The position numbers and the translations under genes are program-made. Positions 1 to 64,000 of a stretch of DNA of 64,000 nucleotides are shown in pieces; positions within the stretch are counted from its first letter, which is position 1; the number at the start of each line of letters is the position of its first letter. Origin of the DNA: Octopus vulgaris (lineage: Eukaryota); contig OX597816.1 in NCBI GenBank assembly GCA_951406725.2, forward strand, positions 41,664,001-41,728,000, given 5' to 3'. The notes below the pieces were generated by a model. It made no database searches and was not told where the DNA came from. It saw only the letters and a program-made list of their open reading frames with translations.

Positions 1-869
1 ATACGTATGCATGTATGTCTATATGGAAATAGGTGTCTATGTATGAGAAAATGTTTTAATCTCTCTGATGTAGGAATGATATATATAAACTTAAAGTATA
101 GGTACAAAGTATTAAACCATCATTTTATATAGAAGGAGCAACTTTAACTGTAAGTATTAGACACAGATTAGGGTTTAAAGATATTGAATATTACAGACAG
201 TAGACAAATGGACAATAATAGCACATCAAAATTTGTTTATCGATTTCGTTTGGACGTATCTCAGTGAAGCATAACAACTAATTCTAGTTAAGGCGATCAA
301 TGAGACTGTCCTATCAGAAGTAGATGCTTGGGAATCATTGAGAATGCAGCAGCTGCTCCACAATAAATTAGGCCAGATGATTACTTGAAATATAATATAG
401 ATAGAGTCTTGAGTGAGACGTCAGTTTCATTTTCGTTGAATATTGGAAGTAACTTTCCTAAAGATTTGGTTTTAATGCGAAAAGTACTTTTACACTAAGT
501 TATTATCTTGTTTTAAGTTATTGGTTTTGCCACTCAGTTGGTTCATTGTATTATTATTAATGTCTATAAATTCGTTACAGTTGGTCGTAGTTGTCATGAA
601 ACAATTGATTTTGTTTTACGAATGTGTAGAATATGCAAATGATTGTTATTTCTTCTCACTCTTTGTCTGTCTTTTGTTTATCCCCAGGTAAGCTCCTATC
701 TAGTATTTCTATTATGAAGTTCATCCAGCTGTGAACATCCCATCCTTTAAATAGACAGTTTGTGTGTGTGCATCGTGTAAAAACTTATCATTCACACCCG
801 TATTCATACAAGCCACACACACACATACGTACGTATTCCTGCACTACACAGACTCACAATCACACGAAT

Positions 870-871
<2 letters not shown>

Positions 872-941
<70 letters not shown>

Positions 942-950
942 ACACACACA
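872..950. repeat. (CA)n microsatellite
   Basis: Near-perfect CA run; explains the HT-repeat ORFs at 762-1013. Confidence 0.97.
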
Positions 951-2386
951 TCTCACACGCACGTACTTATAAGAGACATTTCTAAACTGGCGCTTTCCCT
1001 TCTTCGAATATAGTAGAATGTATGAAATTTACAGAGGAATAACTTTTATATTACGAGGCCAAATGAACGACAGGCTTCATTCCCAGTCACGTTGTTTCGC
1101 CTTGTAGCAAATATCGTTCTCTTTACTATAATTATAATTTTAGTACGGAATTTGTATCAGATTAAATTATCTTAAATATATTATAATTTATGTCACATTG
1201 ATATTTTATGTAACATGTCATTTGTTAAGGTAAGACGTAAACGAATATGGGTGGGTTTAAATAAAAAGAACATACAGGAAATGATTAGTATTGAGATGAT
1301 TTTTTGTTGTAGTGTAAGATTATGCCCATAAACGGTTTTTTTCCCCGGGATTAAATGGTAGACTGTGTATATAATACGTGTATGAATACAGACGCCGTCT
1401 TTCAAGTGATAGAAGAAACACGAATGCACTGAATTCCATCAACCACTGATTGAAAACTAGTAAAAATAATTGTCTAGTATATTATATGCGAATGAAATAT
1501 ATAAGAACTTAATTTTAAAAAAAATGCATGGGCAAGCCATAATATTTCGGCCGATTTCTAGATTCGATTGAAAAAGGTCCTAACCTCCATTAACGCATTG
1601 TACTCAACGTTATCATTAACTACACACAGTCTGTCTATCAGTTCTTATATACGTGAAACAACTAAGAAATTTTAAGTATCACAATATCTATGCACGCATG
1701 CCTCGTGTTCTTTCTTGTTTCTTTACTGATAGTATTTCGTGTAGAAAACATTGATGTTTTTGCTTTTATTCTCTGTTCAATTTCCTTTGACGTTGTTGTG
1801 TGTCTTGATTTGTTTTTTAGGTTTAGTTAATCAGCATTCATAAGATTCAGACTTTCAGTAGCCTATTTACTATCATTTATTTGTAATCGACTATAGGAAA
1901 ACCAATGCATAATATGCCATTTCCAAATTTGGGATAAGGTGAACAGTAAGAAACTGCACAGCACAAATTTAAATTAGTATAATTCTCAGGAGAATTATTG
2001 CATCTTTAAATACATCGTCTCAAAACCCACTGATTTTTACTCAGTGGTAATTATCATCACTGCAGTGGACTTTGTTTAATGGTTCACGATATATGTGTTA
2101 TTTTTCTGGTCTGTATAGTAAATCAATGTCAGTAAACGAATGATTTAGACCTCCCATTTGAGAACGTTTGTGTTGAAGCAACTTCGTCAAATTTTGTACA
2201 TCTTGTGCGTTTCCTTTCAAATATGATAGCGTTATGCCTACGGATATAACATCGGCATCGATGCAATAAAAATAAACACTGAATGTGAGCTATGCTCATG
2301 TTTTATGCTGTTCTATATTTAAAAGATGAAAAATTATGTACATCATTTACATTTAACGGATATTTGTCCTAATCGTGTTTGCTGTG

Positions 2387-2430
2387 AATACAACGTTTCG
2401 GCTAATATACCTTCCAGCCTTCATCAGGTG
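2387..2430 (-). ncRNA. Minimal type I hammerhead ribozyme motif (left arm, weak stem I)
   Basis: Minus strand reads tcac-CTGATGA-a-ggctgg aaggtata ttagcc-GAAA-CG-TT-gtat. Core intact; stem I has a mismatch. Confidence 0.55.
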
Positions 2431-2496
2431 AATTTGGAAAATGTTAACATCGAAAAATACTTTAGGAATGAGAATCCATGTTCGAAATTTCCCCCA

Positions 2497-2543
2497 AGAC
2501 ACCTGATGAAGGCTGGAGGGTATATCAGCCGAAACGTTGTGTT
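2497..2543 (+). ncRNA. Minimal type I hammerhead ribozyme motif (Penelope/retrozyme type, likely dimeric)
   Basis: gacac-CTGATGA(2503-2509)-a-ggctgg/tcagcc stem II-GAAA(2531-2534)-CG-TT-gtgtt. Stem I gacac/gtgtt, palindromic ACGT at stem III, GUU cleavage triplet (2536-2538). Confidence 0.75.
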
Positions 2544-3156
2544 AACAACAATCAAGATGAGGACAAATATCCATCAAATGTAAATAATGTACTCATGTTT
2601 TATAGTTTGTTCACTAAATTGTTTTAAAATTGATCACGCCGTATTAGAATTGCGTTTCTATATTCATCTATTTGGATGGCAGTATATGGTAAAGATAGCA
2701 AAATATTACATACGAAATAGCCTTTCCGCTTAACGTTGAGCTCCATATCTGATGCTCAGACACAAAATATAACCAAAAAAATTTTAAATATTGTCCTATT
2801 TTAACTTATATTTTATTTAATCGTGATTCTATAATTACTTCTTAGAAATTACTGTCACGATGCTTCATATTTAAAGAAAAACGATTAGTCTTCTTAACCA
2901 GGGATGCCTCCCAATGTTAATGTTAATACGTTAATGTTATTTCGGTAACATTAACGTATCTAGAAATGGGACCTCTAGAATTTAATTCCCTTTAACTGCA
3001 TATTGAAACCATTAAGCCGCTTGTGTTTATATTCATTTATCCACCACCAAATTCTTGGAAACAGGAAAGGCGATGCAAATGCAATCACAATGAAACTGCC
3101 AAGAGGCAAACCTGAATTATGGCATTTGAACATATTAAAGGAAATTAAGATATTAA

Positions 3157-4124
3157 AAGAAATCGAGTACCGTTGGTTGTGGTGCTCAAGGTTGTGGTAC
3201 GGGTGTTTGTGATACCGGCGGTTGTGGTACCTGTGGTTGTGGTACCTGTGATTGTGGTACCTGTGGTTGTGGCAACTGTGGTTGTGGTACCAGTGGTCGA
3301 GGTACGGGTGTGGGTGGTGCCAGCGGTTGTGTTGCTCAAAGTTGTGGTATGGTTGTTTATGATAACGGTGGTTGTGATACCTGTGGTTGTGGTACCGATA
3401 GTTGTGGTACCGGTGGTTGTGGTACCGGTGGTTGTGGTACCGGTTGTTGTGGTGCACAAATTTGTGGTACCGGTGTTTATGATACCGGTGGTTCTGGCAC
3501 CTGTTTGTGGTACCGGTGGTCGAGGTACGGGTGTGTGGTGCCAGTGGTTGTGGTGCCGATTTTTGTGTGTGGTGACTGTTGTTGTGACGCTGGCGGTTGC
3601 GGTGCCGGTGATTGTGGGCCAGCGATTGCGGTAATGGTTGTTCTGAAGCTGGTGGTTGTGGTAACAGTATTTGTGATGCTGATGTTTCTTGTGGGCGTTG
3701 TTATGAGGCCGGCCGGCCGTTGTGGTACTGGTGAAGAGAAGGTGGAGGGGGAAGGGAATAAGGATGATGAGAATTACAAGCAAGATGATGTCGATGATGG
3801 AGACGACGATGTGGACGAGACGAAGACAAGGAAAATGAAAATGGCGATATTGTTGATTATGATGATGATGATGATAATGATAATGATGATGATGATGACG
3901 GGGAGGAGGCGGAAGAGGTGAGTAATGATGAATACGGGCATGACGATGACAGTGATGATGATGGTGGCGACGGCGATGACGCTGCTCATGACATTGAGAA
4001 TTTTGATTGTGATCAACAAAATGGCGATGACGCTGATAACACTCATGATATCACCGGTTATGCTGAAGATGCTGTGGTTGAGGAAGGTAGTATGTATAAG
4101 TCATGTCTCTGTATATTACAATGA
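3157..4124 (+). pseudogene. Gly/Cys-repeat + Asp/Glu-rich protein with C-terminal CaaX (about 320 aa reconstructed); six frameshifts, either pseudogene or assembly indels
   Basis: GCGTG-type repeats carry synonymous third-position variants (acc/acg, ggt/ggc, tgt/tgc) and run into a gat/gac-mixed acidic tract ending YKSCLCILQ*. Frame changes at about 3505, 3536, 3567, 3617, 3714, 3818; no stop in the corrected frame. Start or upstream exon not identified. Confidence 0.6.
3175..3730 (+). repeat. 15-bp minisatellite (ggttgtggtaccggt consensus) with higher-order blocks
   Basis: 15-nt period; blocks beginning GCGAQ/GCVAQ/CCGAQ at 3175, 3325, 3445. Confidence 0.92.
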
Positions 4125-4437
4125 TTTCGATATTTAACTGACTTATACTGGAGATAAAGGGATTTAACTGGTGAAGTTGTCATATACAAGCAAGGAGGGA
4201 ATTTAGATGCTTATCGAAGACATCTAATTGAGCACATATTTATTTATTTTAAGCCGATAGCAAAATTCAGAGATTTCGTTCCCGTCTAGAAAAAGCCATA
4301 AAGTTTTATGAGCAACACAATGCCATCTCGAATTGCTATCTCAAGAAAATAATTTTTGTCGTACACAAACATATACGTGTGTGCGCGCTATGAGCGCTTT
4401 TACATGCACATAGGTTTGTATGCACACGTATAGGTAG

Positions 4438-4927
<490 letters not shown>

Positions 4928-6199
4928 TGTACACACGCGCACATATTTATTTGTAATATTTATATAATTTCTCCTATGTATATAGGCGAGAGGAAGAGAG
5001 AGAGAAAAAGAGAGAGAATGACAGAGAGTCGCTTATAATAACAATGAGCCGAGATTATTTCATAATGATTTTGCTGGAGCGATAAAAATTCTCATTAAAA
5101 CAGGCATATCCTCTGTTATAAATTGTACTATCCTGTCTTACATCTTAATAGCTAATCACTAAAATGTGAAATATTATAAATAAACTGAGAAAGGCGAGCT
5201 TCGAATTTCAGAGAAAAATGATGGTTGGTTTAACTACATATGCTATAAAAATTTGTGCAAGCGCCACAATATATTTTGTTACGATCGACCTGGAATATTA
5301 TGTTAGTAGCTAAACATAATTTAGAAGTCTTGTTTTAATATTATTCTGAGATCTAAATATTTCAATATTTTAATCTCTTATTTAGAATGAATTGTTTCAT
5401 ATATTGAGGATGATTTTTTTTCTTAATTTTAAAATCATTCAACTCATATTAAATATGCGACGAATTTTATTGTATATGGTGCGTTTTTAAAATAGCGCAT
5501 GGAGGTGCATTTACGGAGTAATAGCTACAAAAGATGAATGTACAAGCTTCTGTGGGTCCTTGATGCAAATGAAATTAATTTCTATATACTTTGTAAAAAG
5601 AGCATATGCTTCCACATTACAGTGTATTCTAACACATCTAAAGTGTGGGTAATTTTAATAGGCATATCAGTCAACTCACTCACAAATCAGTATTCGTACT
5701 TAAGCTAAAAAAAACCACAGAATGCATAATAAAGTCGAGAAACAGCACAATAAAAGCTGCTTTATGTATTTTAAGTTACTGTGCTGGAAACGGAAAATAA
5801 TTTAATCTTCTAACAATTACAATTCATTCAGGTAAATGGTCCTAGAATGCTTAGTATATTGTAGCTCACCAATAATGTCAACCGTATTTTTAGGTTTCTC
5901 ATGCATATTACGTTGTAAGGCAACATAATAAGCAAAATACGCACTGTTATTGCTTCACAGAAACTTGCCCCACTGTATTATTTCATTACAGCATTCAACT
6001 TGCTTCTGTTAAAATGAATTTTTAATTACATCATGCCCATTGGTGTCAAATCCGAAGCACCTATGAAAATAGCCCTTCCCTCAAGTGCGATCAAATGAAA
6101 ACGAGCCGATACTCGAAAATTCTGCACCTGACTATCCGAAGTTTACATGAAAAACAAGAACGCAAAATGTGATGCAGTATAGTTAGTTTTCAGAGGAGT

Positions 6200-6600
6200 G
6201 ACGTCGTAAGCATGTACGTGGTATGTTCAGTAAGTATCCTGACTGTCGCCATAGTGACGAAGCTAAAGCATGCAGATTGACACCGCTTGACACAGACTGA
6301 CCTTGAATTTTGCTATGCATGCGCACTAAGATTTAACGTTCTAGATCACTTATGCTTTTTACATTAGTACTTGGAAATATGGTGTGTAGCGAGTGATCAT
6401 CACATTGACCATGACAGACAAAGCTGCGCAGGGAATACACATCAAATCTTGTCAAAAGCTTGACGGGCAATACCTGCTCAGAGGCTTACACTATTTTCAA
6501 AAAGTTATCATCGTTCTCGACACAATCAAGATCTTGTGCAACTGAAACACGAGTGTCTTTTTGGTCAGCAGTTTTGGCACAAGCTTTACATATGACACCT
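6200..6600 (+). mobile_element. Decayed mariner-type transposon, transposase N-terminus
   Basis: ATG 6411 gives MTDKAAQGIHIKSCQKL then (frameshift) GNTCSEAYTIFKK, resembling the mariner N-terminal EQR..IKFC.KLGK.A.E pattern. Confidence 0.5.
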
Positions 6601-6659
6601 CAGTCTCTAGTTTGTTTCATCTAATTAGGGTCTTAACTGGGTGGAGATAAGTGGGTGAG

Positions 6660-6875
6660 TGTGTGTGTTCGTGTGTGTGTATGTGCTTGTATCCACCACC
6701 ACTGGACAACTGATGTTCGTTTGTTTACGTCCCCATAATTTAGCTGTTCGGCAAAAGAGACTAAGTAGAATAAGTACCAGGTTTTTTAAAAAAATGACTA
6801 GGGGTCGATTCGCTCGACTAAAAACACTTCCAGACGGTCACCAGCATTGCTGCACTTAAACTACTGAAACAAGTT
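6660..6875 (+). mobile_element. 3' half of abundant microsatellite-containing SINE (family B)
   Basis: gtttacgtcccc..ttcggcaaaagagact..agaataagtacc..ggggtcgatt..ctgaaacaag is shared with 31920-32085, 47525-47690 and minus-strand copies. Confidence 0.75.
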
Positions 6876-7305
6876 GAGGACGAAAAATAAGTTATAGAAA
6901 TGAGAGTAATTATTTCGTTTAATTTTCATATTATTCGTAGAGTAATACAATTATTTTGCTGAAGCCTCCTTGATATTTCTTTACATACTTTACTAATATA
7001 TTTCATAATATAAGGAAATGTTCAACTTCTATGTTCTTTAAAAAAGAGAAGGACTTTTATCTCGCCAAAATGAAAATCATATATAAACTGGTAATGGCTT
7101 TGCATTAAAATAGAATTCAGCTAACAGTCACATTAAGTTCGCTACATTCATTGCTCAAACGATTATAGCGATCTATTTGATTTTGCAAAGATTTTACCAG
7201 ATTACTTCAGTTTTAATTGGCGTGCCGCTGCACTTTACAAAGAAAACAAATTTCTGTAAGCTACCATACCACAAAGGACTTACCACAACCATCATCGGCA
7301 TCATA

Positions 7306-7310
<5 letters not shown>

Positions 7311-7339
<29 letters not shown>

Positions 7340-7412
7340 TAAACTACTACTACTACTACGACTACTACTACGACTACTACGGCTACTATTACTACTACTA
7401 CGACTACTACGT

Positions 7413-7448
<36 letters not shown>

Positions 7449-7473
7449 TTACTACTACTACTACTACTGCTAC
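7311..7473. repeat. (TAC)n microsatellite
   Basis: Direct reading; source of the poly-Y/poly-V ORFs. Confidence 0.95.
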
Positions 7474-7852
7474 ATCTACCAGTCTTCTATGACATCTGTC
7501 AGTATTCAACTTCAATCGTACCGGAGGCACATGCCAAGGGTAATGGAGGAGGGGGTTAGGTAAACCGACTGATATAACCACAGACTTGACTGGTGTTTCC
7601 AAGTGATCAGTTCGTCATTGAGCAAGGGGAGGGACTTAGGTCAATTTTTCTATTCCATATAAGGTCTGAGGCGTGAGAGTTGTAGAGAGCAACCAGCATA
7701 TTTTGCCTTTTACTTGCTCCAGTCAATAAACTACAGCCATACTGGAGGACAGCCCTGAAAGTTTTATATATATGTATATATGTATATATATATAAAATTT
7801 ATATATATATATGTATATATGTATATATATATAAAATTTATATATATATGTA

Positions 7853-7902
<50 letters not shown>

Positions 7903-7905
<3 letters not shown>

Positions 7906-8508
7906 GCCTAAATATCTTTCACCTGCGCTGCCTCCGGAAAATCCTTCGCATCAAATGGCAGAATCATGTCCCCAACAAAGATGTCCTCAAGCAAGCAGGA
8001 ATACCAAGCATGTTTACACTCCTCACACAAAGATGTATGAGATGGATTCGACATGTTATCCGTACGGAAGATGGCAGAATCCCCAAGGACATACTCAACG
8101 GAGAGCTTGCTAGGGGCACTAGGTCTGTGGGAAGACCGTTCTTACGATACAAGGATGTTTGCAAAAGGACATGAATGTCTGCATCATCAATATTACCAAC
8201 TGGGAAGCAGTTGCCAGCAACGGTGGCGATTGGCGACGTACTGTAAAAGAGGGAACACAAAGGAGTGACAGAGAGAGAGAGGAGAAATGGAAAGACAAGA
8301 AAAGACGTCAACAAGAAAGTATGACATTACAACCAGCCAGGCAAAGTCTTCGCTACATTTGCGGCACCTGCCAGAGGGAGTGTTTGTCCAGGATAGGACT
8401 ACACAGCCACAGCAGGAGATGTATTAGGACATGAAATGTAAAAGCCGGACTAGATTATTTTATGCGCAACGCCATTGTCTCCCGAGACAAAAAGGATGCC
8501 AACAACAA
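7903..8508 (+). mobile_element. 5'-truncated RTE-clade LINE (3' end of RT ORF + 3' UTR)
   Basis: RLNIFHLRCLRKILRIKWQ..RW..HV.R.EDGRIPKDIL.GEL..G.R..GRP.LRYKD and terminal CxxC..SRIGLHSH..C zinc finger. 1-nt frameshift near 8168. Closely similar to 59712-60420. Confidence 0.92.
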
Positions 8509-8804
8509 TATATATGGATTTCGTAGACAGGAACTGAAACAAATCAATCGTATATATATGTATATATGTAAGTGTATGTGTGTGTCTCTGTGTCTGTGTT
8601 TCGCCCTCATCACTGCTTCACAACTGCTGTTCATTTATTTACATCCACAAAACTTACTGGTTTCACAAGAACAAACTAATAGAATAAGTACTAGGTTTAT
8701 CAACATAAAAAAGTACTAGGCTGTGTCTCATATTTTTGTTTGCCCACTCAGTTGTATCTATCAGTTTATCATTGTGTGTGTGTGTGTATCTATATCTATA
8801 TCTA

Positions 8805-8860
<56 letters not shown>

Positions 8861-8861
8861 A

Positions 8862-8862
<1 letters not shown>

Positions 8863-8926
<64 letters not shown>

Positions 8927-9971
8927 CCCTAATGGAATCCTTAACTCCCAAATTTTAGTAATTTCTTTTATGATCCAAAACTAGGTCAAATGTACTGAAT
9001 GGATCTTTATGAAATTTGGAAATTATATTCTAAGCATAAGGGCCATAACCCCCATGACAATTCATATATTTTGCTGTTGATGAAATTTTAACCATAGATA
9101 TTAGACAGAAGGGAAATAATATTTATAAAATTTCATCTCCTTACAAAGTTAGAAAGACCCCTCCATGGGGACTTAACACCCACAATTTTGTCATATTATC
9201 TAAGCAAAACCGAATGCAGTTGTGCTCTTGGAAGCTGTAGGGTTACCCGAGTATAAAAGTTGGGCATTATTTCTAATTCAATGGTACAACAGTGTAACAG
9301 TTTGCTTTGACATACACTTACATTGTGATTTCTGCAATGTGGTGCATAAATTGCTATGTAAATGAGAGGCATCTTTGTCTCCACTGATTCAGTTGCAAAG
9401 CGTTGAGTAAAGTTTTTTGATTGCAGACCTCCTTTCGGTCTTTTTATTATCACTCGGTCACACATAGTCCCCAGATGGTAACATTGATTACAAGGCCTTC
9501 CCAGATTAGTGACTGGTTATTCAAAGATATGCATAGATTTTAAATTCATTCTGTCCAGTTACGTATCAGTATAGTGGTCATTTGCAAACTCCAGAGGTAA
9601 CCCTTTAATTTCTCCTAAGCCCTCACGTCACACAGTTGTTAATGTTGATTTCAGTTGGGTCACGCCCTTCCAATTGCTATAGATTCGTAATGCATCTTAC
9701 GGCTGTGCCTGTCACCTGGATGGTGAGGAATCCTACATTGGGAGTGGTAACGACTAGGGTAGGGTAACTGACTGCTTATTGTGATCATTCGTCTTTTGGT
9801 TTCCATGTGGCACGATTATAATTTTTTAGGGTGTGCAAAGAGGGAAATAACCCTCATCTGCAATTTTGATGAAATTCGAAACAGAGATATTCCAGTTCAT
9901 TCAGAAAATATAACAGAAAAGTCTAATTCTTCAATTGAATGTAACCGGGCAACGATGGGTATCTCTGCTAG
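8863..9971 (+). mobile_element. Probable non-autonomous Helitron
   Basis: 3' end ccgggcaacgatgggtatctctgCTAG|T matches the 3' end at 57263-57290. 5' end tentatively tc(at)n-aaaac; boundary uncertain. Confidence 0.5.
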
Positions 9972-10269
9972 TTTATGATAAAGTTGTGCAGCATCATAAG
10001 TATGGTTATGTAGAAGTTAAAACCTAGTTGGTTTGATCTGGAAGGTTGAAACAGCGGGTGCAATTTGCTACTATGTCTTTAGCGTTATCATATCGATAAA
10101 CAATCATCATTATCTTCATGCTTTAAAGCCCATTTTGCATGTTGGCATAGGTTGGATGGCTTGACAGCAGCTGGTAAAGCCGGGGGCTGCACCAATTTCC
10201 AAAGTCTGTTTTGGCTTTTTACGTGGCACCTTGGTTTTAGGGTATCACGTGGAAACTTGGTTACAAATA

Positions 10270-11211
10270 TATAAATTTTGAGGGTAGAGAAGTACTTGAT
10301 TACGCCGACTCCAGTGCTCAACTGGTACCTGTTTTTTGACTCGTAGACGACGAAAGTGAAAGTAGACGTAGGTGAAATTTGAACTCAGAACATAAGCATG
10401 GACTGGTTGTCTCAAAGCGTTTTATGTAGCGTACCGAACATTCAGACCCAGATCATCAGCTTAATAATAACGGTTTCAAATTTTGGCACAAGGACAAAAG
10501 TTTTAGATCTCAGGGGACTATTTGGCTATATGGTCTCTAGCACTGCTCGGGATACTTATTTTATCAAACCCGAAACGATAAAAGACAAAGTCGATCCCCT
10601 GTAGAATTATAACTCAGAACGTTGCCTGGAAGCTTGCCGCCTCTTCATAATATACCGGGGGTTTTCAATGTTTCTTATCATCTATAGATTCTTTTGATTA
10701 GTATTTATTCTGGTGAACCCCCAAAGCCATTTGATGTATAAAAACTAGTAAAATAGAATATTCTTTCCAAATTCTATTTTTTGTTTAGTACACATCCACT
10801 TGCGTTGTATTATGTTGTATTACGTAAAATGCTAGAGAAAGATACCTACCTGTTTCTCGTAATACATACATCTACAGCAACAATTCTTCATGGACACTTA
10901 ATAAATAACTGTGGGACCTCAATTTACTACTTTATTTCTGTGGTCCCCAGAAATCTTATTATGGACCATCAGGGGTCATGCAGACCTCGGCTGAGAACCA
11001 TTGATATATAACATTGTCAAACATCTTGAAATACTGGGCGAGGACACTCATCGATTACATCGACCCCAGTGTTCAACTAGTACTTATTTCCTCGACCCTG
11101 AATGGGATGAAAGTCAAAGCCAGCATCAGCATAATTTGAACTCAGGACGTAAAGGCGGCGAAAATGCCGCTGAACATTTCATTGGCGTGCTAATTTTTTT
11201 GGCATCTTACC

Positions 11212-11274
<63 letters not shown>

Positions 11275-11470
11275 TCTGATTTAAATTTTCTCACAAAGCG
11301 ACTGGGTTTGCGGGTAGATTGTAAGTCTATTCTGTCTACCTCAGTACTCAACTGCTATTTATTTTACCGACCTCAACAGGATGAAAGGTGAATTTGGCTT
11401 CGGTGGAATTTGAACTCAGAACGTAAAGACGGACTAAATGCTAATGCTAACGACACTACCAGATCACCGT
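10270..11470 (-). mobile_element. Cluster of four same-orientation decayed tRNA-derived SINEs (family A, Meta-domain-like)
   Basis: Recurrent caactggtacttattttatcgacc..gatgaaag..aaagtcgac..gaatttgaactcagaac near 10320-10390, 10550-10620, 11075-11150, 11345-11425. Confidence 0.8.
10655..11003. mobile_element. Possible hAT-type MITE nested in the SINE cluster
   Basis: Degenerate termini ccgggggttttcaa / ctgagaaccattg resemble CAGNGGTTCTCAA-type TIRs. Confidence 0.4.
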
Positions 11471-11922
11471 ATAATCGTTAATAATAATAACAATTTGAAA
11501 GAAATATAACGTAAGAAATACTTATTTTTTCAGTCTCCTATATACAAGAAAACATAACGTAACTACGTTGGCAATAGGTATAATTGGCTGAGGACTGTAA
11601 TTATCTTCTTTTTTTTTATTGTGGCCGATGATTTATGAATTGGTTGATACCGTATAATAAAATATTAATTCTGCACCTCTATAATTCACTAAATTATTAT
11701 GATGATGTTTGTTTTATTGTTGTTGATGATGATGATGATTATGATGATCATGACGACGACGACGAAAATGGTGATCATGATGGTTTTCATGATGATATAG
11801 GTGATATTGATCGTCAAGTAAAACCCAGCATGAAAAATGTTAAATGAACATTGATAATCCTGTTTAATGATTTAATGACCACTATTTCATAGCAGTTTGC
11901 CGATAAGAGCCGGGAAGATAAA

Positions 11923-11954
<32 letters not shown>

Positions 11955-11978
11955 ATAATAATAATAATAATAATAATG

Positions 11979-12027
<49 letters not shown>

Positions 12028-12057
12028 TGATGATGATGATGATGATGATAATAATAT
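11923..12057. repeat. Compound (TAC)n(TAA)n(TGA)n microsatellite
   Basis: Direct reading. Confidence 0.95.
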
Positions 12058-13116
12058 CGTATAATGAAAATAATCAGACGTTTGATATTTCGATATATAA
12101 ATCACTATATGTTCAATGTATATATTCAATGAAAAATGTGAAATTTAAAAGATAAATCCACCGGAAAATTGTTATCAATACAAACAAAGAACGGTATTGA
12201 AAAGGTAGGAATAACATTCCATTGATGTGAGGAAATATAAATTAATAAAGGAAATTCATTCATAAGTAAGGAAATAAATATTTTCTCTCTGAAAATCTTA
12301 ATATCTTAGATATTTATTTTCCGCTCAAAATCACCATAATGAATAAGCAATGAAACAAAAGGCAATAAACTTAATGATTTCAGTCTTACATTCAGAGTAA
12401 AATGTGTCTCATATTGTTACGTGTTCATTTCTACCACTATTCCCTGTACTCGATCTACGGTTCACAAAACATGAAACTTTACACCACGGTTACATTTTCT
12501 TTACATAACTTCCAAAGGAAACCGTTTTGCCTGACAAATCTGGAGCGCATACAACGTCCATGTATATATCGTATAGCTTTCTTCTTATCCTAAAATCTCA
12601 TGCAAACTTTGATACATTTACACCTACAAACATCTGTGTATATTTGTACATCGAACTGTAGTTTGTGCGTATATTTTTCACAAAAACTTTAAATTACAGA
12701 ATTACAACTAACACCAGGAATCCATCTCCTACCAGACCACAGGATTTTAGCGATTTAGGATTAATTAAAATAAATGTTTTAAGATTTTGAGGAAATGCCG
12801 CATGGGAATTTCCGAAACGCTTTAACGAATCTAATAATTCGATGATATAGTGAGAACAGAATTAATTTGAAGTAATACTTTTCGATATTTTATTTCCACA
12901 TATAACATAAATATTGAAATGAAATGTTTATGATATCGTTACGAAACATATATGAATGAGCAAAAGATTTTAGAGACAAGAAACCAGAGTCTAGCACTTT
13001 ACATAATATGAGATATATGGCTTTTATCATCACGTGCAATAATGAAATGTATACAAACACAAAATATAGAGGATAGTCATGGAGTAAATGCACTGTATGA
13101 CTATGCTTATTTGCAT

Positions 13117-13489
13117 GGAGGCGCAATGGCCCAGTGGTTAGGGCAGCGGACTCGCGGTCATAGGATCGCGGTTTCGATTCCCAGACCGGGCGTTGTAAGT
13201 GTTTATTGAGCGAAAATACCTAAAGCTCCACGAGGCTCCGGCAGGGGATGGTGGTGATCCCTGCTGTACTCTTTCACCACAACTTTCTCTCACTCTTACT
13301 TCCTGTTTCTGTTGTACCTGTATTTCAAAGGGGCCGGCCTTGTCACGCTGAATATCCCCGAGAACTACGTTAAGGGTATACGTGTCTGTGGAGTGCTCAG
13401 TCACTTACCCGTTAATTTCACGAGCAGGCTGTTCCGTTGATTCGGGGCAACCGGAACCCTTGTCGTCGTAACCGACGGTGTGCTTCCAT
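13117..13489 (+). mobile_element. tRNA-derived SINE (family C, tail type 1)
   Basis: A box tggcccagtgg and B-box-like ggtttcgattccc; first about 170 bp shared with 20273 and 37640(-). Confidence 0.85.
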
Positions 13490-13889
13490 GCTTTTTGGTA
13501 ATCAAAATATTGGATCATTGCGCTGCGTGGATCTGCAACGGACGGACCATATGGATACCAAGACCTTTCAATATGTTTGCTTGATGATAAGAAATATATT
13601 ATCAGTGCATATATCTTTATCAATATTTTCCTTATGTGTGTCTTACGCTCGCCTATCCATACTTTATAGTCAACCATTAGAAAGCGTAAATGATGAAAAA
13701 GCTGCCACACTGAGAGGGACAGTCGGAAGTAGGGTAGAGAATGCAGCATTATGAGTTCCATTCGACGAAATACCACCTATGATAACTTTTGAAGAGATGA
13801 GTTTTCTGATTATTTAAAAAAAAAAAAAGAGAGACAAACTGAACAGTAAAAAAGATAAAAACTGAACAGTAAAAATACTAAAATACTAC

Positions 13890-15440
13890 TTTCTCCTTTG
13901 TGGGGTGGAATGCCATTTTCATTGTCATTATTTGCACATCTCATAAATCACTCGCTAATCATTATATGTGCTCCACGACTGTGTTGTCCGTCCTCGTAGT
14001 GTTCCCTCTATATTTAAGGCTTTATGCCTGTAATAAAGAAATGGGGAGCAATCGTTGAGAGGCTTTTTCGCGTTAATCATTGTTTGATCCCTGTTGTTTA
14101 TTGATTGTTGAACGTCTTCCGTGGGGGTGAACCTAATTGTTGAGCGTCATTATTGGTTGCTGGTTTTTAAAAATATTTTTGCTTGTGATACCCATTTATG
14201 GGTGAGGTAAAGAGAGGAGTGGGGAGCGAACCAGTTCCAGCCGGCAGATGCGCTTCGGCCACTGGAAGAGGTTTGACGGCTGACGTGCTGCGGGTGCAAG
14301 TGATGAAGATGAACCAGGGGAGGTTGAAGAAGTTCAGCTGAATCAAGGTGAGGGATGGAACCAGTTTAAGGTTGACGCCGCCAGAAAGTTTAACAGCGAG
14401 CGTGATGAGGAAGATGGGGTGTATAGACCCTGTCCACAGCACCGAAGGTAATAGAGGTGGCCACGGTGGAGGCTGTGGAGGAGTGCCTAAGGGAGGTAGG
14501 GGGCTTTACAACGTTATAATCGAGAGTGACAAAATGCGGCACAGTGGATGTAATGCTAGCTAGTGAACAAGAAGCGATAAATCACTCCACTGTGGTGCTA
14601 AGGACACCAGAATGGGTACTTTTACCGACTTGTTGTGACAAGCGAGTGGCCAAGGTAAGGATTGGCAGAGAACCCTCGGAGATTGAGGATGTGTGTCTGG
14701 TTGCAGCCATCCTGTATAACATGGCGGAGAACGTAAAGGTGTTGAAATTGAAAAGGACGAAAGAGGTGAACTGAGGGGAAAAGGCCGTGAAGCGGCTATC
14801 CAAGTCAGTTTACAAGACTTGCATAAGGAAGCAAAGGAGGTGAAACTGCCGGAAGATGTGAATTTGAGAGCAGAGGTGGAGGGAAGTTTCTAACCCATTG
14901 CCAGTGTGGGGTACATGGGATACATGAAAGCAAGGTGTTCCAGAATCACGACGAATTTGTAGAGGAGCAGGAGCAAAATGCCAAAGCGACAAACCCAGTA
15001 TTTGAGAAGTGACTAGCGAAGGTGGAGGAGGAGTATACGGTGGTGAATAGGAAGAAGAAAAGGAAGAAAACGTGGACTCACACCAGAGTGTCCACTAAAG
15101 AAAAAAAGGAAAATAACGAAGCATAACATGAGATGCCAACAACATCAAAGCAAGCCAACATGGAAAATCGACTGGGACTACAGTAAGAAACAAATAAAAA
15201 AGAAGCAAAGCATAAATGGAATATGGTAAAATTTGCGAAAAGTAGAGAGTTAGAGAAGAGAATCACAAAAATCAAAACTGTTATAAGAGTGAAACTAACG
15301 ACAGAATACTATCCAGAAAGCACAAAAGCAATAGTTATTGGCGACGGAAGGACTGAAAATCTACGAGAACTGTTCGTAAATAAGATAGACCCAACGGGAG
15401 TACTCGTCGAGTTCGATGACTTGCCGCCGCAGTAGAATAC
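13890..15440 (+). mobile_element. Decayed L1/Tx1-like LINE: tail-like segment, 5' UTR and ORF1 remnant (copy 1)
   Basis: Homologous to 15600-16545 (ASEQEAINHSTV.L.TPEWV.L.T.CDK.V..VRIGR.P.EIE). Decayed CCHC knuckle at about 14898-14940; many stops. Confidence 0.65.
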
Positions 15441-15599
15441 GGCGAGCTGTTGCCGTATATAAAATGGTGAAAAAAAAGTCAGTAAAAATTTCAAATTTTA
15501 AATAGCTGTAAAAACAGATGCAAAAAGGAAAAAAAAAGAAGAGGAAAACAAGAGCTGATTTATAACCAGTAAACGAAAACCATTTAAATGATACTGCCT

Positions 15600-16545
15600 G
15601 ACAGTGGGTACAGGCTAGCTATTTCATCCTCATTGTTGTTATTCATTGTTCAAGAAATTCGAAATCGTTCGTTCCGTATTTCTTGTCCCCAGTGTGGTGT
15701 TTTCTCTGTCCTCTCTCTGTTATGGTCGTAGTGCCAAAATAAAGAGAGTTCGGTGTTGGTAGCAGTCGTTGAGAGTTCATTTTTTCGCGTTAACCATTAT
15801 TTGATTCCTGTTAAACGTAAGTCACATTCTTAATGAACTGTTGAAGCTCTCCTGTTAGGGGAAACCTAATCGTTGAACCTCATTGTTGAATTGTTAGTTG
15901 CTGTTTTTTTTTTGCCTGTGAAATCATATTTTGTTTTCTTCCCCACATATGGGTGAAATTAGAGAAAAAAAGGAAGAATGGAGACCGAACCAGTTCCAAA
16001 CCGGGAGCTATGCTTCAGCCACTGGAAGAAGTTTGTCAGCTGATATGTTGCAGGTACGAGAGATAAAGATGAACCAGAGGAAGTTCAACGAGTTCAAATT
16101 CAAAGAGAAGGCTGGAACCAATTTGAGGCTGACATCACTAGAATGTTTAACAGCAAGCGTGAAGAAGCGGGCAGTGGTGTATAGAACGCTGTCCACGGCA
16201 TCGAAAAAAGTAGAAATTGACACGTGGAGGCTATAGAGGAATGCCTAAAGGAGGTGAAAAGCCTCACAACATTTTACACGAGAAGGAGAAATTACGGCAC
16301 AGTGGAGGTAAGTTTCGCTAGTGAACAAGAAGCGATAAACCATTCCACTGTGGCGCTAAGCACACCAGAGTGGGTATTTCTGCTGACTTACTGTGACAAA
16401 CTAGTGACCAGGGTAAGGATTGGTAGAGTACCCCCGGAGATTGAGGAGGCGTGGCTGATGGCATCCATCCTGTGTAATATGGAGTAGGACGTGTAGATGC
16501 AGAAAGTGACGAGGACGAAAGAGGTACAGTGATGGGGATAAAAAA
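15600..16545 (+). mobile_element. Decayed L1/Tx1-like LINE 5' part (copy 2), cut by a Gypsy element
   Basis: GSYASATG motif near the ORF1 start; RRM-like NYGTVEVSFASEQEA; homology to copy 1 stops at about 16545. Confidence 0.65.
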
Positions 16546-16549
16546 ATCT

Positions 16550-19235
16550 TCGGTATTGGTAGCAGTTCATTATGAGCATTTGATATAAAACGTTGAGTTT
16601 CTTGTAACAGTAATATCTATTCGTCATGTCTATATTTTCTTCCACCCCCTGCTTCGTTATATTCTTTATCAAATACAAGGATATAAAACTGGCGATGAGT
16701 TGTTCGAAGCTAGCGTTGGACGCTTGATTTTTTTCGTACGAAACAAAAGAAAAATGGAAGACTTATTGGCCTTCGTGGTGCAGTTGCAACAGCGACAGCA
16801 GCAACGACAACAACAACTTTTACCGCAGCAACTACAACAACAAAACCAATAGTTGCTCTAATTAATGTTGAAGGAGTCTGAAAATGCTTCAGGTTCATAC
16901 TCGCCAGGCAGCGTAGCAAGCCCAGTTGGAGAATTGAAATACAACTAAGGAGAAGGTATTAACTTCTCTGCATATTTTCATAGATACGAAGAAACATTGA
17001 AAAAAATACAGTCAAACTTAGTCCGACGAGAAATAAGTAAGACGACTTTTAAGAAAGTTATCCCCTACCAAACACGGAAAGTAAGGTAACTATATTCTGA
17101 CGAAGAATTCAGTTGATATTTGTTTCGATGAAATAATATCTTATCGACAATTTTCAATGAAGGAAGTGTCCTGTCCAATACTCGCTGGTGCTGCTTAAAT
17201 TTGGTAAAGAAAAAGATGAAGATTTCTTCACCTATGCCGGTTAGAAATTCAATCTGAACGAGATGACCCCGGACATTTTTAAGTCTTTAATTTTTGTACA
17301 AGGGCTTACTGCAAAGAAGGAGACAGATTTACGTTCCCAGATATTAACTAAATTCGAGCAGTATCGAAATTTATCTCTATGGGCAATAGTAGAAGAATGT
17401 CAAAAGTTTATCAATCTACAACATAACGCAAGTAAAACTCAAGAGAAAGAATGTTCTCAGAGCCCAGCGTGTCGAACGTTAACGAACAAGAAAATATATA
17501 AAAGGATACCAAGACCGAATCCATGTTATGAATGCGGTAGTCTACATTTTAGAAATAACTGTCCGTTTAAAAATAGGAAATGCTACATGTGAGGTAAAAG
17601 AGGCCATAAAAATCGCATTGTAGAACAGTAACTAGAAAACGGTTCAACAGAAAAATCGCGTAAACAGATTATCAGTGACAATAAGAAAATATGTGTATGT
17701 AAGATTAAATAACACAATCATAAACTTATAATTCGATTCAGGCAGCGACATCACAATAATTAACACAGATACATGCAAAGAGATCGGGAGATCTAAATTA
17801 AATGAAACCTCGAAAATTGTCCGTGTTGTTTCAGGAAAAAATATTTTAAGGGCGAATTGATAAGTAACATTACATTTCGTAAAAAAACCCATTAAAGGCT
17901 AAAATTTTTGTGTTAGATAATATAACAAACTTGTTCACAACTAAGAGGATGGAATTGTTTAATTTATGGAACGGCCCCATAAATATTTTCTTTAAAAATG
18001 TAAATGGTCATTTCCATCAGAAGAAATAAGTAGTCAGACGAAATGCAAAAAAAAAAAAGAAATCGAAAATGTTTTTTCTGAAGTCCTATCTAATAAATTA
18101 GGTCTGTGTACCAAAAACGCGGTTTCAAATACGAGAGAATGCTATACAAACATCTAAACAAAAACGAATGGTACCGTTCGCAGCGTTAAAATAGATAAAC
18201 TAAGAATTAGAGAGACTAAACAAAAATAGAGTTATCCAAAAATTAGATTATTCTGAACGGCCACCATCAACTGTGTACGTTAAGAAAAATAATAATAAAA
18301 TCAGAATGTGTACTGATTGTTGCACTGGTTTAAATGAAAGTCTTAAAACGTGCCACTATCCGCTACCTATTACGGAGGGTATTTTTGCGAAATTGGATCT
18401 CTCTGACACGTACCTACAAATTAGAGTAGACGATGAATGCTCTAAATACCTACCAATTAGACTGTATAAATACAATAGGTTACTATTCGGATTAAAAGTC
18501 GCACGTGTCATTTTCAACAGATTATGGATGCAATGTTTGCTGACTGTGAATTCACAATTCCATATCTGGATGATATACTCATTAAAAGAGAATCTAATGA
18601 TGAACAATTAGAAGACGCAAAATAATGTATGCGAAGAAATTAGGAAATACGGTTTTACATTGAGTGAAGAAAAGAGTGAATTTTTATTACAGAAAATAAG
18701 ATATTTAGGATAAATAATTGAGAAAAATCGACGTCGACCAGACTCGTCGAGGGCAGACGCAATAAAAAATATGCATCCTCTGACTAATACAGCGAACTTA
18801 CAGGCATTTTTAGAACTGGCAAGTTATTACCAAAATTATATTCCAAAAATGCATAAGATCAGGTTTCAACTAAATAATCTGCTGAAAAAAGATATGAAAT
18901 TAAATTAGTCGGAATGTAAGTCAAAAGGCATTTGGCGAAATATAAACGATTACCTGATTTGTCGTTAGCATATTTCGATCCTGCAGCGAAAATTGTTGTA
19001 GATTGAAACGGTTCTGAGTACGGTATAGGGGCAGATGGTAACAGGAAGGCGGTGGATCATATCTCACGTTTTCTGATAGCAGCAGAGAACAATTGTAATC
19101 AAATCGACAAAGAAGTTCTAGCAATCATGTTAGCCGTGAAAAAATTTCACAGATTTTTGCACGGTAGAAGTTTTCGTCTACAGACTGATCACCGTCCGTT
19201 AATATCGGTACTTGGATCGTTAAAATATCAAGTAT
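16550..19235 (+). mobile_element. Decayed Ty3/Gypsy LTR retrotransposon (gag-protease-RT-RNase H, no integrase seen)
   Basis: PBS-like tggcgatgag 16690; zinc knuckles CYECGSLHFRNNC; protease DSGSDITII 17735; RT IFAKLDLSDTYLQI and YLDDILI 18563; RNase H EVLAI..AVKKFHRFLHGRSFRLQTDHRPL. Many stops and frameshifts. Confidence 0.9.
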
Positions 19236-19554
19236 AGTAGTTATTATATGAAGCAAATTTTCGATTGGCGTCTTCATCCCGTCCTCTCTTTTGAAAACAG
19301 TTATAGATTCATGTTCTGTCTACCTCTACTAATACAGACAAATCGATTCACACATTAGCCACAGTCATGTTGTTTATAAAGAATCTTCAGTTTTGTAGAT
19401 ACAGTGAAAAGTATTCGATCATCTATTAGATTGTTGAAAATGTTATGTAAAGATGATCTCCACGCAGTTCTGCCAAGTAAACTTCACCCACAGCCAGTTT
19501 ATTAATTTCCAAGGCAGTTATCTTCCCGGTCTGAAAGGCTATTAATATAATTAT

Positions 19555-19690
19555 CATTATTATTATTCAGTAGTCTTATAATGTGCTTTCACTGCACTAC
19601 CGAGTGCAGCTCTGTGTGCCTTGAGTATGTGCTGTGGTTTGTTGTGATGCTCTTATGGTTACTGTATTGAAAGTTTCTCCATTTCTTTTA
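19555..19690 (-). mobile_element. Possible 3' end of a non-LTR element (R4/Dong-like) next to (TAA)n
   Basis: Minus strand ends an ORF-like ..LSIQ*, then a short UTR with a ctgcactcggtagtgcag hairpin and an (aat)n tail. Clade assignment is inference. Confidence 0.4.
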
Positions 19691-19698
19691 GAGAAATG

Positions 19699-19747
<49 letters not shown>

Positions 19748-20272
19748 CATTTTCAAACTTTCTTAAAGCAAACTCTGTTATAATGTGTGTTAGTGTACAT
19801 GCCATAATATTGTTGTTGTCAGTGGTGATAAAATTCAGTGAATTAATGATGCTAATTATCGAATTGTTATTACTTTTGTTCTCTGTCCAATGTCTACGTC
19901 ATAATGCATAATTAAATTTGCTTTCATATCCTTTTTGTGTTGTTTCATTTATATTTATACTTTTGTTTGATATTGTTTTGGTTTTAGCGGAAAGCTGCCT
20001 TAAGTTGAATGGAAATGAAATAAAATCATGTTTAAAATGTCAATATTGACAAATCTTTGTGCTATCTCTGGTGTAAAAAAGCATCGATTTCTTTGAAAAA
20101 TATTGCTCTGACTTCAAGCATTATATATACCCCACCATTTTTTTTCAGTTCAAGTGTAAAAGAAAAAAAAAAAAAACTGAATGAACGAAGTGCGTGGTTG
20201 TACGTCAGATCGTGTGAAATAACAACGTCAACAAAAAGCGACAACATCACCGGCGGCAGCAGCAACAACAGT

Positions 20273-20641
20273 GGAGGCGCAATGGTTACAGCAGCGGACT
20301 CGCGGTCAGAGGATCGCGGTTTCGAATGCCAAACCGGGCGTTGTGTGCGTTTATTGAGCGAAAACACCAAAAAAAAGCCCCACGAGGCTCCGGCGGGAGA
20401 TCGTGGTGACCTCTGTTGTACTCTTCCGCTCCAACTTTCTCTCACCCTTTCTTTCTGTTTCTTGTCCCCGACTTCCTACGCAACCGCTGAGCCTGGATGC
20501 GCATTCATCCATCCGTCGATGCTCTCGGTGTCGGGGGTTGACCTGCTTTCTCTTCTGCGGGTCTTACGAATAGCAAAGGACCATGTTTCGGACTTCTCCC
20601 AAAGGACGAAGACCACTGTGCTCAACAAACAAACAAACAAA
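20273..20641 (+). mobile_element. tRNA-derived SINE (family C, tail type 2, ends in (caaa)n)
   Basis: Head and body match 13117 up to ..caactttctctcac.., then diverge. Confidence 0.85.
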
Positions 20642-21446
20642 GCAGCAACAACGACAACAATAATAGAAACGATAATAACAATGATGGTTTCGGTATTAGG
20701 AATAAGGCCGACAATTTTGTAAATGGTGATATTTATATACGATTTATATACGATTTGTAAAATAACAAATTATTTTGTCCACCACAGAAGGATGAAATTC
20801 GGATACAAGAACAAGAAATACAGCAATAGTAATTATAAACCTTGATTAATGTGCTAATGCCACTGTCTTGAAGTGAAAACTGCTGAAAATATACTACATA
20901 TGGATAGGTATGTATCAGCATCATATATTTAGATGCTGAACGCAAATATTTAGGTGTGTGTGTCTGTGAAGGAGATGTTATTCAGCACTCCCAAATGCAT
21001 GACGTCCAAAAAAGCAAACAAAGTGTGAAGCAGGATTGATGCAATAAATTCCTTAGCTATACCTGCTGTAACTTACAGCTTTTACATCATAAAACTATCC
21101 CTCGTTGAGATCTGTAAATTTGCTAAAACTGTACTACACATGTATTACACAGAAGTTGATGTAGAAATACAATACAACTCTCGAGAGGATGCAACCATAA
21201 CGCTAGACACCCATCTAAGGAAAAGATGAGCTTAATATGAAAGTAGAAAGAAACAGCACTCAATATCAGAAGAAAAAAATAATGTTAAAGATTAATGAGG
21301 CTTAGGCACAACTAGATAAAAGAATAACTCACGTTGTCCTACAATTAATTAAAATGTGAATATATATTCCCAGAAAATTACCGCAGTTCTGATCTTTCTT
21401 CTTTTGAGTGTAAACAAATTTATCAAATATAGCGTAAATAACGTTC

Positions 21447-21494
<48 letters not shown>

Positions 21495-21497
21495 CAA

Positions 21498-21527
<30 letters not shown>
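21447..21527. repeat. (GTA)n/(GCA)n microsatellite
   Basis: Direct reading. Confidence 0.93.
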
Positions 21528-21528
<1 letters not shown>

Positions 21529-21875
21529 TTTATCTTTTGACCGACAGATTTTAAAAAAATTATTTTTTGTAACTGAGCACTTTCAAACTTCGTACACCGG
21601 TAGAATGTGTCACACAAAACACCTTTTACTCTTGGTGTTGTTGAGAAAATTCTGTATTTTGGAAGTTATTTTTTGTTAAAGTTGTCAAATTTCGGTACAT
21701 TCAACCAATCAATGACGTATATTCAGCTGAATTAAATTACAGCTGTTGTTTGTCAACAGGAAGTTCCGGCGGTGTATATTTTATGTTTTATATGACACAT
21801 TCTACAAGTATACGAAGTTTGAAAGTGTTTAGTTACAAAAAATAATTTTTTAAATCTGTCGGTCAAAAGGTAAAG
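21528..21875. mobile_element. MITE with about 95-bp terminal inverted repeats
   Basis: ttttatcttttgaccgacagatttt..ctttcaaacttcgtac..tagaatgtgtca is mirrored by tgacacattcta..tacgaagtttgaaag..aaatctgtcggtcaaaaggtaaag. Confidence 0.9.
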
Positions 21876-22574
21876 ACACCTAACAGCCAGCAAGGCCAGC
21901 AATTTTCAGAGAAAGAGGTTAGGGAGTACCATGTACCTAGTACAGGATTTTTGCTATTATCATATCGGTACCTTAGAGACGAAAAGACATAACACAGGAG
22001 TAAAACAAACAGAAGAGGGAGATACAGTAACAAAAATAACAGCAACTGCAAAACGAAAGAAGAGTTAGAATATGTTGATATTTATAACTTTAGATTGTAT
22101 TTTTAATGTAACATTTTTTGTTTAATATCTAGAATCCAAAATTTGTATATTGTTGTTAATGTTATATCATAAAGTAGATACACTGAATTATAATCTAGCG
22201 AAAGTGAATTACATACAAGATAACATGTATTAGTTGCACAATTATTAATATCGCATTCTCTAGGAAAATATATTGTGATAGCTGGTGTGTGAGACATGGA
22301 AGAAACAAATCGAAGTGTTAATAATTTGAATGTCAAAATTCTACACTGATATTTGTATTTCTCCAAAAAAGCTTAAAGGATGATGTATCGCGAAATATGA
22401 CATTTTTATTTACGGCAGTTTCTTACGTATTTCATAATTCTATGAAATAGGATACGAAAAAATGTAATTCTTATTAAAAACGAACATATTCCCATAATTA
22501 AACCGGCCATGCAAAAATTTGCTCATTGATATTCGATGATATCACAAATGCAATTCGAGAACATAAAACATACA

Positions 22575-22586
22575 TACATACGTACG

Positions 22587-22630
<44 letters not shown>

Positions 22631-22868
22631 TGCGTGAGTGTGTGCGCGTTTGTGCACAAATACATATATACATGCATACAAATATGCATAGATATATATA
22701 TATGTATGTATATATATATATGTATGAATATATAGATATATGTAAATATATATATACATATATATTTACATATATTTATATATTCATATATATATATATA
22801 CATACGTATATATATATGCATATATATGATTATATAAATATACGCACACATATATATATATATATATA

Positions 22869-22918
<50 letters not shown>

Positions 22919-22925
22919 GTGTGTA
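22575..22925. repeat. Compound (TA)/(GA)/(TG) microsatellite
   Basis: Direct reading. Confidence 0.93.
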
Positions 22926-23533
22926 ATCTTAGCAATATTTCACTTTTAATAGAGCTTTTTGTAAATTATTTATATCCGTTAGCTCTAATAGTTTCCTTCA
23001 GGCCTACGATAAATAATAAATATTCAGCAATATTTGGTTTAGTGATATTCCAAGAGAGCGTCCAATTATTGAAAGAACTCAGTACGCTAATATACACTTA
23101 CATACACTCTCTTATATGTACATCTATATGTATCTCGATGCTGTGCTATTAAACATCTTCATATAAGTATAGTTGCTGTAGTGAACCGCAACACGTGTGT
23201 GTTAATAATTGTATCTTCACCGAACTCGGAATCTTCCATACTTTTGCATCTAGAGTCTGTAGTCGCAGTGAGTTTACCTCGGTATGAGTTTGATGAAACG
23301 TTATGCATTCGGCCGGTTACTTATGAGTGTATGCGTAACGAGAACCGCAAATCCCTATGTTCTTAAATAAGTACATATATGTCAGTATACATTGTCGGTG
23401 CAGAGGTGTGCCATACTCGACTCTAACTTGGTGCATTTACTGTTAAAATATCTATTGAACCCTGAAAATTGATACACGCACACACAAACACACATACACA
23501 CATACACACACATGTACATATATACATATGCAT

Positions 23534-23564
<31 letters not shown>

Positions 23565-24529
23565 CATATATATTTACATAGATACATACATACACATACA
23601 CACATCTGCATATATATATGTATGTATGTATAATATATTCCGGCAGGTACGCTTCAAGCATTCTATTATGGTTCCAAGTTATGGCTTATTGCATCGAGTG
23701 TAAAGGAAAACCAAATATTATTCGAGTTAAAACGATCTCAATGTGTTTCATCCGATATGTAAATCATGAGTTCCGTTTATCGCATAACAAATATTTTACA
23801 GTTTTTTCAAGACTCTTTAGTGAAAGCTGCTATCACGATCCAATATGCAATTATATTCCCTATATCATTTTTGGTCGCTGCAGGTGGATTTCACGTTGGC
23901 CTATCAGGGCACGGTTCCAGTTATTTATAATATATCTCAATCTGAAATAGCTAGGTTTTGGGTCCTGTTGATATTCATATGTTCATCTATTTCATCCCAG
24001 TAGCCTTACTCACAAAGAACACATACACCCACGCATACAGTTATATTAAGAGGCTGATAACTATGGGACACACAGCGCCAGTGGAAATGCAGATATGCTA
24101 AATACTCATCAGTTTCCGAACAAATGTCACCACAACTTCGATACCTTTTGAATAATATTGTTCATTCCCCCCCTTTCCAATAACATAACTTCTGGGTTAT
24201 AAATAAGTGTACACAATATGGAAACACGCAAAGAAAATTCAACATGTTCCATTAAAAGTATAGTTTAGGCCCAGACCAAATGTTCACGAAGACATGATAT
24301 GGAGAAAATTTGAAAAATATATAGCAAAAGAAATAAATATGCAATAACGAATTAAAAACCACAACCACAAGCAAAATATGAAATAGCCATAAGTTAAAAT
24401 ACGATACAGAAAATAGGAACAACTATAGAAAAAACATCAATTGCTAATAATAGCATCCCTTAATGAAACACTTGAATGAAGACGGTGTAGAGTAATTACG
24501 AGATATTTGGTTTTGTAGCTGAAATCTTT

Positions 24530-24900
24530 TATCTTTTATAAGTTCTAGTAATTAGATGTGGCCATGGAGAGGCACTACCTTGAAGAATTTTAGCCGAATG
24601 TATTGACCCCAGTTCTTACATTTATTTTCAAGTACTGGTATTTATTCTATCGGTCTCATTTTCCTAACCGCTCAGATACGGGAGAGTAAAGGCACCATCA
24701 TCGGTTGTCAAGTGATGGTGAGAAGTAAACACAAAGACACACACACACACGTATACGATTGACTTTCAGTTTCCGTCTACCAAATCCAATCAGAAGGGTT
24801 CGGTCGGCCAGAGGCCATAGTAGAAGGGACTTGCTCAAGTTAACACTCACAGGGACTGGACCCGGGGCCATATGCTTGGGAATCAAGCTCCTTACCACAT
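24530..24900 (-). mobile_element. SINE family B, near full length
   Basis: Reverse complement of 47265-47690 (tttcagtttccgtctaccaaatcc..cttaccaca). Confidence 0.82.
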
Positions 24901-25345
24901 AGGTATAAATTCCACATTGATCATTGTTTTAGCTTCATCTCTTTACCCAAAAGACATGTTTGTCTCTTTGACATAGATGGCGACGTACATGAATAACTTG
25001 TGCTGGCAATGAAGCTCCTGCGACTGATCTGCTTATTTTTCACACTCCATCTGTGCTCATAAGCGAGGTAATCACAAAAATGTGCATGTACATGCATTCC
25101 TATATGTGTGTTCATTGCGTATACACACACATACACACATATTTAGATATATTGATACGTATATCTATGTGTACACACACAAACACATATGTCATCCACT
25201 TTCTATTTGTTTATGCTTCTATTCTATTTCTCCCTTAAATCTCTTTCTATCTTTCTCTCTTACTTCACTTCTCTTGTCCTATGATGTCAAATTTCTTAAC
25301 GATATTTTAAAATTACTAGCGTTCTCTAACCACCTTTGTTCTTCC

Positions 25346-25403
<58 letters not shown>

Positions 25404-25688
25404 ACCACACACACACACATATATATATATATATCAGAAAATGGAAAAGAAAATATATTATAGCTACTTGTTTCATTCCATTAGTATCCCAATTGAAAAG
25501 TAATGCAAACTAAGAATAAGTATAAAAGGAGACAGATCAGCAAAATAACAAAAACATTTCCGAAAAGGATTCTACACACGTTTCAATCTCATAGTATATT
25601 TCAATCACCAACAATCCAGTAATCCAGTTGGCACCTGGATTGCTATTAACAACGCCTTACGAGGAAATTACATCCTCAAATTGTGTAT

Positions 25689-25728
<40 letters not shown>

Positions 25729-26062
25729 TATATTGTAACTTCCTACACCTGAAGAAATGACGTATCAATATATGAACACTTTTATATGTCCTCCCTGATA
25801 GGATTGATGCATTTTTTCACATTATTCTTCCTCTCAGATTTATTTTTAATGCATCTGACGTGACATATCTCGTTGATATGGTGACATAACTGATTTAAAT
25901 ACCATCTTCACCATCTGTCTCTAGTGCTCCAAAAACATGTCTCACTTCTCCTCGGTATTAACTCCCACGCAAGTGTGATTGCTCATTCCTTGGGCGCTTA
26001 AGTGACATTTGACTACCATGCAACTGTTCCTCTGGATCTTACCTTGTAAACTGATCATTCAT

Positions 26063-26085
26063 ATGTATATATGCATGTATGTATG

Positions 26086-26119
<34 letters not shown>

Positions 26120-26216
26120 TGTATGTATGTATGTATGTATGTATGTATGTATGTATGTATGCATGTATGCATGTATGTATGTAGGTATGTATCTATATAT
26201 ATATGTATATATATAC
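26063..26216. repeat. (TATG)n microsatellite
   Basis: Direct reading. Confidence 0.95.
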
Positions 26217-26268
26217 GAAAAAACAAGTCAAGATAGAAAATGCTAAATTAATTTTATAAAGAACATTT

Positions 26269-26305
26269 CAGTACCGGTCTCGGTCATTTGAGACCTTTTC
26301 AACTG
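26269..26305 (-). ncRNA. Minimal hammerhead-like motif, U3-A8 variant, one core mutation
   Basis: Minus strand: cag-TTGAAAA-ggtc tcaaat gacc-GAGA-ccgg-TA-ctg. All three stems present, palindromic CCGG at stem III. Confidence 0.6.
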
Positions 26306-28024
26306 TAACAATTAAATAATTAAATTTAGATAAATTAAAAGAAAAGTTTTTTTAAAAGAATATTTGTATAGTGTTCAAATATAAGTGGCATTTTCCTTGT
26401 TTCTGCCTTTCTCTGTCTCTCGTGTTTACTCTTGTGGGTTCAAGGTATATATATATATATCAATACAAAGATATACCTGCAAAGCATAATTTGAATTTTG
26501 ATGAATACGTTACCCGTGCTGCTTACAAAAATTGTCATTGAATACGCTAGGTGTTACTGTTTTACTTGTCTGTCAATTGGAAAGTTATGCTCTCAAAAAA
26601 TTTTGCGTTGTTCTTGAATTAGTTTGAAAATAAAACCAGTTTGTGTTTTTGACATAATTTCATGCATATATGCGTGTGTGTTTGTTTGGTATATATATAT
26701 GTATATATAGATATGGGAATATCTATATGTATATATGTGTGCGCCTGTGTGTGCGTGTGCGACGGGCGTGTGCGCGTGTGTTATAAGTATATATTTGAGT
26801 AGCAAACACCGAAGAGTATATAATTTGTATCGATCATATTATCTTCTCTGATAACCGTCTTAGACATGTCTCCTGTTAATGCTACACCAATGTTCACACA
26901 TAAGCATAATTCTACTTCAGTACTGCATTGAATATTGCAATTTACCTTCACCTTGGAAAAGCGGAGCCGTGTTAAAGGTATTCATTGATGAAATGAAATG
27001 AAAAGAATGTTTCCATTGTATGTGAGGAGATCCAAATTTACAACAGTTTTACTAAAATTCTCCATTATTTTGTACATTATTACATTCGCCTTGACTTATT
27101 ATCTTGAAAGACACGGAGAACAAGTAGTATAACGGTATTCCTTTAATATATGTCTTGTCGTTCTTACTCTATTCTTCCAGCTAAGGTTATGCGACACTGA
27201 AGCGACTTTCCGTGATGCAAACAATAAAATAAAAACAAAATTCCAGCAACTGGCTAACGTTTCCTTAATATCTGAATTTCCAAGAATTGAAATTCCAAAC
27301 AATGATAATAACTGTTTCAAGACTACAATGTATTATATAAGGCAGATTCATAACAGCCATTGATATAACTTTGTGTTTGGAGCGTATTATCTGTTTTATA
27401 TAAATAACAGCAGCCCCACCAACAGCAACCTATTTATAAATTCCAATTTAATTTCCTAGAGATCAGCATTCTCTTTGATCTTTCTTTTTAAAGAAGTTTT
27501 AATTATGATGTTGCAGTTCCTGTTGTGGCGGTTATTGTTGTTATTGCTACAGCTTTTGTTAGCTTGTCTTAATAGTATTTTACATGTTTATGATGTCGAT
27601 ATTTTTTTCCCTTTCTCTTTTTTCATAGTCTTCAATTCTGTTGTTTAATGGAAACACTCAATATTTGACGCTGTTTACAGTTTTTAGAGTGTTTCTCGTT
27701 ACGGAACCACGTTTAAAGTATGCAGTAAAATACGTATTGGAGCTGTGTTATAAATACGTTAGTATTCAGATGTCTTTTCTAAATCATATTTTTCTGATTT
27801 TCATAAGTAACTCTGTACATTAGATATAATATACAGACGATAATAAGTAAGCAATAAATAAATAAAAATATGCAAATGCATGCGGTTTTTCCTTATAAGG
27901 ACTTAACTTGAAATTCAAAATTCTAATACCACTAAATATTATGAAGAAAGGTTTATCTCCCTTGTAATACCTGCAAGCAATATTGAGCCTTACATTTATA
28001 TATGTATGTATGCATTTACATATA

Positions 28025-28105
<81 letters not shown>

Positions 28106-28741
28106 AACTGATTGTGTGTAGGTTTCTAAGTGTGTTAGTAGGTGTGTACGACTGTCTGTCTATCTACTTCTCACTAACTGTTATCTGTCTCTTTGTCTGT
28201 CTAGGTCTCTCTCTCTTTCTCTCTCTCTATATATGCAGATCTCTCATGCATACCCCATATATGCTATGAAATGAAAGTAATCACACCGGATGAGATGTCT
28301 GAATATGTATCTCTCGCTAGCTGTCTACCTCTCTATCGTTCTGTTTGTCTGTCTGTCTGTCTGTCTCGTCCTCTCTGTCCTTTCATCTTTTCTTAGTGCA
28401 AAATTCAACACTCACCATATATTTAACACATACACTGTCTGTCACTCAATCTTTCTCCCTCTCTCACCATTTATTTCTCTATCCCGTTCTTTCCTCTTCT
28501 CTCCTGTACTCTCTCTCTCTCTATGTATATGTATAGCTATCAAATTGAATGCGTTTAAGTTTGTATACATGTGTAGTTGTGAGGGTGTGTGAGTGTGTGT
28601 ATGTACACTTTTGTAAGGAACTTCATTAGGATGACAGAGTCAACAGGCCCTCACAAATCATCAGTAGTGAACTCAGGACACACACGAGCACAAGATACAT
28701 TGATCAGATAACAAGCGTGCAAGATACTGTGTTGCACTGAT

Positions 28742-29048
28742 TCACCAGAAGACGTTCCATTTCAATTCAAACGACTTCAATTTCTAGTGAATCTTAGTTT
28801 GGCCAAGATGATCAACAGATCATGAGGACAAACATTTTCATTTGCCGATTTACATCTTGAAGATCTTGGTTTCACCCATGGTCAGATTTTCGTTGGTTGT
28901 TCAACAGTAAGCAGTTAGAAAAACCGTTACATATATACACCAAATGGAAAAAGAAAAAATAGTCGTTTATGGAGACATTATGAATTGCCCCAAATAATGC
29001 AGAAATCCGCCATGATCAAGGGGCCAACCCAACAGGGTAATCACTATT
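28742..29048 (+). mobile_element. Helitron remnant: C-terminus of PIF1-like helicase plus decayed 3' end
   Basis: PEDVPFQFKRLQFLVNLSLAKMINRS*GQTF..L.L....FTHGQIFVGCSTV matches the PIF1 QFPV.L.FA.TINKSQGQ and F.HGQLYVA.SRV motifs. Confidence 0.88.
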
Positions 29049-30589
29049 TGACATGGGATAAAGAATTGAATAAACGCATTGTATTGTGAAAATTATCTGG
29101 CAAAGACAAGCTACATATATGTGTATGTGTGTATGTGTGTTCGTGTTTGCGTGCGTGTGTGCGTGCTTGTGTGTGTTTGTGTGTGTGTGTGTTTGTCTAA
29201 TCCTGCTTTAAAAATATGCTTCCAAAATAGAGGAGCTACTTAACCACGTGGATGGTTTTAACATGTACGCATATAGTATCATGCGCAACATCCATATAGT
29301 AATTTTCTTGTAACAAGTGTAAAAGAAGTGGCTTACTCATATCACATGTTTGTGATGCAACATTGGCCCTGTGTTATTTTTTTAACTGCTTTTTAAATAT
29401 TGTACCGAGGCGAAGAGATACAAGGGAAAGAGTATACACAGGGCCCGAAAGTGAAGAAGAGTACGGAGTATTTTCGTTTGTTCATAGTATGTTGCGGGGG
29501 AATTTAAACGTGTCTCAGAGAGAATATGTTCCCTTACATTTATGTCTTTCACCGATAAACAAGAACACGCAAAGCGGGTATCGGGCGCTTGAAAATGCTG
29601 CTGCTGCTACTAATGAGGGTGATGATGATGATGGTGACTTCGACAACGACGGTGATGATATCGGTGCCTATTTCGTTTATAGGCCAGCCGTGTGCGAACG
29701 GCCGTGACGATACAAGTGCAGAGAAATAGCTTTGTTTCAAATACAGGCGAATGATAAAATGACAGATCCTGAAATACAAGTATACATGGAGTACAACACA
29801 CTCTATTGGTATGAAAAAAAGAACATATATGCATGTGTGTGTGCAAAAGTGTGTATGTGTCTGTGTATATGTGTGGGTGTATGTGCATTTGTGTGGTGCA
29901 AATACCCATGATTAAGAGTTCTGCGTGATGTACTACGAAATAGCTCTGGTGATGCTTTTGTCGTGTTTATTGCTACAAAACTGTCTTCACATCTTTTAAG
30001 ATATTGGCTGTGCATACATAGTACAAGGTACATATATCACAGTGGGGAACGAAAACCTACACTCGTTATTACAATGGCGGTTTATATGGCATAAAATTAC
30101 AGAAGCGTATCCTATTTAAATTCATATACATTTCTCTGTCTTATTTTGCCTTTGTCATCGGGAATCTTGCATGTGCTTGCCTAAAGAAAAAGAGAAACAA
30201 ATACAGGTTTTTAAATTATGAAGAATAGCATAAACCTAAATTTAATCAATAGAACTTTTTTCCCAAATACCTTTTCATAACAAACGACTACAGAAGCCAA
30301 CATATACAAGCCCACGCACCCAAAGATGAATTTAACTTAACAGCGACCATATAAAGGCAATACTAAAACTACTGCAACGCAGTCCGACGATAGGTTAGTT
30401 TGTCGAATCTTTGAAGTCACTGTCAACCATATTTTTATATAAATACACATGCATGCATGTTTAAATATATGTATATATATATATATGCACAAATTCAATA
30501 CGTGTGGAAATAAATTTTCGATTGTTCAAACTATTGTATAGTTCTTCAAATGATATAAATGTTTTTATATTATCAAATTTGATACAAAA

Positions 30590-30808
30590 CCTCTTTTAAA
30601 TGGAAGAAACCTGATAGAGCATATTTTCGAAGGGGCTTCGACATTGTTTCAAAGCTGAAAAATATTTATTAAGTTAAAAAGTAATGAAATAATGAGTTCT
30701 GTGCCGAAGATGATGTACTATCGGATGAGACAGCCCGGAATATATGTTAGATCACAACATTTTTTCACCATTTTATTCGATTGATCCTGGCTGAAAGATT
30801 GTAAATAT
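30590..30808 (+). mobile_element. Possible Penelope-like 3' remnant followed by a decayed hammerhead-like motif
   Basis: Fragments KWK..DRA.Y..G / C..AEKYLL / K.NEIMSS resemble a PLE GIY-YIG C-terminus. Then cggatga-ga-cagcc.gga..tcc.ggctg-aaa..gta. Confidence 0.4.
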
Positions 30809-31594
30809 CTTCCGCAACAGGATTCGAATTCGAAACTAATAACAAATACAAGATTCTAACACGAATTAAAAACTAATATTTCACCCGTCCCTCCTACTGA
30901 TTTTGCCACAAAGTAATATTTACAATCGACAGTAATATTTGTATTCTTTGTTGACTCATGATTTGTGTCATATAAACTATCAACACCAATGAAAAAATGA
31001 GGAGAGAAACAAAAAAAAAACATTAAATAAAATAAGAAGTGAAATATTTCTCGTAGTGTCATCTCTTGTTTCCCTCACGTAGATAGTGAACATGGATTCA
31101 AATTCTTAACTGGTATGTGATGTTATTTAATACCTATGACTCAACACTTATGCCAATTCTCAGTAGCAAGTTATCAAATTACAGGCGCCATTTCTTGGCA
31201 TTTTTTTATTATTTATTCCACTCATGATCATCGTCAATCTTTATAATATAATTTAGATTATTTTGATGTTACCAATTTTCAATGAGTCAGCAGGCTTCGG
31301 ATTCCTAATATGCTGTAGATTGTCTCTTCAGGGATTTCTTATTTGTTATTTATTATTGCGGCTTTTCGTATCCATAGTTGCAAAGGAAACGCTAATAATA
31401 ACTTGTAATAAACAATCTCTGGATTGGATTAATTCTGTTTGAAAGATTGAAAGACGACAGAGAATGTTTTAAATTTATATTCTGAAACGGAAAGAAAATT
31501 ACAAAACAGTGATATATTACATCATTATCATAGTATTGGTATGACATTTGCTGCAACGACTTTGCGAATGCTAAAATATGAAAGATATTAAGTG

Positions 31595-32085
31595 GCAGTG
31601 CGGTAAGGCGTTTATGTTTTACTGTCACATGGTTAGGGATTCAGTCCCACAATGTGTCATCGTTGGTAATTACCTCCCACTATAGCCTCTGGCCGATTAA
31701 AGCCTTCTGAGTAGATATGGTAGTTTACACACACACACGTGTGTGTATGTGCGTGTAAACTACCATATCTACTCATAAGGCTTTAATCAACCAGCGTTTG
31801 ATTAAAGCTATTACTCTGCACTTTAATCGGCAAGAGGCTATAGTGGGGGGTATTTACCAACTATGACACATTGTGGGAGTGAGTCATTGTGTTTGTCCTG
31901 CCCCAATTCTTGGCAACAGGTGTGTTTACGTCTCCGTAAACTAGAGGTTCGGTAAAAGAGACCGATAGAAAAAATAAGTACCAGACTTTTAAAAAAATGT
32001 ACTGGGTTTGATTCTTTCGACTAAAGTTCAGCAAGGCACTCATCCAGCATAGCTACCGATTAATGACAGGCACAAGCAAAAACTA
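31595..32085 (+). mobile_element. SINE family B with internal inverted duplication
   Basis: Head (tcagtcccac..ctatagcc..aaagcctt) and tail (gtttacgtctccgtaa..agaccgatagaa) as in 47265-47690, with the head repeated in reverse at about 31745-31885. Confidence 0.82.
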
Positions 32086-35000
32086 AAATAATTAAAAGCT
32101 TGATTATACCTTGAAAATGATGCGTGACAGTCTAACATCTAAAGCGTGACTTAGTGATATACTGACAATTTCTCGTCATAGATCTTTTACTAATATTGCT
32201 ATATCTCTTGAAATTTTCTCGTTCCTGGATGAAGTCTACAGCTAATGTAGTTTCTTTAGGCAAGAAATTTCTTCTTTAATTTATAAGCATTGAACGTTCC
32301 AGCCTTATTACTGTGTTTTTCTTATTCCGAATTATTGTGCGTTGAATGTAGTCAAACATGTAGTCAATTAAATTTATTGTACCCAAATTACTATATTAGT
32401 AACACCTTCAAAGATATTTCTTTACGTAAGCTACTAATACATCTCAGAAAATCACTAACGATTCATATAATTTCTTTAAAAATCTAAAAGTTGGATCTCG
32501 GAATGAACACAAAATGAATGCAGCCACCAAATTACACACGTGCCCTTAGATGTGTATTGAAATGATAGTAATGGACAGCTTGACATGGAAAGGGAGTTAC
32601 TATCGAAGGCCAGTCTGAATAGAGGAGTCACTTCAATATGTACAAAGAAACGCGAAGTGTAAATCTTAATGGTACATCAGGGATATGTTATATGTCAGGG
32701 TTAAGTGAATGTTTCATCTCCTCGGTTTCGAGTTCTTTTATACACATATACACTAGCATATGGATCTGTACAAACGTATATCTATGTATTTTTGCAGGTG
32801 AGCATGCTCTTCTATGTGCATATAAAAGTATACGAATATATTAGGGTCCCTATGTACATATGCATATAGATGCGCACACGTATATAGTTTAAACGTTTGA
32901 AATGTATGATTATACATCCCAGTCGCATTCTGATAGTGCTTCATTTGTTTACCAACAGTACTTCCAGATCGATTTAAGTGCATCCGTTTTCAAACTTCAT
33001 TTATATGGAACTTAATAGAAGACAACTAACTATTTCAGGGCTATATGGTAAGATAGAGGTTTGTGTAACGTACACAGAGATTGTAAAGTAAATGTTTTAT
33101 ATAAGAAAGGTGGTAAATGAAAGCTTTGCTATTTCTTATGAGTTTAACATTCATTTTCAATGGTAAATATTATACTCGTATACACAATAGCCTCGGAGTT
33201 TTTAACATTAGAAGTGATACATTATTGTTGCAATCGAAAAACAAATTACTTCCCTTGACTATGGACGTTCAAAGAAACTTATTTCTGCCACGCTTACTGC
33301 TACAAATCGGAATTAACTTGGAATCTTTCTATTATAGTACTGAAATCGAAATATGTTTGGCACACCTTCTAGGAAAACTTGGCATAGCATCAGTGCAACA
33401 TTGTTAATTTCCTTTTTGTAAAATTGTGCGTGTTGCCTACAAATATCACAGTTATCCGGTTCTCGTTTTACACCGACACACACACACACACATGCACACA
33501 CATACACACACTCATATAAATACATACAAAAATAAGCGCCAGTCACAAATGCATACGCTATTTCAGCTGTGCCTGTGTGTATTTGATATGTGTGAGTATA
33601 TTTGAACTATTGTACGTATCTGTGCATTACACTGACATACAGACACATCAACACTCACAGATACATTTTACGCAGACTCACGTACAAACTCATGCGCATA
33701 CAAAAGCGCACGCGCACACACAAACGCACACACACACACACAAACACTCACACTCTCACATATATATATAAATAAATATATACATTATTTCTGAGGCTAA
33801 AAATGGTAGCAACACCGTCCTAATCAGGACCGTCGCTTTACGTTGGAAAATAGACTTCTCTTTCTCTCTCTCCTCTCTCTCTCTCTCTCTAAAAATATAT
33901 ATATTTATATAAGCAATTCTGCTGATTAAAGAGAAGTATGAAGGCTTGCCTCCATTTCTTTGTTCCTCAGTGCATATTGTTTTCAACATCTCAAAAGATA
34001 ACTATTGTTGAGATAACTAAGTTTTCAATTTAAAAAAAAACAATTGATTTCATCACCTGCACATGCATTTTTGTCTCTCAGGCTTCTTAAATGCAATGCA
34101 TGGTAGCATCTGCATTTTCTATATTTTGCACCATTCATCATATTTAAAGATATATACGTAGTCGCATCGTAGGTGCTGTGTATATCAAATATATTATACA
34201 GATACACCTCGACATAGGTTACCGTCAAAAGACAAATACATTAATTTTACATTGATTCAGTCGTCGATTTGAGATCCTCAGTATCCAATAATGTATATTT
34301 ATATCCGACTAAACGTAGATATTGTGTTAGGCCACAGAATACTGTCTTACCTATTTTGAGAGCACTTCTCATTTCGACAAATTGGGTATAAAGGTACCGT
34401 ATGTATATTGCTGGCAGTCGAAAACCGTTTGCAACAGCAAAAAAAAAAAGCTGCCTGATAACCTAATTTCAATATAACTAAGTTTGCTTTTGTACAGGGG
34501 ACAATATGAGAGGCCTTCTTAAGATAAACAACGCAGTGTCCGGTGGTCTAATACAATGTGCACATTAAGTTGGATATAAAGACTGCCTATTTTATCTTTG
34601 GTTTGAGCAAACGGGCTGAATAAATACCTGGGCAGATAGCAAAATCCATTATGAGAGAGGTATTATTCCTATTTACAGTGGTGAAATACTGGACATTACA
34701 GAGAATGACAGCCCGGCGTATTTTATTGAGTAGATGCGATTCAGTATTCATCACAAGGTATATCTGAACATTCTGTACCTGAATGCATAAGGGCTAAATT
34801 ATTTGGTCATAGGAATTTCAATTCTCTAAGGTAAAATCCAAGCTGACGGATGAGATTATTAATTAGTTGGCAGGCCTCATTCCTATTCAGAACTCTTCAT
34901 TGGAATAGATTATCTAAATGTTATCACTTTACTTCATTACAACGGCTGTTGTATATAGAAGCTTGATTAATTTGTTTCAGCGGTGAAATAGATCCCATCA

Positions 35001-35230
35001 TTTGTTCCAGGTAGCCAGTACTCTTTTCATCTATTCTTTCCTTCTTTTGAAGGATTTGATCTAAGGATTGTCCTTCATTCAACCACTCCGTTAAATATCA
35101 CCACAAATACGCAAGTTAATATCATATGTATCTATTCTAGTTACTACAGTTAGACAAATATAAACCATCTGTGAAGATTCCAACTTAATCTAGTAATGTT
35201 CATATAATATATGAATGCTAGTCAACATTT

Positions 35231-35327
35231 TGTTCACAAGATGTAGTGTATGGATACATATGTTCACAAGATGTAGTGTATGGATACATATGTTCACAAG
35301 ATGTAGTGTATGGATACATATGTTCAC
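35231..35327. repeat. Perfect 30-bp tandem repeat x3.2
   Basis: tgttcacaagatgtagtgtatggatacata three times plus tgttcac. Confidence 0.97.
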
Positions 35328-36157
35328 TTGCAGTGACTACATACTTTTGTAAACTCTCCAGTAAATCTCGTTATATCTATCTCTGAAATGCATATTCCGT
35401 TTAGCGTAATAACTTGCGGTAGTGTACTTCTTATAAACACATAAGCATCCATTGCTTTTCTAAGGTTGTTTTAGAAATCTATGCAGGTGTGCATGTATGC
35501 CACAATTATTTTAATTATGTAACAATCTTCTGTTGTGTTAGCGACTTTGTTACTTTCAAACACACCCCTAGCATTCGAATTTTTATAAGACCGACTGTAA
35601 TGAGTCAACTATAAGTGGTTGAAAAGCTTTACATATAAGAGTTGTCCACATAAGTATTGGATAAATATGCTTTAGTCTCCAGCCTTTAACAAACTTCAGA
35701 GAGTTAAGGGCTTACATATAAACATACCTATCTGAGATGTCTTTAATGTTTCAATATTTCACTTTTTCCTGTTTTCAATCGTATACAGTAGGTATATCAT
35801 GATATTGGATTGCAAATAGGTACAACAGCTAAGTTTATTGATATATAACAGAAATATGCCTAGTATAATTAGCACTTTGTGTTCGATTCGAGCCCGATTT
35901 CGTGTGCCTAGAAGTATAGTAATTTAGTAGAATACCGACAGAACTTTCTTCAAGTCATTCTTCAGGTGTGTTAATTAGTATGCAATAGATTCCTACACCG
36001 CATTGAGTGCTTATTTAAAATTCATTTATGAGAAGAAAATATAGTGTCACGACGTTACATGAGCGAGAGTGAGTAAGATTGGCGATATCGACTGAATGTT
36101 TGCAACTGGGCGGTTTGAGTCTATAAAACTGAAACAAGCATGTTTTTTCAATTTGCA

Positions 36158-36194
<37 letters not shown>

Positions 36195-37079
36195 ATTTAT
36201 CTATCTATCTTATCAATCTTATCTATCTATCTATCTATCTATCTATATTTCTTATCTATCTATATATTCACACGGCAAAAAATACATGCACACACAAATA
36301 AACAAACACGCACACACACTCATACACATATATGTGGTGGTATTGGTTCCTGCGCGCAGGCGCACGTGTATGTGGGAAGGAGTGTTTTGCAGTAAATATT
36401 TCCTAACAGCACGTCTTTAACTTTAGCGATATCCAACATTAGCAGAACAAGAATTAATATTATTTTCTTTTTTTTTTTATTTTTATCCTCAGGTTTGTTG
36501 AGAGCTATAAGTAATTTTAACATTGATTTCTCTGAGGAATCAGTAATGAAATTAGTTTTGCAATTCATTTTACATGTGTGATTTCCATTTTACATCGAAC
36601 AATAAGAAAGCATCGGAGCAAGTATATACCAAAATTTATGGATTTAACCTTTGGGAGTTTCGAATTTCCAATGCAGTTGAAATATATTACCATAAACTAA
36701 TGTATTGCTTTTGTACATTTAGAAGAGAAAATTAGAAAAATAGCGTAATATATACGAACAATAGCAAATGACAATCATTCATAATAACACAAAATATATT
36801 AGTAAAAAGGTGGATTAAATTTTACAAAGGTTTTAAAATCTAAGTTACTTTAAAATGTCACCTTTTATATTCGGTTCCTAAATTCAGACCAGATTAAATG
36901 TATTGGGTACATTTAAAAAAAGAATTACCATAATTTAACGTGATCACGATCAATTAAGTAATTTCTTAAACAGAACAAATACTGCATTAAGAAGTCAAAA
37001 ACAATCTTAAAGATGAAGTGACTAGGCGTTTTCACTTTGGGAAATAAGTCGAAAGCTATTTATTAGTAACTAATACCGG

Positions 37080-38260
37080 TTTTAAAATTTGGCTCAAAGA
37101 AAACAATTTTGGGGAAGTATGAATGTAGAGAAAATTGAAGCTAAAGACTAATCTGTTACGTATTTTATCGACTACCGAAATGAGGAACGGCAAAATCAGA
37201 CTCGGCCAAAATTGAACTCAGCACGTAAAGAAGGACGGAATGCCATTAAATATTTTGTCGGCGGTCTAACGATTCTGCCAATAAAAGTATAATATTGGTT
37301 CAAATTTTCCTACAAGGGAAGCAACAACGGGGAATAGAAATAAGTTTGCTCCTTCTCAAGCCATGCCTGGCTCATAAGGGCCAGTTATCGGTTTCCTTGA
37401 TGTATAGGTTCCCCATCTGGACGGGACGCCGGTCCGTCGCAGATGAGCTGCAAGATGCAGAAGGAAAGAGTGAGAGAAAGTTGTGGCGAAAGAGTCAGCA
37501 GAATTTCGCCATTATCTTTTGTCGGAGCCGCGTGGAGCTTAGGTGTTTCGCTCATAAACACGCACATCCCGGTCTGAGATTGAAATCCGCGATCCGTCGA
37601 CAGTGAGTTCGCTGCTCTAACCACTAGGCCATGCGCCTCCACAATATGATTAATTGGATTACATCGACCTCGTTTCACCACTGCTACTTAATTCATCGTC
37701 CCCGAAGATGAAAGGTAAAAATCGACCTCGGGTGAAATTCAGTTCAGAAGATAAAGACGGACAAAAGAATGCGAATCATATTAAACGACGTGGTCACGAT
37801 TCTGACAGCTCGTCGCCATATAAATATGTGTATATTTGTTTCAAATTTGGGCACAAGACAAGTAATTCAAGGCTAGGGCTTAAGTTGATTACAGCGACCC
37901 TAGTGTTTCACTGGTAATTATTTCATCGACCGCCGATGGACGAAAAGCTGAGTTGATTTTGGCAGAATTTGAACTCAGAAGTTTAAAGTGGACAAAATAC
38001 CACTAAGTGTTTCGCCAGGAGCGCTAACGATTCTGCCAGCTCGTCGTCTTAAATAAATGTATAATATTCTTTTCTATTCTAGGCACAATGCAAACAATTT
38101 TTGGGGAGGGGGCCAGTCGATTAGATCGACTCCAGTACCCAACTGGTAATTAATTTATAGACCCCGAAAGGATGAAAGGTAAAATCGACCTCGGTGGAAT
38201 TTGAACTCTGAGCGTAAAGACAGGCGAAATACCACTAAAAATTTTGTCCGGCGAGTGTAC
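37080..38260 (-). mobile_element. Head-to-tail cluster of four SINE family A copies (with a family C copy nested)
   Basis: Repeated atcgac..gatgaaagg.aaa.tcgacctcgg..gaatttgaactc units at about 37160-37280, 37660-37820, 37890-38050, 38120-38255. Confidence 0.82.
37344..37640 (-). mobile_element. tRNA-derived SINE (family C, tail type 3)
   Basis: Minus strand ggaggcgcatggcctagtggttagagcagcg..agctccacgcggctccg..cacaactttctctcactctt, then a tail unlike the other two copies. Confidence 0.85.
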
Positions 38261-38443
38261 GAAGATATCCTGAAGGGGACATGGAAAACTCTCCTTTTCC
38301 ATTATTTTATCTTTCTCGAGAATGATTCCCGAAAGAATGGCTATACTCATAATGTTCGACTATCCACTAAGTACGGTAGGTATGCAGAATACTTTTTGTA
38401 GATTTTACTACATATATATATATATTATATGTGTGTGTGTGTA

Positions 38444-38494
<51 letters not shown>

Positions 38495-38920
38495 TAAAAT
38501 AAGGGTGAGAAATTGGATATTAATTTAATTAACTTCAATTTAACACCAGTGTTCTAGCATATTAAAAGCTGAAGTTTCAGTAAATTATATTATATACATA
38601 TGTATATACAACCAGTGTTGACCAAACGCCACTCGACAGTAAATCAAAATTCCATAAATGCTATCCGTAATTATGCATTGACTTGAATGGAGAAATTTGT
38701 CGCTGAAGAAGGACTTCAGGTTGAACAGTTTTCATAATGTTTCACACCTAGATGCTTTTATTCAATTCATTCAGTTGTTAAACATAAATATGTCTTGGAA
38801 TTAAATGTTTCTTGTATACTGTCCGTTGAATTTTGGGCAACCATACACACACACACATACACACACAATTATATACATATATATATATATACACTTATAT
38901 ATATATGTGTGTGTGTGTGT

Positions 38921-39750
38921 ACAGCGTTTACCAGTAGCCACCCTCTTGACCCAAGGCAGTACTACCTCTTCCAAGCACCTAATGTAGGCCGTGCGGAATG
39001 ATGAATGGAGGCATAAGGTTGCCATCACCGGAGGTCACTCCAAACACCATGATGTTGGCTGGATGTTTGATTTTTATCACTCTCGGTACATATTTGGGGG
39101 ACACGGTAAGCCAACGGTTGTCCTGTGTGTTCACCATCTTATCCTGGCAAACATTCTTGTCGTCTGAGAAAACAAAGCATGTTCAGACGAAGAGGCTGCT
39201 TCAGTTTGTTTAAAAGCTTCGTAGCAATTCCTCTTGTCCTTGATGGCTTTGGATAAAAACTGGCCCTTTCTCATCTTGTATGAGAAATGTCTTCATGCAC
39301 TGCCTGCCTTATAAGAAACTCAGACACTTCCTTGTCCCTGAAGATATAACTAATAGACTTGAAGGGTTCGTTGACAATCATAGCCTGGCTCTCACCAACA
39401 AATTCTGGAGTTCTTTTTCTTATCAGAACAATCAGAGTGAGTTTTCCGAGTGGCCGTACTTCCGAGCGGAATCATCATTAGACACATCCAACGCTTTCTG
39501 AATCCTCTACACGGTCCTCATATTGACACTGAAATATTCGTATTGGAGCTTCCGGCGCGAATGTCAAGCAAGTACAGCATGTCATTTCCAAATTTCTGGC
39601 CGAATGAACTGCGTCATAGAGCTATTTATCTCAGACGGTGCTCTACTGACTCTTCTATGCTGCGTAGTCAAAACAAAATCGAAAGCAAACAGTGTGCAAT
39701 GCGCGAAATAAAAAATAAAATGTTGAAAATTTTCCTATCGCATCATGAGT
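38921..39750 (-). mobile_element. Decayed Tc1/mariner-superfamily transposon (DD37D/maT-like)
   Basis: Minus-strand peptides HEDISYKMRKGQFLS, FSDDKNVCQDKMVNTQDNRWL, MVFGVTSGDGNLMPPFI and YIRCLEEVVLPWVKRVA. Subfamily is inference. Confidence 0.8.
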
Positions 39751-39788
39751 ATATATATAAATAAATATACATATGTATATATATATTG

Positions 39789-39832
<44 letters not shown>

Positions 39833-39848
39833 TATATAGATACATGCA

Positions 39849-39895
<47 letters not shown>

Positions 39896-39934
39896 ATATA
39901 GATACATGCAGACATATATATATATATATATATG

Positions 39935-39971
<37 letters not shown>

Positions 39972-39996
39972 GTATATCTATATCTATCTATCTATC

Positions 39997-40080
<84 letters not shown>

Positions 40081-40095
40081 CATGTATCTATATAT
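39750..40095. repeat. Long compound (TA)n/(TG)n microsatellite
   Basis: Direct reading. Confidence 0.95.
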
Positions 40096-40547
40096 ACATT
40101 CTTATAAATTCACATTCGTGCAATACAGTGTAATGTATTTGAATAACCGTTGACGAAATTAATAATCAGAATTTACCTTAATGTATGGAGGATTTAAATT
40201 TAACTCTACCTTCTCTATTGTTATGAATACTGAGTAGCTATTTATTTAATTACCTGTGTGAGCGTATGCGCGACAAACTGTGCGTGTTCTTATGCGTAAA
40301 TCTTCGTGGATTTTTGTACGAGCGAGTGTACGTGTATCATATGACCTAAGTGAGGGCGTTTAATACATCCATACCTGTTAACGGTTATATTAATATTATT
40401 TTAGCTCTATTGTGTATTTGTTTCTTTTTCCATCTATTATCTATAATTAATCTGCAATATAAACGACGCTGTGTACCTTAATTTGCAGTTTTTCTATACA
40501 TAAATGGGGAAGATATCCTACGGAACAGTCGTTATTCTTATAATCAA

Positions 40548-40643
40548 CTGAAGAAACACATCTACCCCGCAGATATTCCTAAACAAGTTGTTAAATATCC
40601 CACTAGTGCGGTATCGATATTAGATGTGTTGAAACAATTAGTC
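40548..40643 (+). ncRNA. Hammerhead-like motif with extended stem II
   Basis: CTGAAGA-aacacatcta..56 nt..tagatgtgtt-GAAA-caattag-TC: intact core, perfect 10-bp stem II, GUC triplet. Stem I not evident. Confidence 0.5.
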
Positions 40644-40869
40644 ATTTCTTTCATGCCATAAAAACTTTGATTCGTCTAGAGAATGAGAAATAATTCGTTT
40701 CTGGGAACGATGGTGCTCAGAAGAGATAAAGCAATTATTAATGAATTCTCTGTTTACCGCTAAGGATTTACAAATAGTATTATAAAAATAAATAGTAATA
40801 AATTCAGGAACAATGCTAGGTAATACAGTATGGAATGAAAAGTCTATAAAAAGTGGGTAGACACTGATA

Positions 40870-43260
40870 AAATATATATTAACAACGACAAATTCCCCAA
40901 AAGTGGGAGATTTCTTCTTGTGGATGCGCCGATTTTCCACAAGGAAGCCATCGCACATGCATGGCACTGATCATTTATAAAACGCCAAATTGAAAATGTC
41001 ACTAATCTCATTATCCGACCAAAAGAAGACAATGAGCTCCAAACGAAACTCTAAGCGCCAGTTGTACTTCCACGGTCTACGCTTGATTCAGGATTGCACC
41101 TCAGTGAGAGAACGACAAACGGGGACCATAGGACTCGCCGTCAAATAAGAACTAGAAAAGTCTTAGCCTCGGTGCGTGTCAGCACATCATCAGACACAGC
41201 ATGCCCAGTCCTCCATTTAGCACTTCCCTACCATAGAGAGAGAAAGTGAGGTAGTTTGCGCTCGAGTTCGGTGAGACGTAACATGGGAAAAGGCACAACA
41301 GTTAAACGATAACATACAACACAAGCGATGTATATAGTTGCCACCTCTGCTTGACCTCTCATAATTAGTTTCTCTTGGTAACCCTGCTCGTCGCATCGCC
41401 CCAGTTCTTCTCCATCTGGAGATATGGACCAACACAGACACCAGGAAATTTAACGGATCATTCTGTCCAGAGTCCCATGATGTCATTGCACGGCATACAG
41501 CCGTCTCTCCAGGTTCCGAGCTGCAGGCCCACTGACTTTTGCTCTTAGCACTGCTTTGAATTCATCAACAGCAGTTCCTATCACGTCTATGTGTCTGGTG
41601 ATAAACACTATGACGGTGGTTTTGTCTGCGTATACCGACACTGATCTCCGACTCCATAGCTCGAACGGAATGTCTTTCAACGTCTCCAATCAACGCTATA
41701 GTGGCTTGAAACCTGAACAGAACACACCTGACCATCTCTGCCGGTGGTGCTGAATATTTCTGACTGTTACCCATTTATCCAAATTACCAAGCAGATATCG
41801 TAGTACAATTCGGCAATCAACCCACGAAATTCGGGGCCATACCAGCCACCGTAAGAACAGCTGCCACCTATTGGTGGTCGAACCATATCGGGGGCTTTTG
41901 ATTGCTACAAATTGACTACGATTCCACCCATGACATATTCTTTAGCTTCTATTTCTGATGTATCGCTTAGGTTAGTGTTTCTAATCGATATGTTGTGTGT
42001 AAACGGGGCATATTTGCTCAACACCAATGAGATCCTCGATGGTACTTTGCCGTGAATTTTGAAATGTGCATTCTGCAGTGTTATAGGCCTAAAAGTTTTT
42101 ATTTCACACCCCTGCTCTGGGGTCTCTCTTAGCAGCGCCACTGTTCTCCGACTCCCAGATATATGACATTTCCAATTCTGCTTCCAGTTGCAGTAGACAT
42201 CTGCTAAGAGGCATTGAAACCAGTCTGGCATACAGAAGTAAATCTCGTTGGTATGCAAGCTCATCATCCCATACTATTTCCATAAATGTTTTCAGCCTTT
42301 GGCAACACTATGCTTTTCTTCATGGGAGTCACTGTAAGCATTCAAGTGAGGCACTGAACTCCATTTTGATTCGGTCTGTCATTTGCCCGTATACTTGAGC
42401 AAATTGTTGCTAAGATGTTGTACACATCTGCTAGGACCTGAGTAACATGCATTCATTCTGATCTACCAAAAACCGTATTGTGAATTTGTTGCCAAGTCTA
42501 CGCTAGTCGCACACATCGAGCGACACTCAGTACGTCATGTTTTGAAGCACGCGCCTTGGCTCTGACAATGCAAGCGTTATGCTTATCGTTGAAGAAATTA
42601 TCAAGGGCCAAACTACCTGCAAGCACGTAGATTGCATGAGCTTTTCTAAGCGCCGCTTCTAAGTTTACTTTTATTTCTTTCTATTACTTATGCCTTACTA
42701 AAGCTAATCACTTCTACGCTAATTGTGCATTTTAGGGATAACTACCAGTTGTTCCTGACGATTGTCTCCGTCAACACACACTTAACTAAGCTTGTCAGAA
42801 AGCTTGTCACTCCGGGAGTAACGAGTTCTCTTTCCAATAACAGGAAACCTGCCTAGCAAACCTATATAGGTTGACCCACGTAATCACAAATTTGTGGTCT
42901 GTGTAGTCAACGATTTAGAGAAACTGAGAACAGACTACTCTCTATAGATACAACATTGAGTATTCGATGTTATTTGTCCACACTCACATTGGCACATTCA
43001 GGAAGCCAAACCTTTCAGAATTGGAAGTTTGTGCAAGGCTTTCACACACTTCTCTTCTAACAGCTAGCTCCACAATATCTGACCTTGCATCGAAGATGAA
43101 AGTCCTGTCTAGTACTAAACTAGGCCCACTAGTACTAAACATATAGATATTCCTAGGAATACCTTCAGAAGTACGAAGAAATTCGGTGTGCTGGTTCGTG
43201 CTGCAGACGAATCAGCCACTAATCTGAAAGCACCTCAATCGCCACTGTTCACTCTGAGGA
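40870..43260 (-). mobile_element. Decayed L1/Tx1-like LINE ORF2 (APE endonuclease + RT)
   Basis: Minus-strand remnants YTDHKFV (EN SDH-like), YWK.NSL, FRPITLQNAHFKI and SVSVYADKTTVIV (YADD-like). Confidence 0.8.
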
Positions 43261-44054
43261 CCCTAAGGTATAATCTACGTTTAGAAAGTGGGGTACATTG
43301 AAATAGCGCTAAGACTACCTGGGCAGAATTTGATCTCAGAACACAAGGACGGGTGAAATGCTGCAAAGCTAACGATTTCTGCCCGCTCACTATCTTATAT
43401 GAAGATATAAATAATAGCATGTAAGTGTTGATTACAAAAAGAAAAAAATAATAGAATAAAATAACATAAAATAAAGCAATTGGTTAGAAAGATTCGAAAC
43501 AATGATACTTATTACACCATGTAAATATGATTATGTTCTTTCATACTTTTGACACTAGGTCGGGGAACTAGCATATTATTTGTACTATATTTATGTTAGA
43601 AGACCTTGTAAAGACTGTAAGACCTTGTAAAGACTTGTAAAGACATGTCTATAGAGATTGGCCAGGAAAGTGAAAAAAATGTATATGATTTGGACTGAAG
43701 TGAGTAGTGTGCAGTTAGGATGATTCGATGGAGATTTAACTTGGTGAAATAGGACACTGTTCATGGACTCATAGCAGATGAACTGTCAACAGAAACCTTC
43801 ACTGCGGGCTCGCTATCGAGCTGCTCCAGAAAGAGAGGTCTTCCGTTAAGTCGGAAAAGGCAGTCTGGGGATTCGAATGGCCGATCGCACTCTCCTTCAG
43901 AGTGTAGCTGATGGAAGCGAAATAAACAATTCAGCGGCACATTCTTGTGTCTGATTACTTTTTTATGTATAGCTTCACAAAGCTATTAGTAGTGACCTTT
44001 GAAATAGAAAACACGTAAGCGTGGCAAGCGATCACACCGCCGCACAGAGGCTTC

Positions 44055-44150
44055 CACAGTTCTAGCCCGATACGGCCGAGGTATGGTTCCCAGTTTGAAG
44101 CACAATTAAAAATAATGAGATCACCTCGGACATGACAAAAGATTCGTGGA
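44055..44150 (+). mobile_element. Gypsy gag N-terminal fragment
   Basis: With frameshifts reads LPQF*PDTAEVWF.QFEAQL..NEITSDMTK, like the LPPFW....E.WF.Q.EAQF...IT.D.TK gag motif. Confidence 0.55.
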
Positions 44151-44169
44151 CACAGTAAAGCGGATGTTA

Positions 44170-44720
44170 GATTTTGTAATCGAGATGGAGAACACGATTG
44201 GTGGTACGATGTACTGAGATTGTGTAGTGCTCCCCACATAGCAAGACATATCGATCAAAATATGTTGATTTTAGCAAAGTTGATTAATATTGATGGATTG
44301 TAGACATGTTTGATATTGGATAAGATGAAAGGCAGGTAGAATCTGATAATGTAATGTTCGTAAGTTTAACTTAAGGTAAGTTTAATTGTAAGAGGCAGAA
44401 ATGCCGATGGTGATGCTTCGGTGAGATATCTAGAAAGTGAGTAGAATTGATAGAAATGTGAGACAAGACTTCTAGATTTGAGGATTGGCACTTGAGAAGT
44501 TCCTTCGGTGTGAAGAACGACAAAAAACGTCGATAAAATGCGGATCTGACGTGAAAAACGAGCAGGTGCATGTTGTTGAAGCCTTGTAATAATTTTATCT
44601 CCATGATAGATGTCAGCGATAACATAAAGAGAGGTATTTCACTGTGTGGAGAATTGTGATTATAATATGCGTGCGCGAAGTGAGATAATCAAGAAGGTAT
44701 TTGGTGTTGCGTACTACGTA
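44170..44720 (-). mobile_element. Heavily decayed CR1/Jockey-group LINE 3' remnant
   Basis: Minus-strand fragments RRFLSFFTPKELLK..LEVLSHI resemble the post-RT R.F.P..LL.LY...LEYCSHIW region. Confidence 0.4.
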
Positions 44721-46804
44721 AGAGATTGTTTTCCACATAGATGAGGAGTTGGAGCGAGAAGGTAAAAAACAAAATGATCTAAAGATGCAGAGGATGGGAT
44801 TCTATAATAGCAGGAGAAACTGCGTGCAGTTTGCATTTTCAAAGGTGTCTCATCTTCATAGCTGTGTCATGGCCATCACGTCTACTATAGATTCACTCTA
44901 TATTTTTTGGTTACGAGTTGGAGCTACATTTCTGTCAAAACACTTATTTTCCAGAATTCTCAATGCTTGTATAATACGATCCATAGCACACGCGCGCGCA
45001 CATATTAGAACACATACATGCGTTCAGTGTGTGCACAGACACACATTATTAGAGATCTTTGAACAGACGCATTAAAACTGTTCTCTAATCTAAAACTCAA
45101 AACATGATCATGAGATATATTCACTCAATTACTGTAAATAGTGTTGAAAGTAGTTGTCAAACTTTGGCATCATAATAACATGATGCATTAAATTTATTAG
45201 TTATTAGTAACAAAACTTTTAGAATCATAGCAATATCTATAGGGACGGAAAGATCTTACATGAAGACGCCATCCACACCTACATTCAATAGTAGATTCTA
45301 ATGTGAAGAATGTTTCACTTTTAAAGAGGAGATGAAAAACAAAAAAAAAAAGAAAGAGAAAAACAATAATAATAAATTAAAAACCTAGAAACTATCAGCG
45401 TATGGTTCTTTTAATTTCGGTTCAAAACGTTTTATTTTTGTATCATAATATCTTTCTATTGAAACGATAAGTTAGTAGTCAAAGCAGAATATACATTACA
45501 GGAAAATACGTGATATATTCTGTATATCGTTGGCTTTATCTTTTCGGATAAAAACGTATTTCCTTCATTTAAAAATCGTAGAATAGATGAAACAAAATAC
45601 AATCTTCCAGATATTAAAGTACAAAAGAATCAATACATTAATATGCATAAAAAGAATCTTTTTATTATACAATTCAATCGGTGCCAATTTTATCTTGGCA
45701 TCTTCAATTCGGTTAGGGATATTCTAGTATTCCTGGGAATAATTGACAAATTACTTCCTGACTAGACGGGAAATATACGGTAGATTTCAATTAGCTAATC
45801 TAAAATCAATTCTGCATTTTATTTCCTATTTTTCCACATCTTTGTATACCACTTAGGGGGACACATACGTTTACATATATAAATACGTAGATACATATGA
45901 TACTTGCGTCTGTGTGCGTATATATATATACATACGTATACGTGCACATATACATGTATACCTATGTGTATTATATGTGTATTCTATGTATGTGTCTGTT
46001 TGTGTCTGTGTGTGTTTGTCTCTGTGTATGTGCGTGCGTGTGCATTTGTGCTTGTGTGTGCGTGAGTGTGGTATACACCTGTGTAGATGATTTTACGTTC
46101 AAACAATTGTAAGTTGCTATGAAGCGTAAAAGCACTCGATAACTTGATTTAAAATGGCAAAACATTGAAATCAGACATTGTGAATCAACGGCATAATGTT
46201 TATCCAGATGCTTACGTATAGATATTCACACGGAGACACACGCACGCGTGCGCATATCGCAATGAAAGATAATACGGATTTGCCAAGTAAGAACTGCGAT
46301 ATATATCTGCCAAATACCAATTGTCTGTCATAACAATTACACCAAAGGCAAACTCTGAATTGTTCTATCACCATTGACTATTCTCCTATATATCATATAA
46401 ACATCAATGGTATATCTAAAACCCCAGTGAATACGACGTGTTATTGATAGCATCAAGATATCTACATTGGTGATCCAGTGGTCAGACACCTATGTAATAT
46501 AGGTCGCGGATAAGAAAACTTGCTTGCGTATTCTCAAGATGCTTTATGGGAATTTGGTATATAGCAGAAGATGTGTACATCAGAAAGGAGAATGTTAAAA
46601 ATGAGAAAGGTGATCTGCGACAGATATCAACCTTACATTTTAGTGAAATAGATTTTACGATTGTGTTGTAGCAGAAGATTGAGATTTTGTCTTTTTGAGT
46701 AACTTCTTTGAAAGAAGATTTGGGTTCCGGAATTTCAGTTTTCTGTTGAGTATGGTCAGATGCATTATGAATTCATTCGTAATTATAAGAACAATATGAA
46801 TATT

Positions 46805-47035
46805 TATTTCTTTACTACACACAAGGGGCTAAACACAGAGGGGACAAACAAGGACAGAGAAACGGATTAAGTCGATTATATCGACCCCAATGTGCAACTG
46901 GTACTTAATTTATCGACCCCGAGAGGATGAAAGGCTAAGTCGACCTCGGCGGAATTTGAACCCAGGATGTAGCGGTAGACGAAAAACGGCTACGCATTTC
47001 GCCCGGCGTGCTAACGATTCTACCAGCTCGCCGCC
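46805..47035 (-). mobile_element. Full-length SINE family A
   Basis: Reverse complement of 49024-49253. Confidence 0.88.
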
Positions 47036-47264
47036 TTTTGAATATGAATATTGATGATAAAATTTTGATTTCAATTTCAATTGCACCAGTACCTCTGATA
47101 TCTATAAGAACTGGCTACATATGCTGTTGTCTTTCAAATTCTCTAATGTGGTGGTTGATAGGCTGCGGGCAGGATATGAGCATTTTGAAAGATTTACCAC
47201 ACCCCCGTATGTCCCAGAATCACTGCCCTTCTATATAGATATTTCTACATATCAATGTTTATAG

Positions 47265-47442
47265 GAGTTGTTGTGTGGCAAGAAGCTTCCTTCTCAACCA
47301 CGTACATTGGGTTCAGTCCCACTGCGTAACACCTTAAGCAAATCTCTTCTACTATAGCCACGGACCGACTAAAGCCTTGTGAGTGGGATTGGTAGACGGA
47401 AACTGAAAGAGACTCGTCATACACTCACACACACACACACAG

Positions 47443-47482
<40 letters not shown>

Positions 47483-47688
47483 ACGTGGTTGTCGCACCAC
47501 CATTGTATGGCAACCTATATTGGTTTGTTTACGTCCCCATAACGTAACGCTTCGGGCAATGAGACCGATAGATTAAGTACTAGGCTTACAAAAATATGTC
47601 CTGGGGTCTATTTGGTCGACTATAAGCGGTATTTCAACATAGCCGCAGCCAAATAACTGAAACATATAAAAGAGAAAAGAATAAAAGG

Positions 47689-47690
<2 letters not shown>
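47265..47690 (+). mobile_element. Full-length SINE family B (tRNA-like head, internal CA/TG microsatellite)
   Basis: tgtggcaagaagctt..gggttcagtccc..ctatagcc..ggtagacggaaactgaaaga..(ca)(tg)..gtttacgtcccc..ctgaaaca, A-rich tail. Confidence 0.85.
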
Positions 47691-47751
<61 letters not shown>

Positions 47752-47814
47752 GACAAAAAAGAGGAATTTTGGTTGTCCCCACGCGGTGGATTGTAATGTA
47801 TATATTTTAATTTT

Positions 47815-47865
<51 letters not shown>

Positions 47866-48805
47866 ACTAGCTGAAAATTACTGCATTGAATTATTAGATA
47901 TACCAATTTACATATTAGATTCATTCCTGGAGCTGATATGTAAACATTAAGGTTTTGTAGGTACGTGGTATTTCGTTATGCCAACAATGCACTATAAAGT
48001 ATACTAAATGTTATGATGAGTTGGTACCACATTCTACTGCGTCAGCAGTACTTCGTACGTTGAAGTTGGCAACTAACCATCACTTTATTGTGCTACTACT
48101 CAATATATCTTTCTGAGAGATTTAGAAATGTAATATTTCTAATTTTGTAGATCAGATAAATCTATACGTTTTTAAAGGTGAATAATCATCGACAACTAGA
48201 AAGCCAAGCTACTCCAGAATGATGAAAAACAATGACTCTGAAACTAGTATATGGAGCTGGCTTTGCTGGGTGGAGGTGCTTATCTCCCCTGTTTGAAAAC
48301 ATATGGACCCGGTATGCTTGTGTCACATAGCCAACTGGAAACGGTGTTTCCTGGGGCTAAATAGCAATAGCCTTCTTCCCTTTACTGGGACTGCCACATT
48401 AAGATGTCAACAAAACATTACTTTATCGTGCTGCGACTGTATAAATTTTTCTGGGAGATTTAGAAATATAATATTTCTAATTCTTAAGGTCATTTTACAG
48501 ATACTCTATAGAAATTCACTTTGTAGCACTCTGTAGCACTTCACTTTGCTACAACGTTTTGTATCGAGATATCAGTTGTAAATAATCAATGAGATTGGAA
48601 ACAAAATTGGTTAATGAGTGTATACACCATATTTCGGCGATACATGACATATTTCAGCATACATCTATGTACCACGTACATACAAATCATACCAGTTCCA
48701 GGAATGCGTCAAATATGTAAATTGGTATATCAAGTAAATTAATACCGCTGTAGACGTGGGATATGAAAGTAATGTGTTCGAAGTCGAGACTGGGTTAGAT
48801 GGGTG

Positions 48806-48838
48806 CTGATGAAGGGGCAACAACCCCGATATAACGTT
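48806..48838 (+). other. Decayed hammerhead-like motif
   Basis: CTGATGA-a-gggg caacaa cccc-GATA (GAAA mutated). No stem I. Confidence 0.35.
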
Positions 48839-49023
48839 TTCCTTTTTTTATCAATTATTAACTTTACTCATCAAACTGCAGGCAACAACTTGAAGGGTGT
48901 AATTGAACAAAATGACTGCAGTTAAAATTTCATTTTGATGTTTTGATATTTCAAACTCATTTGACGAACCGAGAAATTGCAAGAATACAAGCAAACCCAA
49001 ACTGATTACCACGCTTGGTGAAT

Positions 49024-49253
49024 GCGGCGAGCTGGCAGAAGCGTTAGCGCGCCGGCCGAAATAATTAGTGGTATTTCGGTTGACGTTACGTTCTGAGTTC
49101 AAATTCCGCTGAGGTCGACTTTGTCTTTCATCCTTTCGGGGTAGATAAAATAAGTACCAGTTACGCACTGGGGTCGATATAATCGACTTAATCGCTTTGT
49201 CTGTCCTTGTTTGTCCCCTTTATCTTTAGCTCCTTGTGGGCAATAAAGAAATA
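49024..49253 (+). mobile_element. Full-length SINE family A (tRNA-like head, Meta-domain-like core)
   Basis: gcggcgagctggcagaa..gagttcaaattcc (B box)..ctttcatcctttcgggg..gataaaataagtaccag..tail gtccttgtttgtcccc..caataaagaaata. Confidence 0.88.
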
Positions 49254-50306
49254 CAAAAAAAAAAACAGAAGCAAAAGGAGGTAGAGTAGAATACAATTGT
49301 TTAATTCCCACGCAGTGGAACTGAACTTCGGAGCATGGTGTGGGAAAGAAAATGCACAATCAGACATCCGTGCGCATAAAGTAGCTTAATTTCGCTGGGT
49401 TTACCCTATACTCAAATTTGAATTTAAAGTCTCTGTTTACTGTGGATGGAAGTAAAATCACATTTCAGTACACAGAACAAAGGCAAAAGATATTATCACC
49501 CAATAGTAGATATATTAAAACAAATTCCATAGAACTGATTTCAGTGTTCTCAAATGTTTGCTTTACTTATCATTTTACCCAATTGCACATATACGAAAAT
49601 ACATTATTTCATCAATACCAATCATGACGTGGACATGTAATTATAACTGTGTAGCGACGGGCAATTTCGAAGATATAATGGAACTGAACATTTTCAAAGA
49701 TAATAAAATAATTTTATACATACGTAAGCAATAGATTGTACGATGCATACAAAATCGATGGTCGTTATGATTAGAACTTCAATTTTAGCTGGGCTAAGAT
49801 TTTCATTTTAATATTCAAGAAACTGCATAATTCATGTATTTTAAAACAAAAACACAACGAAAGTTTTTGAGGGCATTACTTTTATGGTAAATATGTCGGC
49901 AATTTCCGTTAAAATTATTTTACCGAACAGAGTTAACGATTACATTTTGTGTTTTTAACTAGAGAAAAATATACTGGAATAATTTTTGTTTCATTTCCAA
50001 ATAAATTTTAAATGGAGATATACATAATATATGATCAAGTCCGTCCGTGTGATAATTAAATATCGTTTCACTTAATAAAACTTTATAATAAAAAGAGCAT
50101 AAGTATTAGAATATACTTGTTAAGAAAAATGGAATAAGGATTCGTTATGTAGCCAACAATAAAACTCTCCTTGGGAAACTATTTTGATCTTTTCAGTCCA
50201 TCTTATTTTGCGAGCAAAAGTTTACATAAATCATTTGGAATGCAGAGTGAATATAGTGTCGATGTAATGAAGAACACAAGACATTCAATATATATACATA
50301 CATATA

Positions 50307-50371
<65 letters not shown>

Positions 50372-50781
50372 GGTATAAATTTGAGGTGTTTAAAACCCCT
50401 AAGGGATGGTTAAATTCAAAGGCGCTCCTAAAGACGTGGAAAATATGCGTTTACTTAAACTTGGGACTACAGATCAAAATAACCTTCATCCTGCGTACAC
50501 TTCGCAGCAGAATTATAGAAATAGTAACCTACTATAATGTACGACTCACCATTATTTGTCTTTATTCTCGTTACCTATCGATCCCTATGTCTTTCTCTCT
50601 TCTTTCCTCTACATAGGACTATGCATTCTGCTGATGTCTACCACTGTAAATGGTAAACAGAAACGATCGTAAATGTACGGTTACTACCACTTTGCTTTAT
50701 AAATTAATTAAATTAATGGCTTACTAGCGCAAACGATCAAATTCTTCCTCTTACTTTTCTTCCCTTTTCTTCCTGCATATA

Positions 50782-50869
<88 letters not shown>

Positions 50870-51237
50870 GTGTGTGTGTGTGTGTGTTTGTAAACAGACG
50901 CTAACAAATAAATATAATGCCAAAACTATACGGTATCATAAACTAAAACTATGTCAGAAACAAAAGTACTACAAAAATACTTAAAGATTCTGAATTATTA
51001 TACAAGTTAAATGACAGCAACAGAAAGATGATAAAATTTATAGTGTAACTTAAGACACATAATGAGCGGTGGAAAAAATTAATAAAATAATGTCAGAAAT
51101 GTGAATCGTTTAAAATAATAAAGAAAGCGAAGACATTGCCAAAATAAACGATGGATGATTGATTCAGTACAGAGTGTTTTAGTATCGCCCCCGTAATACA
51201 TACATTCATACTCATACATGCATGCATACATAAATAC

Positions 51238-51319
<82 letters not shown>

Positions 51320-52397
51320 CCACTGAAAAAATAAGTGATATAGATATCCACTTTATACAGCTCAACCGATTAGCGCTGTGATAGAGCTTCAGGAATATAA
51401 AATTAAGGAGAGGAGAAACCAAATTCAAATGTCGATGTAGATAGTCATTCAATCCATTTTAACGAAATTCTCCATAGTATACAAAGTGCATACATAGATG
51501 TACTCGTCTATATGATGTATAAAAAATTCCTAGGACTTTATAAATCCTTACATATATACGAAAATTTATAAATATATAAAAATTCATGCGCATAAAAATT
51601 TACAAACGTATAAAAATTCATAAATGAAATCTAAAGAAGGGTGTAAGTCCATAAATATACGTGCGAAGTCCGAGTGAAGAGGATGATAAAGCAGATGTAA
51701 ACTGATTCATAAGGAGTCTAGAACATGTATAATGTCAATGCATAAAGTCTTACGTCCGCTTCGAATAGATATAGGTTGCTATGGGCAAGCTAACTCCAAA
51801 GATAGCAATATTATATCTTTCTCTCAACAGAGTTAATAGAATCACAAGTTTAAAATTTTAAAAGGAATGGTGGGTTAAATAATATATTAAAAATTGAATG
51901 TGTTATCGGGCCATTCTCTTCGGGTAAATAACGTTAAAATGTTTTACGACACAATACATAATTTAGGGTATATTACGACGCTATATATAAAATATAAAGG
52001 TTTAGAAGAGTCCATAATATGATGTAAGGTTAAATTAGAATCCTATAGTTTAATTATTTTTGAATAATTTAAAAGTTGAAAGATATGTTTACAGGTATTT
52101 ATAACGTCAGATATTTTATTGAGTAAACAAGATTATCTCTAATGGTTTCCTTACTTGAAAGTTTAAGTCTGTTATTTGCTACGATGATAGATCCAAGATT
52201 GGATGTGGTAGAATAGGAAAATTTAAGACACGATCCTTAATAAGGTTTGAATGAATAGATATACCGGCCTTTGAAATTGGTTTCACCTCTTTTACACACA
52301 CATACATACATACATATATCTCTCTAACTACCTATCTTAATAAAGAAAGTTATCTATCTATCTGTCTGCCTGTCTGTCACCCCCTCTCTCTCTCTCT

Positions 52398-52450
<53 letters not shown>

Positions 52451-52483
52451 TTTATTTAAAAGCAGCAGGAAATTCAACAAAAA

Positions 52484-52521
52484 CTGTTACTCTGAGCTTC
52501 ACGTTCCCGTTCGCCGGAGAG
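52484..52521 (-). other. Decayed minimal hammerhead-like motif next to (TA)n
   Basis: Minus strand: ctct-CCGGCGA-acg ggaa cgt-GAAG-ctc a gag-TA-acag. Correct topology, three core deviations. Confidence 0.4.
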
Positions 52522-52592
52522 TGATTTTCTAGCAAAACCTGGTATTTGAGAACTCCTTTTTCTACCTTGTTTCACATTTATGTGTTTACTCC

Positions 52593-52655
<63 letters not shown>

Positions 52656-52664
52656 CCATTTATG

Positions 52665-52710
<46 letters not shown>

Positions 52711-53300
52711 CCATTTATGTATAATATATATATATATCATACATAAATGGCAATTTATGTCTGCCGATCTACCTGTTAACCACCTTGCTGTTTACAATAG
52801 TGAACAAATCTTGACGAAACTTTGCATATATGTTAAACGAACTTCCAGTTCAGTTATAGGCTGACTAGATTACAATAAAAATCCATAATGAGAACCGTTT
52901 GGCTGTTAATTGATAAAGTGAGAATGGTGCAAAAGACTTTTAGCGTGAGTGAAATGTTGTATCATAATGAGTGTGGCTGATATCAGGAATAGGGAAAACA
53001 AATATGGTGTAGCAGTAAGATGCTAGCGCTGATTCAGCTGTAATTCACGGATATAAAGGTGACGCTGCATACTTTTGTAAATATATAGATACATGCATAC
53101 ATACGCATACACAATACACGCAGACATACATTCACATACACATAACTAACGATGGGGGGGGGGGGGAGAAATGTGGGTGTGAGGAATACGCAACTTCAAT
53201 AATTTAAAGTGAAGATGGCTTTTATACTGCCCATGGCAAAGAAACACTCGCCCGCAGACACACACATACATACATACATACACATACATACATACAATAC

Positions 53301-53343
<43 letters not shown>

Positions 53344-53437
53344 CATACATACATACATACATACATACAAACATACATACATGTCTACACCATTTTAAAC
53401 TCGTGATTGCCTGTTTGTACGTTTGTAAATGCGTGTG

Positions 53438-53479
<42 letters not shown>

Positions 53480-55605
53480 TTCATGTGCATGTGATAGTAC
53501 AGAATATTATGAATAAAGTGAAAGCAGAAGATAGATATTTGCCGAGGAAACAAAAAAAAACAGAAAATGAAAATACTAATAACGTAACAATTACGAAAAT
53601 CGGAATACTTCGAAAATGCAGAGAAATTAATCTCTACTTTTCTTTCGTAAAAGCTTGCGTAAATAAATCAAAAAAAAGACTTTGATAATAAAGAATTTTA
53701 ATGCCTCGTTTAGTCTGACAGCTTCTTAATGTTTTGATTATTTATGATACATTTAATCCCAAATTAAACTATAAAATAAAAATAATCAAATTTTGAAACA
53801 CACATACAGAAGCACGCTGCCTCGATTAGTCGTACTTATAAGCGTATTTACGCAATTATTCATATACTCACACGCACAAATACATTAATAGTGATGTCTG
53901 CGAGTGCGCGCGTGTGCCCGTGTCTATGTGTCAGTGTTTGCTTGCGTTTGTAAGTATACACATATCGAAAGTGGTAAGCCGAAAATACTTCTATTGATTA
54001 AATACACATGCATACACACAGACACACACATACACACATATGTATACGTGCATATGGGTTTGTGTTTTTCAGAGTATGTATACATACAAAATGTTATGGA
54101 GCGAGATCCTTATTGATTATATACATGTGTGTATGTCATCTGTGTGTGTGCTTGTCTGTTTGTGCGTATGAGATATGTATGTTTCTATCTTGTTTGCTCT
54201 TGTAGCTATGTTTATGCACGTGGGAGTCTGAATAATGAGTTCATCATATCATAATATATATCTAATTAATTTATGATTATGGAAAATATGCTTACAGACT
54301 CATCCTGAGAGCATACAATACGTAAATAAAGAAGCTAACAATTTCATTATAGTTATTAATGTGATATTATTTACCAGTGCTTTTTTTTTTACTTGTTATT
54401 CTTGATTAGAGATTGCGTTTTATAAATATTTCTGATTTAGATACATGATCAGCAAAGTTGAAAGGATTGCTGTTAGTTTATAACATCACCCCAAGTAAGT
54501 TAATGTATCGTCTCCGAAATTATGGATGGCAGAGCTGACCACAGTAGGACTGGATCTCAGAATATAAAGAGCGTGAAGTATTACACAACTCTCTTTCCCA
54601 AGCTTGATCGAGTTTATCAATCCCCTGCTTTACTTTTATGTATTATCATAACAAAGTGCATAATAATGTGTATATATATTAATGATATTATTAAGTTATA
54701 TATAATATTATAGACATAAATCTATATATGTATTGTTTTTGTATTTGTGACCGTTTATGCATGGATGATACATATACGAAAGAATTAATATCGGTGTTAT
54801 TTAAGTTGAATTTCTGTAAATGCGTATGTTTAAAAGTAACAACTATATGAATATTCCTTTCCTGTAATATAACTGAGGGGCATATTCAAATGGTAGTAAT
54901 GCTGTTCTGTGGAATGGGCTATGCGAGAGCCGTTAGCAGTATAATAGTTAAGACAGAAAATGCATGGTGATGAAGTAATAAAGGTAGGTAATTTTGTAGA
55001 TCTTTATGAAACCACAAGCGTTAAGGTGTTTCAAAAAAGAATACAGAACACTACAACGGTACAGTCTTCGTATTCTTTATTGGAGTAAGAGCGGAGTCAC
55101 TTGGCCTTACAAAAAAATTGAGTATGATCAAAAATTTTTTGGAACTCTTCCGTAAGTATATATTTTAACTTAAAATATTCGGAATAAGGGCGTTATTTTT
55201 AGTGTTCCAGAGATACTCACCAGGCGAATTATCAAAAGTTAAGAATAATAACGTTATGAGATACAGAGCTTGATACTAGCGATACTAAGACATTTAGAGT
55301 CAACGTATCTGCTTTGGACTTGCATGCGAGGGTGTAGTAGTAACAAAAACCGATTTGACTTATAAAATAATTACATTCATAACTAGGTATGCTTATATAT
55401 ATCGGACTATATTTTTACATGGAAAATTTAAAACACGGTAATTTACTTTGAAAGTATGTGGCTGCCATCTTTAGTGAGTCAAATCAATGCATTGAGTCTC
55501 AGTCATTGGGTCTAACGAAGACAAGCTTATACCGAACTGCACTTCACATGTTATTAATTATAAAACAAGCATACATCGTTCTATATTGAAGCGATGAGGA
55601 ATTAG

Positions 55606-56275
<670 letters not shown>

Positions 56276-56898
56276 GCAGTATACATCGTAGTAGAAGTAT
56301 TGCGAGATTTCCTGAGTGAATATACGAATGAATGTGTGCATATAAGGAAGTATGTAAGCAAGTATGTATGTATGTAAGCACGTATGTATGTATGCATATA
56401 TATGTGTGTGTGTGTTTGTAAGTATGTATGCATGTATGGATTTTAAAGGCGTGTGCCCGAGTTGACAGAGCGCTGGACTGAGAATTACAAGACCGGACCG
56501 ATTGGTGTGTTGTGTTATTCAGGAAAACATATCATTTTGCGCGGTTCACTTTAAATTTACATGTGGCAACTTAATATTTGACATGTCTCACAGTCTGTCT
56601 CTGTATAATCTGTGTCAATTTAATCAAAAAAGGAATCTCGTTTGCACCACAAATATATGATACTCTAGACATATCGGCAATGAATGTTGGTCAGCAAAAA
56701 TTGCGGAACTGAGGAGAGTACACATATGTAAGTATATTTGCATGGATTGATGTATATTTTTAGGTATGTATGGAGGCACGAATAGACGTGCGTACGTGCA
56801 TACGTAGGTATATATGTTTGTATATATGTTTGTAGAATGTATAGCTGTGTATATCGCAATCTGTCAACGTGTATTGTATTTCTACACTGCACTTCTAA

Positions 56899-57290
56899 TC
56901 TTTATATACAAAAGTGAAGTTGTGTGTCTGTCTCCTACGATTTAGATTCCTAACTACTCCCACATTTTGCGGTGCAGTGTAACCAAAAGCGGGTATCTTA
57001 TAGTCGTGATTCATATCGAGCCCTTCTGGGTAATAGCACACGTCTACGATGACTCTACGATTTAAAAAAAATTACCATCATTTTTTCCCATTTTTAATGT
57101 ATTTTTTGCTATCATATAAGGGACGTAACTCTCTAAAAATGTATTATTAAATCTCAGAACGTAAAAAGCTACATTAACACCCCCCTTTGTGGTTAGCCAT
57201 ATTGAGATGGCTATTATACTTTACATCTCTAAAAATGCTTATATAGTCATTTCCCTTACAAACCCGAGCAACGCCGGGCGATACTGCTAG
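56899..57290 (+). mobile_element. Complete non-autonomous Helitron (392 bp)
   Basis: A|TCtttatatacaaaag 5' end, subterminal hairpin cccgagcaacgccggg, CTAG|T 3' end, no TSD. Confidence 0.82.
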
Positions 57291-59617
57291 TTTGAAATAA
57301 AGCAGGCAACCTCTGTGGTAGTATTAGCAGCTGGAGTAATAACCATTGAAATAATAGTATTAAGGAAGTGCCATGATACTTCCTTAACTTCGTAAACTGG
57401 TAATAGTATAAACATTTTCTATTGATTGGAAAACATCTGCTCAGTGTTGTTAATGTAGTGAAAACGTATGAATTATTAACCGAGCTTTAATTACAGATTA
57501 CTTCCATTATTCTGTAGGTTCTCTTAGCGACAATACACGAAATATCAGCCAGAACGATTGCCTACAACAACCGCCAGATCTGGCGCCCGATGTTAGAAAT
57601 TGCAGCCTACGATGGTGTCACCAAGTGGACACAAAATATAATCACTTGATATACTAGAAACAACAGCCCTCTAGAAGCCTTCTAATGGTATCTCGAAGTG
57701 ATCACTCGATAGACCAAGAAACATGTAAGGGGGATAAAATAGAAGAGATTGTATATATGCTTAGCATAACTAACCATTCCAATTTCTATTGCTGCAAGTC
57801 TCAGGTTAATACACGAAGTTCTTAGAGGTAGGTACTACTTGACGATAAAGTAAATATAGTTATGGGTTTTTATTTGGTATCTTCAGACATCTTTGTAGTG
57901 ATTGATATTTGGAGTCTCTTTGCAAACGTCATTTTTCTCGTAGTTTATGTGCTAAAGATATTTTGCTGACAAGACATGCTTGTGAATTTTATTCTTCTGG
58001 TTCTGATGCCATTTTTTGCCTCATTATTTTGAACTTCTACTCACTAAAATGTGTGCAAATAAAACTTACGTTAGCAAATTTTTTGCTGGTAAAATGGAAT
58101 ATGAATTATTAAGTTTTGTGTTAGAATCCTAATTCAAGTAGAAAAATCTGGACGGTTTTGACCTATTTGGTTGGTGGGTGGTAGAGATTAAACTAACTTC
58201 TTTAGCACGTGATGTCTCCTACAAGGTCTGCGACACATACCGATGTGCGATATAATGTAACATATGATGCATTCTTAGAAATACTCGAATGGAGTTCTGA
58301 GTTGTTCTCAAACATATTGATATAAACAGCAAATGATTGTTTTTTATGTGATTGTGCGGATTATGTATCTGGTATTTACCTGAATGAGTTACGTTAATGA
58401 TATGAAATAAACTTCAGCTTAGATGGCTGATAGTTTCAGGTTGATTTTGAAATATATCTGGCTACACTGTCGAATATAAATTTGTTAGAAAATGCCTTTA
58501 AAAATTTGTAAGCATCATTATTTCAAATCCTAAATGACGAATATTATTGTAATTATTGTTGTTGAGAATGCTGTATTCTGGGGTTTTTTACGATTTTTAT
58601 TTGACATGGAAATATGTTAAACATGCTTATATTTTTTCTACTGTTTTGGTCATCCGGTTTATACACATGATTCTAATTATACAGGGCAATTACAAAATAC
58701 TGATAAATCTGTCATATATAACACCATGATTTAAAAGGGATATATTATTTCAGGATATCTTATTTAAGGATATATTTTTAAGTAACATATGAATCATATT
58801 GCAAATGATACCATTTAATCTATGACAATATCATCACGGAGACTAAGTTTCTTTACAACTATGCATTCTGAGGGACAGTATAACACATCTTTTCTAAATT
58901 TGTCATCAGAGAATTCCACAATTTCTATAGTTAAAACGTTTTGATGTTCTTAGGGCATTATATAATATCAATACTTCCATTCAAAATGCAATTATTTTTT
59001 GGCGACAAACATAATATATCGGAATATGGATGGCTTTCAAGATTAGATAACAGGCAAGCACTATGGGCAAATGGAGGGCGGATGGTTGTAGATAGATATT
59101 CCGTTAAAGTTGTTAGCCTTGCATTTGCAATTGATATCCATCCATATTGTAATTGTAATACGCAAGTGGAAATGAAATTATATGAATACATGTTCATATA
59201 AGTGTATACACACACATACATATATATGCGTATATATATATATATATGTATGTATGTATGTATATATATATATGTGTGTGTGTATGTATGAGTGTGTTAA
59301 CAAATATGTAAGGTTTCATTACAATTCTCTCAACAAAACGCTATAGTTAGACTGAGGACACTATCAAATAGCATAAATTGTTAAACCGCGGTCATCGCAA
59401 ACGCTATATATCAAAAGAAGAAGAATGTGCGTGAAGTAGATTTTTTCCATTAATTCAAATGGATCGCTTTCAGCTACAACACAATATAATCGTATTTTGA
59501 ACCCACCTGAAGGGCATTCCAATGTATGTACTAATGTTCTTTTGCGGTATGGCTCACAGACAACAACGCCAGTAACCGAATTATAGAGGATCGTTATTTG
59601 ATCTTTTATAATAATAC

Positions 59618-59664
<47 letters not shown>

Positions 59665-59711
59665 AAATTATTATTACGGTTTTTTTTTTTTTTTGGGGGT
59701 TTTTTTTTTAA

Positions 59712-60420
59712 GCTGACCAAGACCACAAAAATGAAGATCTACCAGGCATGTGTACTCAGCACTCTACTGTATGGAAGCGAGACCTGGACGCTATACACAC
59801 GCCAAGAGCGTCGCCTAAACATCTTTCACCTGCGCTGCCTCCGAAAAATCCTCCACATCAAATGGCAGAATCATATCCCCAACAAACGTCCTCAGGCAAG
59901 CAGGAATACCAAGCATGTTTGCACTCCTCACACAAAGACGTATGAGATGGCTTGGGCATGTTAGCCGTATGAAAGATGGCAGAATCCCTAAGGACATACT
60001 CTACGGAGAGCTTGCTAGGGGTACTAGGTCTGTGGGTAGACCGATCTTACGTTACAAGGATGTTTGCAAAAGGGATATGAAGGCCTGCAACATCAACATT
60101 AGCGGTTGGGAGCCAGTCGCCGGCAACCGTGGAGAATGGCGACGTGCAGTAAAAGAGGGTATACAGAGGAGTGACAGAAAGAGAGAGGAGAAATGGAAAG
60201 AAAGGAAGAGACAAAAACAAGAGACCATGACACTACAACCAGCCAGGAACAGTCTTCGCTACATTTGCAGTACCTGCCAGAGGGAGTGTTTGTCCAGGAT
60301 AGGACTACACAGCCACAGCAAGAAATGTAACAGGAAATAAAATATAACAGCCGGACTAGACCTAGAAAAAAAAAATGCGCAACTCCATTGTCTCCCGAGA
60401 CAGAAAGGATGCCAAACAAA
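59712..60420 (+). mobile_element. 5'-truncated RTE-clade LINE (3' end of RT ORF + 3' UTR)
   Basis: TKMKIYQACVLSTLLYGSETW..RLNIFHLRCLRKIL..RMRWLGHVSRMKDGRIPKDILYGEL..C-terminal zinc finger; frameshift near 59886; followed by (TA)n. Confidence 0.93.
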
Positions 60421-60422
60421 AC

Positions 60423-60488
<66 letters not shown>

Positions 60489-60581
60489 TGGATCTATGTA
60501 TGAATGTGCCAATGTGTTTATCTATCTGTCTCTGTCTCTCTATATATGAGTATATATTACATAAATACATGCATGCATGCA

Positions 60582-60630
<49 letters not shown>

Positions 60631-62284
60631 GTATGTATATATAACCTCGGTGCGTCAACATGGCCGCAGCTCTGAGCTGAAACTTGAGAGAAATATATAT
60701 ATAGATAGATATATAGATATATGTATATATGTATATATATATGTACATATACATACTTGCGTTTATGCACGTATGGAAATGTGTGTAGGTCTCTCACAGT
60801 TTTTGAGATTAAGAGTATTTTTTGTTACTCTGTTGAAATCAAGTATTTTCTCCTCTAATGAAGAGAGAAACATACCTGATTCTAAAGGCTTCAAATACCA
60901 TTTTATAGTTGAATTGATGTAATAATCATATGTTAACTGATATAAGGTGCTGTAATTAACGCAGAAATCAAACTCGCTATTATTAATTTAATAATTTGTA
61001 GCTAATGATTTCCTCTTAAACACTTCCGATTAAGATATATTTTACTGTAATAAATGATGCATGATCCGCTTACCGCCATAACATGTCTTCAAAATGATTT
61101 CATTTAACTGCTTTTAATTTTGTTATATTAATCCAATAATTATCTCCTGAAATTGTCATTTGCATATATATATATAAAAGTACATAGACAATGTAAAGAT
61201 ATCCAATATTGTGAATCGATCGATTCGAACAATTCATTTTGTTTTTAGTTAGTTGTTATTCATTTCTTATTCAGGATTGAGATATATGACTTGATTCAAA
61301 ATACGTTGCTAATCATAAAATATTCACGTCTTTCCTTCATTTATTAATAATTTGTTTGTGCTTCTACCGTACTATCTGGTTCTTGTCATCGAAACTACGG
61401 AGGACTCGAGAGAACTAAAAGTTAAAATATATTATTTTGCCTCATAACGAAGAGCTGAACCTAGAGAACTTGCATCAACATATACACGACATGAATTCAA
61501 TTCAACTTTCAATATGCAACAGAAAATGCCAGAGGTATATGCGAGCTACACATTCATATATATCTTTTTGTAAACTTAACACGTAAATTCCTGCACTCGG
61601 AAATACTTTGTACAGTATTATATTATAAATACTATGGAGGAAAAAAAAGCGTTTTGGAAATACTGCAAAGTACAACTTAATTGTATTTGAAAAGAATTTC
61701 AATAGTGTGTTGTCCAAAATAATCGATTATGTATATAATTGATGAATATTTTGATAAGAATCTGAGAAAAATTTTAATGAAAAAAATATAAACAGATTAA
61801 CGTTTCGCAATATTAAGTACAAACCATTCCAGACACAGTTAGCTGATTCGTGCTGTAATAAATTGATGGCAATTAATTTATATTTCAATATAAATTACTT
61901 GAATTGTTGTATTAAGATTATTTGCCTTTACATTATTTAAAATATTTATTTAATGTATAAATCGTAATTATCAGTTTTTAATGGTAAAAACTGTAAAAAG
62001 TATTTAAAGATTATATAGATATATGCCCGCGTGTGTGTCTTTTCCTGTGTGTTTGTGTACTTTTATTGAAGTTATTTCTCTTCAAACTGTGTCTGTGACC
62101 TCATAATAATGTGGGTTTGTTTCTGTATTTATGTCAATTTGCATAATTTTGATTTAAGAACGTGATGACATATGATTATTACCAAGATATTATCTGAAAG
62201 AAATTATTTGTTATGACTTCAAATGACTATGCAAATAAGTGTCGTTTAATTTTGATCAATATGAAATTTAATGCCGAACCGAAT

Positions 62285-63622
62285 GCCACAACTAACACTA
62301 TCTACACAGACACGCTTGGGCCTATCTTTTGAATTTTAATAAATGTTTTGTATAAATCACATTAAGAGTACATGTTAAAATACAAAATATCCAGCTCAAC
62401 AACTCAAGAATAGTATCATGCTGTGTTCTTCCATTTAACTGTGCCAAAGTGAGTTACTGTTATAAATCAAAAAATAACTTGTTGTTTTTCCTGTTTGCTG
62501 TTATTAGTGCTGGTGGTATTTATATAAGGTTATATCGGCTATATAATAATAGTAACAAAGAAGTTCCAACCAAGATCATATTTTCAGAAACGTGGAATGT
62601 TATAAAATGTATAATTCAATTGCTGTTAATGCTGTACATTCACACGTCAACACTGAGTTGTCAGAAGTATAACCAAAGACATCCCAATGTGGCTATCCCC
62701 GCTCATTTAATACAGCAGGTACTATGTTATGCATTCAGCTTTACTTCCAGTTTCAGCAAGTACTCAGGCTATTCTGTTGTAAGTTTGCGTTCGGAAACAA
62801 AGTGCTTAACACGATATATTTAATTAAATAAATGAACTGAAACATCTAGTATATTTTGGTACAACCTCCTTTTCTGATCTTTTATTTGTATGTCTTTTAT
62901 TTTTCTCTTGTTTCCGCCATTAAACTGCGGCTACGATATTTATTCTATCAATTCTTATGCTAAACCGACAGATTAAAGGGACGTAAACACAGCAACACGT
63001 TTGCCAAGCGGTGCTGGGAAATAAAAGCAGATACAACGACACACCCATGTAAATATACATCACACATAAGCACACACTCACACACACACATATATATACA
63101 CGCACACACGTACATATATAAGCAGATTCTTTCAGTTTCCGTACACAAAATCCACGCAGAAGGCTTTGGCCAGCCTGCCGCTATAGTAAATGCCATTTAC
63201 CCAAGTGGTGAAGCAATGGGACTGTAGCAGAAACTATGTGTTTGGAAACTAACATTTTACCACAGAGTTACCCGTGGGTCTATCCACACACAGCCACGAC
63301 TAACACTATCTACACAGACACGCTTGTGCCTATCTTTTGAATTTTAATAAATGGTTTGTATAAATCATTAAGAGAACAAGTTAAAATACAAAATATCCAG
63401 CTCAACAGCTCAAGACTAGTATCATGCAGTGTTCTTCCATTTAACTGTCCCAAAGTGAGTTACTGTTATATATAAAAAATTAACTGGTTTTCCTTATTTG
63501 CTGTTACTAGTACTGGTGGTATTTATATCAGGTTATATCGGCTATATAATAATAGTAACAAAGACGTTCCAACCAGGATCATATTTTCAGAAACGTGGAA
63601 TGTTATAAAATGTATAATTCAA
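62285..63622. repeat. About 335-bp direct repeat (62285-62619 and 63293-63622)
   Basis: gccac.actaacactatctacacagacacgcttg.gcctatc..gaaacgtggaatgttataaaatgtataattcaa occurs twice with scattered differences. Confidence 0.93.
62880..63265 (-). mobile_element. Decayed SINE family B between the direct repeats
   Basis: gggacgtaaacac..(ca)n..ctttcagtttccgt..aggctttgg..gctatagta..taccaca. Confidence 0.78.
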
Positions 63623-64000
63623 AAGAATGCGAGTTGCGATTCGTGGGATGTTGGCTGGTGTTTCTAGCTGAGTAGTTAGCCTTGTAAAAGCTCTCTCGGT
63701 GGAAACCGTATCCTAAACATGTGCATAGTTACGTTGCTTAGCTTCAGCTCAACTCAGATCGACAATCAAAAAGGCAAAAGGCATTCGATCCATGATCCAC
63801 TCGGCTTTCTTTTCTGTGTCAGAAGAGCATTATCCAGTATGACGTATCACCGATCTCGGTTTATGTAGAGTCCTGGTGCTCTGTGTCAGACATTTTTGAA
63901 AATAAATTTGTACGCAAATTGCAAGCAAAAATAGAAAGGCCAACTGCTAAATCGATGGGCACAGCCAAGCGAACGTTCATTCTCGATTTTATGTAATCCA

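What the first reader, a model, noticed from the sequence alone, without database searches (positions are those of the whole stretch)
2336..2592. Inverted pair carrying an apparently intact minimal hammerhead ribozyme
Seen: two about 95-bp inverted arms, each with CUGAUGA / stem II / GAAA. The + copy (2497-2543) has a 5-bp stem I, a GUU site, one extra A after A9, and ACGU where stem III should be. Known: minimal type I HHRs with a tiny palindromic stem III are characteristic of Penelope-like elements and cleave as dimers. Inference: this is a 5'-truncated, inverted insertion of the same family as 55606-56275 and supplies the intact ribozyme that locus has lost. A read-through transcript would fold the arms into dsRNA that masks the ribozyme.
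Basis: partly seen in the sequence, partly recalled or inferred. Interest (0 to 1): 0.75.

Follow-up and report, generated by a model that had tools for sequence, protein, structure and literature searches.

The report
Penelope retroelement stub with minimal hammerhead
This back-to-back repeat is a single short insertion left by a very common Penelope-type jumping gene; one arm keeps a complete self-cutting RNA motif (cutting untested) that it inherited from the family, and the locus itself is likely an ordinary inactive copy.

Summary
2307-2591 is one insertion between 12-bp target duplications (CTCATGTTTTAT), made of two head-to-head arms. The + arm carries a complete minimal type I hammerhead (2498-2543); the - arm has lost stem I but keeps a 32-nt tail. 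Both arms are the terminal repeat (pLTR) of an abundant Penelope/Poseidon-type retrotransposon whose RT plus GIY-YIG-type ORF I found in the same genome. The 35-nt ribozyme core occurs exactly 1,630 times. Among 59 copies chosen on protein similarity the core decays like its flanks (4.6% against 4.7-5.4%), so this copy is intact by inheritance, with no sign of locus-level selection. It does not supply 55606-56275, which is a separate insertion. Inverted pLTR, tail, target duplication and minimal hammerhead are all published PLE features, and the scan reported this kind before on other DNA. Family-level extras: 72 of 78 inverted pairs have exactly one tail and none has two; the arms share subfamily variants; many 5' ends stop at a tRNA-like segment inside the pLTR. 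These fit one uncut RNA primed twice (inferred). Cleavage and transcription of this locus are untested. Low interest.

The parts
2295..2306 (+). Left copy of 12-bp target-site duplication CTCATGTTTTAT
   Evidence: 29 of 43 family inverted pairs have a flanking direct repeat of 8 bp or more against 31 of 1806 mismatched pairings
2307..2338 (-). 32-nt pLTR tail (3' extension), on this arm only; in parent copies this sequence runs on into the RT ORF
2339..2441 (-). Short tailed arm: 5'-truncated pLTR piece, 16 of 133 letters differ from the family majority
2387..2432 (-). Decayed hammerhead: core and stem II kept, stem I reduced to 2 bp
2441..2450 (.). Head-to-head junction, 10-nt palindrome ATGTTAACAT
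   Evidence: sequence
2446..2591 (+). Longer tail-less arm: pLTR body from the end of the (AAT)n tract to the AATAATGTA repeats; 7 of 145 letters differ from the family majority
2498..2543 (+). Complete minimal type I hammerhead motif, GUU site, predicted cut after 2538; overlaps the start of the parent's reading frame (TPDEGWRVYQPKRCV)
   Evidence: activity untested
2592..2603 (+). Right copy of the 12-bp target-site duplication
55571..56289 (.). Separate inverted insertion of the same family with its own 9-bp duplication ATACATCGT (55571-55579, 56281-56289); both arms include the tRNA-like segment and microsatellite; both hammerheads broken

Best explanation
The locus is one 285-bp insertion, between 12-bp target duplications, of two head-to-head end pieces (pLTR) of an abundant Penelope/Poseidon-type retrotransposon; its complete hammerhead is the family's standard sequence and is likely idle at this site. 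Shown: boundaries, duplication, one tail, family membership, a parent with RT plus C-terminal GIY-YIG-type ORF, the hammerhead overlapping the start of that ORF, neutral decay of the core among copies. Inferred mechanism: the element's protein nicked both strands 12 bp apart and primed reverse transcription from both nicks on an uncut RNA, once at the tail end and once about 30-40 nt further in; the two incomplete cDNAs were joined at their truncated ends, giving overlapping inverted arms of which only one has the tail. Inferred for the ribozyme: it would act in the parent's tandem RNA, as a dimer through ACGU or with help from the element's protein; at this locus a read-through RNA would pair arm with arm and hide it.
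For: Duplication and arms. Family size: 1,630 exact 35-mers, control 0; 3 of 59 protein-picked copies have that exact 35-mer, which scales to roughly 30,000 copies, wide margin. Parent: of 30 loci picked by the endonuclease-like ORF, 26 continue into the tRNA-like segment and 23 into the hammerhead body; L091 has a 569-aa frame with RVT_1 E 2.7e-6, below Pfam's cut-off, 40% identical over 575 columns to P0069, whose matching C-terminal part hits GIY-YIG. In 5 of 30 loci the hammerhead or tail runs into the ORF start. Neutral decay: core 26/562, upstream 107/2255, downstream 139/2560 non-CpG changes; 11 of 59 copies intact. One tail in 72 of 78 pairs, none in 6, two in 0; the longer arm is tail-less in 33, tailed in 25, equal in 14. 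Arms agree at position 7 in 41 of 47 pairs, Fisher p 5e-6. Only 3 of 291 arms start in the 10-nt bin of the cut site, like neighbouring bins. Literature: PMC3846280 (inverted pLTR, 31-bp tail, 8-10-bp TSD; passages); PMC11167929 (both strands cut and extended, two RT start sites define the tail, hammerhead overlaps ORF start, is protein-assisted and not needed for insertion in vitro).
Against: No empty site was seen, so the duplication is read from sequence and family statistics only. 6 of 47 pairs disagree at position 7, so some pairs come from two templates, neighbouring insertions or later mutation. The - arm is more than twice as diverged as the + arm (16/133 against 7/145), which one insertion date does not predict, although across 48 pairs there is no such bias (5.3% against 5.1%). 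No intact full-length parent was found; the ORF fragments tested give no Pfam GIY-YIG hit themselves. [quoted passage not shown]
Confidence: 0.88

Rival explanations
1. Same element, but the inversion arose by fold-back: one cDNA or RNA snapped back at a palindrome and copied itself (self-priming as proposed for rotifer Penelope).
For: A 10-nt palindrome sits at this junction; a palindrome ATATGCCC-AC-GGGCATAT lies where many family 5' ends cluster; shared variants between arms and one tail per pair are expected too; PMC3846280 proposes self-priming (passage).
Against: Fold-back of a cDNA that starts at the tail end makes the tailed arm the longer one; the tail-less arm is longer in 33 of 72 pairs, including this locus. 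PMC11167929 shows priming from both target strands.
Confidence: 0.25
2. This locus yields an active or regulated ribozyme RNA: the + arm is transcribed, cuts as a trans dimer with another copy, or is switched off by the inverted arm.
For: The motif is complete; the hammerhead fold of the isolated 46 nt (-12.0 kcal/mol) is close to its minimum (-12.6); thousands of partner copies exist.
Against: The stub lacks the tRNA-like segment, the family's only candidate promoter seen here; the core decays neutrally among copies and 11 of 59 are intact anyway; a read-through RNA pairs the arms; minimal hammerheads showed no cleavage as monomers and low cleavage as dimers in PMC4209133; an ACGU duplex alone is worth about -1.7 kcal/mol.
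Confidence: 0.05
3. The repeat is an independent tRNA-derived SINE or retrozyme that borrowed a Penelope end.
For: 26 of 30 loci picked by the tRNA-like segment show no parent sequence more than about 20 nt upstream of it; a tandem array of 8 hammerhead units exists (L110).
Against: The tRNA-like segment is part of the coding parent's own 3' end in 26 of 30 ORF-picked loci; Rfam and ARAGORN do not call it tRNA; 6 of the 8 array units lack the cut site. A short Pol III RNA made from the parent's pLTR would explain the pile-up without a separate family.
Confidence: 0.12
4. Chance resemblance to a hammerhead.
For: No Rfam hammerhead match; no compensatory stem changes among copies of this family.
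Against: The same layout, always with the extra nucleotide, occurs 28 times (20 distinct sequences) in 24 of 80 metagenome loci encoding relatives of the parent protein, reversed control 0. The common core variant is at the free position 7: 563 extra genome matches against 64 for the invariant U4.
Confidence: 0.02

Closest known systems
Inverted pLTR insertions of endonuclease-containing Penelope elements, e.g. Pen2a_Av (Arkhipova et al. 2013, PMC3846280, passages read; Craig et al. 2021, PMC8557442, passages read)
   Same: Head-to-head 5'-truncated pLTRs, 30-40-bp tail on one end, 8-15-bp target duplication, palindrome at the junction, pLTR plus tail covering the first codons of the ORF.
   Different: Here only the two stubs remain (285 bp). 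The parent's pLTR contains a tRNA-like segment and an (AAT)n tract, not mentioned in the passages read.
Minimal hammerheads of metazoan PLEs (Cervera and de la Pena 2014, PMC4209133, parts 1-2 of 4 read)
   Same: Short stem I (5 bp), long stem II (6 bp), extra nucleotide between 9 and 10.1, G10.1-C11.1, palindromic 15.2-16.2; that paper also reports pairs on opposite strands 100-700 bp apart.
   Different: New sequence family; GUU site; activity not measured here.
Poseidon of Anolis carolinensis, PAc (Frangieh et al. 2024, PMC11167929, parts 1-2 of 4 read, supplement not seen)
   Same: RT plus C-terminal GIY-YIG, hammerhead overlapping the ORF start, tail further downstream, inserted copies span the cut site.
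   Different: PAc was tested in vitro; this family was not. In the text read, no rule of exactly one tail per inverted pair is given.
Metazoan non-LTR retrozymes (PMC7229834, passages read; bioRxiv 10.64898/2026.07.22.740005, part 1 of 5 read)
   Same: Type I hammerhead in short non-coding repeats related to PLE pLTRs; the family has one tandem array of about 215-222-nt units (L110).
   Different: This locus is inverted, not tandem, and its hammerhead is minimal; no circular RNA shown.
Helenus TRIMs with tRNA-derived LTRs (Kojima 2024, PMC10886601, passages read)
   Same: A tRNA-like promoter sequence captured in the terminal repeat of a retroelement.
   Different: Helenus is a non-autonomous LTR element; here the segment sits in the pLTR of a coding Penelope element, and it is absent from this stub.

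Membership tests
Minimal type I hammerhead (PLE type) | Core C3-A9, G12-A14, A15.1-U16.1, H17 in type I order | tested here: met
   + arm 2503-2538; - arm core also present
Minimal type I hammerhead (PLE type) | Stem I 4-5 bp, long stem II with G10.1-C11.1, extra nucleotide after A9, palindromic 15.2-16.2 | tested here: met
   + arm: 5 bp, 6 bp, extra A, CG; not met for the - arm (stem I 2 bp)
Minimal type I hammerhead (PLE type) | Stem covariation | tested here: inconclusive
   None among copies of this family; 20 distinct stem sequences in related PLEs, control 0, but the descriptor demands pairing
Minimal type I hammerhead (PLE type) | Self-cleavage as dimer or with protein | not testable with these tools
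   needs in vitro assay
Canonical hammerhead (Rfam families) | Match to an Rfam hammerhead model | tested here: not met
EN+ Penelope-like element (Penelope/Poseidon type) | Single ORF with RT and C-terminal GIY-YIG in the parent | tested here: met
   L091 569 aa, RVT_1 E 2.7e-6; full-length alignment to P0069 whose C-terminus hits PF01541; no direct GIY-YIG hit on the genome's own fragments
EN+ Penelope-like element (Penelope/Poseidon type) | pLTR arrangement: the 3' repeat equals the ORF start, with hammerhead inside | tested here: met
   same frame in an 847-aa relative P0003
EN+ Penelope-like element (Penelope/Poseidon type) | Inverted 5'-truncated copy, optional 30-40-bp tail, short TSD | tested here: met
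EN+ Penelope-like element (Penelope/Poseidon type) | Placement in the Penelope/Poseidon clade by RT phylogeny | not tested
   assigned from domain order and the lack of an extra linker Zn finger by eye; no tree with named references
Non-LTR retrozyme | Tandem same-strand units each with a complete hammerhead | tested here: not met
   this locus is inverted; array L110 lacks the cut site in 6 of 8 units
tRNA-derived SINE | tRNA-derived head with box A and box B | tested here: inconclusive
   absent from this stub; in the family box-like motifs by eye, no Rfam or ARAGORN call, weak blastn hits all to phage tRNAs, E 0.05-2
tRNA-derived SINE | Independent of a coding element's own sequence | tested here: not met
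   the segment lies in the coding parent's 3' end

The most novel reading that the evidence does not exclude
This family shows how Penelope elements make their inverted ends: a tRNA-type (Pol III) promoter inside the pLTR yields a short uncut RNA, and the element's protein primes it twice, one RT start site at each target nick, the second cDNA displacing the first. That would explain the strict one-tail rule (72 of 78, never two), the shared variants of the arms and the freedom of either arm to be longer, and would make the pLTR behave as a built-in SINE.
Probability: 0.35. Interest if true: 0.55.

Novelty: new member of a known kind. Interest (0 to 1): 0.2.

Why it matters
The locus itself matters little: it is one of tens of thousands of decaying stubs, and its layout and ribozyme type are published. 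The family is a large natural data set for an open question, how Penelope elements form inverted ends and a one-sided tail; the counts here (never two tails, shared variants, either arm longer, no 5' ends at the cut site) are predictions that the existing in vitro Poseidon system can test. A tRNA-type promoter inside a pLTR would also blur the line between SINE and Penelope fragments in repeat annotation.

Tried and rejected
Rfam on the window and on 2440-2600: no hammerhead, only microsatellite-driven miRNA-like hits. ARAGORN and Rfam on the tRNA-like segment: no call. Expression: no RNA holder listed; in one run guessed to be RNA, contigs of family sequence were many and the unique flanks 1800-2285 and 2610-3338 had no cover, which is no evidence either way. 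In two other runs (X2, X4; organisms A and C) unique flank contigs run into both arms, so the insertion is present there; X3 was uninformative; no empty site was seen and that question stays open. Pile-up of 5' ends at the cut site, as a sign of cleavage in vivo: not found. Tailed arms being more diverged in general: not found. Compensatory double changes at stem II pair 2 within the family: none beyond ordinary mutation among 51 matches. Other hammerhead-like cores in the genome (L141, L166, L167) had no nearby parent-like ORF in 3 kb. First metagenome scan with one protein found nothing. I recalled that an octopus genome paper names an abundant SINE; the name gave 0 papers and the paper is not held, so no link to a named repeat could be tested; octopus SINEs of Ohshima and Okada 1994 were seen only as a reference line. 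Searches for a Pol III promoter in a pLTR and for a twin-priming or template-switch model listed no paper that by title or abstract start describes them; most subscription papers and Repbase were not searched. The Cys/Gly-rich frame next door has no useful Pfam match.

Full report
Observation. The sequence shows two inverted arms, 2329-2437 and 2493-2601, 83% complementary over 109 nt. The + arm holds a complete minimal type I hammerhead at 2498-2543: stem I GACAC/GUGUU, CUGAUGA, one extra A, a 6-bp stem II, GAAA, CG, and a GUU site with the predicted cut after 2538. It is the only match of my full descriptor in the window and the reversed window gives none. The - arm keeps core and stem II but only 2 bp of stem I. 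Rfam finds no hammerhead. The arms meet in a 10-nt palindrome at 2441-2450.

Family. The window lies in a 2.8-Gb animal genome; that it is an octopus is my inference from size and repeats, and earlier scan notes say the same. The 35-nt core-plus-stem-II sequence occurs exactly 1,630 times, control 0. Copies show a constant order: tRNA-like segment, (AAT)n, about 55 nt, hammerhead, about 55 nt, optional tail. The locus at 55.6-56.3 kb is another inverted insertion of the family, with its own 9-bp duplication and both hammerheads broken.

Parent element. One copy (L044) had an endonuclease-like ORF end directly upstream. Of 30 loci picked by that protein, 26 continue into the tRNA-like segment and 23 into the hammerhead body. 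L091 has a 569-aa frame with an RVT_1 match (E 2.7e-6, below the curated cut-off); it aligns at 40% over 575 columns with P0069, whose matching C-terminal part hits GIY-YIG, and near-full-length relatives are 810-855 aa. The genome's own fragments gave no direct GIY-YIG hit. In 5 of 30 loci picked by the N-terminal part, the hammerhead body or tail runs on into the ORF (4 translated). The frame through the + arm reads TPDEGWRVYQPKRCV, and an 847-aa relative begins with TPDDG...PKRCV (1 of 120 database proteins showed this). So the arms are the pseudo-LTR of a Penelope/Poseidon-type element and the hammerhead overlaps the ORF start, as in anole Poseidon (PMC11167929). I found no intact full-length copy.

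Is the ribozyme real, and is this copy special? At family level it is real. In 80 metagenome loci that encode relatives of the parent protein, 24 carry the same layout (28 hits, 20 distinct, all with the extra nucleotide, 21 on the ORF strand); reversed sequences give 0. The descriptor requires pairing, so the variety of stems is partly built in. In the genome, a wildcard at the free core position 7 adds 563 matches and a wildcard at invariant U4 adds 64; this is one subfamily variant and also a conservative Asp/Glu change, so it is suggestive only. At locus level nothing is special. Among 59 of 83 hits that span the motif, from loci chosen on protein similarity, non-CpG changes are 26/562 in the core, 107/2255 upstream and 139/2560 downstream; 11 of 59 are intact by my criteria and 3 of 59 have the exact 35-mer, which scales to about 30,000 copies with a wide margin. 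No compensatory changes appear within the family. The two arms are on opposite strands and cannot form a cis dimer; a read-through RNA is predicted to be a long hairpin (-125.2 kcal/mol, z -15.7) in which the motif is paired to the other arm with mean probability 0.94. PMC4209133 (parts 1-2 of 4 read) reports no cleavage of a minimal monomer and low cleavage of dimers. Transcription of the locus was not shown.

How the inversion likely formed. Of 43 inverted pairs, 29 have a flanking direct repeat of 8 bp or more, against 31 of 1,806 mismatched pairings. Of 78 pairs, 72 have exactly one tail, 6 none and 0 two; the longer arm is the tail-less one in 33, the tailed one in 25, equal in 14 (pairs were defined as the outermost opposite arms in a fetched locus, and most loci were picked through one arm). 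The arms agree at position 7 in 41 of 47 pairs (p 5e-6). Only 3 of 291 arms begin in the 10-nt bin of the cut site, so templates were mostly uncut; many loci were picked for an intact hammerhead in one arm, which biases this count. PMC11167929 shows that a PLE protein cuts and extends both target strands and starts at two RNA sites that bound the tail. I infer that one uncut RNA, or two from one source, was primed from both nicks, one start site each, and the two cDNAs joined at their truncated ends. Fold-back self-priming (PMC3846280, passages) is the main rival; it fits the junction palindromes but predicts that the tailed arm is always longer, which fails in 33 of 72 pairs and at this locus. 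Six discordant pairs and the unequal divergence of this locus's arms (16/133 and 7/145) are unexplained; the latter is not a family trend.

The tRNA-like segment. It is absent from this stub but lies in the parent's pLTR. In 26 of 30 loci picked by it, parent homology stops within about 20 nt upstream. That fits a Pol III start or a reverse-transcription stop at a palindrome there. The tRNA origin rests on box-like motifs seen by eye and weak hits to phage tRNAs; Rfam and ARAGORN do not confirm it.

Comparison and verdict. Inverted truncated pLTR, one-sided 30-40-bp tail, short duplication and minimal hammerhead are all described (PMC3846280, PMC8557442, PMC4209133); opposite-strand pairs 100-700 bp apart are mentioned for Schistosoma. 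Supplements of these papers were not read and may bear on how new the one-tail count is. Three earlier scan notes reached the same kind of reading on other DNA; I saw them after forming mine, and one led me to PMC3846280. Verdict: real, a new member of a known kind, interest 0.2; the family-level mechanism is the only part worth follow-up.

Noticed in passing
L190-L219; window 56007-56122: A tRNA-like segment sits inside the pLTR of the coding parent, and 26 of 30 copies picked by it end within about 20 nt upstream, at a palindrome ATATGCCC-AC-GGGCATAT; Pol III start or fold-back point.
   Followed up: partly
L110:2204-4113 (G000:C2 near 2.73 Mb): Tandem array of 8 hammerhead units of about 215-222 nt without the tRNA-like segment; 6 of 8 lack 3 nt at the cut site; the array is closed by an inverted tailed piece.
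   Followed up: partly
P0003 residues 18-32; window 2499-2591: The reading frame through the hammerhead is kept in a 55%-identical full-length relative, so a cut would fall inside the coding region; P0119 begins with a similar hammerhead-like peptide.
   Followed up: partly
L141, L166, L167 and G000:C14:75231400, C12:7744672: Hammerhead-like cores with unrelated stem II sequences, probably remnants of other PLE families.
   Followed up: partly
window 3157-3921: Open Cys/Gly-rich frame built on a 15-bp repeat, followed by an Asp-rich low-complexity stretch; no useful Pfam match; contigs of a run guessed to be RNA cover 3600-3815 and 3980-4090.
   Followed up: partly
window 2310-2442 and 55578-55760: In both window loci the tailed arm is 12-13% diverged and the tail-less arm about 5%; not a trend across 48 pairs.
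   Followed up: yes
window 2926-2959: Perfect 14-bp inverted repeat ATACGTTAATGTTA / TAACATTAACGTAT with a 6-nt spacer.
   Followed up: no
window 7686-8174: Fragment resembling the C-terminus of an RTE-type non-LTR retrotransposon ORF (recognised by eye, not tested).
   Followed up: no
L240, L265, L273: Related PLEs in metagenome contigs also show hammerhead pairs on opposite strands in tail-to-tail position downstream of the ORF.
   Followed up: no
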